Positions 1 through 64,000 of a DNA stretch of 64,000 nt are shown piece by piece (the stretch's first letter is position 1; the number at the start of each line of letters is the position of its first letter). The DNA comes from Mobula hypostoma (Eukaryota). The translations under genes and the position numbers were made by a program. A model generated the notes under the pieces. The model was given only the letters and a program-made list of their open reading frames with translations, had not been told where the DNA came from and searched no databases. The stretch lies in the NCBI RefSeq assembly GCF_963921235.1, contig NC_086097.1, positions 124,994,001-125,058,000 of the forward strand, given 5' to 3'.

Positions 1-1205
1 CTCTTGATGGCTTTATTGAGATCTCTTGGATCTAGACATATCCTCAATGTTCTATTTTTCTTTTGCCCAATGGCCAGTGAGCTCACCCAATCTGTTGGTT
101 CTTCAATTTTCTGTGTGACATTTATCCGTTCCATGCGTGCTCGTTCTTGTTTGAGTTTATCTCTAGGTGCAAATGGAACTTTCCTGCATGCATAGACAAC
201 AGGAGGTATTGTCTCATCTACGTGGATTTTTTTTTATACCAGGTAAGCATCCGACCCCCTCAAAGACACCTGCAAACTCTTCCATGAGTGAAGTGTGGTC
301 ACCCTTGTTCTGTGAAGTCACTACAAAAACTCTTTTCAGCAGGTTGAGCTTTTCACATGCATTCAGACCTAATATTGGCTGTACTCTGTTTACTACAACT
401 TGTAGCTGTGCCTTTAGGTGCCACCCCTTATGCTTGAAGGTCACTATACAGCCCCCTTTTACTGGAATGTTCTCTCCTGTGTAGCCCGTCACTTTTAATT
501 TCACTGGGTAAAGAGCAAGATTTACCCAGTGAAATTAAAAGTGATGGGCTATACAGGAGAGAACATTCCAGTAAAAGGGGGCTGTATAGTGACCTTCAAG
601 CATAAGGGTCTTGTAATCATCCATGGATAATAGATTTACCCGGGCTCCAATGTCAAGCTCGCATGGAATTACTGTCTCATTCACAGTCGCTAGAACAATC
701 CATTCTGTTTACCAGCACCAGCAGTCTGCAGAGAATCTGCAAAAACATCCTCCGTTTCCTCAGTAAAAGTGTACACCTTTCTTCTGGTAGCCGCAGCTTT
801 GTAGCACTTTGCAAGATGATTCCTCGTACCACAATTATTCCATCAGCAGGACACATCTTTGGAATGTGCCTACCTTCACATTTGCTGCATTTATTGTTTG
901 AGCCTACCTCTATGTTATGCTGTTACTTTGGGAAATGCCTTGTGCTTTGCCCCTCTGTTTTCACTGTTGTTTCTGCTCTGTGCAGTCCCTTAGCTTGTGC
1001 TTGTGTGATTTCCACTGCCCTACACATACTTACAGCCTTTTCTAGTGTCAAATCTTTTTCACAGAGCAAACTTTCTCTGAGCCCAGTATCTGGGATTCCA
1101 CAAACTATTTTGTCTCTGAATAGTGAGTCTCTCAAATCTCCAAGCTCACAGGACCTACCCAGTGTGTGAAGCTCAGCTAAGTATTGGTCAAAACTAACAC
1201 CTTGT
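1..1205 (-). mobile_element. Gypsy-like LTR retrotransposon internal region (gag C-terminus, protease, start of RT), decayed; continues beyond the left edge and resumes after the L1 at 11484
   Basis: Minus-strand translation gives LFRDKIVCGIPD...LTLEKAVSMCRAVE (gag), TGYTGENIPVKG...QPILGLNACEKLNL (protease) and, at 1-230, PPVV..CRKVPFA...EPTDWVSSL...LRICLDPRDLNKAIKR (Gypsy RT N-terminus). Collinear with the related copy at 47611-48739. Confidence 0.88.
425..608. repeat. 88-bp inverted duplication (hairpin) with an 8-nt loop inside the Gypsy protease region
   Basis: 425-512 is the reverse complement of 521-608 with 2 mismatches; the loop is gagcaaga (513-520). Confidence 0.95.
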
Positions 1206-1349
1206 GGGGGACGTCACGTGATGACGTGGGATTGAGACGTGTAAATCCAGCTCTCCCGTAAAAAATCAGCAAAGTATCATTTAAACAAAGAAAAGTTAAT
1301 AAATAGTTTTTGAAAACTACTTGTAAACTAGTCAACACTATTTTACGAT

Positions 1350-2463
1350 ATGCCTCGTAAACAGCAACAGAAAAAGACTGCGAGATGGGAAGAAAAAAGG
1401 GCCTACTACAGCGATGGAACCTCGGGCTCAGGTTGGATCTCTGTCGGAGGAGACACATTTTATCTCTGGCATTGAAGAACTGGGGGCAATCGCGGCGGCA
1501 GCGGTCCCTGGGAAGAAGAAGTGGGAATTGCGCATACGTAAAGAAGTAGGCATGCGCAAATCGGTACGTCGAACTACAGGAACCAGCTGCCACTGAAAGT
1601 GAAAGTGACCTGGAGTCAGAATTGGATTCCCTGGAGAATACAGATGAAGAAGAGGAGGAAGAAGAACAAGAAGAGATTAAAAGTAAACGATATCGTGGAG
1701 ACATAAGAGAGACTTTAGTGCAAATAATGCTTGAATTAAAAGGAATAAAAATAGAGGATAAAAACATGAAGATTAAGTATGATAAAGCTATGAAAAGACA
1801 GGAGAAAACGGATAAGAAACTTCAAAAGTTGGAAAGAACAATGGAGGATATCAATGATAAGTGCAAAAAACAGAAAATGATATTCTTGCCTGGAAAACGG
1901 AAAGAGATCGGCTGTTGGAAAAAGTGGATGTGCTGGAAAATTTTAGTAGGAGAAATAATATTGAGATTGTTGGTCTTAAAGAAGGTACAGAGGGAGATAA
2001 CCCAATAGAACTTTTTCAAAGGTGGATCCTGGAAAATTTGCAAACGGAAGAGGGAGATTGGTCAATTGAAATTGAACGGGCACATAGAGCTCTAAGACCA
2101 AAACCACAACATGACCAAAGTCCGTGATCAATTTTAATAAAATCTTTAAGATTTCAAGACAAAGAAAAGATTCTACAGGCGGCTGCCCAAGCTGCCAAGA
2201 ATAGAAAAGGGCCATTGATGATAGAAGGGGGGAACATTTTTTTCTCTCCTGACACAAACTATGAACTTTTGAAGAGAAGGGAGAAAATCAACCCAGTGAA
2301 AAAAGTCCTATGGGATCATGGTTATCAATTTATACTGCACTATCCTGCAACCTTGAAGATTTTTTTGGCTCATGGAGAAAAAAGATTTTTTGATGGCGAC
2401 CAGAAAACGGGGGAGTTTGTGCGAGAATCTTTGAATATTCACCAGACAGAAGAAGAAATCTAG
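1350..2463 (+). pseudogene. L1 ORF1p (coiled coil plus RRM/CTD), frameshifted and with stops
   Basis: Fragments LENFSRRNNIEIVGLKEG...IERAHRALRPKP and IFFSPDTNYELLKRR...YPATLKI are typical L1 ORF1 motifs, spread over several frames. Confidence 0.85.
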
Positions 2464-4636
2464 GGGAGCGAGATGGATTAAAGAAGAAGGCTGGGACAGG
2501 GAATAGACTTCGTGGATTTTTAAAGGTGGAAGAATATAAAAATATATTATTAACTATATGATAGAGGGAAAGATATGTAAAAGTTTGAGGAATATTAGTT
2601 GGGAATAGTGACATTAAATTTTTTTTATATATATAATTTTTTTTGTTATGGGGGAGCTGGAAGAAATACTGACCAATCGCTACGGGATTCGTGTGTGCAA
2701 TCATGGCGACAACCATGACCCGCAAAATGGAGGGGGGTAATGTTGTGGTTTTTTCACTCACAACATTAGTAGGGGGGTATTTTGTTATTCTTCTTTTTAT
2801 ATTATATCTATTTTTTATTTCTTTCTTTTTGCCTGGATGATTGGCGGGGGGGGGGGCGGGGAAACACATAGCAACATGGTGAAGTTTAAAGAGATTCCCC
2901 AAGGGACTATGAGAGTTGAGATGTTAAGTAATGTTTTAGATTGGAGTAGTTTTGTTAAGAATAATGACTAACTTATTGAATTTTTTGAGTTTTAATGTTA
3001 ATGGGCTTAACGGACCTGTGAAAAGAAAAAGAATTTTAACACACATTAAGAAAATGAAGGTAGATATAGCCTTCTTGCAGGAAACACACTTAACAGAAAC
3101 AGGACATCAGAAATTAAAGAGGGACTGGGTGGGAAGTGTTGTTGCAGCTTCATTTAATTCAAAAGCGAGGGGAGTAGCAATTTTGATCAATAAAACATTA
3201 CCAATTAGAATACAAAATGTAATAACTGATTCTGCGGGGAAATATGTGATTATACACTGCCAACTTTTTTCCGAATTATGGACCCTCATGAATATTTATG
3301 CACCAAATGAATATGATGCAAAATTTATACAAGAAGCTTTTTTGAATTTGGCTGATGCACATGATAAAATATTAATAGGTGGAGACTTTAACTTTTGCCT
3401 CGACCCAGTCTTAGACAGATCAACTAAGGCTGTTACAAAATTGAAAGTAGTAAAACTAACTTTATCATTGATGAAAGATTTAAATTTGATTGACATATGG
3501 AGAAGAATTAACCCCAAAGAAAGAGACTATTCATTCTATTCTAACAGACATAAAACTTACTCAAGGATAGATTTTTTTCTATTATCAATGAATATTCAAG
3601 ATAGAGTGATAAATATGGAATATAAAGCGAGAATATTGTCAGATCACTCTCCTTTATTAATGACAGATAAAGAAGAAGCGACTTATAGATGGAGATTTAA
3701 TTCAATATTATTAAAACGTCAAGATTTTTGTGATTTTATGAAAAAACAGACCCAATTTTTTTTTGGATTCAAACTCTCTTTCAGTTGATGATAAATTTGA
3801 TTTATGGGATGCGATGAAAGCATATTTGAGGGGTCAGATAATAAGTTAAATGTCTAAAATTAAGAAGGAATATATGGTAGAACTAGATCAATTGGAAAAA
3901 GAGATTACAAAATTAGAAAGAGAATCTCAAAGACATATGATTGAAGAAAAATGAAGACAACTAGTCAATAAGAAGTTACAATGTAATACGCTTCAATCAT
4001 ATCGAACGGAAAAAGCAATCATGAGAACTAAGCAAAGGTATTATGAGTTAGGGGAGATCACACAAAATTCTTGCTTGGCAGTTGAAAACAGAACAGGCTG
4101 CCAGAACGATAAATGCAATTAGAATAAGTGCAAAAAAAATTATTTATAAACCTTTAGAAATTAATGAAACCTTCAGAAGTTTCTACTCTGAATTATATCA
4201 ATCGGAATCACAAAACAATATTAATGAGATAGAAAGATTTTTATCACAAATAACTCTTGCTAAATTGAACTCGGAAGAACAGAAGGGATTAGATATGTCT
4301 TTTACATTAAAGGAGGTTGAAGAAGCTTTAGGATCACTTCAAAGTAATAAATCTCCAGGAGAGGTTGGTTTTCCGCCTGAATTTTATAAAAAGTTTAAAG
4401 ATTTATTAATTTCTCCTTTTATGGAGTTAATGTGTCAAGTGGAAAAAACACATAAACTTCCAGTATCTTTCTCGACAGCGATTGTAATAGTATTGCCAAA
4501 AAAAGATAGAGATCCTAAAACCAGCATCATATAGGCCTAAACAACAGGAATTCTGCAGATGCTGGAAATTCAAGCAACATACATCAAAGTTGCTGGTGAA
4601 CGCAGCAGGCCAGGCAGCATCTATAGGAAGAAGCGC

Positions 4637-4672
4637 AGTCGACGTTTCAGGCCGAGACCCTTCGTCAGGACT
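4637..4672 (-). ncRNA. Minimal type I hammerhead ribozyme in the PLE 3' region
   Basis: The minus strand reads AGUC-CUGACGA-agggucucggccu-GAAA-CG-UC-GACU. The core boxes are intact and stem I is AGUC/GACU. Confidence 0.8.
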
Positions 4673-4966
4673 AACTGAAGGAAGAGTGAGTAAGGGATTT
4701 GAAAGCTGGAGGGGGAGGGGGAGATGCAAAATGATAGGAGAAGACAGGAGGGGGAGGGATAGAGCCGAGAGCTGGACAGGTGATAGGCAGAAGGGGATAC
4801 GAGAGGATCATGGGACAGGAGGTCCGGGAAGAAAGACGGTGGGGGGGGTGACCCAGAGGATGGGCAAGAGGTATATTCAGAGGGACAGAGGGAGAAAAAG
4901 GAGAGTGAGAGAAAGAATGTGTGCATTAAAAAGAGTAACAGATGGGGTACGAGGGGGAGGTGGGGC

Positions 4967-5710
4967 CTAGCGGAAGTTAGAGAAGTCAATGTTCATGCCA
5001 TCAGGTTGGAGGCTACCCATACGGAATATAAGGTGTTGTTCCTCCAACCTGAGTGTGGCTTCATCTTTACAGTAGAGGAGGCCGTGGATAGACATGTCAG
5101 AATGGGAATGGGATGTGGAATTAAAATGTGTGGCCACTGGGAGATCCTGCTTTCTCTGGCGGACAGAGCGTAGATGTTCAGCAAAGCGGTCTCCCAGTCT
5201 GCGTCGGGTCTCACCAATATATAAAAGGCCACATCGGGAGCACCGGACGCAGTATATCACCCCAGTCGACTCACAGGTGAAGTGATGCCTCACCTGGAAG
5301 GACTGTTTGGGGCCCTGAATGGTGGTAAGGGAGGAAGTGTAAGGGCATGTGTAGCACTTGTTCCGCTTACACGGATAAGTGCCAGGAGGGAGATCAGTGG
5401 GGAGGGATGGGGGGGACGAATGGACAAGGGAGTTGTGTAGGGAGCGATCCCTGCGGAATGCAGAGAGAGGCGGGGAGGGAAAGATATGCTTAGTGGTGGG
5501 ATCCCGTTGGAGGTGGCGGAAGTTACGGGGAATAATATGTTGGACCCGGAGGCTGGTGGGGTGGTAGGTGAGGACCAGGGGAACCCTATTCCTAGTGGGG
5601 TGGTGGGAGGATGGAGTGAGAGCAGATGTACGTGAAATGGGGGAGATGCGTTTAAGAGCAGAGTTGATAGTGGAGGAAGGGAAGTCCCTTTCTTTAAAAA
5701 ATGAAGACAT
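4967..5710 (-). CDS. PLE ORF C-terminal part: RT thumb/linker and GIY-YIG endonuclease (5'-truncated)
   Basis: CKRNKCYTC zinc-linker followed by GVIYCVRCSRCGLLYIGETRRRLGDRFAEH...EEQHLIF...PDGMN. Confidence 0.85.
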   Translation of the reverse strand: MSSFFKERDFPSSTINSALKRISPISRTSALTPSSHHPTRNRVPLVLTYHPTSLRVQHIIPRNFRHLQRDPTTKHIFPSPPLSAFRRDRSLHNSLVHSSPPSLPTDLPPGTYPCKRNKCYTCPYTSSLTTIQGPKQSFQVRHHFTCESTGVIYCVRCSRCGLLYIGETRRRLGDRFAEHLRSVRQRKQDLPVATHFNSTSHSHSDMSIHGLLYCKDEATLRLEEQHLIFRMGSLQPDGMNIDFSNFR

Positions 5711-6058
5711 CTCCCTCGTCCTAGAATGAAAAGCCTCATCCTGAGAGCAGATGCGGCGGAGACGGAGGAATTGCGAGAAGGGGATGGCGTTTTTGCAAGA
5801 GACAGGGTGAGAAGAGGAATAGTCCAGATAGTTGTGAGAGTCAGTAGGCTTATAGTAGACATCAGTGGATAAGCTGTCTCCAGAGACAGAGACAGCTTAT
5901 CCACTGATGTCTACTATAAGCCTACTGACTCTCACAACTATCTGGACTATTCCTCTTCTCACCCTGTCTCTTGCAAAAACGCCATCCCCTTCTCGCAATT
6001 CCTCCGTCTCCGCCGCATCTGCTCTCAGGATGAGGCTTTTCATTCTAGGACGAGGGAG

Positions 6059-6802
6059 ATGTCTTCATTTTTTAAAGAAAGGGACTTCCCTTCCTCCACT
6101 ATCAACTCTGCTCTTAAACGCATCTCCCCCATTTCACGTACATCTGCTCTCACTCCATCCTCCCACCACCCCACTAGGAATAGGGTTCCCCTGGTCCTCA
6201 CCTACCACCCCACCAGCCTCCGGGTCCAACATATTATTCTCCGTAACTTCCGCCACCTCCAACGGGATCCCACCACTAAGCATATCTTTCCCTCCCCCCC
6301 TCTCTCTGCATTCCGCAGGGATCGCTCCCTACACAACTCCCTTGTCCATTCGTCCCCCCCATCCCTCCCCACTGATCTCCCTCCTAGCACTTATCCGTGT
6401 AAGCGGAACAAGTGCTACACATGCCCTTACACTTCCTCCCTTACCACCATTCAGGGCCCCAAACAGTCCTTCCAGGTGAGGCATCACTTCACCTGTGAGT
6501 CGACTGGGGTGATATACTGCGTCCGGTGCTCCCGATGTGGCCTTTTATATATTGGTGAGACCCGACGCAGACTGGGAGACCGCTTTGCTGAACATCTACG
6601 CTCTGTCCGCCAGAGAAAGCAGGATCTCCCAGTGGCCACACATTTTAATTCCACATCCCATTCCCATTCTGACATGTCTATCTACGGCCTCCTCTACTGT
6701 AAAGATGAAGCCACACTCAGGTTGGAGGAACAACACCTTATATTCCGTATGGGTAGCCTCCAACCTGATGGCATGAACATTGACTTCTCTAACTTCCGCT
6801 AG
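6059..6802 (+). CDS. PLE ORF C-terminal part with GIY-YIG endonuclease (mirror copy)
   Basis: The 247-aa product is identical to that of 4967-5710 except for 3 substitutions (P/L, G/S, H/Y). Confidence 0.85.
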   Translation: MSSFFKERDFPSSTINSALKRISPISRTSALTPSSHHPTRNRVPLVLTYHPTSLRVQHIILRNFRHLQRDPTTKHIFPSPPLSAFRRDRSLHNSLVHSSPPSLPTDLPPSTYPCKRNKCYTCPYTSSLTTIQGPKQSFQVRHHFTCESTGVIYCVRCSRCGLLYIGETRRRLGDRFAEHLRSVRQRKQDLPVATHFNSTSHSHSDMSIYGLLYCKDEATLRLEEQHLIFRMGSLQPDGMNIDFSNFR

Positions 6803-7094
6803 GCCCCACCTCCCCCTCGTACCCCATCTGTTACTCTTTTTAATGCACACATTCTTTCTCTCACTCTCCTTTTTCTCCCTCTGTCCCTCTGAATATACCT
6901 CTTGCCCATCCTCTGGGTCACCCCCCCCCGTCTTTCTTCCCGGACCTCCTGTCCCATGATCCTCTCGTATCCCCTTCTGCCTATCACCTGTCCAGCTCTC
7001 GGCTCTATCCCTCCCCCTCCTGTCTTCTCCTATCATTTTGCATCTCCCCCTCCCCCTCCAGCTTTCAAATCCCTTACTCACTCTTCCTTCAGTT

Positions 7095-7130
7095 AGTCCT
7101 GACGAAGGGTCTCGGCCTGAAACGTCGACT
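7095..7130 (+). ncRNA. Minimal type I hammerhead ribozyme in the PLE 3' region
   Basis: agtc CTGACGA agggtctcggcct GAAA cgtc gact; predicted GUC cleavage after 7126. Confidence 0.8.
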
Positions 7131-7780
7131 GCGCCTCTTCCTACAGATGCTGCCTGGCCTGCTGCGTTCACCAGCAACTTTGATGTATGTTGATCATATA
7201 GGCCTATTTCTTTGTTGAACATGGATTATAAAATAATAGCAAAAATTTTATCTAGTAGATTATCTAAATATTTGCCAAAATTAATACATATGGATCAAAC
7301 AGGATTTATTAAAAATAGACAATTGGCAGATAATGTAACTCGGCTACTTAGTATAATTCATTTGGCACAAAAAAGGGAGGAAATGAGTATGGTAGTAGTC
7401 TTGGATGCAGAAAAAGCATTTGATAGATTGGAATGGGATTTTTTATTTAAAGTATTAGAAAAATATGGGTTTGGAGTACCTTTTATAAACTGAATTAAAA
7501 GCTTAAACACTAATCCTAACGCTAAAGTAGTGACAAATAGTCAAATTTCAACACCATTCCAGTTAAAAAGGTCAACTAGACAAGGTTGTCCATTACCACC
7601 TGCTTTATTTGTATTGGCGATAGAACCATTAGTAGAACTAATTAGAATTGATTCAGATATTAAGGGTTTTAGAGTTAATCAGGAGGAATATAAGATTAAT
7701 TTATCTGCTGATGATGTTTTGATTTATTTAACAAATCCACTGCATTCGTTACGTAAACTATCTTCTAGATTGGAAGAATA

Positions 7781-9604
7781 AGGAAAAGACTGATAAAGAC
7801 AAATGTAGGTCCCCTGCAGACAGAAACAGGTGAATTGATTATGGGGAGCAAGGACATGGCAGACCAATTGAATAATTACTTTGGTTCTGTCTTCACTAAG
7901 GAGGACATAAATAATCTTCCAGAAATAGTAAGGGACAGAGGGTCCAGTGAGATGGAGGAACTGAGTGAAATACATGTTAGTAGGGAAGTGGTGTTAGGTA
8001 AATTGAAGGGATTGAAGGCAGATAAATCCCCAGGATCAGATGGTCTGCATCCTAGAGTGCTTAAGGAAGTAGCCCAAGAAATAGTGGATGCATTAGTGAT
8101 AATTTTTCAAAACTCGTTAGATTCTGGACTAGTTCCTGAGGATTGGAGGGTGGCTAATGTAACCTCACTTTTTAAAAAAGGAGGGAGAGAGAAACCGGGG
8201 AATTATAGGCCGGTTAGCCTAACGTCGGTGGTGGGGAAACTGCTGGAGTCAGTTATCAAGGATGTGATAACAGCACATTTGGAAAGCGGTGAAATGGTCG
8301 GACAAAGTCAGCATGGATTTGTGAAAGGAAAATCATGTCTGACGAATCTCATAGAATTTTTTGAGGATGTAACTAGTAGAGTGGATAGGGGAGAACCAGT
8401 GGATGTGGTATATTTGGATTTTCAAAAGGCTTTTGACAAGGTCCCACACAGGAGATTAGTGAGCAAACTTAAAGCACACGGTATTGGGGGTAAGGTATTG
8501 GTGTGGGTGGAGAATTGGTTAGCAGACAGGAAGCAAAGAGTGGGAATAAACGGGACCTTTTCAGAATGGCAGGCGGTGACTAGTGGGGTACCGCAAGGCT
8601 CAGTGCTGGGACCTCAGTTGTTTACAATATATATTAATGACTTGGATGAGGGAATTAAATGCAGCATCTCCAAGTTTGCGGATGACATGAAGCTGGGTGG
8701 CAGTGTTAGCAGTGAGGAGGATGCTAAGAGGATGCAGGGTGACTTGGATAGGTTGGGTGAGTGGGCAAACTCATGGCAGATGCAATTTAATGTGGATAAA
8801 TGTGAAGTTATCCACTTTGGTGGCAAAAATAGGAAAACAGATTATTATCTGAATGGTGGCCGATTAGGAAAAGGGGAGGTGCAACGAGACCTGGGTGTCA
8901 TTATACACCAGTCATTGAAAGTGGGCATGCAGGAACAGCAGGCGGTGAAAAAGGCGAACGGTATGCTGGCATTTATAGCGAGAGGATTCGAGTACAGGAG
9001 CAGGGAGGTACTACTGCAGTTGTACAAGGCCTTGGTGAGACCACACCTGGAGTATTGTGTGCAGTTTTGGTCCCCTAATCTGAGGAAAGACATCTTTGCC
9101 ATAGAGGGAGTACAAAGAAGGTTCACCAGATTGATTCCTGGGATGGCAGGTCTTTCATATGAAGAAAGACTGGATGAACTGGGCTTGTACTCGTTGGAAT
9201 TTAGAAGATTGAGGGGGTATCTGATTGAAACGTATAAGATCCTAAAGGGATTGGACAGGCTAGATGCGGGAAGATTGTTCCCGATGTTGGGGAGGTCCAG
9301 AACGAGGGGTCACAATTTGAGGATAGAGGGGAAGCCTTTTAGGACCGAGATTAGGAAAAACTTCTTCACACAGAGAGTGGTGAATCTGTGGAATTCTCTG
9401 CCACAGCAAACTGTTGAGGCCAGTTCATTGGCTATGTTTAAAAGGGAGTTAGATATGGCCCATGTGGCTACAGGGGTCAGGGGGTATGGAGGGAAGGCTG
9501 GGTTCTGAGTTGGATGATCAGCCATGATCATAATAAATGGCGGTGCAGGCTCGAAGGGCCGAATGGCCTACTCCTGCACCTATTTTCTATGTTTCTATGT
9601 TTCT
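7781..9604 (+). mobile_element. CR1-clade LINE, 5'-truncated and young, nested in L1 ORF2
   Basis: Open RT frame; 3' hairpin ggccgaatggcc followed by a (tttctatg)n tail. The L1 reading SRLEE|YGKVSGYKIN rejoins across it, with aata on both sides. Confidence 0.95.
7835..9508 (+). CDS. CR1 ORF2 reverse transcriptase region, uninterrupted over 557 aa
   Basis: Motifs NYRPVSLTSVVGK, YLDFQKAFDKV, SGVPQGSVLGP, KFADD and RPHLEYCVQFWSP. Confidence 0.92.
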   Translation: MIMGSKDMADQLNNYFGSVFTKEDINNLPEIVRDRGSSEMEELSEIHVSREVVLGKLKGLKADKSPGSDGLHPRVLKEVAQEIVDALVIIFQNSLDSGLVPEDWRVANVTSLFKKGGREKPGNYRPVSLTSVVGKLLESVIKDVITAHLESGEMVGQSQHGFVKGKSCLTNLIEFFEDVTSRVDRGEPVDVVYLDFQKAFDKVPHRRLVSKLKAHGIGGKVLVWVENWLADRKQRVGINGTFSEWQAVTSGVPQGSVLGPQLFTIYINDLDEGIKCSISKFADDMKLGGSVSSEEDAKRMQGDLDRLGEWANSWQMQFNVDKCEVIHFGGKNRKTDYYLNGGRLGKGEVQRDLGVIIHQSLKVGMQEQQAVKKANGMLAFIARGFEYRSREVLLQLYKALVRPHLEYCVQFWSPNLRKDIFAIEGVQRRFTRLIPGMAGLSYEERLDELGLYSLEFRRLRGYLIETYKILKGLDRLDAGRLFPMLGRSRTRGHNLRIEGKPFRTEIRKNFFTQRVVNLWNSLPQQTVEASSLAMFKRELDMAHVATGVRGYGGKAGF

Positions 9605-11483
9605 AATATGGGAAAGTATCAGGGTATAAAATAAATAGGGATAAAAGTGAAATTTTACCTCTTACTAAAGGAGACTATAGTCAATGTAGATTAGCAACCC
9701 AATTTAGATGGCCGATAAATGGTATAAAGTATTTAGGTATAAGACTTGATAATGATATAAAGAATTTATATAAATTTAATTATTTACCACTATCGAAAAA
9801 AATTCAAGAAGATCTTGACAAATGGATGATATTACCAATTAGTGGGTAGAGAAAATGCTGTAAAAATGAATATATTTCCTAGATTGCAGTATTTATTCCA
9901 AACACTACCAATACAACTGCACAGAAATTTTTTCAAGAGTTAAATAAATGTGTGAGGAAATTTCTTTGGAAAGGTAAGATGTCAAGAATATCATTGGAAA
10001 AATTGACATGGAAATTTGAGTTAGGAGGGTTACGACTTCCAAATTTTAAAAATTATTATAAAGCAAATCAACTTAGATTTATTGCATCTTTCTTTGACGA
10101 ACGAAAACCGGCATGGATTAGAATAGAATTAGATAAGATAGGAGAAAATATACCCAAAGATTTTATCTGTAAATGGGAATCTAAATGGCTACAGGAAAAG
10201 AAAGAATCTCCTATATTAAAACATTTGATTGATCTATGGAATAAGATAAATGTTGATGATGAAATAAAGAAATCTTTATTAGCAAGGAGATCTTTGATCC
10301 AAAACAGACTTATTCCTTTTACAATGGATAATCAACTTTTATATAATTGATACCAAAAAGGGATGAGATCTATAGGAGACTGTTATGAAGGAGGTATACT
10401 GATGTCATTTGAACAATTAAAGAATAAATATAAAATATCAAATAACACTTTCTTTTGTTACCTTCAATTAAGGGCTCATTTAAGAGACAAACTGGGTCAA
10501 ACAATGTTTTTGCCGAAACCTAATGAAATTGAAATTTTAATTCAAAAAGGAAAAACTAAAAAATTTATTTCTTCTATGTATAATCTGATTCAAAAACAGA
10601 CACTTAAATAAGGAATCCACAAGTCAAGATAAAAATGGGAAACGGATTTGAGTATTAATATTGATGAAACAAATTGGTCAAGACTATGTCTTGACAGTAT
10701 GACAAATACAATAAAAGTTCGACTCAGATTAGTACAATATAATTTTTTACACCAATTATATATTACACCGCAAAAAATAAATAGATTAAATTCAAACTTA
10801 TCTGATCAATGTTTTCGGTGTAATCAAGAAATTGGTACTTTTTTACATTCTACTTGGTCTTGTTCCAAAATTCAACCTTTTTGGATAAATTTAAGAGTTT
10901 TATTGGAACAAATTATTGGAACTCAACTTCCACATAACCCTATATTATTTTTATTAGGTGACATTGAAGGGATAAAACCAAAACTTAAATTGGATAAATA
11001 CCAGAAAGAATTTATAAAAATTGCATTGGTAGCAGCTAAGAAGGCTATAGCAGTTACTTGGAAATTGGATTCGTATTTAGGTATGGATCGTTGGAATAAT
11101 GAAATTTTTGGCTGTATTCCACTTGAAAAAATTACTTATAATTTAAGAGATAAATATGATACATTTTTGAATATTTGGCGTCCTTATTTACAAAAGGTAG
11201 GTTGGCATATCTAGACGCTCCGATGGTAAAGATGTTGGTCCTTTGGGGAAAGTAACAAATAAATATATTAAATTTATTTCGAATCCCATGGAGCATGTGG
11301 AGACCTTCCAATATCCAGGCAGTCTTTCTTTCTTTCTTTTTTTTCCTTTTCTTTTCTTTCTTTTAGGTAGGGGTATATATTGGGGGGAAGGGTTAAGGGG
11401 AGGGGGGAGGGTAGATATTAGTATTTCATGTAATCAAGTTTGAAAACTCAATAAAAATTATATTAAAAAAACTAACATCTTGT

Positions 11484-12100
11484 TTCTGTTCACAGGAGAA
11501 GAACTTATATTTCTCAAACATGACATTTTTACTTGGCACAAAATACTCTTCAAATGTTGTCATCGGGTGTCCAATGTCAAGGCTGTCTCATCAATTTGAA
11601 AGCTGTTGTATATGTCCAAACCATCTTCACCAATTACATGCAGAAAGAGTGATGCTTTCAGTTTTCCTCTGTACCTCCAGCTCTACTCGCCGCTAAATAT
11701 ATATTGAATCGTTGTTTGAAGCATTTCTAGTTATCCGTTAGATTGCCAGTAAACTGCATAGGTATGGGAGAACTTAGGTTATTCATATCAGAATTTCTCA
11801 GGCTTCTCTCACCTGAACCTCTTGGTGATCTTCTGAACACAAAGTGCTATGCCGCCTCCTTGGCAGAGCTCAGGTCGGAAGTAGCATCTCTTTCCCGGTA
11901 GCCGATGGCATTCATTTATAGTCTGTGTCTGGACCTCATGCTGACTTCCGACACCATGCTACATCTGGTCTTGACACAAGACAAACTTGCATGGGCAAAA
12001 GCTAACACATTGTTTATTTACAGAATGGTTACAGCTCGATCATATTTTATTTTTGCCCGCCCGCAATGCACACCAGGAGATCACAGACCCCACACCACAT
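11484..12100 (-). mobile_element. 5' part of the Gypsy-like element at 1-1205: gag N-terminus, tRNA-Leu-type PBS and 5' LTR (LTR outer end approximate)
   Basis: Collinear with 48450-48730. acttccgacacca (11944-11956) resembles a tRNA-Leu 3' end and abuts TG at 11957. The following sequence shares aagacaaactt..tggg..tttacagaatgg with the LTRs at 46513 and 48921. Confidence 0.75.
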
Positions 12101-12495
12101 AAGGTTAAAGTGGAAGTATATTTACAGATGTTTTGACTTTAACTGTTGATAGAAAAAGGACTCATTACAGTTAAACCAGTCTAAATGTGCACATAAACGT
12201 TGGAGCTCATTGCTGGGTAATCGGGTGCATCGTCTTAATTACTCACATTTTGAACCCACATTTTGTGTGAAAGACACCAGCCACAGTCTGATCTTCCCTC
12301 GAAGACTGTTATATTTGAACTGACTAACTCAGGAGTATTGGTGCTTCTTCCTTGGAACCATTCGTCTGCACAAATCACTTCTTACAATGGGGTCTCTCCT
12401 TCAGACGGGGTTGTGCGTGCGTCTTCCCTTGTGCTCTTCTCCGCACCTCCTTCTCCTTCCAACCCCCTGCCAACAAAGATCGCAAGTCAACCCAC

Positions 12496-12620
12496 TGTCT
12501 CCTAGAAATCTGATGCTGCCAAGCTCTCCCGAATGTTCCATGGCATCCCACTGGACAGAATGTTATCAAGACTAACCCAACTGACTGACACAACATTCCT
12601 AAGCTGAGCAAACGACTCAT
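12496..12620 (-). CDS. Candidate host-gene first coding exon encoding a signal/prepro peptide (identity unknown)
   Basis: Lies in a non-repetitive island. MSRLLSLGMLCQSVGLVLITFCPVGCHG is hydrophobic and ends in small residues, followed by TFGRAWQHQISRR. Candidate acceptors ggtatttag|(12635) and tattttctgcag|(12691); candidate donor CA|gtgggt after 12496. Confidence 0.35.
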
Positions 12621-14488
12621 TATCTTAGCAGAAACCTAAATACCAGACTGTGAAGCTTAATTAACAGGACACACTGCGTTTTACAGAGAAGCTGCAGAAA
12701 ATAAAATACCTAACAGCACAGCAGTAGGAATACAATAAAACATGTTCTTAACTAGGTATTACATTTGATTTTGCGACCATGGGATTTGTTAAATTCAATT
12801 ATAGGCATTTTTTGTCGTTTTGACAGAATGACTTTCATGTGACTACTCAGAGTCATTGAGTAATAAAGCACAGAAACAGGCTCTTCGGCCCATCTGCTCC
12901 ATGCCAACCACAGCATACTCCCTGCTAGTCCCAGCTGTTTGCCTTTGATGCACAACCCTCCAAGCCCCACCCCACCACTTACTTAACTAAATGCCTCTTA
13001 TATCTTGCAATTGCAGCCGCCTCGACCACTTCCTCTGGCAGCTCATTCGATGTCCTCATTACCCTTTGAGTAAAGACGTTATTTCTCACATCACCTTTAA
13101 ATCTCTACACAAAAGATCCTGCAGATGCTGCACAAAGTGCCGGAGGAACTCAGCAGGTCAGGCAGCACCTATGGAGAGGAATAAACAGTTGACTTTTTGG
13201 CCAGAGACCCTGTATCAACAAGTGTGTTGCTTGGACTCACCAACCTGGGGAATGTATGACTGTCCACCTTATCCATACCCCTCATGATTTTATAATCTTC
13301 TGTGAGGTCACTCCTCATTCTCCTATGCTACAAGTACAAAACTTCAGAGTGGGTAATCTCTTTCTAGAGAGCAGACCCTCTAGTCCAGGAAGCATCCTCA
13401 GAAATCTCCTCTGTCACCTCTCCAGGTTGACAATATCAAGTTCACATTTAACCGTTGTTCAACACACGAATGAAGCCAAATGAAACAGCGTTCCTTCACA
13501 GCAAAACATGGCACATTCACACAGAGCACATTTAGTTAGAATAGCAGAAAAACATACTATTACGAATATGGCCTGTGGATTAATGATGCAGCAGCCCTCT
13601 TTGTGCCTGAATGCAGACATAGACGAATGCAATCCAACTCATCTTCCACTGAGCAAACACTGGAGGGCAGCACCAATGTAGGGGCCAGCCTCCAACCCAG
13701 CTCTCACCCACACCAGCTCTGGCCTCTCCTTTCCTGAGCAGCTGCAAGAGACAACCCTGAGGCTTAAGGGCCTGGTCCACACAACAACTGAGCCCACAAA
13801 GCTCCTGTGCTGTTGGCTTTGCTAACGAACTAGTCAACTGGTCTTGCAGTATTCTACATTAACTATGTCCAAGATCACAAGAAAAATGTCCTAGACAATC
13901 ATTTGCATTGTTTGCTGGACCGCGAGCCACCTCTGGCACTTTTTTCTCAGGTGGCTGAAGCCACTGATGACAGGTTACGCAACAAGTCCAGCTCCACGAC
14001 CATAGAGCAACTCACAAGTGGGCCAGAGCTACAGCACCTGATGTTCTCAATATGCAGCAGTGTCTTGTGATCACTCAAAAGATGCAAAGGACAAACAATT
14101 ACACCTGTCACTATCCAAGTGATGGTAGATCAGTCCCTCAGAATCCCCTCCAGTAGCTTCCCTCCAACTGAAGTCAGGCTCACTGGCCTGTCCTTGCTAC
14201 CCTTCTTGAACAATGGAGCCTACAGTCTCCAAAGAACCCTCCAGTCTTCTGGAACTTCACCAGAGGCTAATGAATATACAAATATCTCTTCAAAGGCATC
14301 CGTGATTTCTTACGTAATATGCATGTGGTCCAAGACTTCACCATGTATTACCTCATTTCTTTGGCATCCGTGACATTCTCCGTAGTAAGCATTGAGGAGA
14401 AAAAGACATTAAAAATCTCAGCCACATCCTGTGGCTACACACTTAGGTGCTCTTTGTGAGGACCAAACCACTCTCTCGTCACCCTAGC

Positions 14489-15271
14489 GAAGTGCTGATG
14501 GCACCAAACGGCGACTCCTTTGCCTGCATCTTCGAAACAGCTCTATTTCTATCTTTGATATTTTTATTTTTCTCTTTCAGGGTTCTTTTGAAGACCCTGA
14601 CCTGGAGTTACACTCTGACTTCGGTTCTTTGCAGGAATGGGACCCACTCTCAGGGCCTCACGACCGGATGCTTTTTGATACCCCAAGGATGCGGCCTGGA
14701 AGACTAGCATGCCTTCAGGGTGCCGGGATTTTGTGGCTCTGGAGAAGGGCTGATTCTAGGCTGGTGCCCCTGACTCAGGCATCGTGGGACAATACGGAAC
14801 ATCGGGAGTAGCGGGTTAGCAGCCGTGCGCTGTGTGTCCTGAGACCTGAGCTCTTTGGGCGCAGAGCTCGGAAAAACACAACAGACTTTTAACATCATAA
14901 ATCAGCGAGTTGTTTGTTATGTCTCCCCACTCGCTGTGAAACGGAGACATCTCTTTTTCCCTTATTAGGGAGAGAGAGAGCCTGTGGTATGTCAAATACT
15001 GGGTGAATAAGTAGTCTTTGGGGTACTGCAAGTCTGTCTTTATTGATGCTTTGCTGCATGCGTCAGTGCTCAGTGGGGGGGGTGCTGATGCTTTTTTGCT
15101 GGTGGGGGGGTCGTTGCTTTGCTGCTGCTTATGTGTGGGAGGGTCTTTGGGGTTCTAACATTTAACTGTCATTCATTATTTGTTTCCATGGATGTTTGTG
15201 AAGAAAAAGAATTTCAGGATGTATATTGTATATATTTCTCTGACATTAAATGTACCTGTTGAAACCTATTT
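14489..15271 (+). repeat. Probable non-autonomous interspersed repeat with a LINE-like 3' tail
   Basis: CpG-containing body with an abrupt start after a CR1 fragment, ending in ...gacattaaatgtacctgttgaaacctatt. No credible ORF. Confidence 0.35.
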
Positions 15272-15439
15272 TACTGTTAATGTAATTGAAGAATCTGCTG
15301 GAATTATCTTTAAAATTGATTACAAACTGAACTAAGTACAGAAATTCTGGATTTTTGCCAAATTCAGATTCCACTTTGATAAGAATATATAGTTAAATAA
15401 TGCTCTCTTTAAAAGTAGTAACTTTGGATTGGAGATAAA

Positions 15440-15740
15440 ACATTTGCTTTATTTGTTACAGGTACATCGAAACATTGAGTGAAATGTGTCTTTTGGGTCA
15501 AATCTACTCAGCGAGGATTGTGCTGGGCAGCCCGCAAATGTCACGACCCCTCTGGAGCCAGCATAGCATGCTCACAACTCACTAACCTAACCGTACATCC
15601 TTGGAATGTGGGAGGGACCCACGAGGTCACAGAGAGAACATATTAACTTCTTGCAGACAGTGGAGGGAATCAAACGCTGATCTTACAGCTGGCACACTGT
15701 AAAGCATTGGCGCCAACCGCTACACTATTGCGATGCCCTG
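15440..15740 (-). mobile_element. V-domain SINE (HE1-like); related copies at 26960-27270(-), 45660-45900(-), 53085-53520(+), 58430-58600(-) and 59520-59815(+)
   Basis: Shared core gtgggtttcc..gggtgctccggtttcc(t/a)c(c)cac (clearest at 59618-59651) and shared tail gggca(t/c)gctatgttgg...gacacttgcgggc. Confidence 0.7.
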
Positions 15741-16436
15741 GGGGTGACTAAAATGGATGAATAAATCTTGATTGGCAACAACTCACTGAACAATGTGTGT
15801 CTTATTTTTGTGGGATGACGCAGGTTCATGGGTGCAGACCGGTTACTCCATCATCTGGTGTGGAGGGGCCACTGCACAGGACCGGAAGAAGTTACAGAGG
15901 GTTGTAGACACAGCCAGCTCCATCATGGGAACAAGCCTCCATTGATTTGAGGACCTCCTCAAAGGGTAATGCCTCAGAAAGTGGCATCCACCACTCATTG
16001 CTACCATCAGAATGGAAGTACAGGAACCTGAAGACACATGCTCGACATTTTAGGAACAGCTTCTTCCCCTCCGCCATCATTTCTGAATGGGCAACGAACC
16101 AACCCATGAACACTACCCTGCTATTTTTTTTGCGAAAAGAAAATGCAAAGTCTCAGGGAAGTGTGTGACAAACGAACCAGAGCTCTTTGGTGGGCTATAA
16201 TCACGGCATGGAAACAAAGAAGGTGTGAAAGCAATTGAGAAACGGAACTAGAAGTCTCTCTCTTGGCAATATACCACACCATTGTGGACGGATGTGGAAG
16301 AGTTTCAGACACTTTGTGCTAATGAACCATAGTGTAACCCTAGTGCTGTCCCTTACAGGACAAAAGGAGGAAGCGTGGAAGCTGCAGCATGGCAAGTGTT
16401 AAAAGTAGTGTGTGGGCGTACAACGCAATGTCCTTA

Positions 16437-17855
16437 CTACTACTACTTCGACTCAGGCCTAGGGGGCCGGCGTCGGGCACGATGACGGACTCTCCACTTC
16501 TCCCTCTCCCTCATCAGTGTGTTCAGTTCATCTACATTAGCCGCGCCGCTGTCTTCTAGGAGCGTGTTGACCATAGTCTTGGGAGGGCGCCCAAGGTTCA
16601 TCCTCCCGTGCTTGGGCTCCCATATGATGACTAGGCTGGCAGGTAGCTTGGGGTGGCGTAGACAGTGCCCCGCTAGTTGCAGTCTTCTCGCCTCGATTTT
16701 AGTGGTGAGCATCGGTAGGTCGTTATAGAGCTCGACGTTCGTCATGTGCTGTTGCCAACTCACGTCAAGAGCCATCCGGAGCATTCATGTATGGCAACCA
16801 TCTAGAGACTTCCGCGTAGTCTTGGTGAGTGTCCACGTCTCGCATCCGTACGTGAGGATGGACTCTATGACTGCTATGAAAACCCTCTTTTTAAGCCCTC
16901 TGGTCAGGTTCAACTTCCAGATTTCCTTCATGTCGTTCATAGCCCTCCACACCAACGCCTTCCGTATCTTTATGTCCTTCTCCAAACTCATCATTCTTGA
17001 CCCGAGGTACTTGTAGTCAAAGACTTTCTTAATGGTATCATTCTTTACGGTCTTGAGAGTACCATCGTTGCAGTTAAATGCCATGTACTCTGTCTTTTTA
17101 GCATTTAGGTGAAGTCCAACTTTATTGCACTCAATTTCCACTTTTGTCAGTAGCGGCTGTGCTTCCTCCATCTGGTCAGAGAGCAGGACTATGTCATCTG
17201 CAAAATCGAGATCTGTGAGCGTAACTGGTCTGACCCTTTTGGTTTGCCCTGGTTTTGTGGTAAAACCAAGCTTGTCATGATCTTTGGTAGCTTGACGTAG
17301 AGTGTAATCAAGGACGATTATAAAGATGTAGGGTGCCAGAGTGTCTCCTTGCAGCACACCAGCTAGGAGCTCAAACACTGCTGTTTCTTCATCTGGTGAT
17401 ACAACTTCCGCCATGGTTTTGGTACAGCTGGACTCTATTGCTCTCAGTAGACGGTCTGGCACTCCGTAAGATTTCAGGATCTTCAGCAATTTACCTCAGT
17501 GAATGGAGTCAAAAGCTTTGTGAAAATCGATGAAAGTAAGCACGGCTGGTAGGTTGTTCTTCTTGACTTCCTCAATGATTCTACGGAGAGCAAGTGTTTG
17601 CATTACTGTTGTGCGCTTCTGCCGAAAACCATTCTGATTGAATCTTAGCTTAGGGTCAATGGCGGTGCGAATCCTGTTCAAGATTATCCGATTGTATAGC
17701 TTTGTAAAATGCAGGTCAAGCTGATACTGCAGTAGTTATCTGTCTTGTGAGGGATCCAGACTTGGGGACTGGGATAATGTTTGAGAGTGGACACTGTTCT
17801 GGTTTGTCGCCTTTCATCAGTGCCATATTACATATGTCCAGCAAGACCTGGATAA
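16437..17855 (-). mobile_element. RTE-type LINE, 5'-truncated and decayed
   Basis: Motifs FIDFHKAFDSIH, GVLQGDTLAPYIF, DLDFADDIVLL and ESILTYGCETW; (TAG)n tail at about 16435-16446. Candidate TSD caa(t/g)gtcctta at 16426-16436 and 17856-17866. Confidence 0.88.
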
Positions 17856-18784
17856 CAAGGTCCTTAGAAAAGTAAATTCCCCTGAGGACATTGTAAAATA
17901 CTCAAACCACCCTGTCTGGCACAATTATTCCATGGTCAAAGCCGCATAGATCCATTCTTAAGTTTGGTCTGAAAAACGACTGAACCTCTTGACTCTGTCT
18001 GTATATTTTTATGCATTGAGTTGCTGCCACATGATTGGCTGATTAGATATTTGTATTAACGAGCAGCTGTAGAGGTGTATCTAATAAAGTGGCCACTGAA
18101 TGTAGATATTCTGTTTGCTTGAAGGCTGGATTATACAATTCTAGCTTGTATTCTGATTGAAATACATCACACAGCCACCCACCTAAGTTTTGGCCCATTT
18201 GTCTCCATTTGTCACTTTTATTCACATGGCTGATGCCACACAAACCATTTCTGTGGCCAAATCGCCTCACCTATTTTTTGTTATTAATTACTTCAAGAAT
18301 CAGCTATTGTGAGCTGGGAAAAATATAAAAGGTGTTTGCATTAGGATTCTGGCACAGATTTCAAACAGCTTGTTTATAAAATGGAATTCATGGTTACAAA
18401 TTGAGTTTAGCAGCTCCAGCGTGTTTTTACAGATAATGATTTTGTAGTATTTCAGATAACCGTTGTTTGAAGGGGAGGGCATATATTTTAAGGAAAGATT
18501 GAACAAATTTGGGTTATTTGTTCTGGAGCGGTAGAAGCTAAAGGGAGACCAAGTAGAAGATTTTAAGATTATGAGAGGATTAGAGAAGACTCATAGAAAA
18601 TTTGGTACAGAAAAAGGCCCTTCAGACCATCTAGTCCATGCTGAAACTATTGAAACTGCCTACTCCCATCGAGCTGCACCGGGACCGTGCTGCTTCATAT
18701 CCCTGCTATCCAAACTTCTCTACCAGATACCAGATAGCTGGGATCTTTTTCCCAGGGTCAAAATAGCTAATACTAGAGGGTATG

Positions 18785-20421
18785 AGTCATCCGTTGTCAG
18801 CCCCCAACCAACAGATATTCCACTCTCCCCTCCTACCCCTCCTCACAGTCCCCCATCCTGCTCTCATGACTATACCCCTTCCCCACATGAAACCACCATG
18901 GCGGGCTTCACAGCTGAACAGGTGAGATGGCAGCTGAAACGTCTCAGCCCAAGCAAGGCTGCAAGGACTGGATCGTGTCAGTACCAGGGTGCTCAAAGCC
19001 TGTGCCCCTCAGCTATGTGGAGTACTTCACCATGTAGTCAACCTGAGCCTGAGGCTCCAGAGGGTTCCTGTGCTGTGGAAGACGTCCTGCCTCGTCCCTG
19101 TGCCGAAGACGCCACGCCCCAGCGGCCTCAATGACTACAGAGCGGTGGCATTGACCTCCCACATCATGAAGACCCTGGAGAGACTTGTTCTGGAGCTGCT
19201 CCGGCCTATGGTTAGGCCACACTTAGATCCCCTCCAGTTCGCCTACCAGCCCTGACTAGGAGTTGAGGATGCCATCGTCTACCTACTGAACCGTGTCGAC
19301 GCCCACCTGGACAAGCCAGCGAGCACTGTGAGGGTCATGTTTTTTGACTTCTCCAGTGCGTTCAACACCATCCACCCTGCCCCGCTGGGGGAGAAGCTGA
19401 CAGCGATGCAGGTGGATGCTTCCCTGGTATCATGGATTCTTGATTACCTGACTGGCAGACCACAGTACGTGTGCTTGCAACACTGTGTGTCCGACAGAGG
19501 TGATCAGCAGCACTGGGGCTCCACAGGGGACTGTCTTGTCTCCCTTTCTCTTCACCATTTACACCTCGGACTTCAACTACTGTACAGAGTCTTGTCATCT
19601 TCAGAAGTTTTCAGATGACTCTGTCATAGTTGGATGCATCAGCAAGGGAGATGAGACGGAGTACAGGGCTACGGTAGGAAAATTTGGCACATGGTGTGAG
19701 CAGAATTATCTGCAGCTTAATGTGAAAAAGACTAAGGAGCTGGTGGTAGACCTCAGGAGAGCTAAGGTACCGGTGACCCCTGTTTCCATCCAGGGGGTCA
19801 GGGTGGACATGGTGGAGGATTACAAATACCTGGGGATACGAATTGACAATAAACTGGACTGGTCAAAGAACACTGAGGCTGTCTACAAGAAGGGTCAGAG
19901 CCGTCTCTATTTCCTGAGGAGACTGAGGTCCTTTAACATCTGCTGGACGATGCTGAGGAGGTTCTATGAGTCTGTGGTGGCCAGTGCGATCATGTTTGCT
20001 GTTGTGTGCTGGGGCAGCAGGCTGAGGGTAGCAGACACCAACAGAATCAACAAACTCATTCGTAAGGCCAGTGATGTTGTGGGGATGGAACTGGACTCTC
20101 TGACGGTGGTGTCTGAAAAGAGGATGCTGTCCAAGTTGCATGCCATCTTGGACAATGTCTCCCATCCTCTACATAATGTACTGGTTGGGCACAGGAGTAC
20201 ATTCAGCCAGAGACTCATTCCACTGAGATGCAACACAGAGCATCATAGGAAGTCATTCCTACCTGTGGCCATCAAACTTTACAACTCCTCCCTTGGAGGG
20301 TCAGACACCCTGAGCCAATAGGCTAGTCCTGGACATATTACTATTTAATTATTTATGGTGCAACTGTAACGGAAACCAATTTCCCTCGGGATCAATAAAG
20401 TATGACTAGGACTATGACTAT
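18785..20421 (+). mobile_element. Rex1/Babar LINE (family A), 5'-truncated and frameshifted, inserted in a CR1 3' fragment
   Basis: Motifs LNDYRAVALTSHIMK, FFDFSSAFNTI, TGAPQGTVLSPFLF and KFSDD; tail aataaag(tatgac)n. The CR1 sequence rejoins across it. Confidence 0.92.
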
Positions 20422-20768
20422 GTATTTAAGGTGAGATGGGAGAAGTTTAAAGGGGATGTGCGGGGCAAGTTTTAAGGAGAGGTGGATGCCTGGAACGTGC
20501 TTCCATGTGTGATCGTAGAGGTAAATATGACAGAGGTATTTTAAAGCCTATTCGACACTGGATATCAGGTTGAGATTCAATGTATATGGAAACATACAGT
20601 GAAATGCATCATTTGCATTAGCAGAGCCAACACTGTCTAAGAATGCATTGGCGGCAGCCCACAAGTGTCACCACACATTTTTGACCCAACATTGCATGCC
20701 CACAATGTTTAGCAGAACAGCACAGAACACAACAAGCAACAAATGTAACACAAGTCTCTTCCCTCCTT

Positions 20769-20848
20769 CACACACACACACACACACACTCTCTCTCTCA
20801 CACACACGGACACACTCACTCTCTCTCACACACACACATGCACACACT

Positions 20849-20892
<44 letters not shown>

Positions 20893-20954
20893 CTCACACA
20901 CACACCCACTCTCTCTCTCTCACACTCTCTCACACACACACATGCACACACTCT

Positions 20955-20987
<33 letters not shown>

Positions 20988-21048
20988 TCACACACACACA
21001 CCCACTCTCTCTCTCTCACACTCTCTCACACACACACATGCACACACT

Positions 21049-21092
<44 letters not shown>

Positions 21093-21160
21093 CTCACACA
21101 CATGCACACACACATACACACACACATATACACACACACTCACACACACACACACACACA

Positions 21161-21218
<58 letters not shown>
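20769..21218. repeat. Compound (CA)n/(CT)n microsatellite with an internal duplication of about 100 bp
   Basis: Seen directly. The block cacccactctctctctctcacactctctcacacacacacatgcacacactctcaca occurs twice. Confidence 0.95.
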
Positions 21219-21219
<1 letters not shown>

Positions 21220-22869
21220 CCTCCAGAACAGGCCTCTGGCTCTCCGGTCTCCAGGCTTTGACCATCAGGCTTCAGCTTCTGGATTTCAGATGGACCTTTG
21301 GGCTCCGATCTCAGTATCATCCCCCAGACTAGCCGATGATGGAACTCTCAACTCCAGGCTGACCGTCAGACCAGCCCTCATGTCTCTTGCTTGTTCAGAC
21401 ATCGAATCCCAGGACCAACTTGGGACAGCATGGCTACCACAGATGTCTTTCATCACCCTTCATGTCACTGATTTTCATATGCATAGAATGGAGGGATATG
21501 GATATTGAAGGGATTAGTTAGGTATTTAATTACTTGTTTAATTAGTTAAGCACAACGTCGTCAGCTTAATGGCCTTTCCTATGCAGTATTTTTCTGTAAA
21601 TTCCACAGAGGATGTATGTTCATGTTCTTCTACTGCTGCAGCCCACTCATTTCAAGGTTTGATGTGTTATACATTCAGAGACGCTCTTCTGCACATCACT
21701 GTTGTAATGTGTGGTTATTTGAGTTACTGTCAGCTTGAACCAGTCTGGCTGCTCTCCTCTGTCCTCTCTCATTTACAAAGCGTTTTCTCCCCCACAGAAC
21801 TGCTGCTGTCTGGATGACTTTTGTTTATCGTACCATTCTCTGTAAACTCTGGGGACTGCTAGTAAGTTTCATTGATTGAGCTTTTAGCATTGTGAAATAA
21901 TCAAGTCCCACCTCGGTGACCAACTTCTGTACTAATAGGTAATTAGATGGCAAGCAGGACACAGCAACTGCTCATTTCAACAATGATTTTACATGGATTA
22001 GGGAGAATGTCTCATGAGGACGGTTTGAGCGAGCTAGGGCTCTTTGAAGCGAAGGAGGATGAGAGGCAACTTGACAGACGTGTATAAGATGATAGAGCCA
22101 TAGATCGAGTGGACAGCCAGAGACCCTTTCCCAGGGTGGAAATAGCTAATACAAGGGGCATAATATTAAGGTGATTGGAAGAAACTATAGTGGGGGAGGG
22201 GTTGTCTGAGGTAAAGTTTTTTCTGCAGAGAATGATGGATGTGTGGGTCATGCTGCCAGAGGTGGTGGCAGAGGCAGATACATGAGGCACTTAAGAAACT
22301 CTTACGCACATGGATGAAAGAAAAATGAAGGGCTATGTAGCAGGGAAGGGTTAGATTGATCTTGGGATAGGTATTAAAACTGATTATGATGCTGCAAGAA
22401 ATAAATACTTTCTTCACTTAAGAAGGTTGTGGACTATTGGAACTCTACAGTAGGGGACAGTGGATACTAGGCCATCAATTCAGTTCAGGACTATAGAGTT
22501 CAGTAAATGTTCAAACACCAAGGTAGCATATGCTACTGTATGCGAAGTTGAAGGTCTGTTATAATCACTTTGATTGGCAGAGTAGTCATTTAGCCTGCTC
22601 CTGTTCTTGGACTCTTACCTTCTTCTTCATCTCTATCAACATTCTCTTGTATTTATTTACCATCTCTTTGGAAACAAACGTAAATTAAGTTGACATACTG
22701 TACCTCCTTGATTCATTTCAAGCACATTCATGTCTTCCATGGTTCTCCACATGCTTTTTCTGCTCATACCCAAAACCATTAGCACATCTTTCTCACTTCA
22801 CGTAATGCATCCTTTTGCATCATTATCTCCTCTGCTTTGCACGTGGTTGGTTGCGAATAACCAATCTTA

Positions 22870-23355
22870 TGGCGATTTCAACGAAACTTGATGAAGGAAA
22901 GGCAGTGGATGTTGCCCACGTGGACAGCAAAGACTTTGAGAAGATCCCACGTGAGAAGTTGGTCACAAACGTTCAGTCACCTGGCATTCAAGATGAGGTA
23001 ATAAATTGGATTAGACGTTGGCTTTGTAGAAAAAGCCAGAGCGGTAGCAGATGGGTGCCTCTCTGACTGGAGGCCGGTGACTAGTGGAGTACCGCAGGGA
23101 TCGGTACTGCGTCCATTGTTGTTTGTCATTTATATCAATGATCTGGATGATAATATGGTAAACTGGATTGGCAAATTTGCAGATGTCACTAATGTTGGGA
23201 GTATAGTTGACAGTGAAGAAGGCTATCAGAGCTTGCAGCAGGATCTGGACCAGCTGGAAAAATGGGCTGAAAAATGGCAGATGGAATTGAATACAGACAA
23301 GTGCGAGGACTTGTACTTTGGTAGGACCAACCATAGTAAGTCTTACACAGTGAAC
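22870..23355 (+). mobile_element. CR1 RT fragment; other CR1 fragments at about 22000-22400(+), 39250-39590(+), 44743-45350(-), 49325-49665(-) and 54215-54790(-)
   Basis: Translates to TSGVPQGSVLRPLLFVIYINDLD...KFAD...LQQDLDQLEKWAEKWQM. Confidence 0.85.
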
Positions 23356-25104
23356 AAAGGGATCATTTTGTTGTGGTTTTTGTTCCTGGTTACACTAGTT
23401 TGCAACTGGTAATACCACATTCAAGGATCAGTTGTTTTTTTCCCAAAAGCAGCAGAATAATACCTCCTTAGATCAAGGATCAAGGGTCGACTTTATTTGC
23501 CATATACATTTACTGCATATCTTTTAGGAAGCTGGCATGACATGCAACTAAGAACTGTATTTAGCAATTATAAAGACTTTAAAAATTATGTAAAAAAATA
23601 AAGTTAGGGGAATATGGATGGATATGGAATAAAATGTGCATAAATACATAAATATCAGCATAAATTTACAATGTAAACATCATTATAAAATGTGGTTTAA
23701 AGTGTTTACAGTACAGTGACTGATGTAATAGATAGAGGGGGTGAGGGGCTATCTAGAATGGTTGATCAGATTTACTGCCTGGGGGAAGAAACTTTTAAGA
23801 TGGTATGAAGTTTTTGTTTTAAAAGCCCTATGGTGCTTTCCAGAAGGAAGCTTTGTAAAGGTAATTTTGCAGGATAGGTTAGTGTTCGCAATAATTCTTC
23901 CTGTCCATTTCTCCGTCCTAGACACGTACATTTCTTGCAGTGATGGCAGACTGCAGTCAGTGACCTGTTCTGTTGATCTGACAGTTTGTGTGAAGTTTTT
24001 GTTTTAATAGCCCTATAGCGCTTTCCAGAAGGGAGTGTTTGGAAAAGGCAGTTTGTGGAGTGGGTTGTAATTTTAATCGAATTGTAATTGATTCAAGTGG
24101 AGAACCCTTCATTGTCTCCAGGAGTTTGAGGACAGCTAGAATCAAGTATACTTTCAAATATAATAATGATTCAGTCCCACTGTAAAGCTATATTGTGTAT
24201 TTCAGATCATGTTGCACTTACAGGGATGGGTTGAGAACACCCAGTTGGGCTAAGGTCCAGGTATAATCAAAACTTCCATTTGATTAATAACATCTGCAAA
24301 CATTGCCAATTTCTCTCTGCTATGATAAGGTGTATTCATAAGACCTATCCCTCTCAGAGAAATGGTATCCTTGTTGCATTGGTAGTTATTTATAACAAGC
24401 ATGAGAACTGCTATTAATGTTCAGGAACTGTTATTATCCTTCAACCATCAGGCTCCTGAATCAATGTGGATAACTTCATTCACCTTAACACACTGTACAC
24501 AACCCATGAACTCACTTTCCCAAAGACTCCACAACTCATTTTCTCAGTATTTATTAATTCATTATCCAATCAGATATTTATTTATCAATTTATGTATTTA
24601 TTTTGTATTTGCACAATTTGTCTTCTTTTGGACATTAGTTGTTTGTCAGTCTTTGTGTGTAGTTTTTCATTGATTCTATTGTGCTTCTTTGTTCCACTGT
24701 GAATGCCTGCAAGAAAATAAATCTAAAGGTAGTATATAGTGACATATATGTACGTACTTTGAAAATAAATTTACTTTGAAATTTGAAGTTTGAACTTTAA
24801 TATCATTTTGTCATTAGCATTTCAAATTCATCAACTATAGCTCTGCTTGTGAGCCCCTTGAGGTAGCAGACTGAGAATAAGCCTTCAGAATTTTTTAAAA
24901 TTATGTTTCATTTGCTCTAGAGTTTTACTCAATCACCAGTGGGTAGACTGAACATCTACTGTCTATTAATATGGGAGAAACTATTCTCCACACCACCTTG
25001 CAATTTCAATGGTGGAAAAATTCTCTCTTATATAGGCAGCAGTACTTTCACTAGCCCTCTCAGCTTACTGAAAACCATCTGACAATATTAATGACACCAG
25101 GAGA

Positions 25105-25450
25105 TCTTGCCTTTTGCGGCAGTCGGAGCGAAGATGTTCCACAAAGTGGTCCCCCAATCTGTGTTGGGTCTTCCTGACGTAGAGGAAGCTGCACTGGGAG
25201 CACTGGATACAATCAATTCTTTGAAAAAAGAGGACATCTTAGTGGGACCGATGTGGATTGGGGAACAGCTTCACTCTGTTCGCTGCATAAGGCAAGATCT
25301 CCCACTGGCTACTTACTTCAATTCGACTTCCTATTCCCATTCTAACGTGAATGACGTATTGAGGCCACTCCCAGGTTGGAGGAGCAACACCTCATATTCC
25401 ATCTGGACAGCCTCCAACCTGATGGCATGAATATCTAATTTCCAACTTCT
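25105..25450. mobile_element. Old PLE fragment with an internal strand switch (minus, then plus)
   Basis: About 25105-25240 matches the minus-arm GIY-YIG region. About 25250-25450 encodes QDLPLATYFNSTSYSHS and contains cagcctccaacctgatggcatgaa on the plus strand. Confidence 0.7.
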
Positions 25451-28100
25451 TTACAGAGAATGGTGCGAGAAGCAAAATACATCCAGTCAGTGGCAGCTCT
25501 GTGGGTGAAAATGCCTTGTTAATGAGAGAGATCAGAGGAGAATGGCCAGACTGGTTCAATCTAACAGGAAGGTAACAGTAATTCAAATAACCATGTGCTA
25601 CAACAGTGGTGTGCAGATGAGCATCTCAGAATGCACAACACGTTGAACTTTGAAGTTGATGGGCTACAGCAGCAGAAGACCATAAACGTACGGTCAGTGG
25701 CCACTTTATGAGATACAGAACGTACATCATAAAGTGGCCTCTGAGTGTATAATACATCCTCAAGGAGATAACCAGCGTCCATCCTTGCGTCTTCCCAAGC
25801 CAGTGACACTTTCTTTGCTTGATAAGAGATTTAATGTTTGCCTTCTCTGCTTTTGAGATGAATATTGTGTTGGAAAGTGTTTGTTGCCATGGGCTGCAAA
25901 GATTCCATCATGAAATACTGAGATTACACCATGAAGATTGCAGGTGAGGTTGTTGATTCCCGATTTTATCTCGTAGTTAGAAGGCCAATAGGATCCTGGG
26001 ATGTCAGTGAGAGGAAAATAAAAGCCTTCGTCACTGATAAATATTGATAAACACCTCTGCTGAGTCGTGGCTCAGATTTAGTTTTTTTAAATGAATTGTT
26101 TTTTAGGTTCGTTAGGATGTTTTGGGGATGGAGAAGGAAGTGAGGAATCAGGTTAGGGTTTAGGAACAGAGATGTGGGCGAATTAGAGATCAGGCTGGAG
26201 TCTAAGTCTCTACTCCATATTTGAAGACCAGCAAAGTGGATATGGGATATCCATGGATGGATGCCAAATGTCGAACCAGCAGAGCACGGGTGAGGGATGC
26301 CCCTCTTGCCCAAGGTCAACATGTAGGCAGGAGGAGTTCCAACGACCTGCTGGGTTCGCAAATCGGTCAGTCTGAAGCTTGAAGCCTAGTGTTTGCGGTT
26401 CCATCATCGGAGAGTTTGTAGTTCAGTGATCAATGTGTTCTGAGATCAATGCCAAGGATCGAAGCCCAAAGGCTGAATTGGGAATCCAGAAGTCGAGACC
26501 CATTGGCTGGAGTCGAGTCCGCGAATCTCTGTGAGTCCTCTGGGGAGCTTGAAACCTGGTGTCTGCTGGCTTGAGTCCATATCCTCTGGAGGCTGGAGGT
26601 CCGTCCTGGGATTAAGGGACTGTGTATTTGTGTGGGTGAGAGGAAGGAATAGGGCTTGTTTTTGTTGCGGTGTTGTTGCTTGTTGTGTTGTGTCCGATGT
26701 TGTTTTCCTGAGAATTGTGGACCTGATATGTTGGTGCCAGAATGCGTGGCGACGTTTGCGGGCTGCCCCCAGCACACCCTCGGGTGCGTTGGTTGTTGAC
26801 ACAAACAATGCATTTCACTGTTCTGATGCACATGCAATAAATAAACTTGGATCTTGAACTTTGAAAGTGTAATTGATAACAGAAGTGCGGGTTGACAATG
26901 TCTTGTTAAACAGTGGTCCCTCCTTATGAGACGTCAGTTCTGAGAGATGACAAGAGAGATCAGCTTTATTTGCCAGTTGTACATCGAAACATTCAGTGAG
27001 ATGCGTCATACGAGTCAAGTCATATCAGCGAGGATTTGCTGAGGGCAGCCCTCAAATGTCACCATGCTTCTGGTGCCAACACAGCCTGCCCACAACTCAT
27101 ACCCTAACTGTACAACTTCTGAATGTGGGGGGAAACTGCAGCAACCGGAGGAAACTCATGCAGCCACGGAGACAACGCACAAGCTCCTTACAGGTCACGG
27201 CAGGAACTGAACCCTGATCGGTGATCGTTGGTGCTGTAAAGCGACGGTGTGAACCATTGTGCTACGGTGCCATCACTGGATGTAACGCTGTGGATTCCAG
27301 CTTCAGAAGTTAAGCACACTCTCAGTTTGGAACCCTTGTGGCAGATCTTGTCTTTCTATATTCAGTCTTCTTATTAAGTCACCTACAGATCTGATTTAGA
27401 TTTATTTATCACATGTAAATCGAAACACACGGTGAAGTGTGATGTTTGCGCTTACAACAAGCACACCTGAAGGTGTGCTGGGGACAGCCCGCAAGTGTCA
27501 CCACACATTACACTGTCAACGTAGCATGCCCACAATGCTCGGCAGAACAACACAACACAGCAAAAAACACACATCCAGTGACAAAGCAACAACAGCAAAA
27601 CCAGCCCCGTTCCTCCCTCCTCCCACCCACCTATGTACACACACCACACTCTAATCCCAGGATAGGCCATCATCTTCAATTTCTAGCCTCCAGTGCACAG
27701 GTGGATTTGCAGACATTGGGCCTTCAACTTCCCCAGCGGATTTGCAGAGATTTGCAGACTTGGTCTCTGGCCATTGCGACACGATTGCTGGACTTCAGGT
27801 TTTGATCTGGACTTCTGATCGACCTTTGTGCTTTGATCTTTGGTATTGACCCAATATTCTCCAATGACAATGAATGAGGACCCGAAATCCAAGCCTCCAC
27901 CTCTGGACTTACCAATAACTGCACACTGAACACAAGGCCTCGAACCCCAGTCTTGCCATTCACATACCTAGGAGGTCACTGGCCCTCGTTCCTCCTGCTT
28001 TCTTGGAATTTCAATCCCAGAAGGCGCCAACAACTCCAGCTCCCATCTTTGCTGATCTGCGGGCCTAACATCTGATCACATCCACGTCTCTGACCTTCAA

Positions 28101-28315
28101 GCACACAAAATGCTGTAGGAACTTAGCAGGTCAGGCAGAATTATGGAGAGGAATAAAGAACTGACGTGTCAGACCGAGACCATTCATCCTGAAATGTCCA
28201 TTCTTTTGGGTTCCTTCTTCTCCATGGATGCTGCCTGACCTGCTGAGTTCCTCCAGCATTTTGTGTGTTGCTCTGGATTTCTGGTACCTGCGGAATCTCT
28301 TGTGTTTACGATTTG
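28101..28315. mobile_element. Short PLE-derived fold-back element (two inverted 3' ends) with TSD
   Basis: Arm cacacaaaatgctgtaggaacttagcaggtcaggcag pairs with ctgcctgacctgctgagttcctccagcattttgtgtg. TSD ctgaccttcaa at 28090-28100 and 28316-28326. Confidence 0.8.
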
Positions 28316-28684
28316 CTGACCTTCAAACACAGAGTGGAAGCTTAGACTCTAGTCTGTCCTTTATTTCCCTCACGTCTCTATCCTAACCTGACTCACCAAA
28401 ATTTGAAAATGGTGCATCTGTCACCTCACTTTGGAATGATGCCAACAAAAACAGTTGAAGGGTTCCATCTATGATAATTGCTAAAGTAATTAGAAATGGC
28501 TGAGACATTAATTATAATGCAATCACATAAAGAGATACTAAAGGACATAACCTGAATTGTATTAATGTTCTTGCTGGAGTCTCCTGGGTGTGGTACAGAT
28601 AGCAGTCACCTGAGTCAGCTCTGTCTACAGCAGCTAGCGTTAGTAGTTCTCAGCCTGGCAGCCTCTACCAAGGCACCACAATTA

Positions 28685-29250
28685 AAATGCCGGAGGAACT
28701 CAGCAAGTCTGGCAGCATCTATGGAAGTGAATGAACAGTTGACATCTTGAGCTGAGTTCTTTCATCAGGTCTGAAGTGGAAGGGGAAAGACGCCAGAATA
28801 AAAAGGTGGGAGGAGGGGAAGGAAGGTGATAGGTGAAGCCAAGTGTGTGCGAAAGGTAAAGGGCTGAAGAAGAAGGAATCTGATAGGAGAGGAGAGTGGA
28901 CCATAGGAGAGAGGGAAAGAGGAGGACACCCAGAGGGAGGTGACAGGCAGGTGAGAAGAGGTAAAAAGCCAGAGTGGAGAATAGAAGAGCGGAGGGGGAG
29001 GGATAAAATGTTGCTGGAAGGAGAAATCGACACTCATGCCATCAGGTTGGAGGCTGCCCAGATGGAATGTAAGGTGGTGCTCCTGAGGGTGGCTTCATCT
29101 TGGTACAAAAGGGGTGGGAGGCCATGGACCAACATGTCAGAACGGGAATGGGAATTGGAATTAAAATGTTTGGCCACTGGCAAGCTCCACTTTTGGCAGA
29201 GGTGCTTGACGAAGCCATCCCCCAATTTACAACAGGTCTCACCAATGTTT
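28685..29250 (-). mobile_element. PLE 3' fragment (end of GIY-YIG plus 3' region with a degenerate hammerhead)
   Basis: Translates to NIGETCCKLGDGFVKHL...VAKHFNSNSHSRSDM. CTGATGA is present but the GAAA box has decayed. Confidence 0.8.
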
Positions 29251-29800
29251 AAAAAAGTGTCTTTAGTAGGCCATTTGAGCTCAGGGCTAACAATGTTGGA
29301 AAAAATAATAGTAACCATGGTAATTAATAATACTACTTTAGGTACCACTTACCAAGTATTGTGGGTCACATGTTTCTCTCTGCTTCACTAAGAATTGATG
29401 TACTATGATCTGCAAATAAATTAAACTGGAAATCCATGTGTTCTTTTTCCTCATCCTCATTGCCTACAATTGTTTCACTGGAAAGTTGACTGGTTTTGGA
29501 GTGCTAGGCCTGATGTTCAGGATCTTCGGGGTTGATGGTGAGCATTGAGATCCAGGGGTCGAATCAGAAGTCCAAAGTGGAAGCCCATTGTCTGGAGTCC
29601 TGGTTCTGTGAATCTCCGTGTGTCCTCTGGGGAGGTCGAAGGCTTGAGACTTCCGGTAGCGCTCATGGAGTGAAGTCGCGTTCTTGACTCGCTCCATTAC
29701 CTCTGAGTTTTTTCTCTCTATGGTCAGCTATACTTTAATTAACTATTAAGGCATCAATTTTTACAATACTTTGAATTAAACTGAATTCTCTGACAATTGG

Positions 29801-30700
29801 ATGGAACTTAGATCTGCTATGTCTAAGAACGGGAAAGACGGCAAGGATGGTAAACCTCCGGTTAAACCGAAAGCTACGGATCTCCCTCCGACTGAATCAC
29901 CGGTGACTTTGGAAGCTATATCGGAGTTAATTCAGAGGGAAATTTCAACCTCTGTTAGGGAGATGATTCGTACAGAAATTATGGGCTTTGTTAAAGACCT
30001 GATTCATACGGAAATCTCAACTAAGTTCCAGAAAATTGCCGATTTAATTGATAAGATGCAAACATGTATTGCGGAACATCAGTCGGCTATATCTGGTCTT
30101 CAAAAATCCGCGCAACAAAGTGAGCTTAAGATGGGGAAAGTCAAAGAAACAATTAATGTAATGAAGAAGAAACTTGACTTTTTGACTTTTAAAAACTCTG
30201 ACTTGGAATCTAGAATGCGACGGCAGAATTTACGAATGATTGGCGTCAGGGAAGCCGTGGAAGCTAACAACCCTATGAAATATTTCTCCCAACTTTTAAA
30301 AGATGCATTCCCTACTGTATTTCCTGACCAACCACCGCTACTGGATCGTGTTCACAGAATCCCATCATACTCGTCTAGGTCAGATAGACCTAGGCATGTT
30401 ATCTTACGTTTTCATTACTTTCAAGATAAGGAGAGACTGTTTCGATTCGCTCGATCTAAAGGTTTCATTGATTTTTCGGATCTTAAGTTCCGATTCGTGG
30501 AAGATTTCAGTAAACCAATCTGGGACCAACGGGTCCGTTACAGATCCGTGATGTCGGAATTCTATAAGATGGATTTAAGACCAGCGCTGCTGTACCCTGC
30601 ACGTCTAAGGATTCGCATGTTAGATGGAGCTCTTCGTTTTTTTGATTCTCCATCGGATGCCCAGAGCTATCTGGATCAACTTTCATCTTCAACATCTTAA
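29801..30700 (+). CDS. L1 ORF1p, 299 aa, intact
   Basis: Coiled coil followed by DLESRMRRQNLRMIGVRE, LDRVHRI, RPRHVILRFHYFQDKE and LLYPARLRI. Confidence 0.93.
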   Translation: MELRSAMSKNGKDGKDGKPPVKPKATDLPPTESPVTLEAISELIQREISTSVREMIRTEIMGFVKDLIHTEISTKFQKIADLIDKMQTCIAEHQSAISGLQKSAQQSELKMGKVKETINVMKKKLDFLTFKNSDLESRMRRQNLRMIGVREAVEANNPMKYFSQLLKDAFPTVFPDQPPLLDRVHRIPSYSSRSDRPRHVILRFHYFQDKERLFRFARSKGFIDFSDLKFRFVEDFSKPIWDQRVRYRSVMSEFYKMDLRPALLYPARLRIRMLDGALRFFDSPSDAQSYLDQLSSSTS

Positions 30701-31420
30701 TTGCCTTTTTTTAATTTTCTCCGTTGATCGGAGGCTGTGAATTGGTTGGTTTTAACTTTTCTGTGCCCTATTTGGGCAGAAAAGTTTACTTTCGATTTCT
30801 TAATATGGCTGCTAAACTTTCTTTTTAACTGCGTCATTTCTTTCTTTTCCCAGGGGATTCTGGGTGGTTACTTCCCTTTTGTCATCTTACGTATTTCCTG
30901 TGCGGCCTTAAATTTTGTAGTTTTTTTTAAATTTTATTCTGTTTTGCTTTTTATAATCATTTTATGTTAATAATCCTATTTTTTTTGTTGCTGTGTCTAT
31001 TCATGAGTTTGAGGTTTATTGTGGTTTTTTTTAATATATACTTTCCGGCTTTTGTTCTGTTCTGTGTGTATTTTAATTGAGTTAACTTTTTTTTACTTAT
31101 TTTTTTTACTGTTTTACAATTAGCTGATCCTTTTCATATTTATACCTTTTTTTTAGGGAGCGTATACCGGAAGTCATGGGGGTAGTTTTAGCGCTTGCTT
31201 CTTTCTGGCGGGTCTGCTTTAGATTTCGCCTTGGGGTCCTGGGGTGGGGGGCGGTGGGAGGGGCTTCACGTTTTAGTTTGTTTCTCTTTGGGCTATATAC
31301 ATTATTGAAGTATTGGTTACGTCCTTTTCCCCGGTATCTTTTGTATGTTCTGTTTCCTCTCCGGGTCTGTGGGTCGCGCCTATTGTCAATCCTCTTTGTT
31401 ATGGGTTGACTTTAGGATTT

Positions 31421-34400
31421 ATGGAGTCTATTATTAATTTTGTCTCCTGGAATACTAATGGTCTTAATCATCCTATTAAAAGGAAAAAAGTTTTTAAAGT
31501 GTTCCGGAGACTTAAAGCACAAATTTTATTTTTACAAGAGACCCATGTACGGAGGGGGGACAGACTACGTTTTTTCAAATTTTGGAAGGGACAACAATTT
31601 CATTCGAACTCCAATGCTAAGATTCGAGGCGTCTCTATCTTTATAGACTCCTCAGTTACTTTTATACAACAGGATATTATCTCTGATCCGAATGGTAGAT
31701 TTTTATTGGTTAGTGGTTTATTATTTAATAAAAAAGTAGTTTTGGTTAATGTTTATGCTCCTAATATGGATTGTCCGGAATTTTATAAATCATTGTTTGA
31801 TCAGTTTCCGAATTTGAACGAGTTTTCATTGATTTGGGGCGGAGATCTTAATACCTGTTTATCTCCAGCTTTGGACCGTTCGGCTCCTTTACGGACTTTA
31901 CCTAATAAATCTGCAAATTTGATTAATTTTTTCCTTTCTGATTCTGGGTCGACGGACATTTGGCGTTTTCTGCATCCTCAGGAAAAAGATTTTTCCTTCT
32001 TTTCACATGTTCATCATTCCTATTCAAGAATTGATTATTTTTTCATTGATTCTCGTCTCATTTCTTCAGTGATTAAATGTGATTATGATTCTATAACCAT
32101 TTCGGATCATGCTCCACTTAAGCTTTCTATTAAAATTATGGCCAATATACCAAACAATAGACAATGGCGTTTTAATTCGCTGTTGCTTCAGGACTCGGAC
32201 TTTGTTAATTTTATGAATGAACAGATTGAGCTTTTTTTTACAATTAACCATACAGAAGATATTTCGGTTAACACTCTTTGGGACACTTTTAAAGCCTATA
32301 TTCGGGGTCAGATTATTTCGTATTCCGTTGCTTTGAGGAAGAAACAGAAGCAGGAGGAGATGGTAATTGTGGACAAGATTAAAGAAATTGATAAGAAATA
32401 TGTTATGGCTCCTTCTGAGGAGCTATACAAACAAAGAACTGAACTTCAAATGGAACACAGTTTACTACTCTCGTCCTCGATTGTAAACCAATTAAAGAAA
32501 ACAAGAAGTGATTTTTATGTTCACAGTGATAAAATTGGCAAGCTGCTGGCTAATCAATTGAAATCTAATTATGTTAAATCTCAAATCAATCAGATTTATA
32601 ACCAAAATGATCGATTGATATTGGATCATGTGGGGATTAATCAAACCTTTTGTGATTTTTATTCTTCTTTATACCAATCAGAGTCTCCTCGAGATTCTAA
32701 ATATATGAATGATTTTTTAGATAAGTTAGACTTCCCTCTGATTTCACAGGATATGTCTTCTTTATTAGATACTTCCATTACAATGGATGAGATTAAGAAT
32801 GTTATTTTTTCTATGAATCTGGGGAAAGCTCCTGGCCCTGATGGGTTTACCGTTGAATTTTATAAATGTTTTGCTTCTTTATTGATTCCTTGGCTCTATA
32901 AGGTTTTTGAGGCTTCTTTGAAACTTGGTAAACTTCCGGAATCTTTTAATAGAGCATCAATTTCTTTAATACTAAAGAAGGATAAAGACCCTGCTCAATG
33001 TGCATCTTATAGACCAATATCTTTATTAAATGTTGATTCTAAAGTTTTTTCTAAGTTATTAGCAAATAGACTAGAAAAAGTACTTCCTTCTATTATTTCG
33101 GAAGACCAAACGGGTTTTATTAAAGGTCGTTACTCTTTTTATAATATTCGTACATTGTTAAATATCGTTTATACTCCCTCACAAAATGTTCCTGAGTGTG
33201 TTATTTCTTTAGATGCCGAGAAAGCTTTTGATAGAGTAGAATGGCCTTATTTATTTAAGGTGCTTGAAATGTTTAATTTTAGCTTGAAATTTATATCCTG
33301 GATTAAACTGTTATATTACTCCCCTGTAGCCTCGGTTCGTACTAACTCCTTAAACTCACCTTTTTTTCCTCTCTTTCGTGGTACTCGACAAGGCTGTCCT
33401 CTTAGTCCCCTATTATTTGATATTGCATTAGAACCTCTTGCAATTGCTATTCGAGAATCTTTAAATATTACTGGGATAACTCGGGGATTAAAGTCCCATA
33501 AATTATCACTCTATGCTGATGATTTACTTTTATATATTTCTAATCCTGAGAGATCCATTCCTGCTGTTTTAGAGTTATTAGCACAATTTGGTCTTTTCTC
33601 AGGTTATAAATTAAATCTTAGTAAGAGTGAACTTTTTCCGATTAATAAACATCTTCCCTTATATTATAAATTTCCATTTAAATTGATTAATAATTACTTT
33701 TCATATCTTGGGATTAAAATTACTTGTAAACATAAAGATTTATTTAAGACTAACTTTTTACCATTAATAGACCATATTACTCAACTTTCATCTAAATGGT
33801 TTCCCTTATATTTAACTTTGATTGGTCGTATTAATGCAGTTAAGATGTTTTTTTTGCCAAAATTTTTATATGTGTTTCAGGCATTACCAATTTTCGTTCC
33901 TAAATCTTTTTTTGATAAAGTTGACTCTAAAATTTCTTCATTTATTTGGCAGAACAAGAATCCGAGACTGGGTAAAATACATTTACAGAAAGCTAAGAGA
34001 GATGGAGGTTTAGCATTACCTAACTTTAGATTTTATTATTGGGCTATTAATATTCGACATATGAAATTTTGGTTACTTGATCGGGACATACTATTTATTC
34101 CTAAATGGGTAGCATTGGAATTACAATCTGTTCAGGGTTATACACTTGGTTCTATTTTAGGTTCCTCTCTTCCTTTTGATTCGAAACGTCTTAAGCAGGT
34201 CTCTAACCCGATAGTTAAATATGCTTTGCGCATTTGGTTTCAATTCAGAAAATTTTTTGATCTTAATCAATTCGGGTTAGCGATTCCTATTTTAGGTAAC
34301 ATATTTTTTCCTCCCTCTTTTACGGATCGCGCTTTTCAAACTTGGAAGACTAAGGGTATTTTACGGTTTTTGGATTTATTTTTAGATGGTTCCCTTATGT

Positions 34401-35198
34401 CTTTTGAACAATTATCTAACAAATATAACTTATCAAGAATACATTTTTTTAGATATTTACAAGTTAGAAATTTCCTAAGTACTATACTTACTTCCTTTCC
34501 AATGCTTCCTCCTATATATATTTTAGATTCGATAATTAACCTTAATCCATGTCAGAAAGGTGCATCGGCTATGATTTATAATATTATTATGAAACTTAGG
34601 AAAGCTCCATTTGATAAGATTAGGGTAGATTGGGAACAGGAATTGGGGCTTACCATTTCTGTGGATGATTGGGGGCAGATTTTACAATTAGTTAATACTT
34701 CCTCTATTTGTGCTAAACATTCCCTAATTCAATTTAAAGTGGTTCATAGAGCACATATGTCCAAAGATAAGTTAGCGCGTTTTTACTCGCATATTAATCC
34801 TTTCTGTGATAGATGTTCGGGGCAGATAGCCTCTTTAACTCATATGTTTTGGTCTTGCCCTACTTTGGAAACTTTTTGGAGAGATATTTTCAATATTATT
34901 TCTAAGGTATTAAATATAGATATCTCTCCTCACCCTATTACTGCTATCTTTGGACTACCTAAAATTTCTAGTAATCTTTCCCCTTCAGCCCGTAGAATGA
35001 TTGCATTTCTTACTTTAATGGCGAAAAGATGTATTTTACAACATTGGAAAGAGCTTAATGCTCCAACTACCTTTTTTTTGGTTTTCTCAGACGATTTTAT
35101 GTTTGAATCTGGAGAAAATTAGAAGTAACCTTTATGATTCTTCATTTAAATTTGAACAGATTTGGGGACCTTTTATTCGATATTTTCATTTAATGTAA
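31421..35198 (+). CDS. L1 ORF2p (EN-RT-Cys); open from ATG 31421 to a single +1 frameshift in the T8 run at 35072-35079; corrected stop at 35196-35198
   Basis: Motifs SWNTNGLN, FLQETH, GGDLN, SDH, SYRPISLLNVD, GTRQGCPLSPLLF, LYADD and CDRC..LTHMFWSC. Removing one T gives FWFSQTILCLNLEKIR...QIWGPFIRYF, which matches the other L1's C-terminal LEKI...IWRPY. Confidence 0.92.
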
Positions 35199-36670
35199 TA
35201 TTTACCCTTCTTGTTTTCTCTTCACTGTTTTAATGGAGGTCGGGATTGAGGACGTGATTTTAAGTTTAACTCTGTTTGGTTTCAAGTTAGCCCATTGCTT
35301 TGCTTTGCTTTTAGTTAGTTGCACGGTGGGTTTTTTTTTGGGGGTTTTTTTTTTTCTTTTTTTCCATTGATATATATAAAATCTAGTATACTATTATGTT
35401 ATCTTGGTTTCTTATGCTTAAATTACATTGTTTGTAGTATTTTCTTTTTGGTATTGTTATCTTTTGGAATTTTATTATACTTTAACATTGTATTAATGTT
35501 TATATGGCTTACCTTTTTTGTATACTTACTCAATAAAAAGATTTAAAGAGAGGGAGGTCGAAGGCTTAATGTCTGCATGCCCGAGCCAAATCTGAGTCTG
35601 GTGGATGAAGAAGGTGACCTGTCTTTAGGTTAGAGGACTGTGTATGTGAGTGGGTGGGTGGGAGGGAGGAACGGGACCTGTTTTGCTGTTGTTTTGTTGT
35701 TGGTTGTGTTACTGTTTTGGTGTGTTCTGTGTTGTTTTGCTGAGCATTGTGGGCAGGCTATCTTGGCACCGTAATGCGTGGTGACACTTGTGGCTGTGTT
35801 GGTTGCTCAAGCAAACAACGCATTTCACTATATGTTTCAATATACACGTGATAAGTAAACGTGAATCTTGATCATATAGAGAAATTGTGTTACAGTACTG
35901 TTTGCATCAGTGGAGACACAAAAGGCTGCAGATACTGCAATCTGGAGCAACGAGCAATCGCTGGAAGAACTGAACAGGCCGAGCAGCATCTCTGGGGGAA
36001 AGGACATTGTTGATGTTTTGTGTTGGAACCAACTGCATTGAGTTCTGAATGCAGGGCTTTGGCCTAAATTATCAAATATTTCTTAGATGTTGCTCAAAAT
36101 CTTGAGTTCCTTCATCAGATTACTTGCTGCTATCTGTATTGGATTTTTTTTTTGCCATAGTATTGGGCCTGACTGTGTAGTAGCCTTTGTATCTCTAGCT
36201 CTTGGTTTAAGATTTAACCAGGGACTTGAACATGTACTGTGTAGATGTATAGTGGAGAATATACTGACTGGTCACAGCCTGACATAGAAACATCAATGCC
36301 CTTGAAAGGAAAATCCCACAAAGTAGTGGATACAGTCCAGACCATCACAGTAAAGCCGTCCCCACCACTGAGTACAACTACATGGAGTGTTATCATAGGA
36401 AAGCTGCATCCATCATCAGGGACTCCCACCACCAGGCCATGCTCTCTTCTCACTTCTGCCATCAGGAAGACGGTACAGGGGCCTCAGGACTCACACCACC
36501 AAGTTCAGGAACAGTTATTACCCCTCAACCATCAGGCTTTTGAACCAAAGGGGATAACTTCACTCAACTTCACTTGCCCCATCACTGAATTGTTCCCACA
36601 ACACATGGACTCTCTATCAAGGACTCTGCATCTCACGTTCTCAATATTTATTGCTTATGTATTAACACCT

Positions 36671-36901
36671 GGTGTCAAGATGGTTGTTGTGATGCGGCTA
36701 GTGCGGTAGTGTAGTGGGTAATGCTTGTCACTCTCACTTTCAGCTTCCACTGCTGGCTAGCAGTCTCGTGAAAAGGAGAGCCGAGTGTGTAATTCTCTCC
36801 CTGCCTGTACATAACCTCTCCAGCAGCAAGCCTCATGTAGTGCCTCCTCACTGGCGACACAGAGAAACTGAACTCCTTTCAGACAGGCTGAACTACAGAG
36901 G
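36671..36901 (+). ncRNA. Candidate (probably degenerate) HDV-like ribozyme at the 5' end of a non-coding repeat (about 36671-37290)
   Basis: P2 tgtagt/actaca, P3 gcc/ggc, L3 tcctcact, P4 ctgaa/ttcag, J4/2 with C36888, and P1 ggtgtc(36671)/gacaca(36856). Confidence 0.5.
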
Positions 36902-38217
36902 ATGGGGAGGAATTCTGACCCCTGCACACATAGCACACAGGCCCAGCACACTACCCTGGTGCTCGTGAACCAGATCCCCAACCATGGGGAAATAGCTCCA
37001 CTGCCTATGGGCAGCCTCGGGAGAGAAAAAGGCTATGGGAATAAACCCAGACAGCAAATCTGGAGTAGAACCCCTAAGGAGGCTGGATGTCATTGAACAT
37101 CCTTCCAGCAGCTCCTGCAGCCAAGCTGGTGCCAAACGTATTGCTTCATCAGCTTTCCTTTGGACTACACTGGTGAGTCTGGGTGGTGGATCTTGACGAC
37201 TGGGCATCTCAGGATCTCCATACCTTCTGCCCAGGCTTGTGATGATGATCATCATCACCCATTACCTTTCAAGACAGATGGATGCCTCCAACACATTGTT
37301 ACTACCTTTTTCTTCTGTATTTGCACACGTTGTTGTCTTTTGCACGTGGCTGAACGCCCGACTTGGTGTGGTCTTTCATTGATGCTATTATGGATTTATT
37401 AGCTATGCCCACAATAAAATGAGTCTCAGGGTTGTATTTGGTGACATATATGTACTTTGATAATAAATTTATTTTGAACTTTGATGTTTTCTAAGTTGAA
37501 ATTTCAATGCAATGAGGTACAATGTTGAAGATGCTGTTTCCCAGATGAGATGTGATCTTGCCTAGTCTCTGATAGGTGAGAAAAGAGTTAGTTGAAGAAG
37601 AGCAGAGTTCACTTGTGCCCTGACCAATACTTACACTCCAATTAGCATCACTAAAGCTGATTGTGGGCATGCTACGTTGAAACCAGAATGAGTGACAATA
37701 CTTTCAGGCTGCTCCCCAGCGCACCCTCTGGTGTGTTAGTTCTTAACGCAAACTACGCTTCCACTGTACAGTTCAATGTACACGTGTTCAGCTGAAATAC
37801 ACGAAGCCTTTCATGTCAGTAATCAACCTAAAAGTCCATTATGTTGATTCTTGGGAGATCAACATGTGAAGAATTATTGAGCCAGTAGGAGTGGTTTTAC
37901 CAAAGGATGTAAGATACTGCAAGGGATTGACATGGAAGAGGCCAAGAGAATGTCTCGCCTGTTGTAGAACTCTAGAACTGTGGGATATAGTTTTAAAAAT
38001 AAGGAATTTTGTATTTAAAACCAACATATAGAGGAGTTTCTTCTCTGAGGGGGTGGTGAATTTTTGGAATTCTCCTGTCCACGGAGTTGTGAAGACTGTC
38101 ATTGGATATATTCAAATTGGAGACTGGTTGTCATTTGAACGTTTTCCGTGCTGGAGCAGGTTGAAGGGGGTGAGTGACCGACTCCTGACCCTGTTATGAT
38201 CTCATATTTCATACAGA

Positions 38218-38781
38218 TACTCAGTGGCTATTTTATTAGGTACCTTGTACATCTGCTTGTTAATGCAAATGTCTAATCAGTCAATCATGTGGCTGCAACT
38301 CAATGCATAGAAGCATGCAGACATGGTCAAGAGGTTCAGTTGCTCAGATCACACATGAGAATGGTGAAGAAATGTGATCGAAGTGACTTTGACCACGGAA
38401 TGATTGTTGGTGCCCGATGGAGTGTTTTAGTGGTCTCAGAAACTGCTGATCTCCTGGGATTTTCACACACAACAGTCTCCAGAGCTTATGGAGAATGATG
38501 TGAGAAACAAAAAACATCCAATGAGTTGTAGTTCTGCAGACAAAAATGTCTTGTTAATGACAGAGGTCAGAGAAGAATGGCCAAACGGATTCAAGCTGAA
38601 AGGAAGGCAACAGTAACTTAAATAACCACAGTGGCGTGCAGAAGAGCATCTCTGAACACACAACACATCAAACCTTGAAATGGATGGCTACGACAGCAGA
38701 AGGCCACAAACATAGAGAAGCACGGTCAGTGGCTGCTTTATTAGGGACCTCCTGTAACTAATAACGTGGCCACAGAGTGTA
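38218..38781 (+). mobile_element. Tc1/mariner-like non-autonomous DNA transposon; other copies at 51388-51909(+), 25450-25749(+), 21610-21850(-), 39010-39155(-) and 18010-18105(-)
   Basis: TIR-like cagtggc(c)actttattagg / cctaataa(a)gtggccac(t/a)g with TA ends. Remnant KCDLSDFDRGMIVGAR..SISETADLLGFS..TVSR resembles the Tc1 transposase HTH. Confidence 0.8.
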
Positions 38782-40599
38782 GTTTCAAAATAAGGAATTT
38801 TGTATTTAAGATCAAAGTGTGGAGGAATTTCTTCTGTCAGAGGGCAGTGAATTTTTGGAATTCTCTTTTCCACAGTGTTGTGAATGCTGTGTCACCAGAT
38901 ATATTCTTTTTGGAGACTGGTTGTCATTTGAACGTTTTGAATACTGGAGCAGGCTGAAGGGGGTGAGTGACCTACCCCTGCCCCCGTTTGTTACCTTCTC
39001 CTGTTTGGTATATACACTCCGTGGTGACTTGGTTAGGTATGTCCGTGGTCTCCTGCTGCTGTGGTCCATCCATTGCAAGGTATGATGTGTTGTGCATCCG
39101 GAGGTGCTCTTCTGCACACCACTGTCGTAAGGCATGGTTATTTGAGTTACTGTCGCCCCCTCTGGGATGGTACGCTACTAAAATAATTGAGGGAGTGCTT
39201 CACCCAACCTGACCCCTCCCCCTGTAGGACGCTATATTGTGGTCCTTCCCGGAGAAGAGTTTACAACGTTATGAGAAGCATAGATTGGCTAGATTGTCAG
39301 AGCCTTGTTCCCATTGTGGAAATATCAAATACAAGAGTGCAGAGCTTTACATTGAGAGGGGGAAAGTTGAGAGGAGATTTACACAGCAAGTTACACAGCC
39401 AGGGAAAAGCAGGGAATTTAATGGTGGAAGCAGATACAATCACAACATTTAAGAGGCCTCAGACGGAAAAACGAACAGGATATAGACCGTCTCAGACAGA
39501 TGCACTTATCTTACTTAACCATCATGGTCGGCACAGATCCCCTGGGCCAAAGGGCATTTTCCTGTGCTGTGCTGTTCTACATTCTGTGAAATGAAAATCA
39601 AGAACTGCAGATGCCGGAAATCTGAGTTACAAACAGAAAATGTTGGAAGCAGTTTGTAGGCAAGGCGGCATCAGTGAATCAGTGAGAGGCAGTTAATGTT
39701 TAAGTGTGGGGCCCTTTGTCAAGACTGGTCAGAGGTCAGTGGGTGGAGCAAACAAGCTATCTCTGATTGGGTGAATGGTTACTGGGGTAGGTACAAGCAA
39801 TTTAAACTCCAAGAATCAAGATTGTTTATAGTCATTCTTCAGTACGTGAGTGTAAAGGAGAATGAAATGATTGTTATTCTGGACCCAATGCAGCATAAAA
39901 ATGCACAACAAGTGTAAAAAGCACATTAAGTATAAATTTACCAGCAAAACTATAAAGCAAAATGTTCAAGTCGCTTTGAGTATAGGTAGATAAATACAGA
40001 GACACTGAATCAGAATCAGTTTTGATATTACTGACATATGTCGTGACATTTGTTATTTTGTGGCAGCAGTACATAAAAATATTATAAGTTACAATAATAA
40101 ATATATACTAAAAATTAAATTAAATAAGTGGCGCAAGAGAAGAGCAAAACGAGTGAGATAGGGTCTATAGGTTGGTTCATTGTCCGTTAAGAAATCTGAT
40201 GGTGAAGAAACTGTTGCTAAAACTGAGTCTGTTTTCAGGCCCCTGTACCTCCTTCCTGATAGTCGGAATAAGAAACAAGCAAGTCCAGGGTGATGGGGGT
40301 TCTTAATGATAGATGCCGCCTTTTTGAGGCATTGCCTTTTGAAGATACCCTGACAGGAGATGATACAGTGACAGTGACTCTTGGGAAGAGGAACTCTTCC
40401 AGGTAGAGCAGGGCACATGAAAGCACAGTCAGACAGTGACTATGTCAGTACAGGTAGGAGACGTGGAGTGTAAGTGTAAGCTGGCGGTGGAGAGTATGCA
40501 ACGTGCTTTTATCAGCAAGGTTGTGGGACTAAGCCAGCAGACTAACCTAGCTACTGTGAATAGAATAAGGAAAGCTAAGCCATAGTAATAACAGGCATC

Positions 40600-40988
40600 A
40601 ATGTCTCCCCGAAAATTGTTGGTCTGGCAGCATGTCAAGATGCCCATGGAGGAAATCTTCCCACTGGCACGTTCCAGGCTTTGGGTGTACGTGGTGAGGG
40701 ATGCATTGAAGCATAGTGAAGCTAGCGCAAGGGCTCAGTGGGGAAGGACCACAGCCTAGGGTTCTTCCGCTACTGGAAAATGAGGAGTCAGGTTGGGTGA
40801 GGAAGCCCCTTGATCATTGTAGTAATGTATCACCCCAGGGGGCTACATGAGTGACAACAGCCCTATTGGTGTGTAGGAATGTAATAGAACAGCACTGACT
40901 ATGAATGTGAGAATGAAAATGTATTGCACAGTTTATTCTTGTAAATATTTTTATCATGAATAAAGTCTATTTTGATATATAAAAAAAC
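40600..40988 (+). mobile_element. Probable 3' end of a decayed Tx1/L1-clade LINE
   Basis: Remnant LARSRLWVYVVRDALK...AQWGRTTA*, then AATAAA and an A-run at about 40960-40988. Confidence 0.45.
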
Positions 40989-41514
40989 AGGTAGCAACAG
41001 CCAGTTCTGACGCAGAAAGCAAGTGTGGAGTCAGAGAACTCGATGGTGAGTCTGCACAACTGTAGTGTGCCCAGAGGGAAGGTGATGTGTTCCTCAGACT
41101 CGCTCTGAGCCTTGGAACAGTGCAGGAGGGCACAGACAGCAGATCAGAGTGGCAGTGGGGTGGTGAGTTAAAGTGACATGTTTCAGGATACACTGCACTT
41201 GAGCAATTTTCTTTCATTCCTGCTATTCACTATTGGTTTCACAAATCCTAATGTTTCTGAAAAGTATCAAATTCTACACTTAGTCACAGTTATAAAACAC
41301 TACAGCACAGAAACAGGCCATTTGGCCCATCTAGTCTGTGCCAAACCATTAATCTGCCTAGTCGCATCACCTAGACCATAGCCCTCTTATCCATGAACCT
41401 TTCCAAATACTTCCGGGGCGCCTAGGCACGACTCAAGTAGCAGCAGTACCCTCATCGGATACAATTAAATATTCAGTCTGATACAGCTAAAAAGCACAAC
41501 TGCTTCCAAGGTCA

Positions 41515-42074
41515 GTACTTTATACTTTATTGTTGCCAAACAATTGTTACTAGAATGTACAATCATCACAGCGATATTTGATTCTGCGCTTTCCTCTCCC
41601 TGGATTACAAATATTAAATACTTAAAATATTAAAAATAGTAAAAATTAGTAAATATTGGAAGTTTAAATTATAATCATAAATAGAAAATAGAAAAGGGAA
41701 AGTTAGATAGTGCAAAAAAACCAAGAGGCAGGTCTGGATATTTGGAGGGTACAGCCCAGATCCGGGTCAGGATCTGTTCAGCAGTCTTATCACAGTTGGA
41801 AAGAAGCTGTTCCCAAATCTGGCTGTTTGAGTCTTCAAGCTCCTGAACCTTCTCCCAGAGGGAAGAGGGATGAAAAGTGTGTTGGCTGGGTGGGTCGTGT
41901 CCTTGATTATCCTGGCAGCACTGCTCCGACAGCATGCGATGTAAAGTGAGTCCAAGGACGGAAGATTGGTTTGTGTGATGTGCTGTGCCGTGTTCATGAT
42001 CTTCTGCAGCTTCTTCCGGTCTTGGACAGGACAACTTCCATACCAGGTTGTGATGCACCCTAGAAGAATGCTTT
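41515..42074 (-). mobile_element. Rex1/Babar 3' end (family B)
   Basis: Near-identical to 63330-63898. Encodes [23 protein letters not shown]...FGNSFFP and has an (aagtat)n tail. Confidence 0.9.
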
Positions 42075-42466
42075 GTGGGGATGGAACTGGACTCTCTGAC
42101 GATGGTGTCTGAAAAGAGGATGCTGTCCAAGTTGTATGCCATCTTGGACAATGTCTCTCATCCACCACATAACGTACTGGTTGGGCACAGGAGCACATTC
42201 AGCCAGAGACTCATTCCACCGAGATGCAACACTGAGCGCAATAAGAAGTCATTCCTGCCTGTGGCCATCAAACTTTACAACTCCTCCCTTGGAGGGTCAG
42301 ACACTCTGAGCCAATAGGCTGGTCCTGGACTTATTTCCATCTGGCATAATTTACATATTATTATTTAATTATTTATGGTTTTATATTGCTATTTTTATAC
42401 TCTATTCTTGGTTGGTGCAACTGTAACGAAACCCAATTTCCCTCGGGATCAATAAAATATGACTAT
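42075..42466 (+). mobile_element. Rex1/Babar 3' end (family A)
   Basis: Near-identical to 20078-20420 (GMELDSLT.VSEKRMLSKL...GGSDTLSQ*). Confidence 0.9.
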
Positions 42467-42746
42467 CTTTAGACAGCGGCCAGTGAGTGAGTGGGCCAGT
42501 GAAGGAGTGGAGCTTTGAGGCTTTGACTCGAGAGATTCTGGCAGTTTTGGCAGTTGGTCTGTGCAATCAAGTCAATCGAGATTTGAGTAGATCAGCAGAA
42601 AGCCGTTGATTAGACAATCAAGATTTGAATAGCTCAGACTGAGCAGAAAGCAGCTGATTGGGCAATCGAGGTCAGGTGACCAAACATTTTGAAAAGCTCA
42701 AATGGGTAAATAGAGGGATAGCTCAAGCGGAGTGGCCTGTGGAAAG

Positions 42747-42804
<58 letters not shown>
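42747..42804. repeat. (CCAG)n microsatellite in the CR1 5' UTR
   Basis: Seen directly. The unit ccagtgaaggagtggagctttgaggctttgac also occurs twice (about 42496 and 42801). Confidence 0.9.
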
Positions 42805-42805
<1 letters not shown>

Positions 42806-42876
42806 TGAAGGAGTGGAGCTTTGAGGCTTTGACGAGAAGAGGCGGAGGACAAGCTTGCTCACAGTTAGTTTTTACA

Positions 42877-43857
42877 ATGCCTCCTGAGATGGTGATGTGC
42901 CTCTCATGTGAGATGTGGCAGTATTGGGGGAATGCCCCTCTCCCGCAGAGTCACATCTGCCAGAAGTGCATGCAGCTGGGCGATCTGGAAGACCGTGTAA
43001 GGAATCTGGAGCAGTACCTGGATGACCTTCGACTCGTAAGGGAGAATGAGGCAGTCATTGATGAGAGCTACAGGGAGGTAGTCACACCTAGGCTGCTGGA
43101 AGCAGGTCGTTGGGTGACAGTCAGAGGGGGGAAAGCGAAGGTGAGCAGACAGTTAGTGCAGAGCACCCCTGTAGCCATTCCCCTGAATAATAAGTTTACC
43201 GTCCTGGATACTGTTGGCGGGGACAACCGACCAGGTGTGAGCCACGGTGGCAGGGCCTCCGGCACTGAGTCTGACCCTGTGGTGCAGAAGGGTGGGACGG
43301 AGAAGAGGAGAGCTGTCGTCATTGGAGACTCTATAGTCAGGGGAGCAGACAGGAGATTTTATGGACGTGAGAAGGACACCAGCATGGTTTGTTGCCTCCC
43401 GGGTGCCAGGGTCTGGGATGTCTCTGACCAGGTGCACGACATCCTGGTACAAGAGGGAAAGCAGCCAGAAGTCGTAAAACATGTTGGTACCAACGACATA
43501 GGCAGGAAGAGGGATGAGGTCCTGAAGTGTGAGTTTCGGGAACTAGGCAGAAGGCTGAAGAACAGGACCTCAAGGGTGACGTTCTCAGCATTGCTGCCAG
43601 TGCTACGTGATAGTGATGGTAAGAATTGGAGGAGATGGCAGTTGAATGCGTGGCTGAGGAGTTGGTGCAGGGAGAAGGGTTTTAGATTTTTGGATCATTG
43701 GGATCTCTTCTGGGGAAGGTGGGACCTGTACAGATTGGATGGGTTGCACCTGAACTCGAGGGGGAGAAATATCCTTGCAGGTAGGTTTGCCAGCATGGTT
43801 CGGGAGGGTTTAAACCAATTTGCAAGGGGGATGGGAGTCGGAGCGATAGAGCAGTGA
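42877..43857 (+). CDS. CR1 ORF1p: zinc finger/leucine zipper plus SGNH esterase domain, open frame
   Basis: Motifs CLSC...HICQKC, LEDRVRNLEQYLDDL, VIGDSIVRG, HVGTNDIG and DGLHLN. Followed by the CR1 ORF2 EN start YLNARSIRNK..AITETWL (43945-44247). Confidence 0.88.
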   Translation: MPPEMVMCLSCEMWQYWGNAPLPQSHICQKCMQLGDLEDRVRNLEQYLDDLRLVRENEAVIDESYREVVTPRLLEAGRWVTVRGGKAKVSRQLVQSTPVAIPLNNKFTVLDTVGGDNRPGVSHGGRASGTESDPVVQKGGTEKRRAVVIGDSIVRGADRRFYGREKDTSMVCCLPGARVWDVSDQVHDILVQEGKQPEVVKHVGTNDIGRKRDEVLKCEFRELGRRLKNRTSRVTFSALLPVLRDSDGKNWRRWQLNAWLRSWCREKGFRFLDHWDLFWGRWDLYRLDGLHLNSRGRNILAGRFASMVREGLNQFARGMGVGAIEQ

Positions 43858-44247
43858 AAGAAGTGCATGGAGTAAAGCCAGATCTTAGAGAGGCTTTGAG
43901 GAAAGAGAAGCAGAATAAACAGTGTAAAGGTAGTAAGGCAGAAGGGCTGAAGTGTGTGTACCTCAATGCAAGAAGCATCAGGAACAAAGGTGATGAACTG
44001 AGAGCTTAGACACATACATGGAATTATGATGTAGTGGCCATTACAGAGACTTGGCTGGCACCAGGGCAGGAATGGATTCTCAATATTCCTGGATTTCAGT
44101 GCTTTAAAAGGGATAGAGAGGGGGAAAAAAGGGGAGGAGGGGTGGTACTACTGGTCAGGGATACTATTACAGCTACAGAAAGGGTGGGTAATGTAGCAGG
44201 ATCCTCTTTTGAGTCAGTATGGGTGGAAGTCAGGAACAGGAAGGGAG

Positions 44248-44742
44248 GACTACACAGGACTGAAAGAAGCTGCAGAAGGTTGTAAATCCAGTCAGCTCCA
44301 TCTTGGGCACTAACCTACAAAGTACCCAGGACATCTTTAGGGAGCAGTGTTTCAGAAAGGCAACGTCCATTATTAAGGACCTCCAGCACCCAGGGCATGC
44401 CCTTTTCTCACTGTTACCATCAGGCAGGAGATACAGAAGCCTGAAGGCACACACTCAGCGATTCAGGAACAGCTTCTTCCCCTCTGCCATCTGATTCCTA
44501 AATGGACATTGAACCTTTGGACACTACCTCTTTTTTTAATATACAGTATTTCTGTTTTTGTACTTTTTAAAAATCTATTCAAAATACGTAATTGATTTAC
44601 TTGTTTATTTATTATTATTTTTTTATCTCTGCTAGATTATGTATTGCATTGAACTGCTGCTGCTAAGTTAACAGATTTCACATCACATGCTGGTGATAAT
44701 AAACCTGATTCTGATTCTGATTCTGATTCTGATTCTGATTCT
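44248..44742 (+). mobile_element. Rex1/Babar 3' end (family C) with a (ttctga)n tail, fused directly to the CR1 EN region
   Basis: Encodes IIKDLQHPGHALFSLLPSGRRYRSLK..RFRNSFFPSAI; ends in aataaacctga(ttctga)n. Confidence 0.85.
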
Positions 44743-46512
44743 AAACGTTGAAATCAAATCCGCATCCGCCACTTGTGCTGACAGCTTGTTCCACACACTC
44801 ACCACCCTCTGAATGAAGAAGATCAAAATTAGGTTTATTATCACCAGCATGTGATGTGAAACTTGTTAACTTAGCAGCAGCAGCAGTTAATGTATTACAT
44901 AATATAGAAGAGGAAAAAAAATAAATAAGTGAATCAATTATCGTATATGTATATTGAATAAGTAGTTCCCCCTCAAGTTCCCCTTAAACATTTCACCTTT
45001 CACCCTTAACCCATGACTTATAGTTGTAGTCTCACCCAACCTATACCCTCATAATTTTGTATACTTTTGTATAATTTTATCAAGTCTCCACTCAATCTTC
45101 TGAATTCTAGGGAATAAAGTCCGAACCTATTCAAACTTTCCCTCAAGTCCCAGCAACAGCCTTGTAAGTTTTCTCTGCACTCTTTCAATCTTGTTTATAT
45201 CCTCACTGTAGGTAGTTGACCAAAACTGCACACAATACATCATATTTGGCCTCACCAATGTCTCATACAATTTCAACATAACATCCCAACTCCTGCACTC
45301 ATACATTGATTTATGAAGAGCAATGAGGCAAAAGCTTTCTTTACAATCCTAAGAAACTGCTTAAAATGATCAACATGTCTGTAAAATGTTTGTCTGAAAC
45401 TGAGTGATAGTAGGCACTTGCGTGGAAAAAATTAATAAAGAAAGTTCGAAGGTCAAAGTTCAAAGTAAATTTATTATCTAAGTACATATATGTCACCATA
45501 TACTACCTTGAGATTCATTTTCTTGTAGAACAAAGAAATACAATAGAATCAGTGAAAAACTACAGATTGAGAAGCAACCAATGTGCAAAACAGAAACTGT
45601 GGAATACAATAAAACAAATGATAATAAAAAATAAACAATACTGAGATCTGATCTTTATCTTAATTGAGCTTTATTTGTCACATGTACATCAAAACAGTGA
45701 AATGCGTCAAATCAAATCCGCGAGGATTGTGACACTGCCACCCACATTTGTCACCTCCCTTCCAGCACTAACGTGGCATCGCCGCAGCTCACTCACTCTA
45801 ACTGTACGCCTTTGGAATGTGGAGGAAACCGGAGCACCCAGAGGAAACCCACGCAGTCACAGGGAGAACATGCAAGCTCCTAACAGACAGCGGTGGGAAT
45901 AGTACCTCGATCCAGCGGCTAGCGTTCCTTCCATAACGTAAAAGGTTCTATTTAACTACAAGATCCTTTGAATTTTGAAGCAGAGAGAAATACTAGATTA
46001 GATTTGGAAGCATTGAATTAGCTTGTGAACAAAGCCAGTGTACATGCTTAAGCACCACTTATCTGTAAATTGCACAAAGCCACCAGGCAAATCACATTAC
46101 AATCTTGAATGAGTCTACTTCATTTTAAAAGTGTAAGAACATTGAACAGTAAACGGCAGGCCCTCTATCCCATAATGCGTGCTGACCTTTTACCTTACTC
46201 AAAGATCAATTGTAATGCTTCCCTCTCATGTTGTTCTCCCAGAACAAATCCCTGTGGAACGCCACTGCTCTCCAACCTCCAGGCAGGATACACTCCAACT
46301 TTTATCACCCTCTGCCTTCTGTGGGCAAGCCAATTCTGAATTCAGACAGCTAAGTTTCCCTTGATCCTATGCCTCCCTGACCTTCAGAAGATCTTCTCCT
46401 AAGTTGGAGGACAGTCTGTGCAGGTGGGTGGGTACGAGGAAGGAAGGAAACTTGTTTTGCAGTTGTTGTTTTGGTGCTAGTTGTGTTCTATATTGTTTTG
46501 TCGAGCATTGTG

Positions 46513-49048
46513 TGTTACGTTTGTTCTGTAACAAAGACAAACTTCTGTGGGTAAAAACGCTGGATCTATTTTACTTACAGATTTGTAGAATAGCTTTAGC
46601 TCAACCACATTTTACTCGGGACTGTCCAGTCTGCCAAGGGCGCGTGTGTGTCCTGTTCACCAACGTCACTTCTAGTTCTGAGTGAACCAGCCACATTGCC
46701 CACTGGAACTGAAGTTCTTTATTATGTACACACATAATAACACATCTTCCCTCTTTGAAGAAAATAAACTATGTTCTCATGAGTCCGCAGGACACAATAA
46801 TTCTTTCCAACAGAGATATTTACATTAACTTCAATCGTAATGAGCAAATACATTCCTTTATTCACTCAGTGACTCTCAATCCATCTCTGTGGTGACTTAA
46901 TGATCCCTTTTGGACTACTATTTGTTTCCATAGATGTCTTGCTTTACTGTGCTGCGTTAATGCCAATGTCCTTTTGATAACTCTCATCTATGTGTTCATT
47001 TCTTTCACATCCTTCTGCCCAGATCCTATTTGTTCATCTCTGTTCTTGTTCTTGCTGTGTGACCATAATTCACTCCCTGTGCCTCATAATGGAGCCCTGA
47101 ACTGCATCCATGTGAACAGTGAGTGTTTGCATGAGTTCCAATTGATTCTGTCTCAATTCACAGAGCTCCTTCTGTTGGCTGTGCATCATAGAGAGCAACT
47201 ACTCCTGTGGGTTTCTGTTAAGCTGTTGCTGTTGCTCTGACCTTTGAGTCTGTGTGGTCTCCCCATCTTCCTCTTTTATTTTTCCTCTTCAACTTCAGTG
47301 AGAATCATGTAGATTTTTTTGATTTCCAGTCTTTAAGTAGAAGTCAATGAGAGACAAATTTTGAACCAAAGCTATATGATGTGGAAGCAAGACTGGTGAT
47401 TTCTTCATCATGATCACACTGTACAGCACTGGCATCCTGACTGTCATGCTGAGGTAGCTGATATGAATGTCTATGGAAGATGGAGTTCTTGTGCCTCTCT
47501 TGTATAGCCTCTCTAGAGCTCTCATGGATGCTGTTACAAGTTTCTCGAGTTACATCAGGTAAGCACCCGAGCCTCTCAAAGCCATCTGCACACTCTTTTT
47601 TGAGTGTTGCCTAATCACCTTTGGTTTGTGAAGCCATGATGAAAACTCCTTCCACCAGGTTGAGCCTTTCGCATGCAGTCAGACCTAATATTGGTTGTAT
47701 TCGTTTTTCAATAATCAGTAGCTGTGTTTTCAGGTGCTGCCCCTTGTGCTTGAAGGTCACCATACAGCCTTCTTTTATTGGAACATTTTCTCCTGTACAG
47801 CCTGTCATTTTACAGGGTAAATCTTGCTCTTTACTTTGAGAGTCTTGTAACATCCATGGATAACAGATTTACTTGGGCTCTGATATCAAGCTTGAATGGA
47901 ATTATTGTCTCATTCACAGTCACTGGAAAAATCCATTCTGTTTTACCATCACAGGCAGTCTGTAGAGAATCCACAAAGTATTCCTCTATTTCCTCATCAA
48001 ATGTGTGCACCTTTCTCTTGGTAGCCCCAGCTTTGCAGCACTTGGCAAAATGATTCTTCTTCCCACAATTATTACAGGACTTTCCATAAGCAGGACACTT
48101 CTTTGGGATATGCCTACTTCCACATATGGTGCTTGAGACTATCTCTTTGCTATGCTGTTGCTTTGGGAAACACCTTGTGCTCTGCCCCCCTGTTTTCACA
48201 GCATACGCTGTTGTTTTGGCTCTATGTAGCTCCTTAGCTTGTGTCGTGTGGTCTCCACTGCCTGCCCTACACATATTCACCGCCTTTACTAGCATCAAAT
48301 CATTGTCACAGAGCAAGCTTTCTCTGAGAACATTATCTAGGATTCCTCAAACTATTTTGTCTCTGAATAGTGAGTCTCTCAGATCTCCAAACTCACAGGA
48401 CCTACCCAGTGTGTGAAGCTCATCTAAGTATTGGTCAAAACTAACAGCTTGTTTCTGTTCACAGGAGAAGAACTTATATTGCTCAAACATGACGTTTTTC
48501 CTTGGGACAAAATATGTCTCAAATTTTGCCATAAGAGTGTCCAATGTCAAGGCTATCTCATCACTGTGAAAGCTGTTATAGATGACTAAAGCATCTTCAC
48601 CAATTACATGTAAAAAGATAGACGCTTTCAATTTTCCCTCTGCAACTTCAGCTCTGCTCACCGCTAAATATATCTTGAAATTGCTGTTTGAAACATTTCC
48701 AATTATCAGCTGGATTGTCAGTAAAATGCATAGCTGCAAGGGGATTTGGATTGTCCATGAGGGGATTTTTAGGCTCTCACCTCAATTTCTTGGTGAACTT
48801 CAAGACGGCGTGCTCTCTTGTTGGCAGCTTCTCTCTGTCAGAACTTTGTGTCTCTTTCTTAGCTGCTCATGGTATTCAGCTATGCTTTGTACTGAGACCT
48901 GAAGTCAACTCCTGACACCATGTTATGATTGTTCGTTAACAAAGACAAACTTGAGTGGGTAAAAACACTAGAACTATTTTATTTACTGATTTACAGAATG
49001 GCTTCAACTCGGCTACGTTTTACTTGGGACTCTCCAGCCTGCCAAGAG

Positions 49049-49088
<40 letters not shown>

Positions 49089-49173
49089 AGACCTGTCACC
49101 GACGTCACTTCCAGTTCCGGGTGAACCCCCCCATTGCACACTGGGAACTGAAGTTCTTTATTGTGTACACACA
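46513..49173 (-). mobile_element. Complete but internally deleted Gypsy-like LTR element (gag plus protease, no RT/IN)
   Basis: LTRs at 46513-~46744 and 48921-49173. PPT tcttccctcttt at 46745-46756. tRNA-Leu-type PBS actcctgacacca at 48908-48920. TSD ttgtg at 46508-46512 and 49174-49178. gag zinc knuckles CPAYGKSCNNCGKKNHFAKCC. Confidence 0.88.
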
Positions 49174-50459
49174 TTGTGGCCATGCTAGTTTAGTGCCAGA
49201 ATATCTGGCGACACTTGTGGGCAGCCCCCAGCACATCATGAGTTTGTGTTGGTTGTTAATAGAAACAACACATTTTACTGTATATTCCGATGTTTGTGTG
49301 ATAAATCAAACTGAATCTGAATATGAATGAGTCTCCCATGGGGAACCTTGTCAAATGCCATACTAAAATCTATATACATCACATCCACTGCTCTGCCTTC
49401 ATATGCATGTTTTGTCACTTCCTCAAAGAATTTAATCTGGCCCGCGAGGTATGACCTGTCCTTCTCAAGGCCATGGTAACTATCCCTAATCAGACTATGC
49501 TTCTTCATAAATTTTGTCTCTAAGAATCCTCTCCAATAGTTTGCCCACCACGGATGTACGACCAGTGGTCTATAATTCCCAGCCTTATAATCCCACCCTT
49601 TCTTGAATAAAGGAATAACATTTGACACCCTCCAATCTTTTGGCACTACTCCTGTGGCCAGTGATTTGGTGCCTTTACCATCCACCTGCAGCTAAACCCT
49701 AACACTGCGATAACACTGCCTCTTATATGATAGAAAGTTGGAATCTCAATCAGAATGAGCTTTATCATCACACATATATGCCTTGAATCTTGTTGTTTTT
49801 TGGCAGCAGTACTACAAATTACAGTAAGAAATACATACTGTACTGTGCAAAAGTCTTAGCTAGGGTGCTTAAGTCTTTTGTACAGTGCTGTGTTTGTCAA
49901 CATGGAACGGAGAGCGAGTTTGTAGATTTGGCGGGAGCAAAGGATGCTGGGAATGTTGAGGGTAGGGCAGTGTGGGAGGGATGTGAGACAGGTGGCGGAG
50001 AAGGAGTGCCGGGGCAGGGAGGGTGGCACAACCAACCCTGAGACTCCAGGCCAGGCCAAGGTCTCTGATGCTTCCTGTTCCTTTCCCTCTCCCTTCCCCT
50101 TTTCCCAATCATGATTCCCCTTTCCCTTTTCTCTTCCCATTCCCACAATAGAGACCCATATCAGAATCAGGTTTATCATCACACACATATATTGTGAAAG
50201 CTGTCTTTTTGTGGCAGCTGTACAGTGCAATACATAAAATTACACAGTACTGTGCAAAAGTCTTAGGCTTCCTAGCTATATATATATATATATATGTATA
50301 TCTGTGCCTCAGTCTTGTTTATAAGTAAATAATTAATGCAAAAAAAGAGCAAAAATTATGAGGTAATGTTCATGGGTTCATTATCCATTCTGAAATCTGA
50401 TGGTGGAGGGGAGGGGAAGAAGCTTTTCCTAAAACATTGAGTGTGCATCTTCAGGCTCC

Positions 50460-51230
50460 TTTACTTCCTCAGGGATCCTATCACCAAACATATCTTAACC
50501 TCCCCACTCTTTCCATTTTCCACAGGGATCTCTCCCTCCGTGGTTCCTACACCTCCTCCCTCACCTCCATTCAAGGTCCGAAACAGTCCTACCAGGAAAG
50601 GCAACATTTCACCTGTGAATCTGTAGGAGGCATCTATTGTGTCCGGTACTCCTGATGCAGCTTCCACTACACCGGTGTGGTCCTTCGTAAACTGAGAGAC
50701 CGCCTCATCGAGCACATCTGCTCCATCCACCAAAAGCAGAACTTCCATACCCATTCCCATTCCAACATGTTGGTCCATGGCCTCCTCTTTTGCCACAATG
50801 AGGCCACTCCCAGGGTGCAAGAGCAACACCCTATATTCCGTCTGGGTAGCCTCCAACCTGATGGCATAAATATCAACTGACCTTCTGATAAAAAAAATTC
50901 CCACCCCTTGCCCTCTTCTTCTAATCCCCTCTCAGGCCTCTTAGCTCTTCTCACCTGCCTGTCACCCCCCCCCCCCACCGGGTTCCCTCCTCCTTCCCTT
51001 TCTCCTTTGGTCCACTCTCTTCTCTTATTGTTGTTCTTGCTCTCCAGCCCTTTACTTGTCCTACCCACCCTGCCCCGGCTTCATCTACCACCTTCAATCT
51101 ATCCTCCTTCCCCTCCCTTCACCTTTTTATCCTGGCAACTTCCCCCTTAATTTCCAGTCCTGATGATGGGTCTCGACCCTGAAACGTCGACTGTTAATTC
51201 ATTTTCATAGATGCTACCTGACCTGCTGAG
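50460..51230 (+). mobile_element. Older PLE 3' fragment with a hammerhead
   Basis: Encodes SLTSIQGPKQSYQERQHFTCESVGGIYCVR and QEQHPIFRLGSLQPDGININ. Confidence 0.85.
51155..51193 (+). ncRNA. Minimal hammerhead ribozyme motif with an intact core
   Basis: cagtc CTGATGA tgggtctcgaccct GAAA cgtc gactg; stem I is cagtc/gactg and stem II is gggtc/gaccc. Confidence 0.75.
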
Positions 51231-54200
51231 GATAGATCTTCAGAGATGTTGGCACCCCGGAGCAGATTAAGAATCAGCAGATTCTTATATTTCTGAAGTT
51301 TTGAGCCTCTTTGATAGTGCCTGAACCTCAGCCCTCAAATGTCTCATGACCCTTAGGAAAAATACATAGCTATTATTGCTCAAGCATTACACTCAATGTC
51401 CACTGTGTTACGTACACCCATACACCTGCTTGTTAATGTAAGTATCTAATCAGCCAATCATGTAGCAGCAACTCAATGCATAAAGAATGCAGATGTGGCT
51501 AAGAGGTTCAGTTGTTGTTCAGAGTAAACATCAGAATGGGGAAGAAATGTGATCTAAGTGACTTTGACCGTGGAATGACTATTGGTACCAGACCAAGTGG
51601 TTTGAGTATCTCAGAAACTGCTGATCTCTTGGGATTTTCTTCTAGAGTTTACAGAGAACAGTGCAGAAACAAAGAAGTATTCAGTGAGCGGCAGTTCTCT
51701 GTGCGAAAATGCCTTGTTAATGAGAGAGGTCAGAGGAGAATGGCTAGACTGGTTTAAGCTGACAGGAAGGCAACAGTAACTCAAATAATCACACATTACC
51801 ACAGAAAATCTCTGAACGCACAACACATCGAACCTGAAATGGATGGGCTAGAGCAGCAGAAGACCACACCGGGTTCCACTCCTGTACCAAATAAAGTGGC
51901 CACTGCGTGGCAAATGTTACAACGAAAAATGTGGTGTTGCAGGCCATACATTCAACCAGGTGCTTCGTGTCTTTCTGTCAATGCATTAAATGTTATCAGA
52001 CAAGATAATTCAAGATATGAATTTAGGTGACCATCACAAAGTTAAAAAAAGTTTTAATAGAACATCGCCAGTACTTGATGCAGCAAGGTGTTGTGTAATA
52101 TGACCCATATGCATATTGGCATCCAGTGCACGTTCAAAGACCCAAGACAAGCTATTGTGAAACTTAAAAGTGCCATCCATGTGGTTTACACGAAATCTTT
52201 ATAATTGTCATCCCTTGAGTGAACAAAAGAGAAAAAGGCCTCTTGATTTCCCGGGGGGCAAATCTGATAAAAGAACCTTCCCCCCCGCCCCACCCCCCAC
52301 CTTTGGGAGATATAAATGTGATCTGAATACAACCAAAACCAACCTCCTGGTCCTTAGTCACAACTGTCATTTAATGATATATTGACTCAAGACAAATCTT
52401 TCTCTTGACTGGCTTTTCATCACATTGTTAGTAATTGTAAAAAGAAGCAATTTTTATTTTCTGAGATACCACGTAATACTGGCATCAATGTGTAACTGTG
52501 CACTCCTTTTAAGAAGGTACCTTTTGTTGTCTTTGAACAGGCACTTTGAATAGGTGCCCCATGCAAATGAGCCTCAAGGCAGCAAAAAGTACAACCACCT
52601 GTATGTAAAATGTGGAAGCCGACGAGAAGCATTTTGTACAGAGCTGTTTACTGAATCTAGTCCTTATACAACTCCTATTGAATGAAAATGGTGAATAAAG
52701 AAAATAAATTATATTGCCTTTATTGCATGACTTTCTCATCAAATTAGAATTTTTATAACTGTCTCCATACATATTGAGAGTAATGCATAGAAAATGCTGG
52801 AGGAACCCAGCAGGGCAGGCAGCATCTATGGAAACATTTTGGACTGAGATCCTTCATCAGGATAGTCAAGATATTCATCAGATATCTCCGGGGTTCTGTT
52901 ATGTTATGTATCCATACATATTTATATCTCAATGAAATATTTTGAACCATGAAAAACAGCAATAATTTGGGAAGAAATAAGATTTTTCTCTTAATTCCTC
53001 CACCCTTTGGTATCCCTGCCTACAGAAATTTGTTTGGAGCCGCTGACTGTAAGAATTATTGCATGTCTGTTCCCTCTGTGACTGCACAGTGCTCCGGTTT
53101 CCTCCCACGTTTCAAAGAGGTACGAGTTAGGGCTAGTAAGTTGTGGGCACGCTATGCTGGTGCTGGAAGCTTAACAACACTTGCCATAAGACCATAATTC
53201 ATAGGAGCAGAATTAGGCCATCTGGCACATCGAGTCTGCTCCACCATTTAATCAAGGCTGATCCTTTTTTTAAAATCTCCTCCTCAACCCCAGTTCCTGG
53301 CCTTCTCCCCGTAACCTTTCATGCCATGTCCAATCAAGAACATAACAATCTCTGCCTTAAATACACCCAGCAACCTGGCCTCCACAGTTGCATGTGGCAA
53401 CAAATTCCACAAATTCACCACCCTTGCAGGCTCTCCCCGGCACATCCTTTTGGACTGTTTGCTCATCAATGCAAATGATGCATTTCACTCTGTGTTTAGA
53501 CATTTCAGTGTACATGTGATACAATCAGATAGATAATTCTCTGAAAACTACATCATCTTGCCACTATTGGAGGTTTATAGTTGCCGGGGTTGATCTAAAA
53601 CCACACTAGTTGAATAAGTATTGATTTTACTGTGATCAACTCATGTTAAGTACTGGGACAAGCTCTTTGTTCTGTTTCGTGCTGTTGAGTGGTCACGATT
53701 GGTTACAAAGGAAAGTGGAGAAGTTTAAAGTACCGGCAGTCTCTAATTACAAAAAAACTTCCGGCCTCTAATGACTTGCAGATTCCATGCAAAACTGCCA
53801 ATCCAATTGTTCAGCATTGCTTCGTCTATCTCTCTTTTCTGGTGATTAATGTTTTCCTGGTATTGCGCTCAAATAAGAAAAGCTGGCCATAAGTGTTTGG
53901 ATTAATAATTCCCAGCACTGCCGAGCCTATAGTCTTGGCAAATGCATGATAGGGCTCTGTCATTGTCTTCCAGTTTGAAAGTATGTTTGAAAAGTTTGAA
54001 AGCATCTAATGCCAGGTTGCACTGGAATTAGCTCTGCTGGAAAATATAACCAACACATAAACACAAGAAGTTCTGCTAGAAATCTTGAGCAACATGCACA
54101 AAGTGCTGAAGCAGAAGGATAAGAGATAAAGGGTCACAAAAACAAAGTACAAAATGAAAGTGGGTAATCAATTCTGTAAACCAAATCATTGAAATATAAT

Positions 54201-55701
54201 GTGAAAAGAAGCAGTCCCAATGTTGACCCCTGCAGTACAACGTCGGTCACCGGCAGCCAGCCAGAAAAGTCCCCCTTTATTCCTACTCTCTGTCTCCTGC
54301 CAGTCAGCCAATCTTCTATCCATGTTAGTATCTTTCCTTAATACTATGGAATCTTATCTTGTTAAGCAGCCTTATGTGCAGCACCTTGTCAAAAGCCTTC
54401 TAAAAATCCAAGTAAACAACGTCAACTGACTTTTCTTTCTCTATTCCGTCAGTTATTTCCATTGAGAATCTCAACAGATCTGTCAGGCAAGATTTCCCCT
54501 TAAGGAAACCATGCTGACATTGTCCTATTTTATCATGTGTTTCCAAGTAACCAGAAAGCTCATCCTTAGTAATGGAGTCCAACATCTTCCCAACCAGTGA
54601 AGTCAGGTTAACGGTCTCATAATTTCCTGTCTTTTGCCTCCCTCACTTCTTAACAAGTGGAGTGACATTTGCAATTTTCCAGTCCTCCAGAACCATTCTA
54701 GAATCTAGAGATTCTTGAAAGATCACTACTAATGCCTCCACAATCTCCTCAGCTACCTTTTTCAAAACCCTAGGGTGTAGTCCATCTGGTCGAAAAGGTT
54801 CGTTCCACAGGAAGTTAATCTGATCACGCATTCTATTTATCCCAATCCATCCCCTCTATCTGTTACCTCAGTCACTGCTTTGCACTGTAAAAACTCTTTT
54901 AAAAGAATTTTTATAACAGTATTTACACTGTAAATACATGCTGGTGTTTATGTGTTTATGTAGTTTTATTCCACATCTGTACTTTAACCTCTAGTTTTAT
55001 TTTTATATAAATTTTCATTATACTATATATTATAGACTTCATTAGCTTTTTTAAAATTGATATATAATTATTTTTGGATAATTCTTTATTCTTTATTATT
55101 GTTGAATGTTGTTTCTATTGCATGTCTCACCCAGAACAACACACCACAGCAAATTCCTAATATATGTAAATGTACTGTAAATGGTGAATAAAGTTGATTC
55201 TTAATCCTCAAAAGTTAAGCCTTTTTATAGTTTATTGTTTTGATAACATGATAACATTGCTAACATCTTTGAATATTTGGTATGGACATTAAAACCACAA
55301 CTGCCTTACACTCCTTTAATGAGTCAGATGTAAGAAAACAGGGGAGGGTTATAATGTGATAAGCACATAATCCAGTCCAAAAACACCCTGCAGTTCTTGC
55401 AGCTGTCACTAGGATATCTGAATGACCCACTGATTGGTCTTGGGGAGAGCGTACAAACTCTTTACAGACAGTGGCAGGAATTGAACCCAGGTCACTAACT
55501 ACCTGCTACACCTCTGAAATAAAATTAATTGCAGCTGCACAGGGGCTGCGAATCTACAAGGGTGCAGCATCCATCATCAAAGGCACCCACCCTCCAGGGC
55601 ATGTCCATTTCTCGCTGTTACCATCAGGCAGGTCCCACACCACTGGGTTCAGGAACGGTTAAGATCCTACAGCCATCATGTACCCGAACTAGTGTGGATA
55701 A

Positions 55702-57678
55702 TGTTATGTTTTGTAACTGCAAGACATAAAAATTAATCAAAATAAAACACAGAGTTGGGAATAAGGTGTCTAACTTCATGTTTGCTTTAAATGAGGTGCG
55801 TGTATTTGGCGTGGTGGCGGATGACGTATGCCATTCACATATTTCGTACATATAACCTTAATTAATTATTTAAATAAAACAAGAATGCTTAATCAAATTG
55901 TATATTTACAATATTACTCAAATATTAATGAATATTAAATACAAAAGACTCCTCCCTGCTGAGTTATAAACGCCAATTCAATAGACAATGCATCTTAGCT
56001 ATGTACACAGTATACTATAAAATACAACCACTATAGAGACATCCACAGCATACTAAATCTTAAATTATCGCATTCAGGCCTAAAGATTTAATCGCTGTGG
56101 AGGTTTTATTACTCTTGTGAGATAACATCTTTCCTAACATGTGGGATCATTCTGCTTGGCAAGTGAGACTTGTGGCTGTGAAACAATCTCGGGTTCGGGG
56201 GCCTCCTCTGTGGTGGTTGCAGCAGGTAACTCTGGGACTGTAGGAAGTGGTTTTGACAGCTCTGAATACCTCCCTCTAGACATGTGTGAGTACAGAGTCT
56301 GATGCCACTATTTTCTTTGCCTTTTGGAAAGCCAGCTCACTGTCCATTGTCATTTCTTCCTGATCTATAGTAATGAGTTCAAGTGGTGGAGCACAGTAGC
56401 CAGGTTTGGCTGAAACCAGTTATAATAATTGACAAATCCTAAAAAAAAACTGCAATTGTGACACAATTTCTTTTCTATCTTTTTCTCTTCCCTGTGCAAA
56501 CCAATAGTTTTGTCTGCCTGAAATGCCTTTTGTATGTGTCCTACTTCGTTGTTGTCTGCAGGTTTTTCCTTTGAATCTGCATTGGTCTGGTGTATGTGAG
56601 CCCCTGACACAGCAGTAACACAATTTGTTCTGCCGGGCCAGTTTCTGTTTTGGATGATGCAATTTTTTTCACACTCACTTTCATTCCTGACTGCAAATGA
56701 ATTGTATCTCTGCTGTTTCCATTAATACAGCTATTTCAACTGCTCTTTTAATGTAAGTTGAGCTTCAGTTAAGAGCCATTTTTTCTTGTAAGATCCTGCA
56801 AATTGATCAATATCTCAGTAAATTATTAAGCCCATTACTGAACTGATGTTGCTCAGACAATTTCCTTAATTCAGCCATGGACTCCTCTTCCTTCTGATTC
56901 TGCTTATGAAACTTAAAGTGCTCTGCAATCAACAATGGCTTCAGTTCAAAATATTCCTGCATTACTCTCAAAATATCAGCAAAGGTCATTTCAGTTTGTT
57001 TGGTTGGAGCTATCAAACTTCTAAGCAGACTGTATATCTTTAAACCCAATGCATTCAGCAAAACTGGCATTCGTTTCTCAGTAGCTATTCCATTTGCTTT
57101 AAAATACTGATCAATTTGCTCAGTATACAAAATCCAGTTATTTCTTGTGCAATCGAATGCATCTATCTTTCCAATATAACCAGCCATTTCTGCTTCTTTA
57201 AATTCATTATTATTATCACCCAGTACTCATTGTTTATGAACCTGTGATCTTGTCCATTTTCGTTCTTAATTTTTTAACTCGGAAGTGTCTTCCCTTCTGA
57301 AAAACGTGCTGTGATTTTTTTTAACTCAAATGTCTTGGTGCACTTTTTTTTAACAGGAACATCTTGCTGTGCTTCAAAAGGTAGGTGGTCATCTTGGAGT
57401 CATTTAAAACTTCCTTGTCGCCACTGTTATGTTTCATAACTCCAATACATAAGATATAAAAACTAACTGAAATTATAAACATGGAGCCAGGAATAGTGTG
57501 TCTAATGTCATTTTTGCTTTAAGCAAGACATGCGTATATGATGTGGTCATACAATGATGTATACATTTGCCATGTCACTGCGCCATACATTTACTGTATA
57601 CATTCATGTACCTCATGCCTATAACCATTTTGAATTATTTAATATTTACAATATTACTGAAATTTTAAATACACCACG
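55702..57678 (-). mobile_element. Old, internally deleted Gypsy-like LTR element (gag remnant, small pol fragment)
   Basis: Diverged LTRs starting tgttatgttt at 55702 and 57425. PPT ctcctccct at about 55949. PBS ccttgtcgcca at 57413-57423 (tRNA-Ser-like). TSD gataa at 55697-55701 and 57679-57683. gag MAGYIGKIDAFD...QYFKANGI; pol remnant FLGFVNYY. Confidence 0.8.
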
Positions 57679-59959
57679 GATAACTTCACTTACCTCAACA
57701 CTGAACTGATTCCACAACCTATGGACTCTCTTTCACATTCTCTACAACTCATCTTCTCAGAGTATGTATGTATTGTATTTACACAGTTTGTCTTCTTTTG
57801 CACATTGGTTGGTTATCAGTGTTTGTTTTTGTGTAGTTTTTCATCAATTTTATTGTATTTCTTTGTTTTCTTGTGAATGCCTGCAAGAAAATAAATCTCA
57901 ATGTAGTGCATGGTGACATTTACGCGCCTTGATAATAAATTTACTTTAAAATTTAAGCAGGTGTAACAGAGTCTGCCCAACACATACCTCAGGTAATATC
58001 TCCTGTGGGCTAGGGAGAGCAGAAGCACAGTGCCTACAGACTTTGCGAAAGCTCTTTGTCTCCTCCCATTCAATCAGGATCTAATCTTTGTCTTCCTTCC
58101 ATTGCTGCCTTCCTCTGATACAGGCACCCCGGCACTCAAGATCATGGTTGATCCAATTAACCACAATTCCTTATTTCCATCTACCCTTGGTAAGCTTTCG
58201 TTGTCTTACATTTCAAGTATCTACAGAACTCTGCCTTAATAGGATCCAAAGTCTCTGTTTCCATCATCTTGTGCAGAAGAGAGTTCCAGAGGCTCATTGT
58301 CATCTGTGAGAAAAAAGTTAGCTCAGTTCCAATTTGTCTGAAGAACCCTTTATTTTTATGTAAAGTACCTAGTTTGTGTTAGAGATGTACCAAGGTATTC
58401 CAGCAATGAGCCCATGCTGTCCAATTGCATCCACATGACCAATTAACCTACTAACTCATACATCTTTGGAATGTGGGAGGAAACCAGAGCACACAGAGGA
58501 AACCCACGCAGTCACAGGGAGAACATACAACTCATTACAGACAGCGGTTGGAATTGAACCCTGATCGTAGATTGCTGTTTGACAGTGACCGCTACGCTAC
58601 CATGTAGTACTTAGTGAGTTGTTTTCATTTGACAGCTCCTTACTGACAGCAGCAGAATTGAACCTGATTGCTGGTGCTGTAGTGGCACTACGCTAACCGT
58701 TACATTACCATGCATTCTTTCAACACCCATCCTATCAAAGACCCTCAGGATCAAGTCTCCTCTCGCTTCAGTGAATACAAGTCCCCTCTGAACTCCGGAG
58801 AGTATAACTTTGTACGCGAAAGTACAAGAGGCTGCAGAGGTCTGTAGACTCAGCCATTCCATCACAAGCACAGCCCTCCTCACCATCGAGGACTTCTTCA
58901 TGGGGTAGTGACTCAATAAGGGATCATGAAGCCTCCCACCATCTGAAACTTGCCCTCTTCTCATTATTACCATCAGTGAGGAGGTATAGGAGACTGATGA
59001 CCCATGCTCAATGTTTTTGGAACAGTATTAGGAATTTACTGTGTTGTGTTTGCCCAACATGCAACAAAAAACAATAACATTCAACAATTACAAAGAATAA
59101 AGAATTATATAAAAAATAAAGTTTGAGGTTAAGATCACAAGACATAGGAGCAGAATTAGGCCATCCTTCCCCCTGGCTTCTCTCTATTGCTTTTCTTGGT
59201 AGTAGTTAGAGATTATCCAGAGTCATACAACTGCATTGGAGCCACGTGGCAGCGGGTAGTGCAGAGATAGTAATCAGACATGATCCAGAGCCCTGCGTCT
59301 GCAGTGCAGCAGTATAAACAGTGAACTGCAGCTCACAGCTCTCCCGCAACCTGCAAAATCAATCGAAGTTTCCCACAGAGTGATCCTCCTAGTCTGACCA
59401 CTGCTGGGGAAAATCTCCATGAAGCAACTGAAACAAAGGGGCAGGGGAAAACTCAAGGATTGTTTTCTTTTTGTTTACTTTCAAGCTTTAGGTGGCATTT
59501 TGCCTGACAGTGCATTTAAACAGTTAATCTAATTGCTTTGCAGTGCCAGTAATCACTGACTGTGGTCCTATTCCCATCACTGACTGTAAGGAGATTGTAT
59601 GTTCTCCCCGCGACCATGTGGGTTTCCCTCGGGTGCTCCGGTTTCCACCACGTTCCAACGATCTGCGGGTTAGGCTTGGTGAGTTGTGGGCACGCTATGT
59701 TGGCACCGGAAGTGTGGCAAGACTTGCGGGCAGCTGCCATCACAATACTTGCTGATTTGATTTGACGTGAACGGCGCATTTCACTGTATGTTTCAATGCA
59801 TTGATGTACATGTGACAATGTAGGTGAGGTGAGGTGTAAATGTAACAGTAAGATCTGAAACTGCCAGTCTGCTATGCTGTGGGTGTGTGTTCAGCAAAGT
59901 AAAAGATGTTGGTTAATGAAGCCTCTGTGCCTTCTGGGTTGAGTGATGAGTGCGTAGGT

Positions 59960-62900
59960 GTCAGTACCTCCAGTTGAGCTCTATCTTTTTGTGTGTTTTC
60001 CCCTAGCTGTCAGTCTGTGGTTTTGTATTGCCATGTGCTCCTGTCCCCGCTCCTGCTCTACTCCGGCCCCTGTATTACTGAGTACTCCGTCTCTCATCTG
60101 TTTCTTATTGTTACCTGTATTGCTGCCACCTGTGTCTCATTGTGCTCCACCTATCATCTGCCACTCTGTTTACTGCTCAGTGTATTTCAGTCCTGTGTTT
60201 TCACCTGTTTTTTTTTTGCCAGATTGTGCCTGTGAATTTTCCTGAGCCTTTCTAGCATTCTGTTAAAGATGGCGACTTTGCGCGTGCTCTCCTGAGCAAA
60301 ATGCCCTCTCCACTATTCTATACCCGAGAAACCCTTCTAACCTCCAATTTAGAAAGATAAAGATCAACACCCTGGCAAAGCTACTGACCCAGCTGGAGAC
60401 CACCGTGCTAGAATTGCTTCTTAAACTCCGGACCACTCCTGGACCCGACCAGCGAGGCCCACCACGTTCCTGGAGACCCGCGGTCTGCTACCGTGTCGGA
60501 GCACTTGGAGACACAGCCCATTCCGACCAGCACCTCTCCGGAGCAGACAACCTCACAGAAGTGACGGCGGAGACTCGAAGTGCCCCAGACGCTTCCCCGG
60601 GGCGACCACTGTAAAGCCCCATTGGTGGACATCCACAGCTGCCGGAAGTGAGGCCTCCACTGCCAACCTCAGAAATTGAGCCCAAGGCTCGGCTGGAGCG
60701 GAGGCCTCTGCAACCGTGACTCGGCTTACGGACTTGTTTCAGCCAGGAGCCCAGCCATTCGGGATTAAGTGTCGGCTTCGGGGCCCGACCCAATCGACAG
60801 CCCAGGCCCCCGGCAGCTGGAAGTAGCAGCGGAGCCTCCCTCGTTACTCGGCCCGACCCGGAGTGTCTGACGACGCGACCGGCTGATCGATTCCCGCAGG
60901 ACACGTCCACCTCCCTCAAAGAGCTGACAACAACACACTGCATCGATGGAGACCTGGAAAGAGGCATTACTTACCGAGGAAGCATGGGAAAAGAGCTGGG
61001 CTGCTGGTCAGATTGAAGCTGAGGGCTTCAGGGTCCCTATGCCCACCATCCTACTAGCTAATGTGTAAGCCATAGAGAACAAGGTGGATGATCTTAAAGG
61101 GAGACTCACCTACTGCAGGGAGATGCAGAACTGCTGTGTACTCTGTTTCACCGAGACCTGGCTCTCCCCTGCCACCCCCCGACTGTGCCATCCGACCGGA
61201 GGGATTTTCGATCCATCGGATGGACCGCACGGCGTCTTCAGGCAAGACGAGGGGAGGTGGTGTCTGCCTACTGATCAACACTGGGTGGTGCTCGGACACA
61301 GTGGCACTGACAAGCTCCTGCAGCCCGGACCTGGAACACCTGTCAGTGAAGTGTCATCCCTACTATCTGCCACGGGAATTCACCTCAGTCATACTGACAG
61401 CGGTCTACGTTCCCCCCCAGGTGGACGTGGAGTGTGCTCTGAACATACTGTATGCCACAGTGGTGAGCTTGAAACCAGGTATCCAGAGGCTTTGCTCATT
61501 ACAGCCGGGGACTTTAACCAGGCCAACCTCAGAAAGGCGCTGCCAAAGTTATACCAACATGTCTCCTGCCCCACTAGAGGCCCGAATATACTTGACCACT
61601 GCTACACAGCAGTCAAAGATGCCTACCGTTCCGTCCCATGACCTCACTTCGGAAAATCGGACCATCAGGCTGTACTCCTCCTCCCGGTTTACAAACAGAA
61701 ACTGAAGCAGGAGGTCACGGTGTCAAAAGTAGTGTCGCGTTGGACGGAGGAAACGGATGAGGTCCTCCGTGACTGCTTTGAATCGGTGGACTGGTTAGTA
61801 TTCAAGGACTCGGCAGCTAACCTCGATGAGTATGCCTCAGCTGTCACGGACTTTATTTGGAAATGCATGGAGGACTGTGTGTCTTGCAAGACAATCCGGG
61901 TATTCCCTAACTGGAAACATTGGATGAATTATGAGGTCAAATCCCTTTTAAAGGCTAGAGCTGCGGTTTTAGGTCCGGGGATACCAGTTGCTACACGGAA
62001 TCCAGGCGTGAACTCTGGAAAGCCATTAAGGGAGCCAAGAGGCAATATCGAGCCAAGTTGGAAGCCCAGGCTAACCAAAAGGATGCCAGTAGACTATGGC
62101 AGGGTCTAAATGAGATCACTGGGTGCAAAGTAAAGGCTGGGAATATCAATAACTGTGGTGCTTCTCTTCCTGATAAACTTAACGTATTCTACGCAAGATT
62201 TGAACAGAAGAGGAGCGTCCAGCTCCTTCCGGATGAACCGGACCTGGTGGCATCGAGATTCATCGTCACCGAGGAGGACATTAGAAGGGCCTCCTGAAGA
62301 TAAATCCAAGGAAGGCGACGGGCTCAGATAGCGTCCCGGGACGGGTTCTCCGGGCCTGTGCAAGCAAGGTAGCTGGAGTGTTTGTTGACATCTTCAACTG
62401 CTCCTTGCTTCAGTCTAAGATCCCCTCATGTTTTAAGAAGACAACGATAATCCCAGTGCCGAAGAAGAGCAAGGTGGCATGCCTGAATGACTATCGACCT
62501 GTGGCTCTTCATCAACTGCTATGAAGTGCTTCGAGAGATTGGTTATGGTACACATCAACCACAGCCTACCGGTCAACCTCAACGCTTCGCAACTCACATA
62601 CCAGAGCAACAGGTCAACAGCAGATGCCATCTCTCTGGCCCTACATTCCTCCTTAGAACAACTGGAGAATAAAGACACATACGTAAGGCTCCTTTTCATT
62701 GACTACAGCTCTGCCTTTAATACCATCATTCCAAATAAACTGATTCCTAAGCTCTGGAACCTGGCCCTTAGCACTCAGATCTGCAGCTGGATCTTCAACT
62801 TCCTCATACACAGGACCCAGGCTGTAAAAATAGGGGACAAGCTCTCCTCTACAATCACTCTGAGCACCGGTGCCCCACAAGGCTGTGTACTCAGCCCTCT

Positions 62901-64000
62901 GCTGTACTCACTGTACACCCATGATTGTGTAGCCAAGTTTCTATCCAACTCAATATATAAGTTTGCTGATGACATAATTGTAGGCTGTATCTCGGGTAAT
63001 GATGAGTTTGAGTACAGAGAGGAAATTAAGAACCTGGTGGCATGGTGTAAAGACAATAACCTATCCCTCAACGTCAGCAAGACGAAGGAATTGGTTGTTG
63101 ACTTCAGAAGGAGTAGCAGACCGCATGACCCAATTTACATCAGTGGTGCGCAAGTGGAACAGGTCAAAAGCTTTCAGTTCCTCAGGGTCAATATCACAAA
63201 TGACCTGACTTGGTCCAACCAAGCAGAGTTCACTGCCAAGAAGGCCCACCAGTGTCTTTACTTCCTGAGAAAACTAAAGAAATTTGACCTGTCCCCTAAA
63301 ACCCTCACTAATTTTTATAGATGCACCGTAGAAAACATTCTTCTAGGGTGCATCACAACCTGGTATGGAAGTTGTCCTGTCCAAGACCGGAAGAAGCTGC
63401 AGAAGATCGTGAACACAGCTCAGCATATCACACAAACCAATCTTCCGTCCTTGGACTCACTTTACACCGCACGCTGTCGGAGCAGTGCTGCCAGGATAAT
63501 CAAGGACACGACCCACCCAGCCAACACACTTTTCGTCCCTCTTCCCTCCGGGAGAAGGTTCAGGAGCTTGAAGACTCGTACGGCCATATTTGGGAACAGC
63601 TTCTTTCCAACTGTGATAAGACTGCTGAGCGGATCCTGACCCGGATCTGGGCTGTACCCTCCAAATATCCGGACCTACTTCTCGGTTTTTTGCACTACCT
63701 TTCTTCCGATTTTTCTATTTTCTATTTATGATTTATAATTTAAATGTTTAATATTTGCTAACTTTAACTGTTTTTAATGTTTTTAATATTTAATATTTGT
63801 AATCCAGGGAGTGTGAAGCGCAGAATCAAATATCTCTGTGATGATTGTACGTTCTAGTACCAATTGTTTGGCAACAATAAAGTATAAAGTATAAAGTATC
63901 TCTAACCTGTCCGTCTGAATATCGACTCTGCCTGTTTCCTGATTCTGGTTTTTGGATTTCTCTGGATGTTTTGATCTCTGCCTGAACTTTGACACCGACT
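59960..64000. mobile_element. Probable LTR (59960-60261 plus 63899 onward) split by the Rex1 insertion
   Basis: Starts tgtca, is pyrimidine-rich with cacctg motifs, and a similar composition resumes after the Rex1 tail. Based on pattern recognition only. Confidence 0.35.
60262..63898 (+). mobile_element. Full-length Rex1/Babar LINE (family B), frameshifted
   Basis: 5' aagatggcg and a GC-rich leader. EN motifs PTILLANV..ENK, CFTETWL, AGDFN and SDH; RT motifs [26 protein letters not shown] and KFADD (62521-63639). Tail aataaagtataaagtataaagtat. Confidence 0.93.

Follow-up and report, generated by a model that had tools for sequence, protein, structure and literature searches.

A 215-bp inverted pair of PLE ends in Mobula hypostoma is very probably an insertion by-product rather than a new kind of mobile element

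A 215-bp hairpin in the genome of the cartilaginous fish Mobula hypostoma is the smallest form of the known insertion of Penelope-like elements (PLEs) in which an inverted copy carries a tail, and it is a by-product rather than a new kind of mobile element. It is a dead, fixed, single insertion, very probably made long ago by an endonuclease-bearing PLE and left as two very short ends in head-to-head orientation. We studied this mini-element together with its relatives in the window, by which we mean the whole stretch of 64,000 nucleotides that was analysed (contig NC_086097.1). The features discussed are collected in Table 1.

The mini-element (28101-28315) is flanked by two copies of an 11-mer, the target-site duplication (TSD); with both strands counted, the word occurs just these two times in the whole window. 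An exact repeat of at least 11 at insert-like ends, with 15 nt of slack allowed at each end, was found in 5 of 1500 random position pairs. The insert folds into a single long hairpin, with z-scores of -9.9 (DNA) and -11.0 (RNA), and none of 200 shuffles was as strong in either kind of folding. Its arms, both shorter than 130 nt, are identical in 59 of 69 ungapped columns; a 7-nt insertion is private to the long (right) arm, and the insert lacks any ORF. These results bear out the preliminary description, which had seen here a 215-bp insert with an 11-bp TSD, made of two inverted PLE 3' ends around a hammerhead remnant. It had also stated that one arm stops about 40 nt short, near the position where the short arm of a 2.65-kb palindrome stops. 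Indeed, the short arm pairs as far as 28267; from there it is 40-41 nt to where the long end usually lies (28307-28308) and 48 nt to the right TSD. The short arm of the palindrome, 35 nt short, reaches the counterpart of 28270, the two ends agreeing within about 3 nt.

Because target and element match over 6 nt at the short end (28100-28105, with one substitution), the TSD can be drawn as 11 or 16 bp; this match may have been used for priming. Unlike the mini-element, the 2.65-kb palindrome has no target overlap at its short end. On the right, the terminus quoted in the preliminary description falls at 28288-28307, and eight more bases precede the TSD. They are possibly further element sequence; the copy at 54.06 kb matches the mini-element for 3 nt past the usual terminus.

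Table 1. Positions of the mini-element, its relatives and its empty site in the window
Feature	Position	Strand	Remarks
2.65-kb head-to-head PLE palindrome	4540..7192	.	8-nt loop, 35-nt tail on left
TSD of 2.65-kb palindrome	4526-4539 and 7193-7206		14 bp
Intact minimal hammerhead cores of 2.65-kb palindrome	4668-4644 and 7099-7123
C-terminal part of PLE ORF	5873..6802	+	RT end, CX4CxxC linker, GIY-YIG endonuclease with two internal cysteines
5'-truncated ends in hammerhead region	13217, 28187 (both arms), ~36040 (both arms), 52865
Paralogous empty site	26160..26244	-	same host repeat, TSD word once, no insert
Left TSD	28090..28100	+	11 bp; may reach 28105, giving a 16-bp TSD with one substitution
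Short arm	28101..28187	-	PLE 3' end without tail
Unpaired centre	28173..28187	.	~15-16 nt, short arm only; hammerhead remnant
Long arm	28188..28315	+	PLE 3' end, begins in 3' strand of hammerhead stem II
PLE 'tail'	28268..28308	+	~40 nt, long arm only
Interval between usual terminus and TSD	28308..28315	+	8 nt; 7 of 24 listed pieces from other loci continue to 28312-28323
Right TSD	28316..28326	+	11 bp, second copy of the 28090-28100 word
Decayed fold-back, another PLE subfamily	35911..36130	.	tail on left, without demonstrable TSD

When the flanks of the mini-element were joined over one copy of the TSD, they matched the empty site in the window straight across the junction (62 of 85 positions, E 1.8e-7). 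The host sequence is an old low-copy repeat (flanks 27960-28400) whose paralogue aligns over about 200 nt at 73%. We also compared contigs from four of 23 listed runs, namely X1 (organism A), X5 (organism B), X12 (organism C) and X13 (organism D); runs with small word shares were left out, copies less than 80% alike are invisible to the comparison, counts are lower bounds, and depth values are averages over a contig. Organism A may be the very source of the window and so does not count as independent; it gave two contigs (27940-28244 and 28255-28480) with zero differences. In organism B, contigs lay over both junctions and the centre, differing at 1 (left), 5 (centre) and 1 (right) letters; those of organism D bridged both junctions with 17 of 227 and 14 of 208 other letters (about 7% diverged), and coverage in organism C was limited to the left flank. 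No single contig spans the whole insert with its flanks. Since there is an empty paralogue and the same insertion is found in two other organisms, the insertion is real and old, with an orthologue in organisms B and D.

A related copy is the 2.65-kb palindrome. This palindrome interrupts, at 4526-7206, a decayed LINE ORF2 that looks L1-like, and its arms are identical in 1297 of 1305 columns. The arms of the mini-element match its terminus at 77% over 99 columns. Its ORF remnant contains a GIY-YIG domain (Pfam PF01541, 25.1 bits against a cut-off of 22.6) with the motif GVIYC..C..C..YIG. Longer homologues number 182; among the 120 that were listed, most carry the RT domain (PF00078), the core of which is missing from the copy in the window. 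Chiloscyllium is the named homologue of closest identity (63%) among the matches listed. A CX2-5CxxC linker is present as CKRNKCYTC at residue 176, and the pattern recurs in 96 of the 120 listed homologues. PMC8557442 describes such a linker, placed between RT and endonuclease, as a mark of Neptune/Nematis that Penelope/Poseidon are without; the ORF in the window thus has a linker of the Neptune/Nematis type. An assignment to Poseidon was dropped, given this linker zinc finger. A copy at 28.7 kb matches the terminus of the mini-element (85% over 53 nt) and also endonuclease-coding DNA (78% over 87 columns), linking the two. Homology of the termini thus appears to tie the mini-element to an endonuclease-bearing PLE.

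Twelve PLE 3' ends were located in the window, eleven of them with a profile search; the twelfth (36.1 kb, E 0.23) was included on account of where it lies. The profile found zero matches at E 0.05 in five of five control sequences. It was seeded with eight of the ends that it found, making its end positions partly circular, and the mapping was repeated pairwise against two long arms. Six of the 12 fall between -7 and +3 nt relative to the long end, 'long' being mappable only as far as the reference arms extend; four are 29-41 nt short, and none falls 4-28 nt short. The 51.2-kb end is an outlier, 61-63 nt short, and the 36.1-kb end maps inconsistently, at 74 or 29 nt short. At other loci, 24 listed pieces, biased by having been picked by length, stop at 28307-28309 (15 pieces), 28312-28323 (7) or 28300-28305 (2). 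Loose contig ends cannot separate short from long, as GT slippage and divergence break the alignments at 28265-28268. Because the ends in the window split into a long and a short class, the reproducible integration geometry proposed in the preliminary description is supported, with TSD and arm length free to vary: in the two measurable cases, mini-element and palindrome, the TSD is 11 (to 16) against 14 bp and the arms are about 90 against 1300 nt. The companion proposal of a conversion into MITE-looking elements is not supported as regards elements that then spread: the depth of the centre stays at flank level in the runs compared. No exact repeat of at least 6 was found as a TSD at the copies at 13.1, 39.6, 52.8 and 54.1 kb. 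A solo copy at 13105-13217 keeps the long end and has about 20 nt deleted across the position of the short end.

A second example of the same pattern had been reported at 35915-36130. There is an inverted pair at this place (55 of 79 columns, 0 of 1000 shuffles), belonging to a different subfamily; its short end maps inconsistently, and as a TSD it offers at best a 6-mer within an arm, a length met or exceeded in 384 of 1500 random pairs, which is the level of chance. Several other fold-backs were seen in the window. One at 425-608, unrelated to PLE, has 88-nt arms that are 98% complementary around an 8-nt spacer and no exact TSD of at least 6; it shares a 13-mer with the left junction of the mini-element, judged to be chance, and it is 83% similar to 47741-47811, whose neighbouring ORFs seem akin to LTR-retrotransposon gag/pol. 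An inverted pair at 44654-44883 (62 nt, 94%) consists of the 3' ends of another repeat facing inward around a hexamer run. A short hairpin at 25686-25752 matches a microRNA model on both strands under the gathering threshold. On the forward strand, 29780-35122 holds open frames of 306 and 1281 aa in tandem, presumably ORF1 and ORF2 of a near-intact LINE.

If the hairpin were transcribed and re-inserted by PLE protein in the manner of SINEs or retrozymes, a non-autonomous fold-back family of MITE-looking copies would propagate. Non-autonomous PLE derivatives are indeed described, among them MRC1 (PMC8557442) and retrozymes (10.64898/2026.07.22.740005), and the long arm of the mini-element keeps the complete terminus. 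In the contigs, however, the centre is not multiplied. Summed depth at 28190 is 15.2 in X1, 13.3 in X5, 50.5 in X13 and 0 in X12, and in X1 the flanks stand at 11.5-21.8, whereas values on the arms climb to 2652 (position 28158) and 1.6 million (position 28226). Other contigs do connect left-arm with right-arm sequence over the centre; yet this joint, one among 15 listed of 283, has a depth of 7-45 in at least 1-3 contigs per run, and its single printed centre differs from that of the mini-element. Other fold-backs thus apparently exist, each with its own centre, and the three in the window likewise all differ in centre. Together with a hammerhead that is dead, these observations make propagation of the mini-element very improbable. 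Recurrence of identical mini-elements, named in the preliminary description as the mark of a propagating family, left no sign in the four runs among copies at least 80% alike. The remaining 14 of the 15 listed joints lead from 28262-28269 back to 28215-28229, stepping back 36-54 nt, which suggests head-to-tail repeats of the terminal core at other loci. Scans of viral contigs gave 0 matches to the motif and, at the protein level, no relative, and motif matches at six metagenome loci were dropped, their surroundings being unlike the element.

In a family this abundant, with at least about 80,000-119,000 contigs per deep run, two solo insertions could in principle have landed back to back, or an assembly could have joined them falsely, and the arms are only 85% alike. 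Both arms nevertheless sit inside one TSD, the empty paralogue contains neither of them, no relative has one arm alone at this site, and in organisms B and D contigs cross both junctions, in B the centre as well. Moreover, behind the hammerhead the arms agree in two letters that set them apart from the other aligned copies and from the loose-end consensus of other copies, which argues for one common source of the arms. Two independent insertions or an artefact are therefore highly improbable.

Hammerhead sequence lies at the very centre of the mini-element. At its inner end the short arm still has five bases, the final ones of the first core box, together with stem II and a second core box that is mutated; no intact core was found on either strand of the insert, whereas three relatives in the window have intact minimal cores (at 7099, 4668 and 51160). 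No Rfam hammerhead model gave a match in the window up to E 1; the eight Rfam matches there are all microRNA-like hairpins under their gathering scores, and the centre of the 2.65-kb palindrome also gave microRNA matches below threshold. The label 'hammerhead remnant' is right, and the hammerhead is dead. Could self-cleavage of the template RNA have set the centre? The 5' truncations of six of the 12 PLE ends in the window cluster in a stretch of about 35 nt inside the 5' half of the hammerhead, which points in this direction. However, that cluster lies upstream of the predicted cut (after the GUC equivalent near 28197), and both arms of the mini-element run past the cut, the long one by some 10 nt and the short one by some 30 nt; the 2.65-kb palindrome turns 1.2 kb from its hammerhead; and insertion by PAc is reported not to require hammerhead cleavage (PMC11167929). 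We give self-cleavage very little credence and note that the cluster may mark an RNA start or an RT stall.

MITEs are defined by terminal inverted repeats, a fixed TSD and an amplified family. A DNA-transposon MITE is a practically negligible explanation: the mini-element shares the small size, strong hairpin and TSD, but its inverted repeat falls short of one end by a 40-48-nt overhang, TSD lengths are unequal in the two measurable cases (11 and 14 bp), its arms are retroelement termini also found alone and in long 5'-truncated copies, and its centre is not amplified among copies at least 80% alike.

The best explanation therefore remains one old insertion by an endonuclease-bearing PLE, and its course can be sketched by analogy, transferring the mechanism of the Poseidon-clade element PAc to an element with a linker of the Neptune/Nematis type. 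A GIY-YIG endonuclease would have made nicks staggered by 11-16 bp, leaving the TSD that is observed together with the empty site. RT would have started inside the element RNA, at the distal of two sites as PAc in vitro suggests, and so produced the long, tail-bearing arm. Copying would have ended about 120 nt on; the stop, whose position can be read off the insert, falls in the hammerhead's 5' half and upstream of the predicted cut. The opposite arm ends about 40 nt earlier, at what would be the proximal start site. Once fixed, before organisms A, B and D split, the insert would have decayed, and it would not have been mobile itself.

Two origins of the opposite arm come into question. It would, on balance, probably be a second cDNA primed at the other nick. 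Alternatively, and this we regard as a serious possibility, it could be a fold-back copy of the first cDNA whose hairpin tip later became about 16-20 nt shorter. Simple fold-back of the long cDNA is insufficient, because about 16 nt at the centre occur only in the short arm; a four-base word common to both hammerhead core boxes would allow a tip deletion of 16-20 nt. In the 2.65-kb palindrome the loop belongs instead to the long arm. Its arms stop within 8 nt of one another after 1.3 kb, and the loop carries on the reading frame of the long arm. Residues V-S, read off the opposite arm at the centre, still match homologues (nine in number, e.g. ISIS in P0097), which suggests a probable fold-back overlap of 5-7 nt at the centre of that palindrome.

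From this difference we draw a tentative and rather doubtful proposal, that the small fold-backs of this hugely amplified PLE family, thousands in number, record two different ways of making the inverted arm. On the first, the initial cDNA would fold back on a short inverted match and the loop would fall to the long arm, as in the 2.65-kb palindrome. On the second, the two RT start sites would give two cDNAs, primed on opposite strands, and each would stop at the hammerhead; the signature would be a short-arm loop with a target overlap at the short end, as in the mini-element. If this reading were true, a table of loop ownership and junction overlap would settle second-strand synthesis in PLEs, which is still unvalidated in print, and a genome with so many PLE copies offers a natural data set on how inverted arm and tail form. 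The single locus matters little, being a dead, fixed insertion; stumps of its kind resemble MITEs or microRNA hairpins and carry a risk of mis-annotation.

In conclusion, the asymmetry of the mini-element is the published PLE 'tail' (PMC3846280, PMC8557442, PMC11167929). Tails of 30-40 bp at either end of inverted PLE insertions are usual (PMC8557442, PMC8969392), and here a one-sided tail measures 40-41 nt in the mini-element and 35 nt in the 2.65-kb palindrome. The inverted insertions described in PMC3846280 have 8-10-bp TSDs and palindromes at their junctions that were interpreted as self-priming; among them, Pen2a_Av of Adineta vaga has an inverted pLTR, a 9-bp TSD and an optional 31-bp tail on one inverted repeat. 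With these endonuclease-bearing insertions the mini-element shares an inverted 5'-truncated copy, a variable TSD, a short palindrome or overlap at the junction, an RT/GIY-YIG source (via the palindrome) and a minimal hammerhead, as well as a tail on one arm that may lie on either side, being on the right here and on the left in the palindrome and the 35.9-kb pair. It differs from Pen2a_Av in its arms of less than 130 nt, its lost ORF and its cartilaginous fish host. Our literature search, which had supplements and most subscription papers outside its scope, found no account of miniature PLE fold-backs in cartilaginous fish.

Purified protein of PAc (Poseidon, Anolis carolinensis) acts on both strands, cutting and extending each, and the tail lies between two internal sites of RT initiation (PMC11167929). 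Here, too, there are two end classes 35-40 nt apart downstream of the hammerhead, and copies extend through the uncut hammerhead; in contrast to PAc, the ORF in the window has the CX2-5CxxC linker that Poseidon is without, the element is known from sequence alone, and the short end of the mini-element overlaps the target by 6 nt, PAc being reported to prime without homology (PMC11167929). The relatives at 7099, 4668 and 51160 have the bulged base before stem II of metazoan PLE minimal type-I hammerheads (PMC4209133), of which the mini-element has only broken halves; in Schistosoma, such minimal hammerheads form opposite-strand pairs 100-700 bp apart (PMC4209133). Non-LTR retrozymes (10.64898/2026.07.22.740005) are likewise short, non-coding, PLE-derived and hammerhead-related. 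They are head-to-tail tandems of units each with an intact hammerhead, however, and a retrozyme identity was rejected for the mini-element, which is one head-to-head pair with none intact.

Follow-up and report, generated by a model that had tools for sequence, protein, structure and literature searches.

A decayed HDV-like ribozyme fold at the front of a non-coding RTE-derived element in Mobula hypostoma

The element at 36671 and its insertion site

The window analysed here is a 64-kb stretch of the Mobula hypostoma genome, and the features of the locus described below all lie on its forward (+) strand. Family alignment delimits a whole non-autonomous, RTE-derived element of a young subfamily from 36671 to about 37286-37289. 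Its first part (36671-36901) carries an HDV-like ribozyme fold that is decayed in this copy. It is followed by the remaining 5' untranslated leader of the parent RTE (36902-37241), which is shared with parent copies, by a palindromic hairpin at the internal-deletion junction (37239-37258), which is diagnostic of the young subfamily, and by the parent's 3' terminus with a remnant microsatellite tail (37259-37289). An earlier note on this DNA had described (gat)n near the end of the element; these letters turned out to be half of the junction hairpin, and the true tail is (CAAC)n. The element is flanked by a probable 7-bp target duplication (left copy 36664-36670, ending in the T at -1; right copy 37290-37296), and the two copies match at 6/7 positions.

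The host repeat at this site consists of the frameshifted end of a LINE ORF together with 3' UTR (36228-36663), and its 3' UTR resumes past the insert (37297-37489). Another copy of the host repeat in the same window (24419-24791) crosses the insertion site without the insert, and contigs from public runs joined about 36657 directly to about 37310. The earlier note had placed the insertion in a Rex1 tail. The uninterrupted copy upheld the insertion into the tail of another repeat; the name comes from a resemblance of the frameshifted translation to the end of a Rex1 ORF, by which the host repeat may be Rex1-like, and Pfam gave no match for two ORF pieces. The window also holds two young repeat pairs with 92-94% identity (41516-42074/63332-63891 and 20077-20408/42073-42465).

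A 271-nt query gave 1794 first-look family candidates in the 3.5-Gb genome, and the 40 of them that were scored showed 85-89% identity, self excepted. The shared start lay at 36669-36674 in 23 of 29 fetched loci, and the shared end mostly at 37286-37299, for a length of ~630 nt. Exact-pattern counts scaled by sample frequency, each built on 1-5 matches only, gave copy numbers of 1,160, 1,475 and 2,301, which puts the family at roughly 1,000-2,500 dispersed copies. The element at 36671 differs from the family majority by 8.3% over its first 580 nt (5.4% outside CpG), and the median divergence of 30 copies was 8.3% (6.5% outside CpG). The copies have a (CAAC)n tail of variable length, target duplications of varied length and frequent 5' truncations. 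These are the marks of target-primed reverse transcription, and the element is a non-LTR element. No long ORF was found in it. The dispersed family, the LINE-type marks and this lack of a long ORF bore out the proposal of a non-autonomous element of ~600 bp that has no ORF.

The parent RTE and its relatives

Searches with the 3' end of the element alone recovered short copies and no parent. The route to the parent led from a 67%-identical sister element in locus L125 to family B (L183), and from there through further families to the family named RTE-A. Five RTE-A copies (L265, L270, L271, L277 and L281) match the element from nt 8 or before to nt 582 at 80-88% and then continue beyond it. Three of them (L265, L277 and L281) also terminate in its last ~30 nt, mostly with a (CAT)n tail. 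All RTE-A copies seen are broken. L281 aligns to amino acids 20-1016 of the 1048-aa single open frame of family B at 41-62%. Pieces of family B matched an AP-endonuclease family (E 6e-5, under the cut-off) and RVT_1 (E 1e-33) in Pfam, and L183 is a full-length family B copy with endonuclease, reverse transcriptase and a C-terminal Cys/His motif. What looks like a single young LINE family with 1264-aa frames, taken from a genome search with RVT_1, was rejected as parent (0/30 loci matched the element).

The first 582 and last ~30 nt of the element recur in decayed full-length LINEs of RTE type, and it is therefore an internal-deletion derivative that joins ~580 nt from the start of such a LINE to ~30 nt from its end. 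The autonomous partner that the earlier note proposed to search for was thus found as a full-length LINE sharing both ends with the element, in decayed copies. RTE elements have a single ORF with AP endonuclease and reverse transcriptase, and a short 3' end with tandem repeats. The parent and its sisters fit this architecture. Most homologs of the sister endonuclease that have a name are called 'craniofacial development protein 2-like' and are presumably of RTE origin. The placement of the parent in the RTE clade rests on this architecture and on the names of the homologs. The tails differ, being (CAT)n in the RTE-A parent, (CAAC)n in the young element and (CAC)n in family B; the protein donor for the young subfamily may have been RTE-A or the better preserved family B.

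The length of ~630 nt and the frequent TG at the left edge could also be read as a solo LTR, or as a SINE with a small-RNA head. This is hardly credible, since tails and duplications vary in length, 5' truncation is common, the T at -1 is often part of the target duplication and the head is common to a full-length LINE; the ends shared with a LINE-type parent refute it.

Several other observations were made in these loci. L061-L090 contain a young LINE family with many near-identical reverse transcriptase domains; its open frames reach about 1264-1317 aa, and it was probably active recently. Downstream of the RTE in L183 (6559-9490), open-frame pieces resemble gag and integrase of an LTR-type element. 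The truncated-copy pairs L097/L098 and L109/L110 have near-identical flanks and lie 13-42 kb apart, which suggests local duplications.

The ribozyme fold in this copy, the family and its sisters

In the copy at 36671-36901 the parts follow each other in the HDV order P1-J1/2-P2-P3-L3-P3'-P1'-P1.1-P4-J4/2-P2', and all parts that had been proposed for this site were present at their positions. The 5' strand of P1 (36671-36676) begins with G36671, which is the first base of the element and the predicted cleavage site. J1/2 (36677-36830, 154 nt) is a predicted multi-hairpin domain (z -1.8 for the majority sequence, a weak value), closed by a predicted P1.2-like helix (36683-36689 with 36821-36827). 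The 5' strand of P2 (36831-36841, A36835 bulged) pairs with 36892-36901 in 10/10 positions. P3-L3-P3' (36842-36855), P1' with the P1.1 site (36856-36864) and P4 (36868-36885) come next. The last segment (36886-36901) contains J4/2 with the predicted catalytic C36888 and then the 3' strand of P2 (36892-36901); its CTGA, with the catalytic C and the A before P2', is present in this copy.

The defects of the copy became clear by comparison with the family. L3 had been described as one base off HDV. The difference is real, but the changed base is A36850 at the G25 position, where the family has G, which adds to the defects of this copy. At 36862 and 36863 the copy has G and A in place of the family C and G, and with A36850 and A36863 the U20.G25 pair and P1.1 both fail; the missing GG of P1.1 is thus a defect of this copy, as had been said, since the family majority has GG. 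The P4 sequence ctgaa-ctcct-ttcag is present at 36868-36882, but it is a decayed form, 2 bases short of the family form, which has these bases after 36883. The G.A at the cleavage-site pair, in contrast, had been wrongly counted among the defects of this copy, because it is common to the whole young subfamily. In agreement with the earlier note, the copy is likely inactive, as predicted from the changes at G25, P1' and P1.1, that is, from the loss of G25, of one P1.1 G and of a base in P1. The family letters at 36850, 36862 and 36863 and the two extra P4 bases were also present in four public runs, which carry four organism labels.

An Rfam scan of this decayed copy returned 8 matches at E<=10, none of them to a ribozyme family. 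A fold descriptor, written after the sequence had been seen, was then used in a strict form (P1.1 GG needed) and a relaxed form (without GG). The strict form had 0 matches in the window. The relaxed form matched this site and 40020-40223, and the second match was discarded as A/T-rich and unrelated. In ten shuffled windows there were 7 relaxed cores altogether, between 0 and 2 per window (~0.7 per shuffled 64-kb strand). The copy alone is therefore weak evidence, because it has no Rfam match and relaxed matches are as frequent in shuffled windows.

Of 103 unique copies, the 27 that had been selected by the core pattern were set aside, and the fold was counted in the other 76. P3 was complete in 58/76, P2 had at least 9/10 pairs in 51/76, and J4/2 was CTGA in 63/76. 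The P1.1 site read GG in 46/76, which restores P1.1 in the family consensus, and AG in 18/76, as expected from CpG decay. The commonest L3 has G25 (28/76 exact, 17 more with G to A). P1.1 and the U20.G25 pair are thus both found in the family majority. The whole set of core features was intact in 8/76 copies, 5 of them with G25. The majority sequence matched the strict descriptor; among 1000 dinucleotide shuffles of it, 0 matched the strict form and 1 the relaxed form. Minimum free energy folding of the whole head, in which pseudoknots were not modelled, was uninformative (z 0.45).

Differences within the family are decay after insertion and show no selection; the covariation that one decaying family cannot offer comes from its sister families. 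Family B starts with GGTTCC and has GGAACT after P3 in 25/27 parsed copies (30 examined), and family C starts with GGTTCC and has GGAGCT after P3 in 7/8 (9 examined). Family E starts with GGTAGTG and has CACTACT opposite in 26/29 (30 examined). Families B, C and E keep C-T-G-A immediately before the strand pairing with P2. The sequence of P2 differs among families A, B and D with pairing kept, and it changes in step between B and D. Compensatory changes in P1 and P2 between families are thus observed, as read from motif tables with no statistic attached. These results indicate that the HDV-like fold is real at the level of the family, not from this copy alone.

The HDV likeness could in principle have arisen by chance in a structured LINE leader, given the post hoc descriptor, the silent Rfam scan and the rate of relaxed matches in shuffled strands and once elsewhere in the window. 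We consider this very improbable, since no shuffle of the majority reached the strict form and P1 sits at the very start of the element in three families that begin with different bases; position and pairing across families largely refute it.

Family A has the canonical form, whereas families B-D have an extra hairpin in L3 and no P4. The heads of families B, C and D (L153-L183, L215-L222 and L186-L212) are HDV-like: a G.U pair closes a P1 of 6 bp, the hairpin inside L3 covaries, and P1.1 has, as in CPEB3, only one G, which precedes a T. Family E (L232, L234, L278 and L289-L318; 1251 candidates) has a compact, irregular HDV-like head in which the first heptamer is duplicated; J1/2 is at most one base long, P2 contains a G.G mismatch, and the first G faces A in one register.

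5' ends, the cleavage-site pair and the likely life cycle

In 88 copies chosen on 3' features, 31 started at nt 1-3 and 45 at nt 1-15, 15 started at nt 16-290, 19 at nt 291-360 and 9 later. The predicted clustering of 5' ends at the ggtgtc start was thus found, at the predicted G1. The 19 copies form a second truncation cluster (nt 296-360 of the family majority, about 36960-37025 in the window). A multi-hairpin domain of ordinary folding energy (z -0.7) is predicted immediately 5' of this cluster, at nt 236-320, and may cause reverse transcriptase to stall at this point. Bases at -2 and further upstream showed no conservation. T stood at -1 in 86 of 100 listed exact starts, under a pattern that excludes A, and in 15/25 without that exclusion. 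The duplication ended at -1 in 8 of 13 copies in which one was found, so the T at -1 is often derived from the target. HDV cleavage is described as fastest with U at -1 (PMC1874588).

The start differs between subfamilies. Copies with the old junction start with GTGTGTC in 8/14, which gives a perfect 7-bp P1 with G1-C; among old copies chosen by the junction alone and having a 5' end, GTGTGTC was found in 6/10 and GGTGTC in 1/10. The parent copy L271 also starts with GTGTGTC and has a perfect 7-bp P1. Young copies start with GGTGTC in 30/54 and with GTGTGTC in 1/54, and 13 copies were unclassified. The association of start with subfamily had a Fisher p of 1e-6 on 8:1 versus 1:30; three of the loci counted had been selected for their start. 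GTGTGTC as the start of the whole family was rejected on exact counts of 125 versus 4, from patterns that require four bases after GTC and so leave out the old subfamily, where three A are usual at this place. P1' is unchanged between the subfamilies, so the young source lost one P1 base. Even the ancestral cleavage-site pair is G-C and differs from the G.U of HDV. The P1 pair is restored in the older subfamily and in one parent copy, whereas the young subfamily, this copy included, lacks it.

Two registers are open to the young P1, one of 5 bp with G1 against A and one of 6 bp in which an A is bulged. Nearest-neighbour energies favoured the first, with -6.2 kcal/mol for the young P1 with G1 open (5 pairs) and -4.3 with G1-C and the bulged A, against -9.1 for the ancestral 7 bp. 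Changes of the G1:U37 pair of HDV are described to lower activity (PMC1874588), and P1 mismatches have been linked to loss of in vitro activity (PMC3774820); R2 ribozymes with a 4-nt P1 or with P1 mismatches are also described (PMC3774820). For the young subfamily, either cleavage occurred at a non-canonical site or the start was set in another way. We suggest only tentatively that this abundant subfamily was amplified with a non-canonical HDV ribozyme that was still cleaving, with G1 facing A as an open G.A or next to a bulged A. It is rather unlikely that the ribozyme was real in the parent RTE and the old subfamily and is a relic in the young one, whose 5' end would be set by a promoter inside the element, along the lines proposed for Pr77 of L1Tc, or by a stop of reverse transcriptase. 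This fits the absence of the cleavage-site pair in the most stable register of the young P1, the young preference for GGTGTC (30/54 against 1), the irregular core seen also in family E, and the description of promoter and ribozyme within the same 77 nt (PMC3383444, PMC3185411). Against a relic, the young majority has kept P2, P3, the L3 G25, the GG and the catalytic C, the 5' ends of young copies are no less sharp than those of old copies and lie on a G, and R2 ribozymes with a short or mismatched P1 are described, as noted above.

A 7-bp helix between leader and 3' end (37202-37209 with 37280-37286) is possible in family A and the parent. It is weak, as 29 and 22 of 500 shuffles were as good, and no such pairing was found in chosen segments of families B, D and E; single parent copies gave z from -2.2 to +1.4.

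The dispersed family, its insertion marks, the ends shared with the parent, the majority fold and the 5' ends at G1 are established. On this ground, the element at 36671 is best read as a decayed copy of a non-coding RTE-derived element, the front of which, an HDV-like ribozyme by its fold on paper, probably freed the RNA at the first G. A source copy would be transcribed by read-through from an upstream host promoter, and the RNA would cleave itself before G1 and be freed from the read-through transcript. RTE protein supplied in trans would bind its 3' end, and copying would take place by target-primed reverse transcription. The young subfamily would have continued with a P1 one base shorter than that of its ancestor, probably less efficiently.

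This arrangement is already known from RTE ribozymes, bipartite RTEs and R2 SIDEs, as far as they are described in PMC3774820, PMC3414825, PMC5786205 and PMC4908430. RTE ribozymes were reported by Ruminski 2011, as cited in PMC3774820 and PMC5786205. Bipartite LINEs in which the RTE ORF is absent include RTESINE1/2, WALLSI3, MAR4_MD and Bov-A, and a 5' ribozyme was suggested as the reason why they keep the extreme 5' end (PMC5786205). Like them, the present element retains nothing of an RTE but its 5' and 3' parts, still begins at the extreme 5' end of the parent and has a microsatellite tail; unlike them as described there, its fold is mapped base by base and it has a new palindromic hairpin at the junction. 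It shares with drz-Agam-2-1 (PMC4908430) the P1 at the 5' end, the long J1/2 closed by P1.2, the double-pseudoknot order and an extended P2 (10 pairs here, 12 there). It differs from that ribozyme in that the old form has G1-C and not G.U, the young P1 is one base short and the linkers have 6 and 3 nt, and its fold is a predicted one. The structured J1/2 domain of drz-Agam-2-1 speeds cleavage (PMC4908430). R2 SIDE ribozymes of Drosophila have been shown to cleave (PMC3414825). Like R2 SIDEs and NARTc/L1Tc, the element has an internal deletion and keeps a 5' HDV-like ribozyme and the 3' end of its parent; unlike them, it is not site-specific, belongs to RTE and not to the R2 or Ingi clade, and has a thousand or more dispersed copies. 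We found no literature on this family or on an HDV-like RTE ribozyme in cartilaginous fish in a search of papers, and the family may already have a name in Repbase.

In conclusion, a dispersed RTE family in an animal with a large genome is now known to carry a canonical HDV-like fold, and both its parent and the derivative are available for comparison. The old and young subfamilies, which differ by one base in the cleavage-site helix, form a natural experiment. This contrast bears on the tolerance of HDV-like active sites for an unpaired G1, and on whether the ribozyme is necessary to a non-autonomous LINE derivative. The core is kept in about 5-8 of the 76 sampled copies, so that some could still cut host transcripts. 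If the young ribozyme does cleave in its non-canonical form, the T at -1, the base preferred by HDV, would make intact full-length copies ready-made transcript cutters scattered over the genome.
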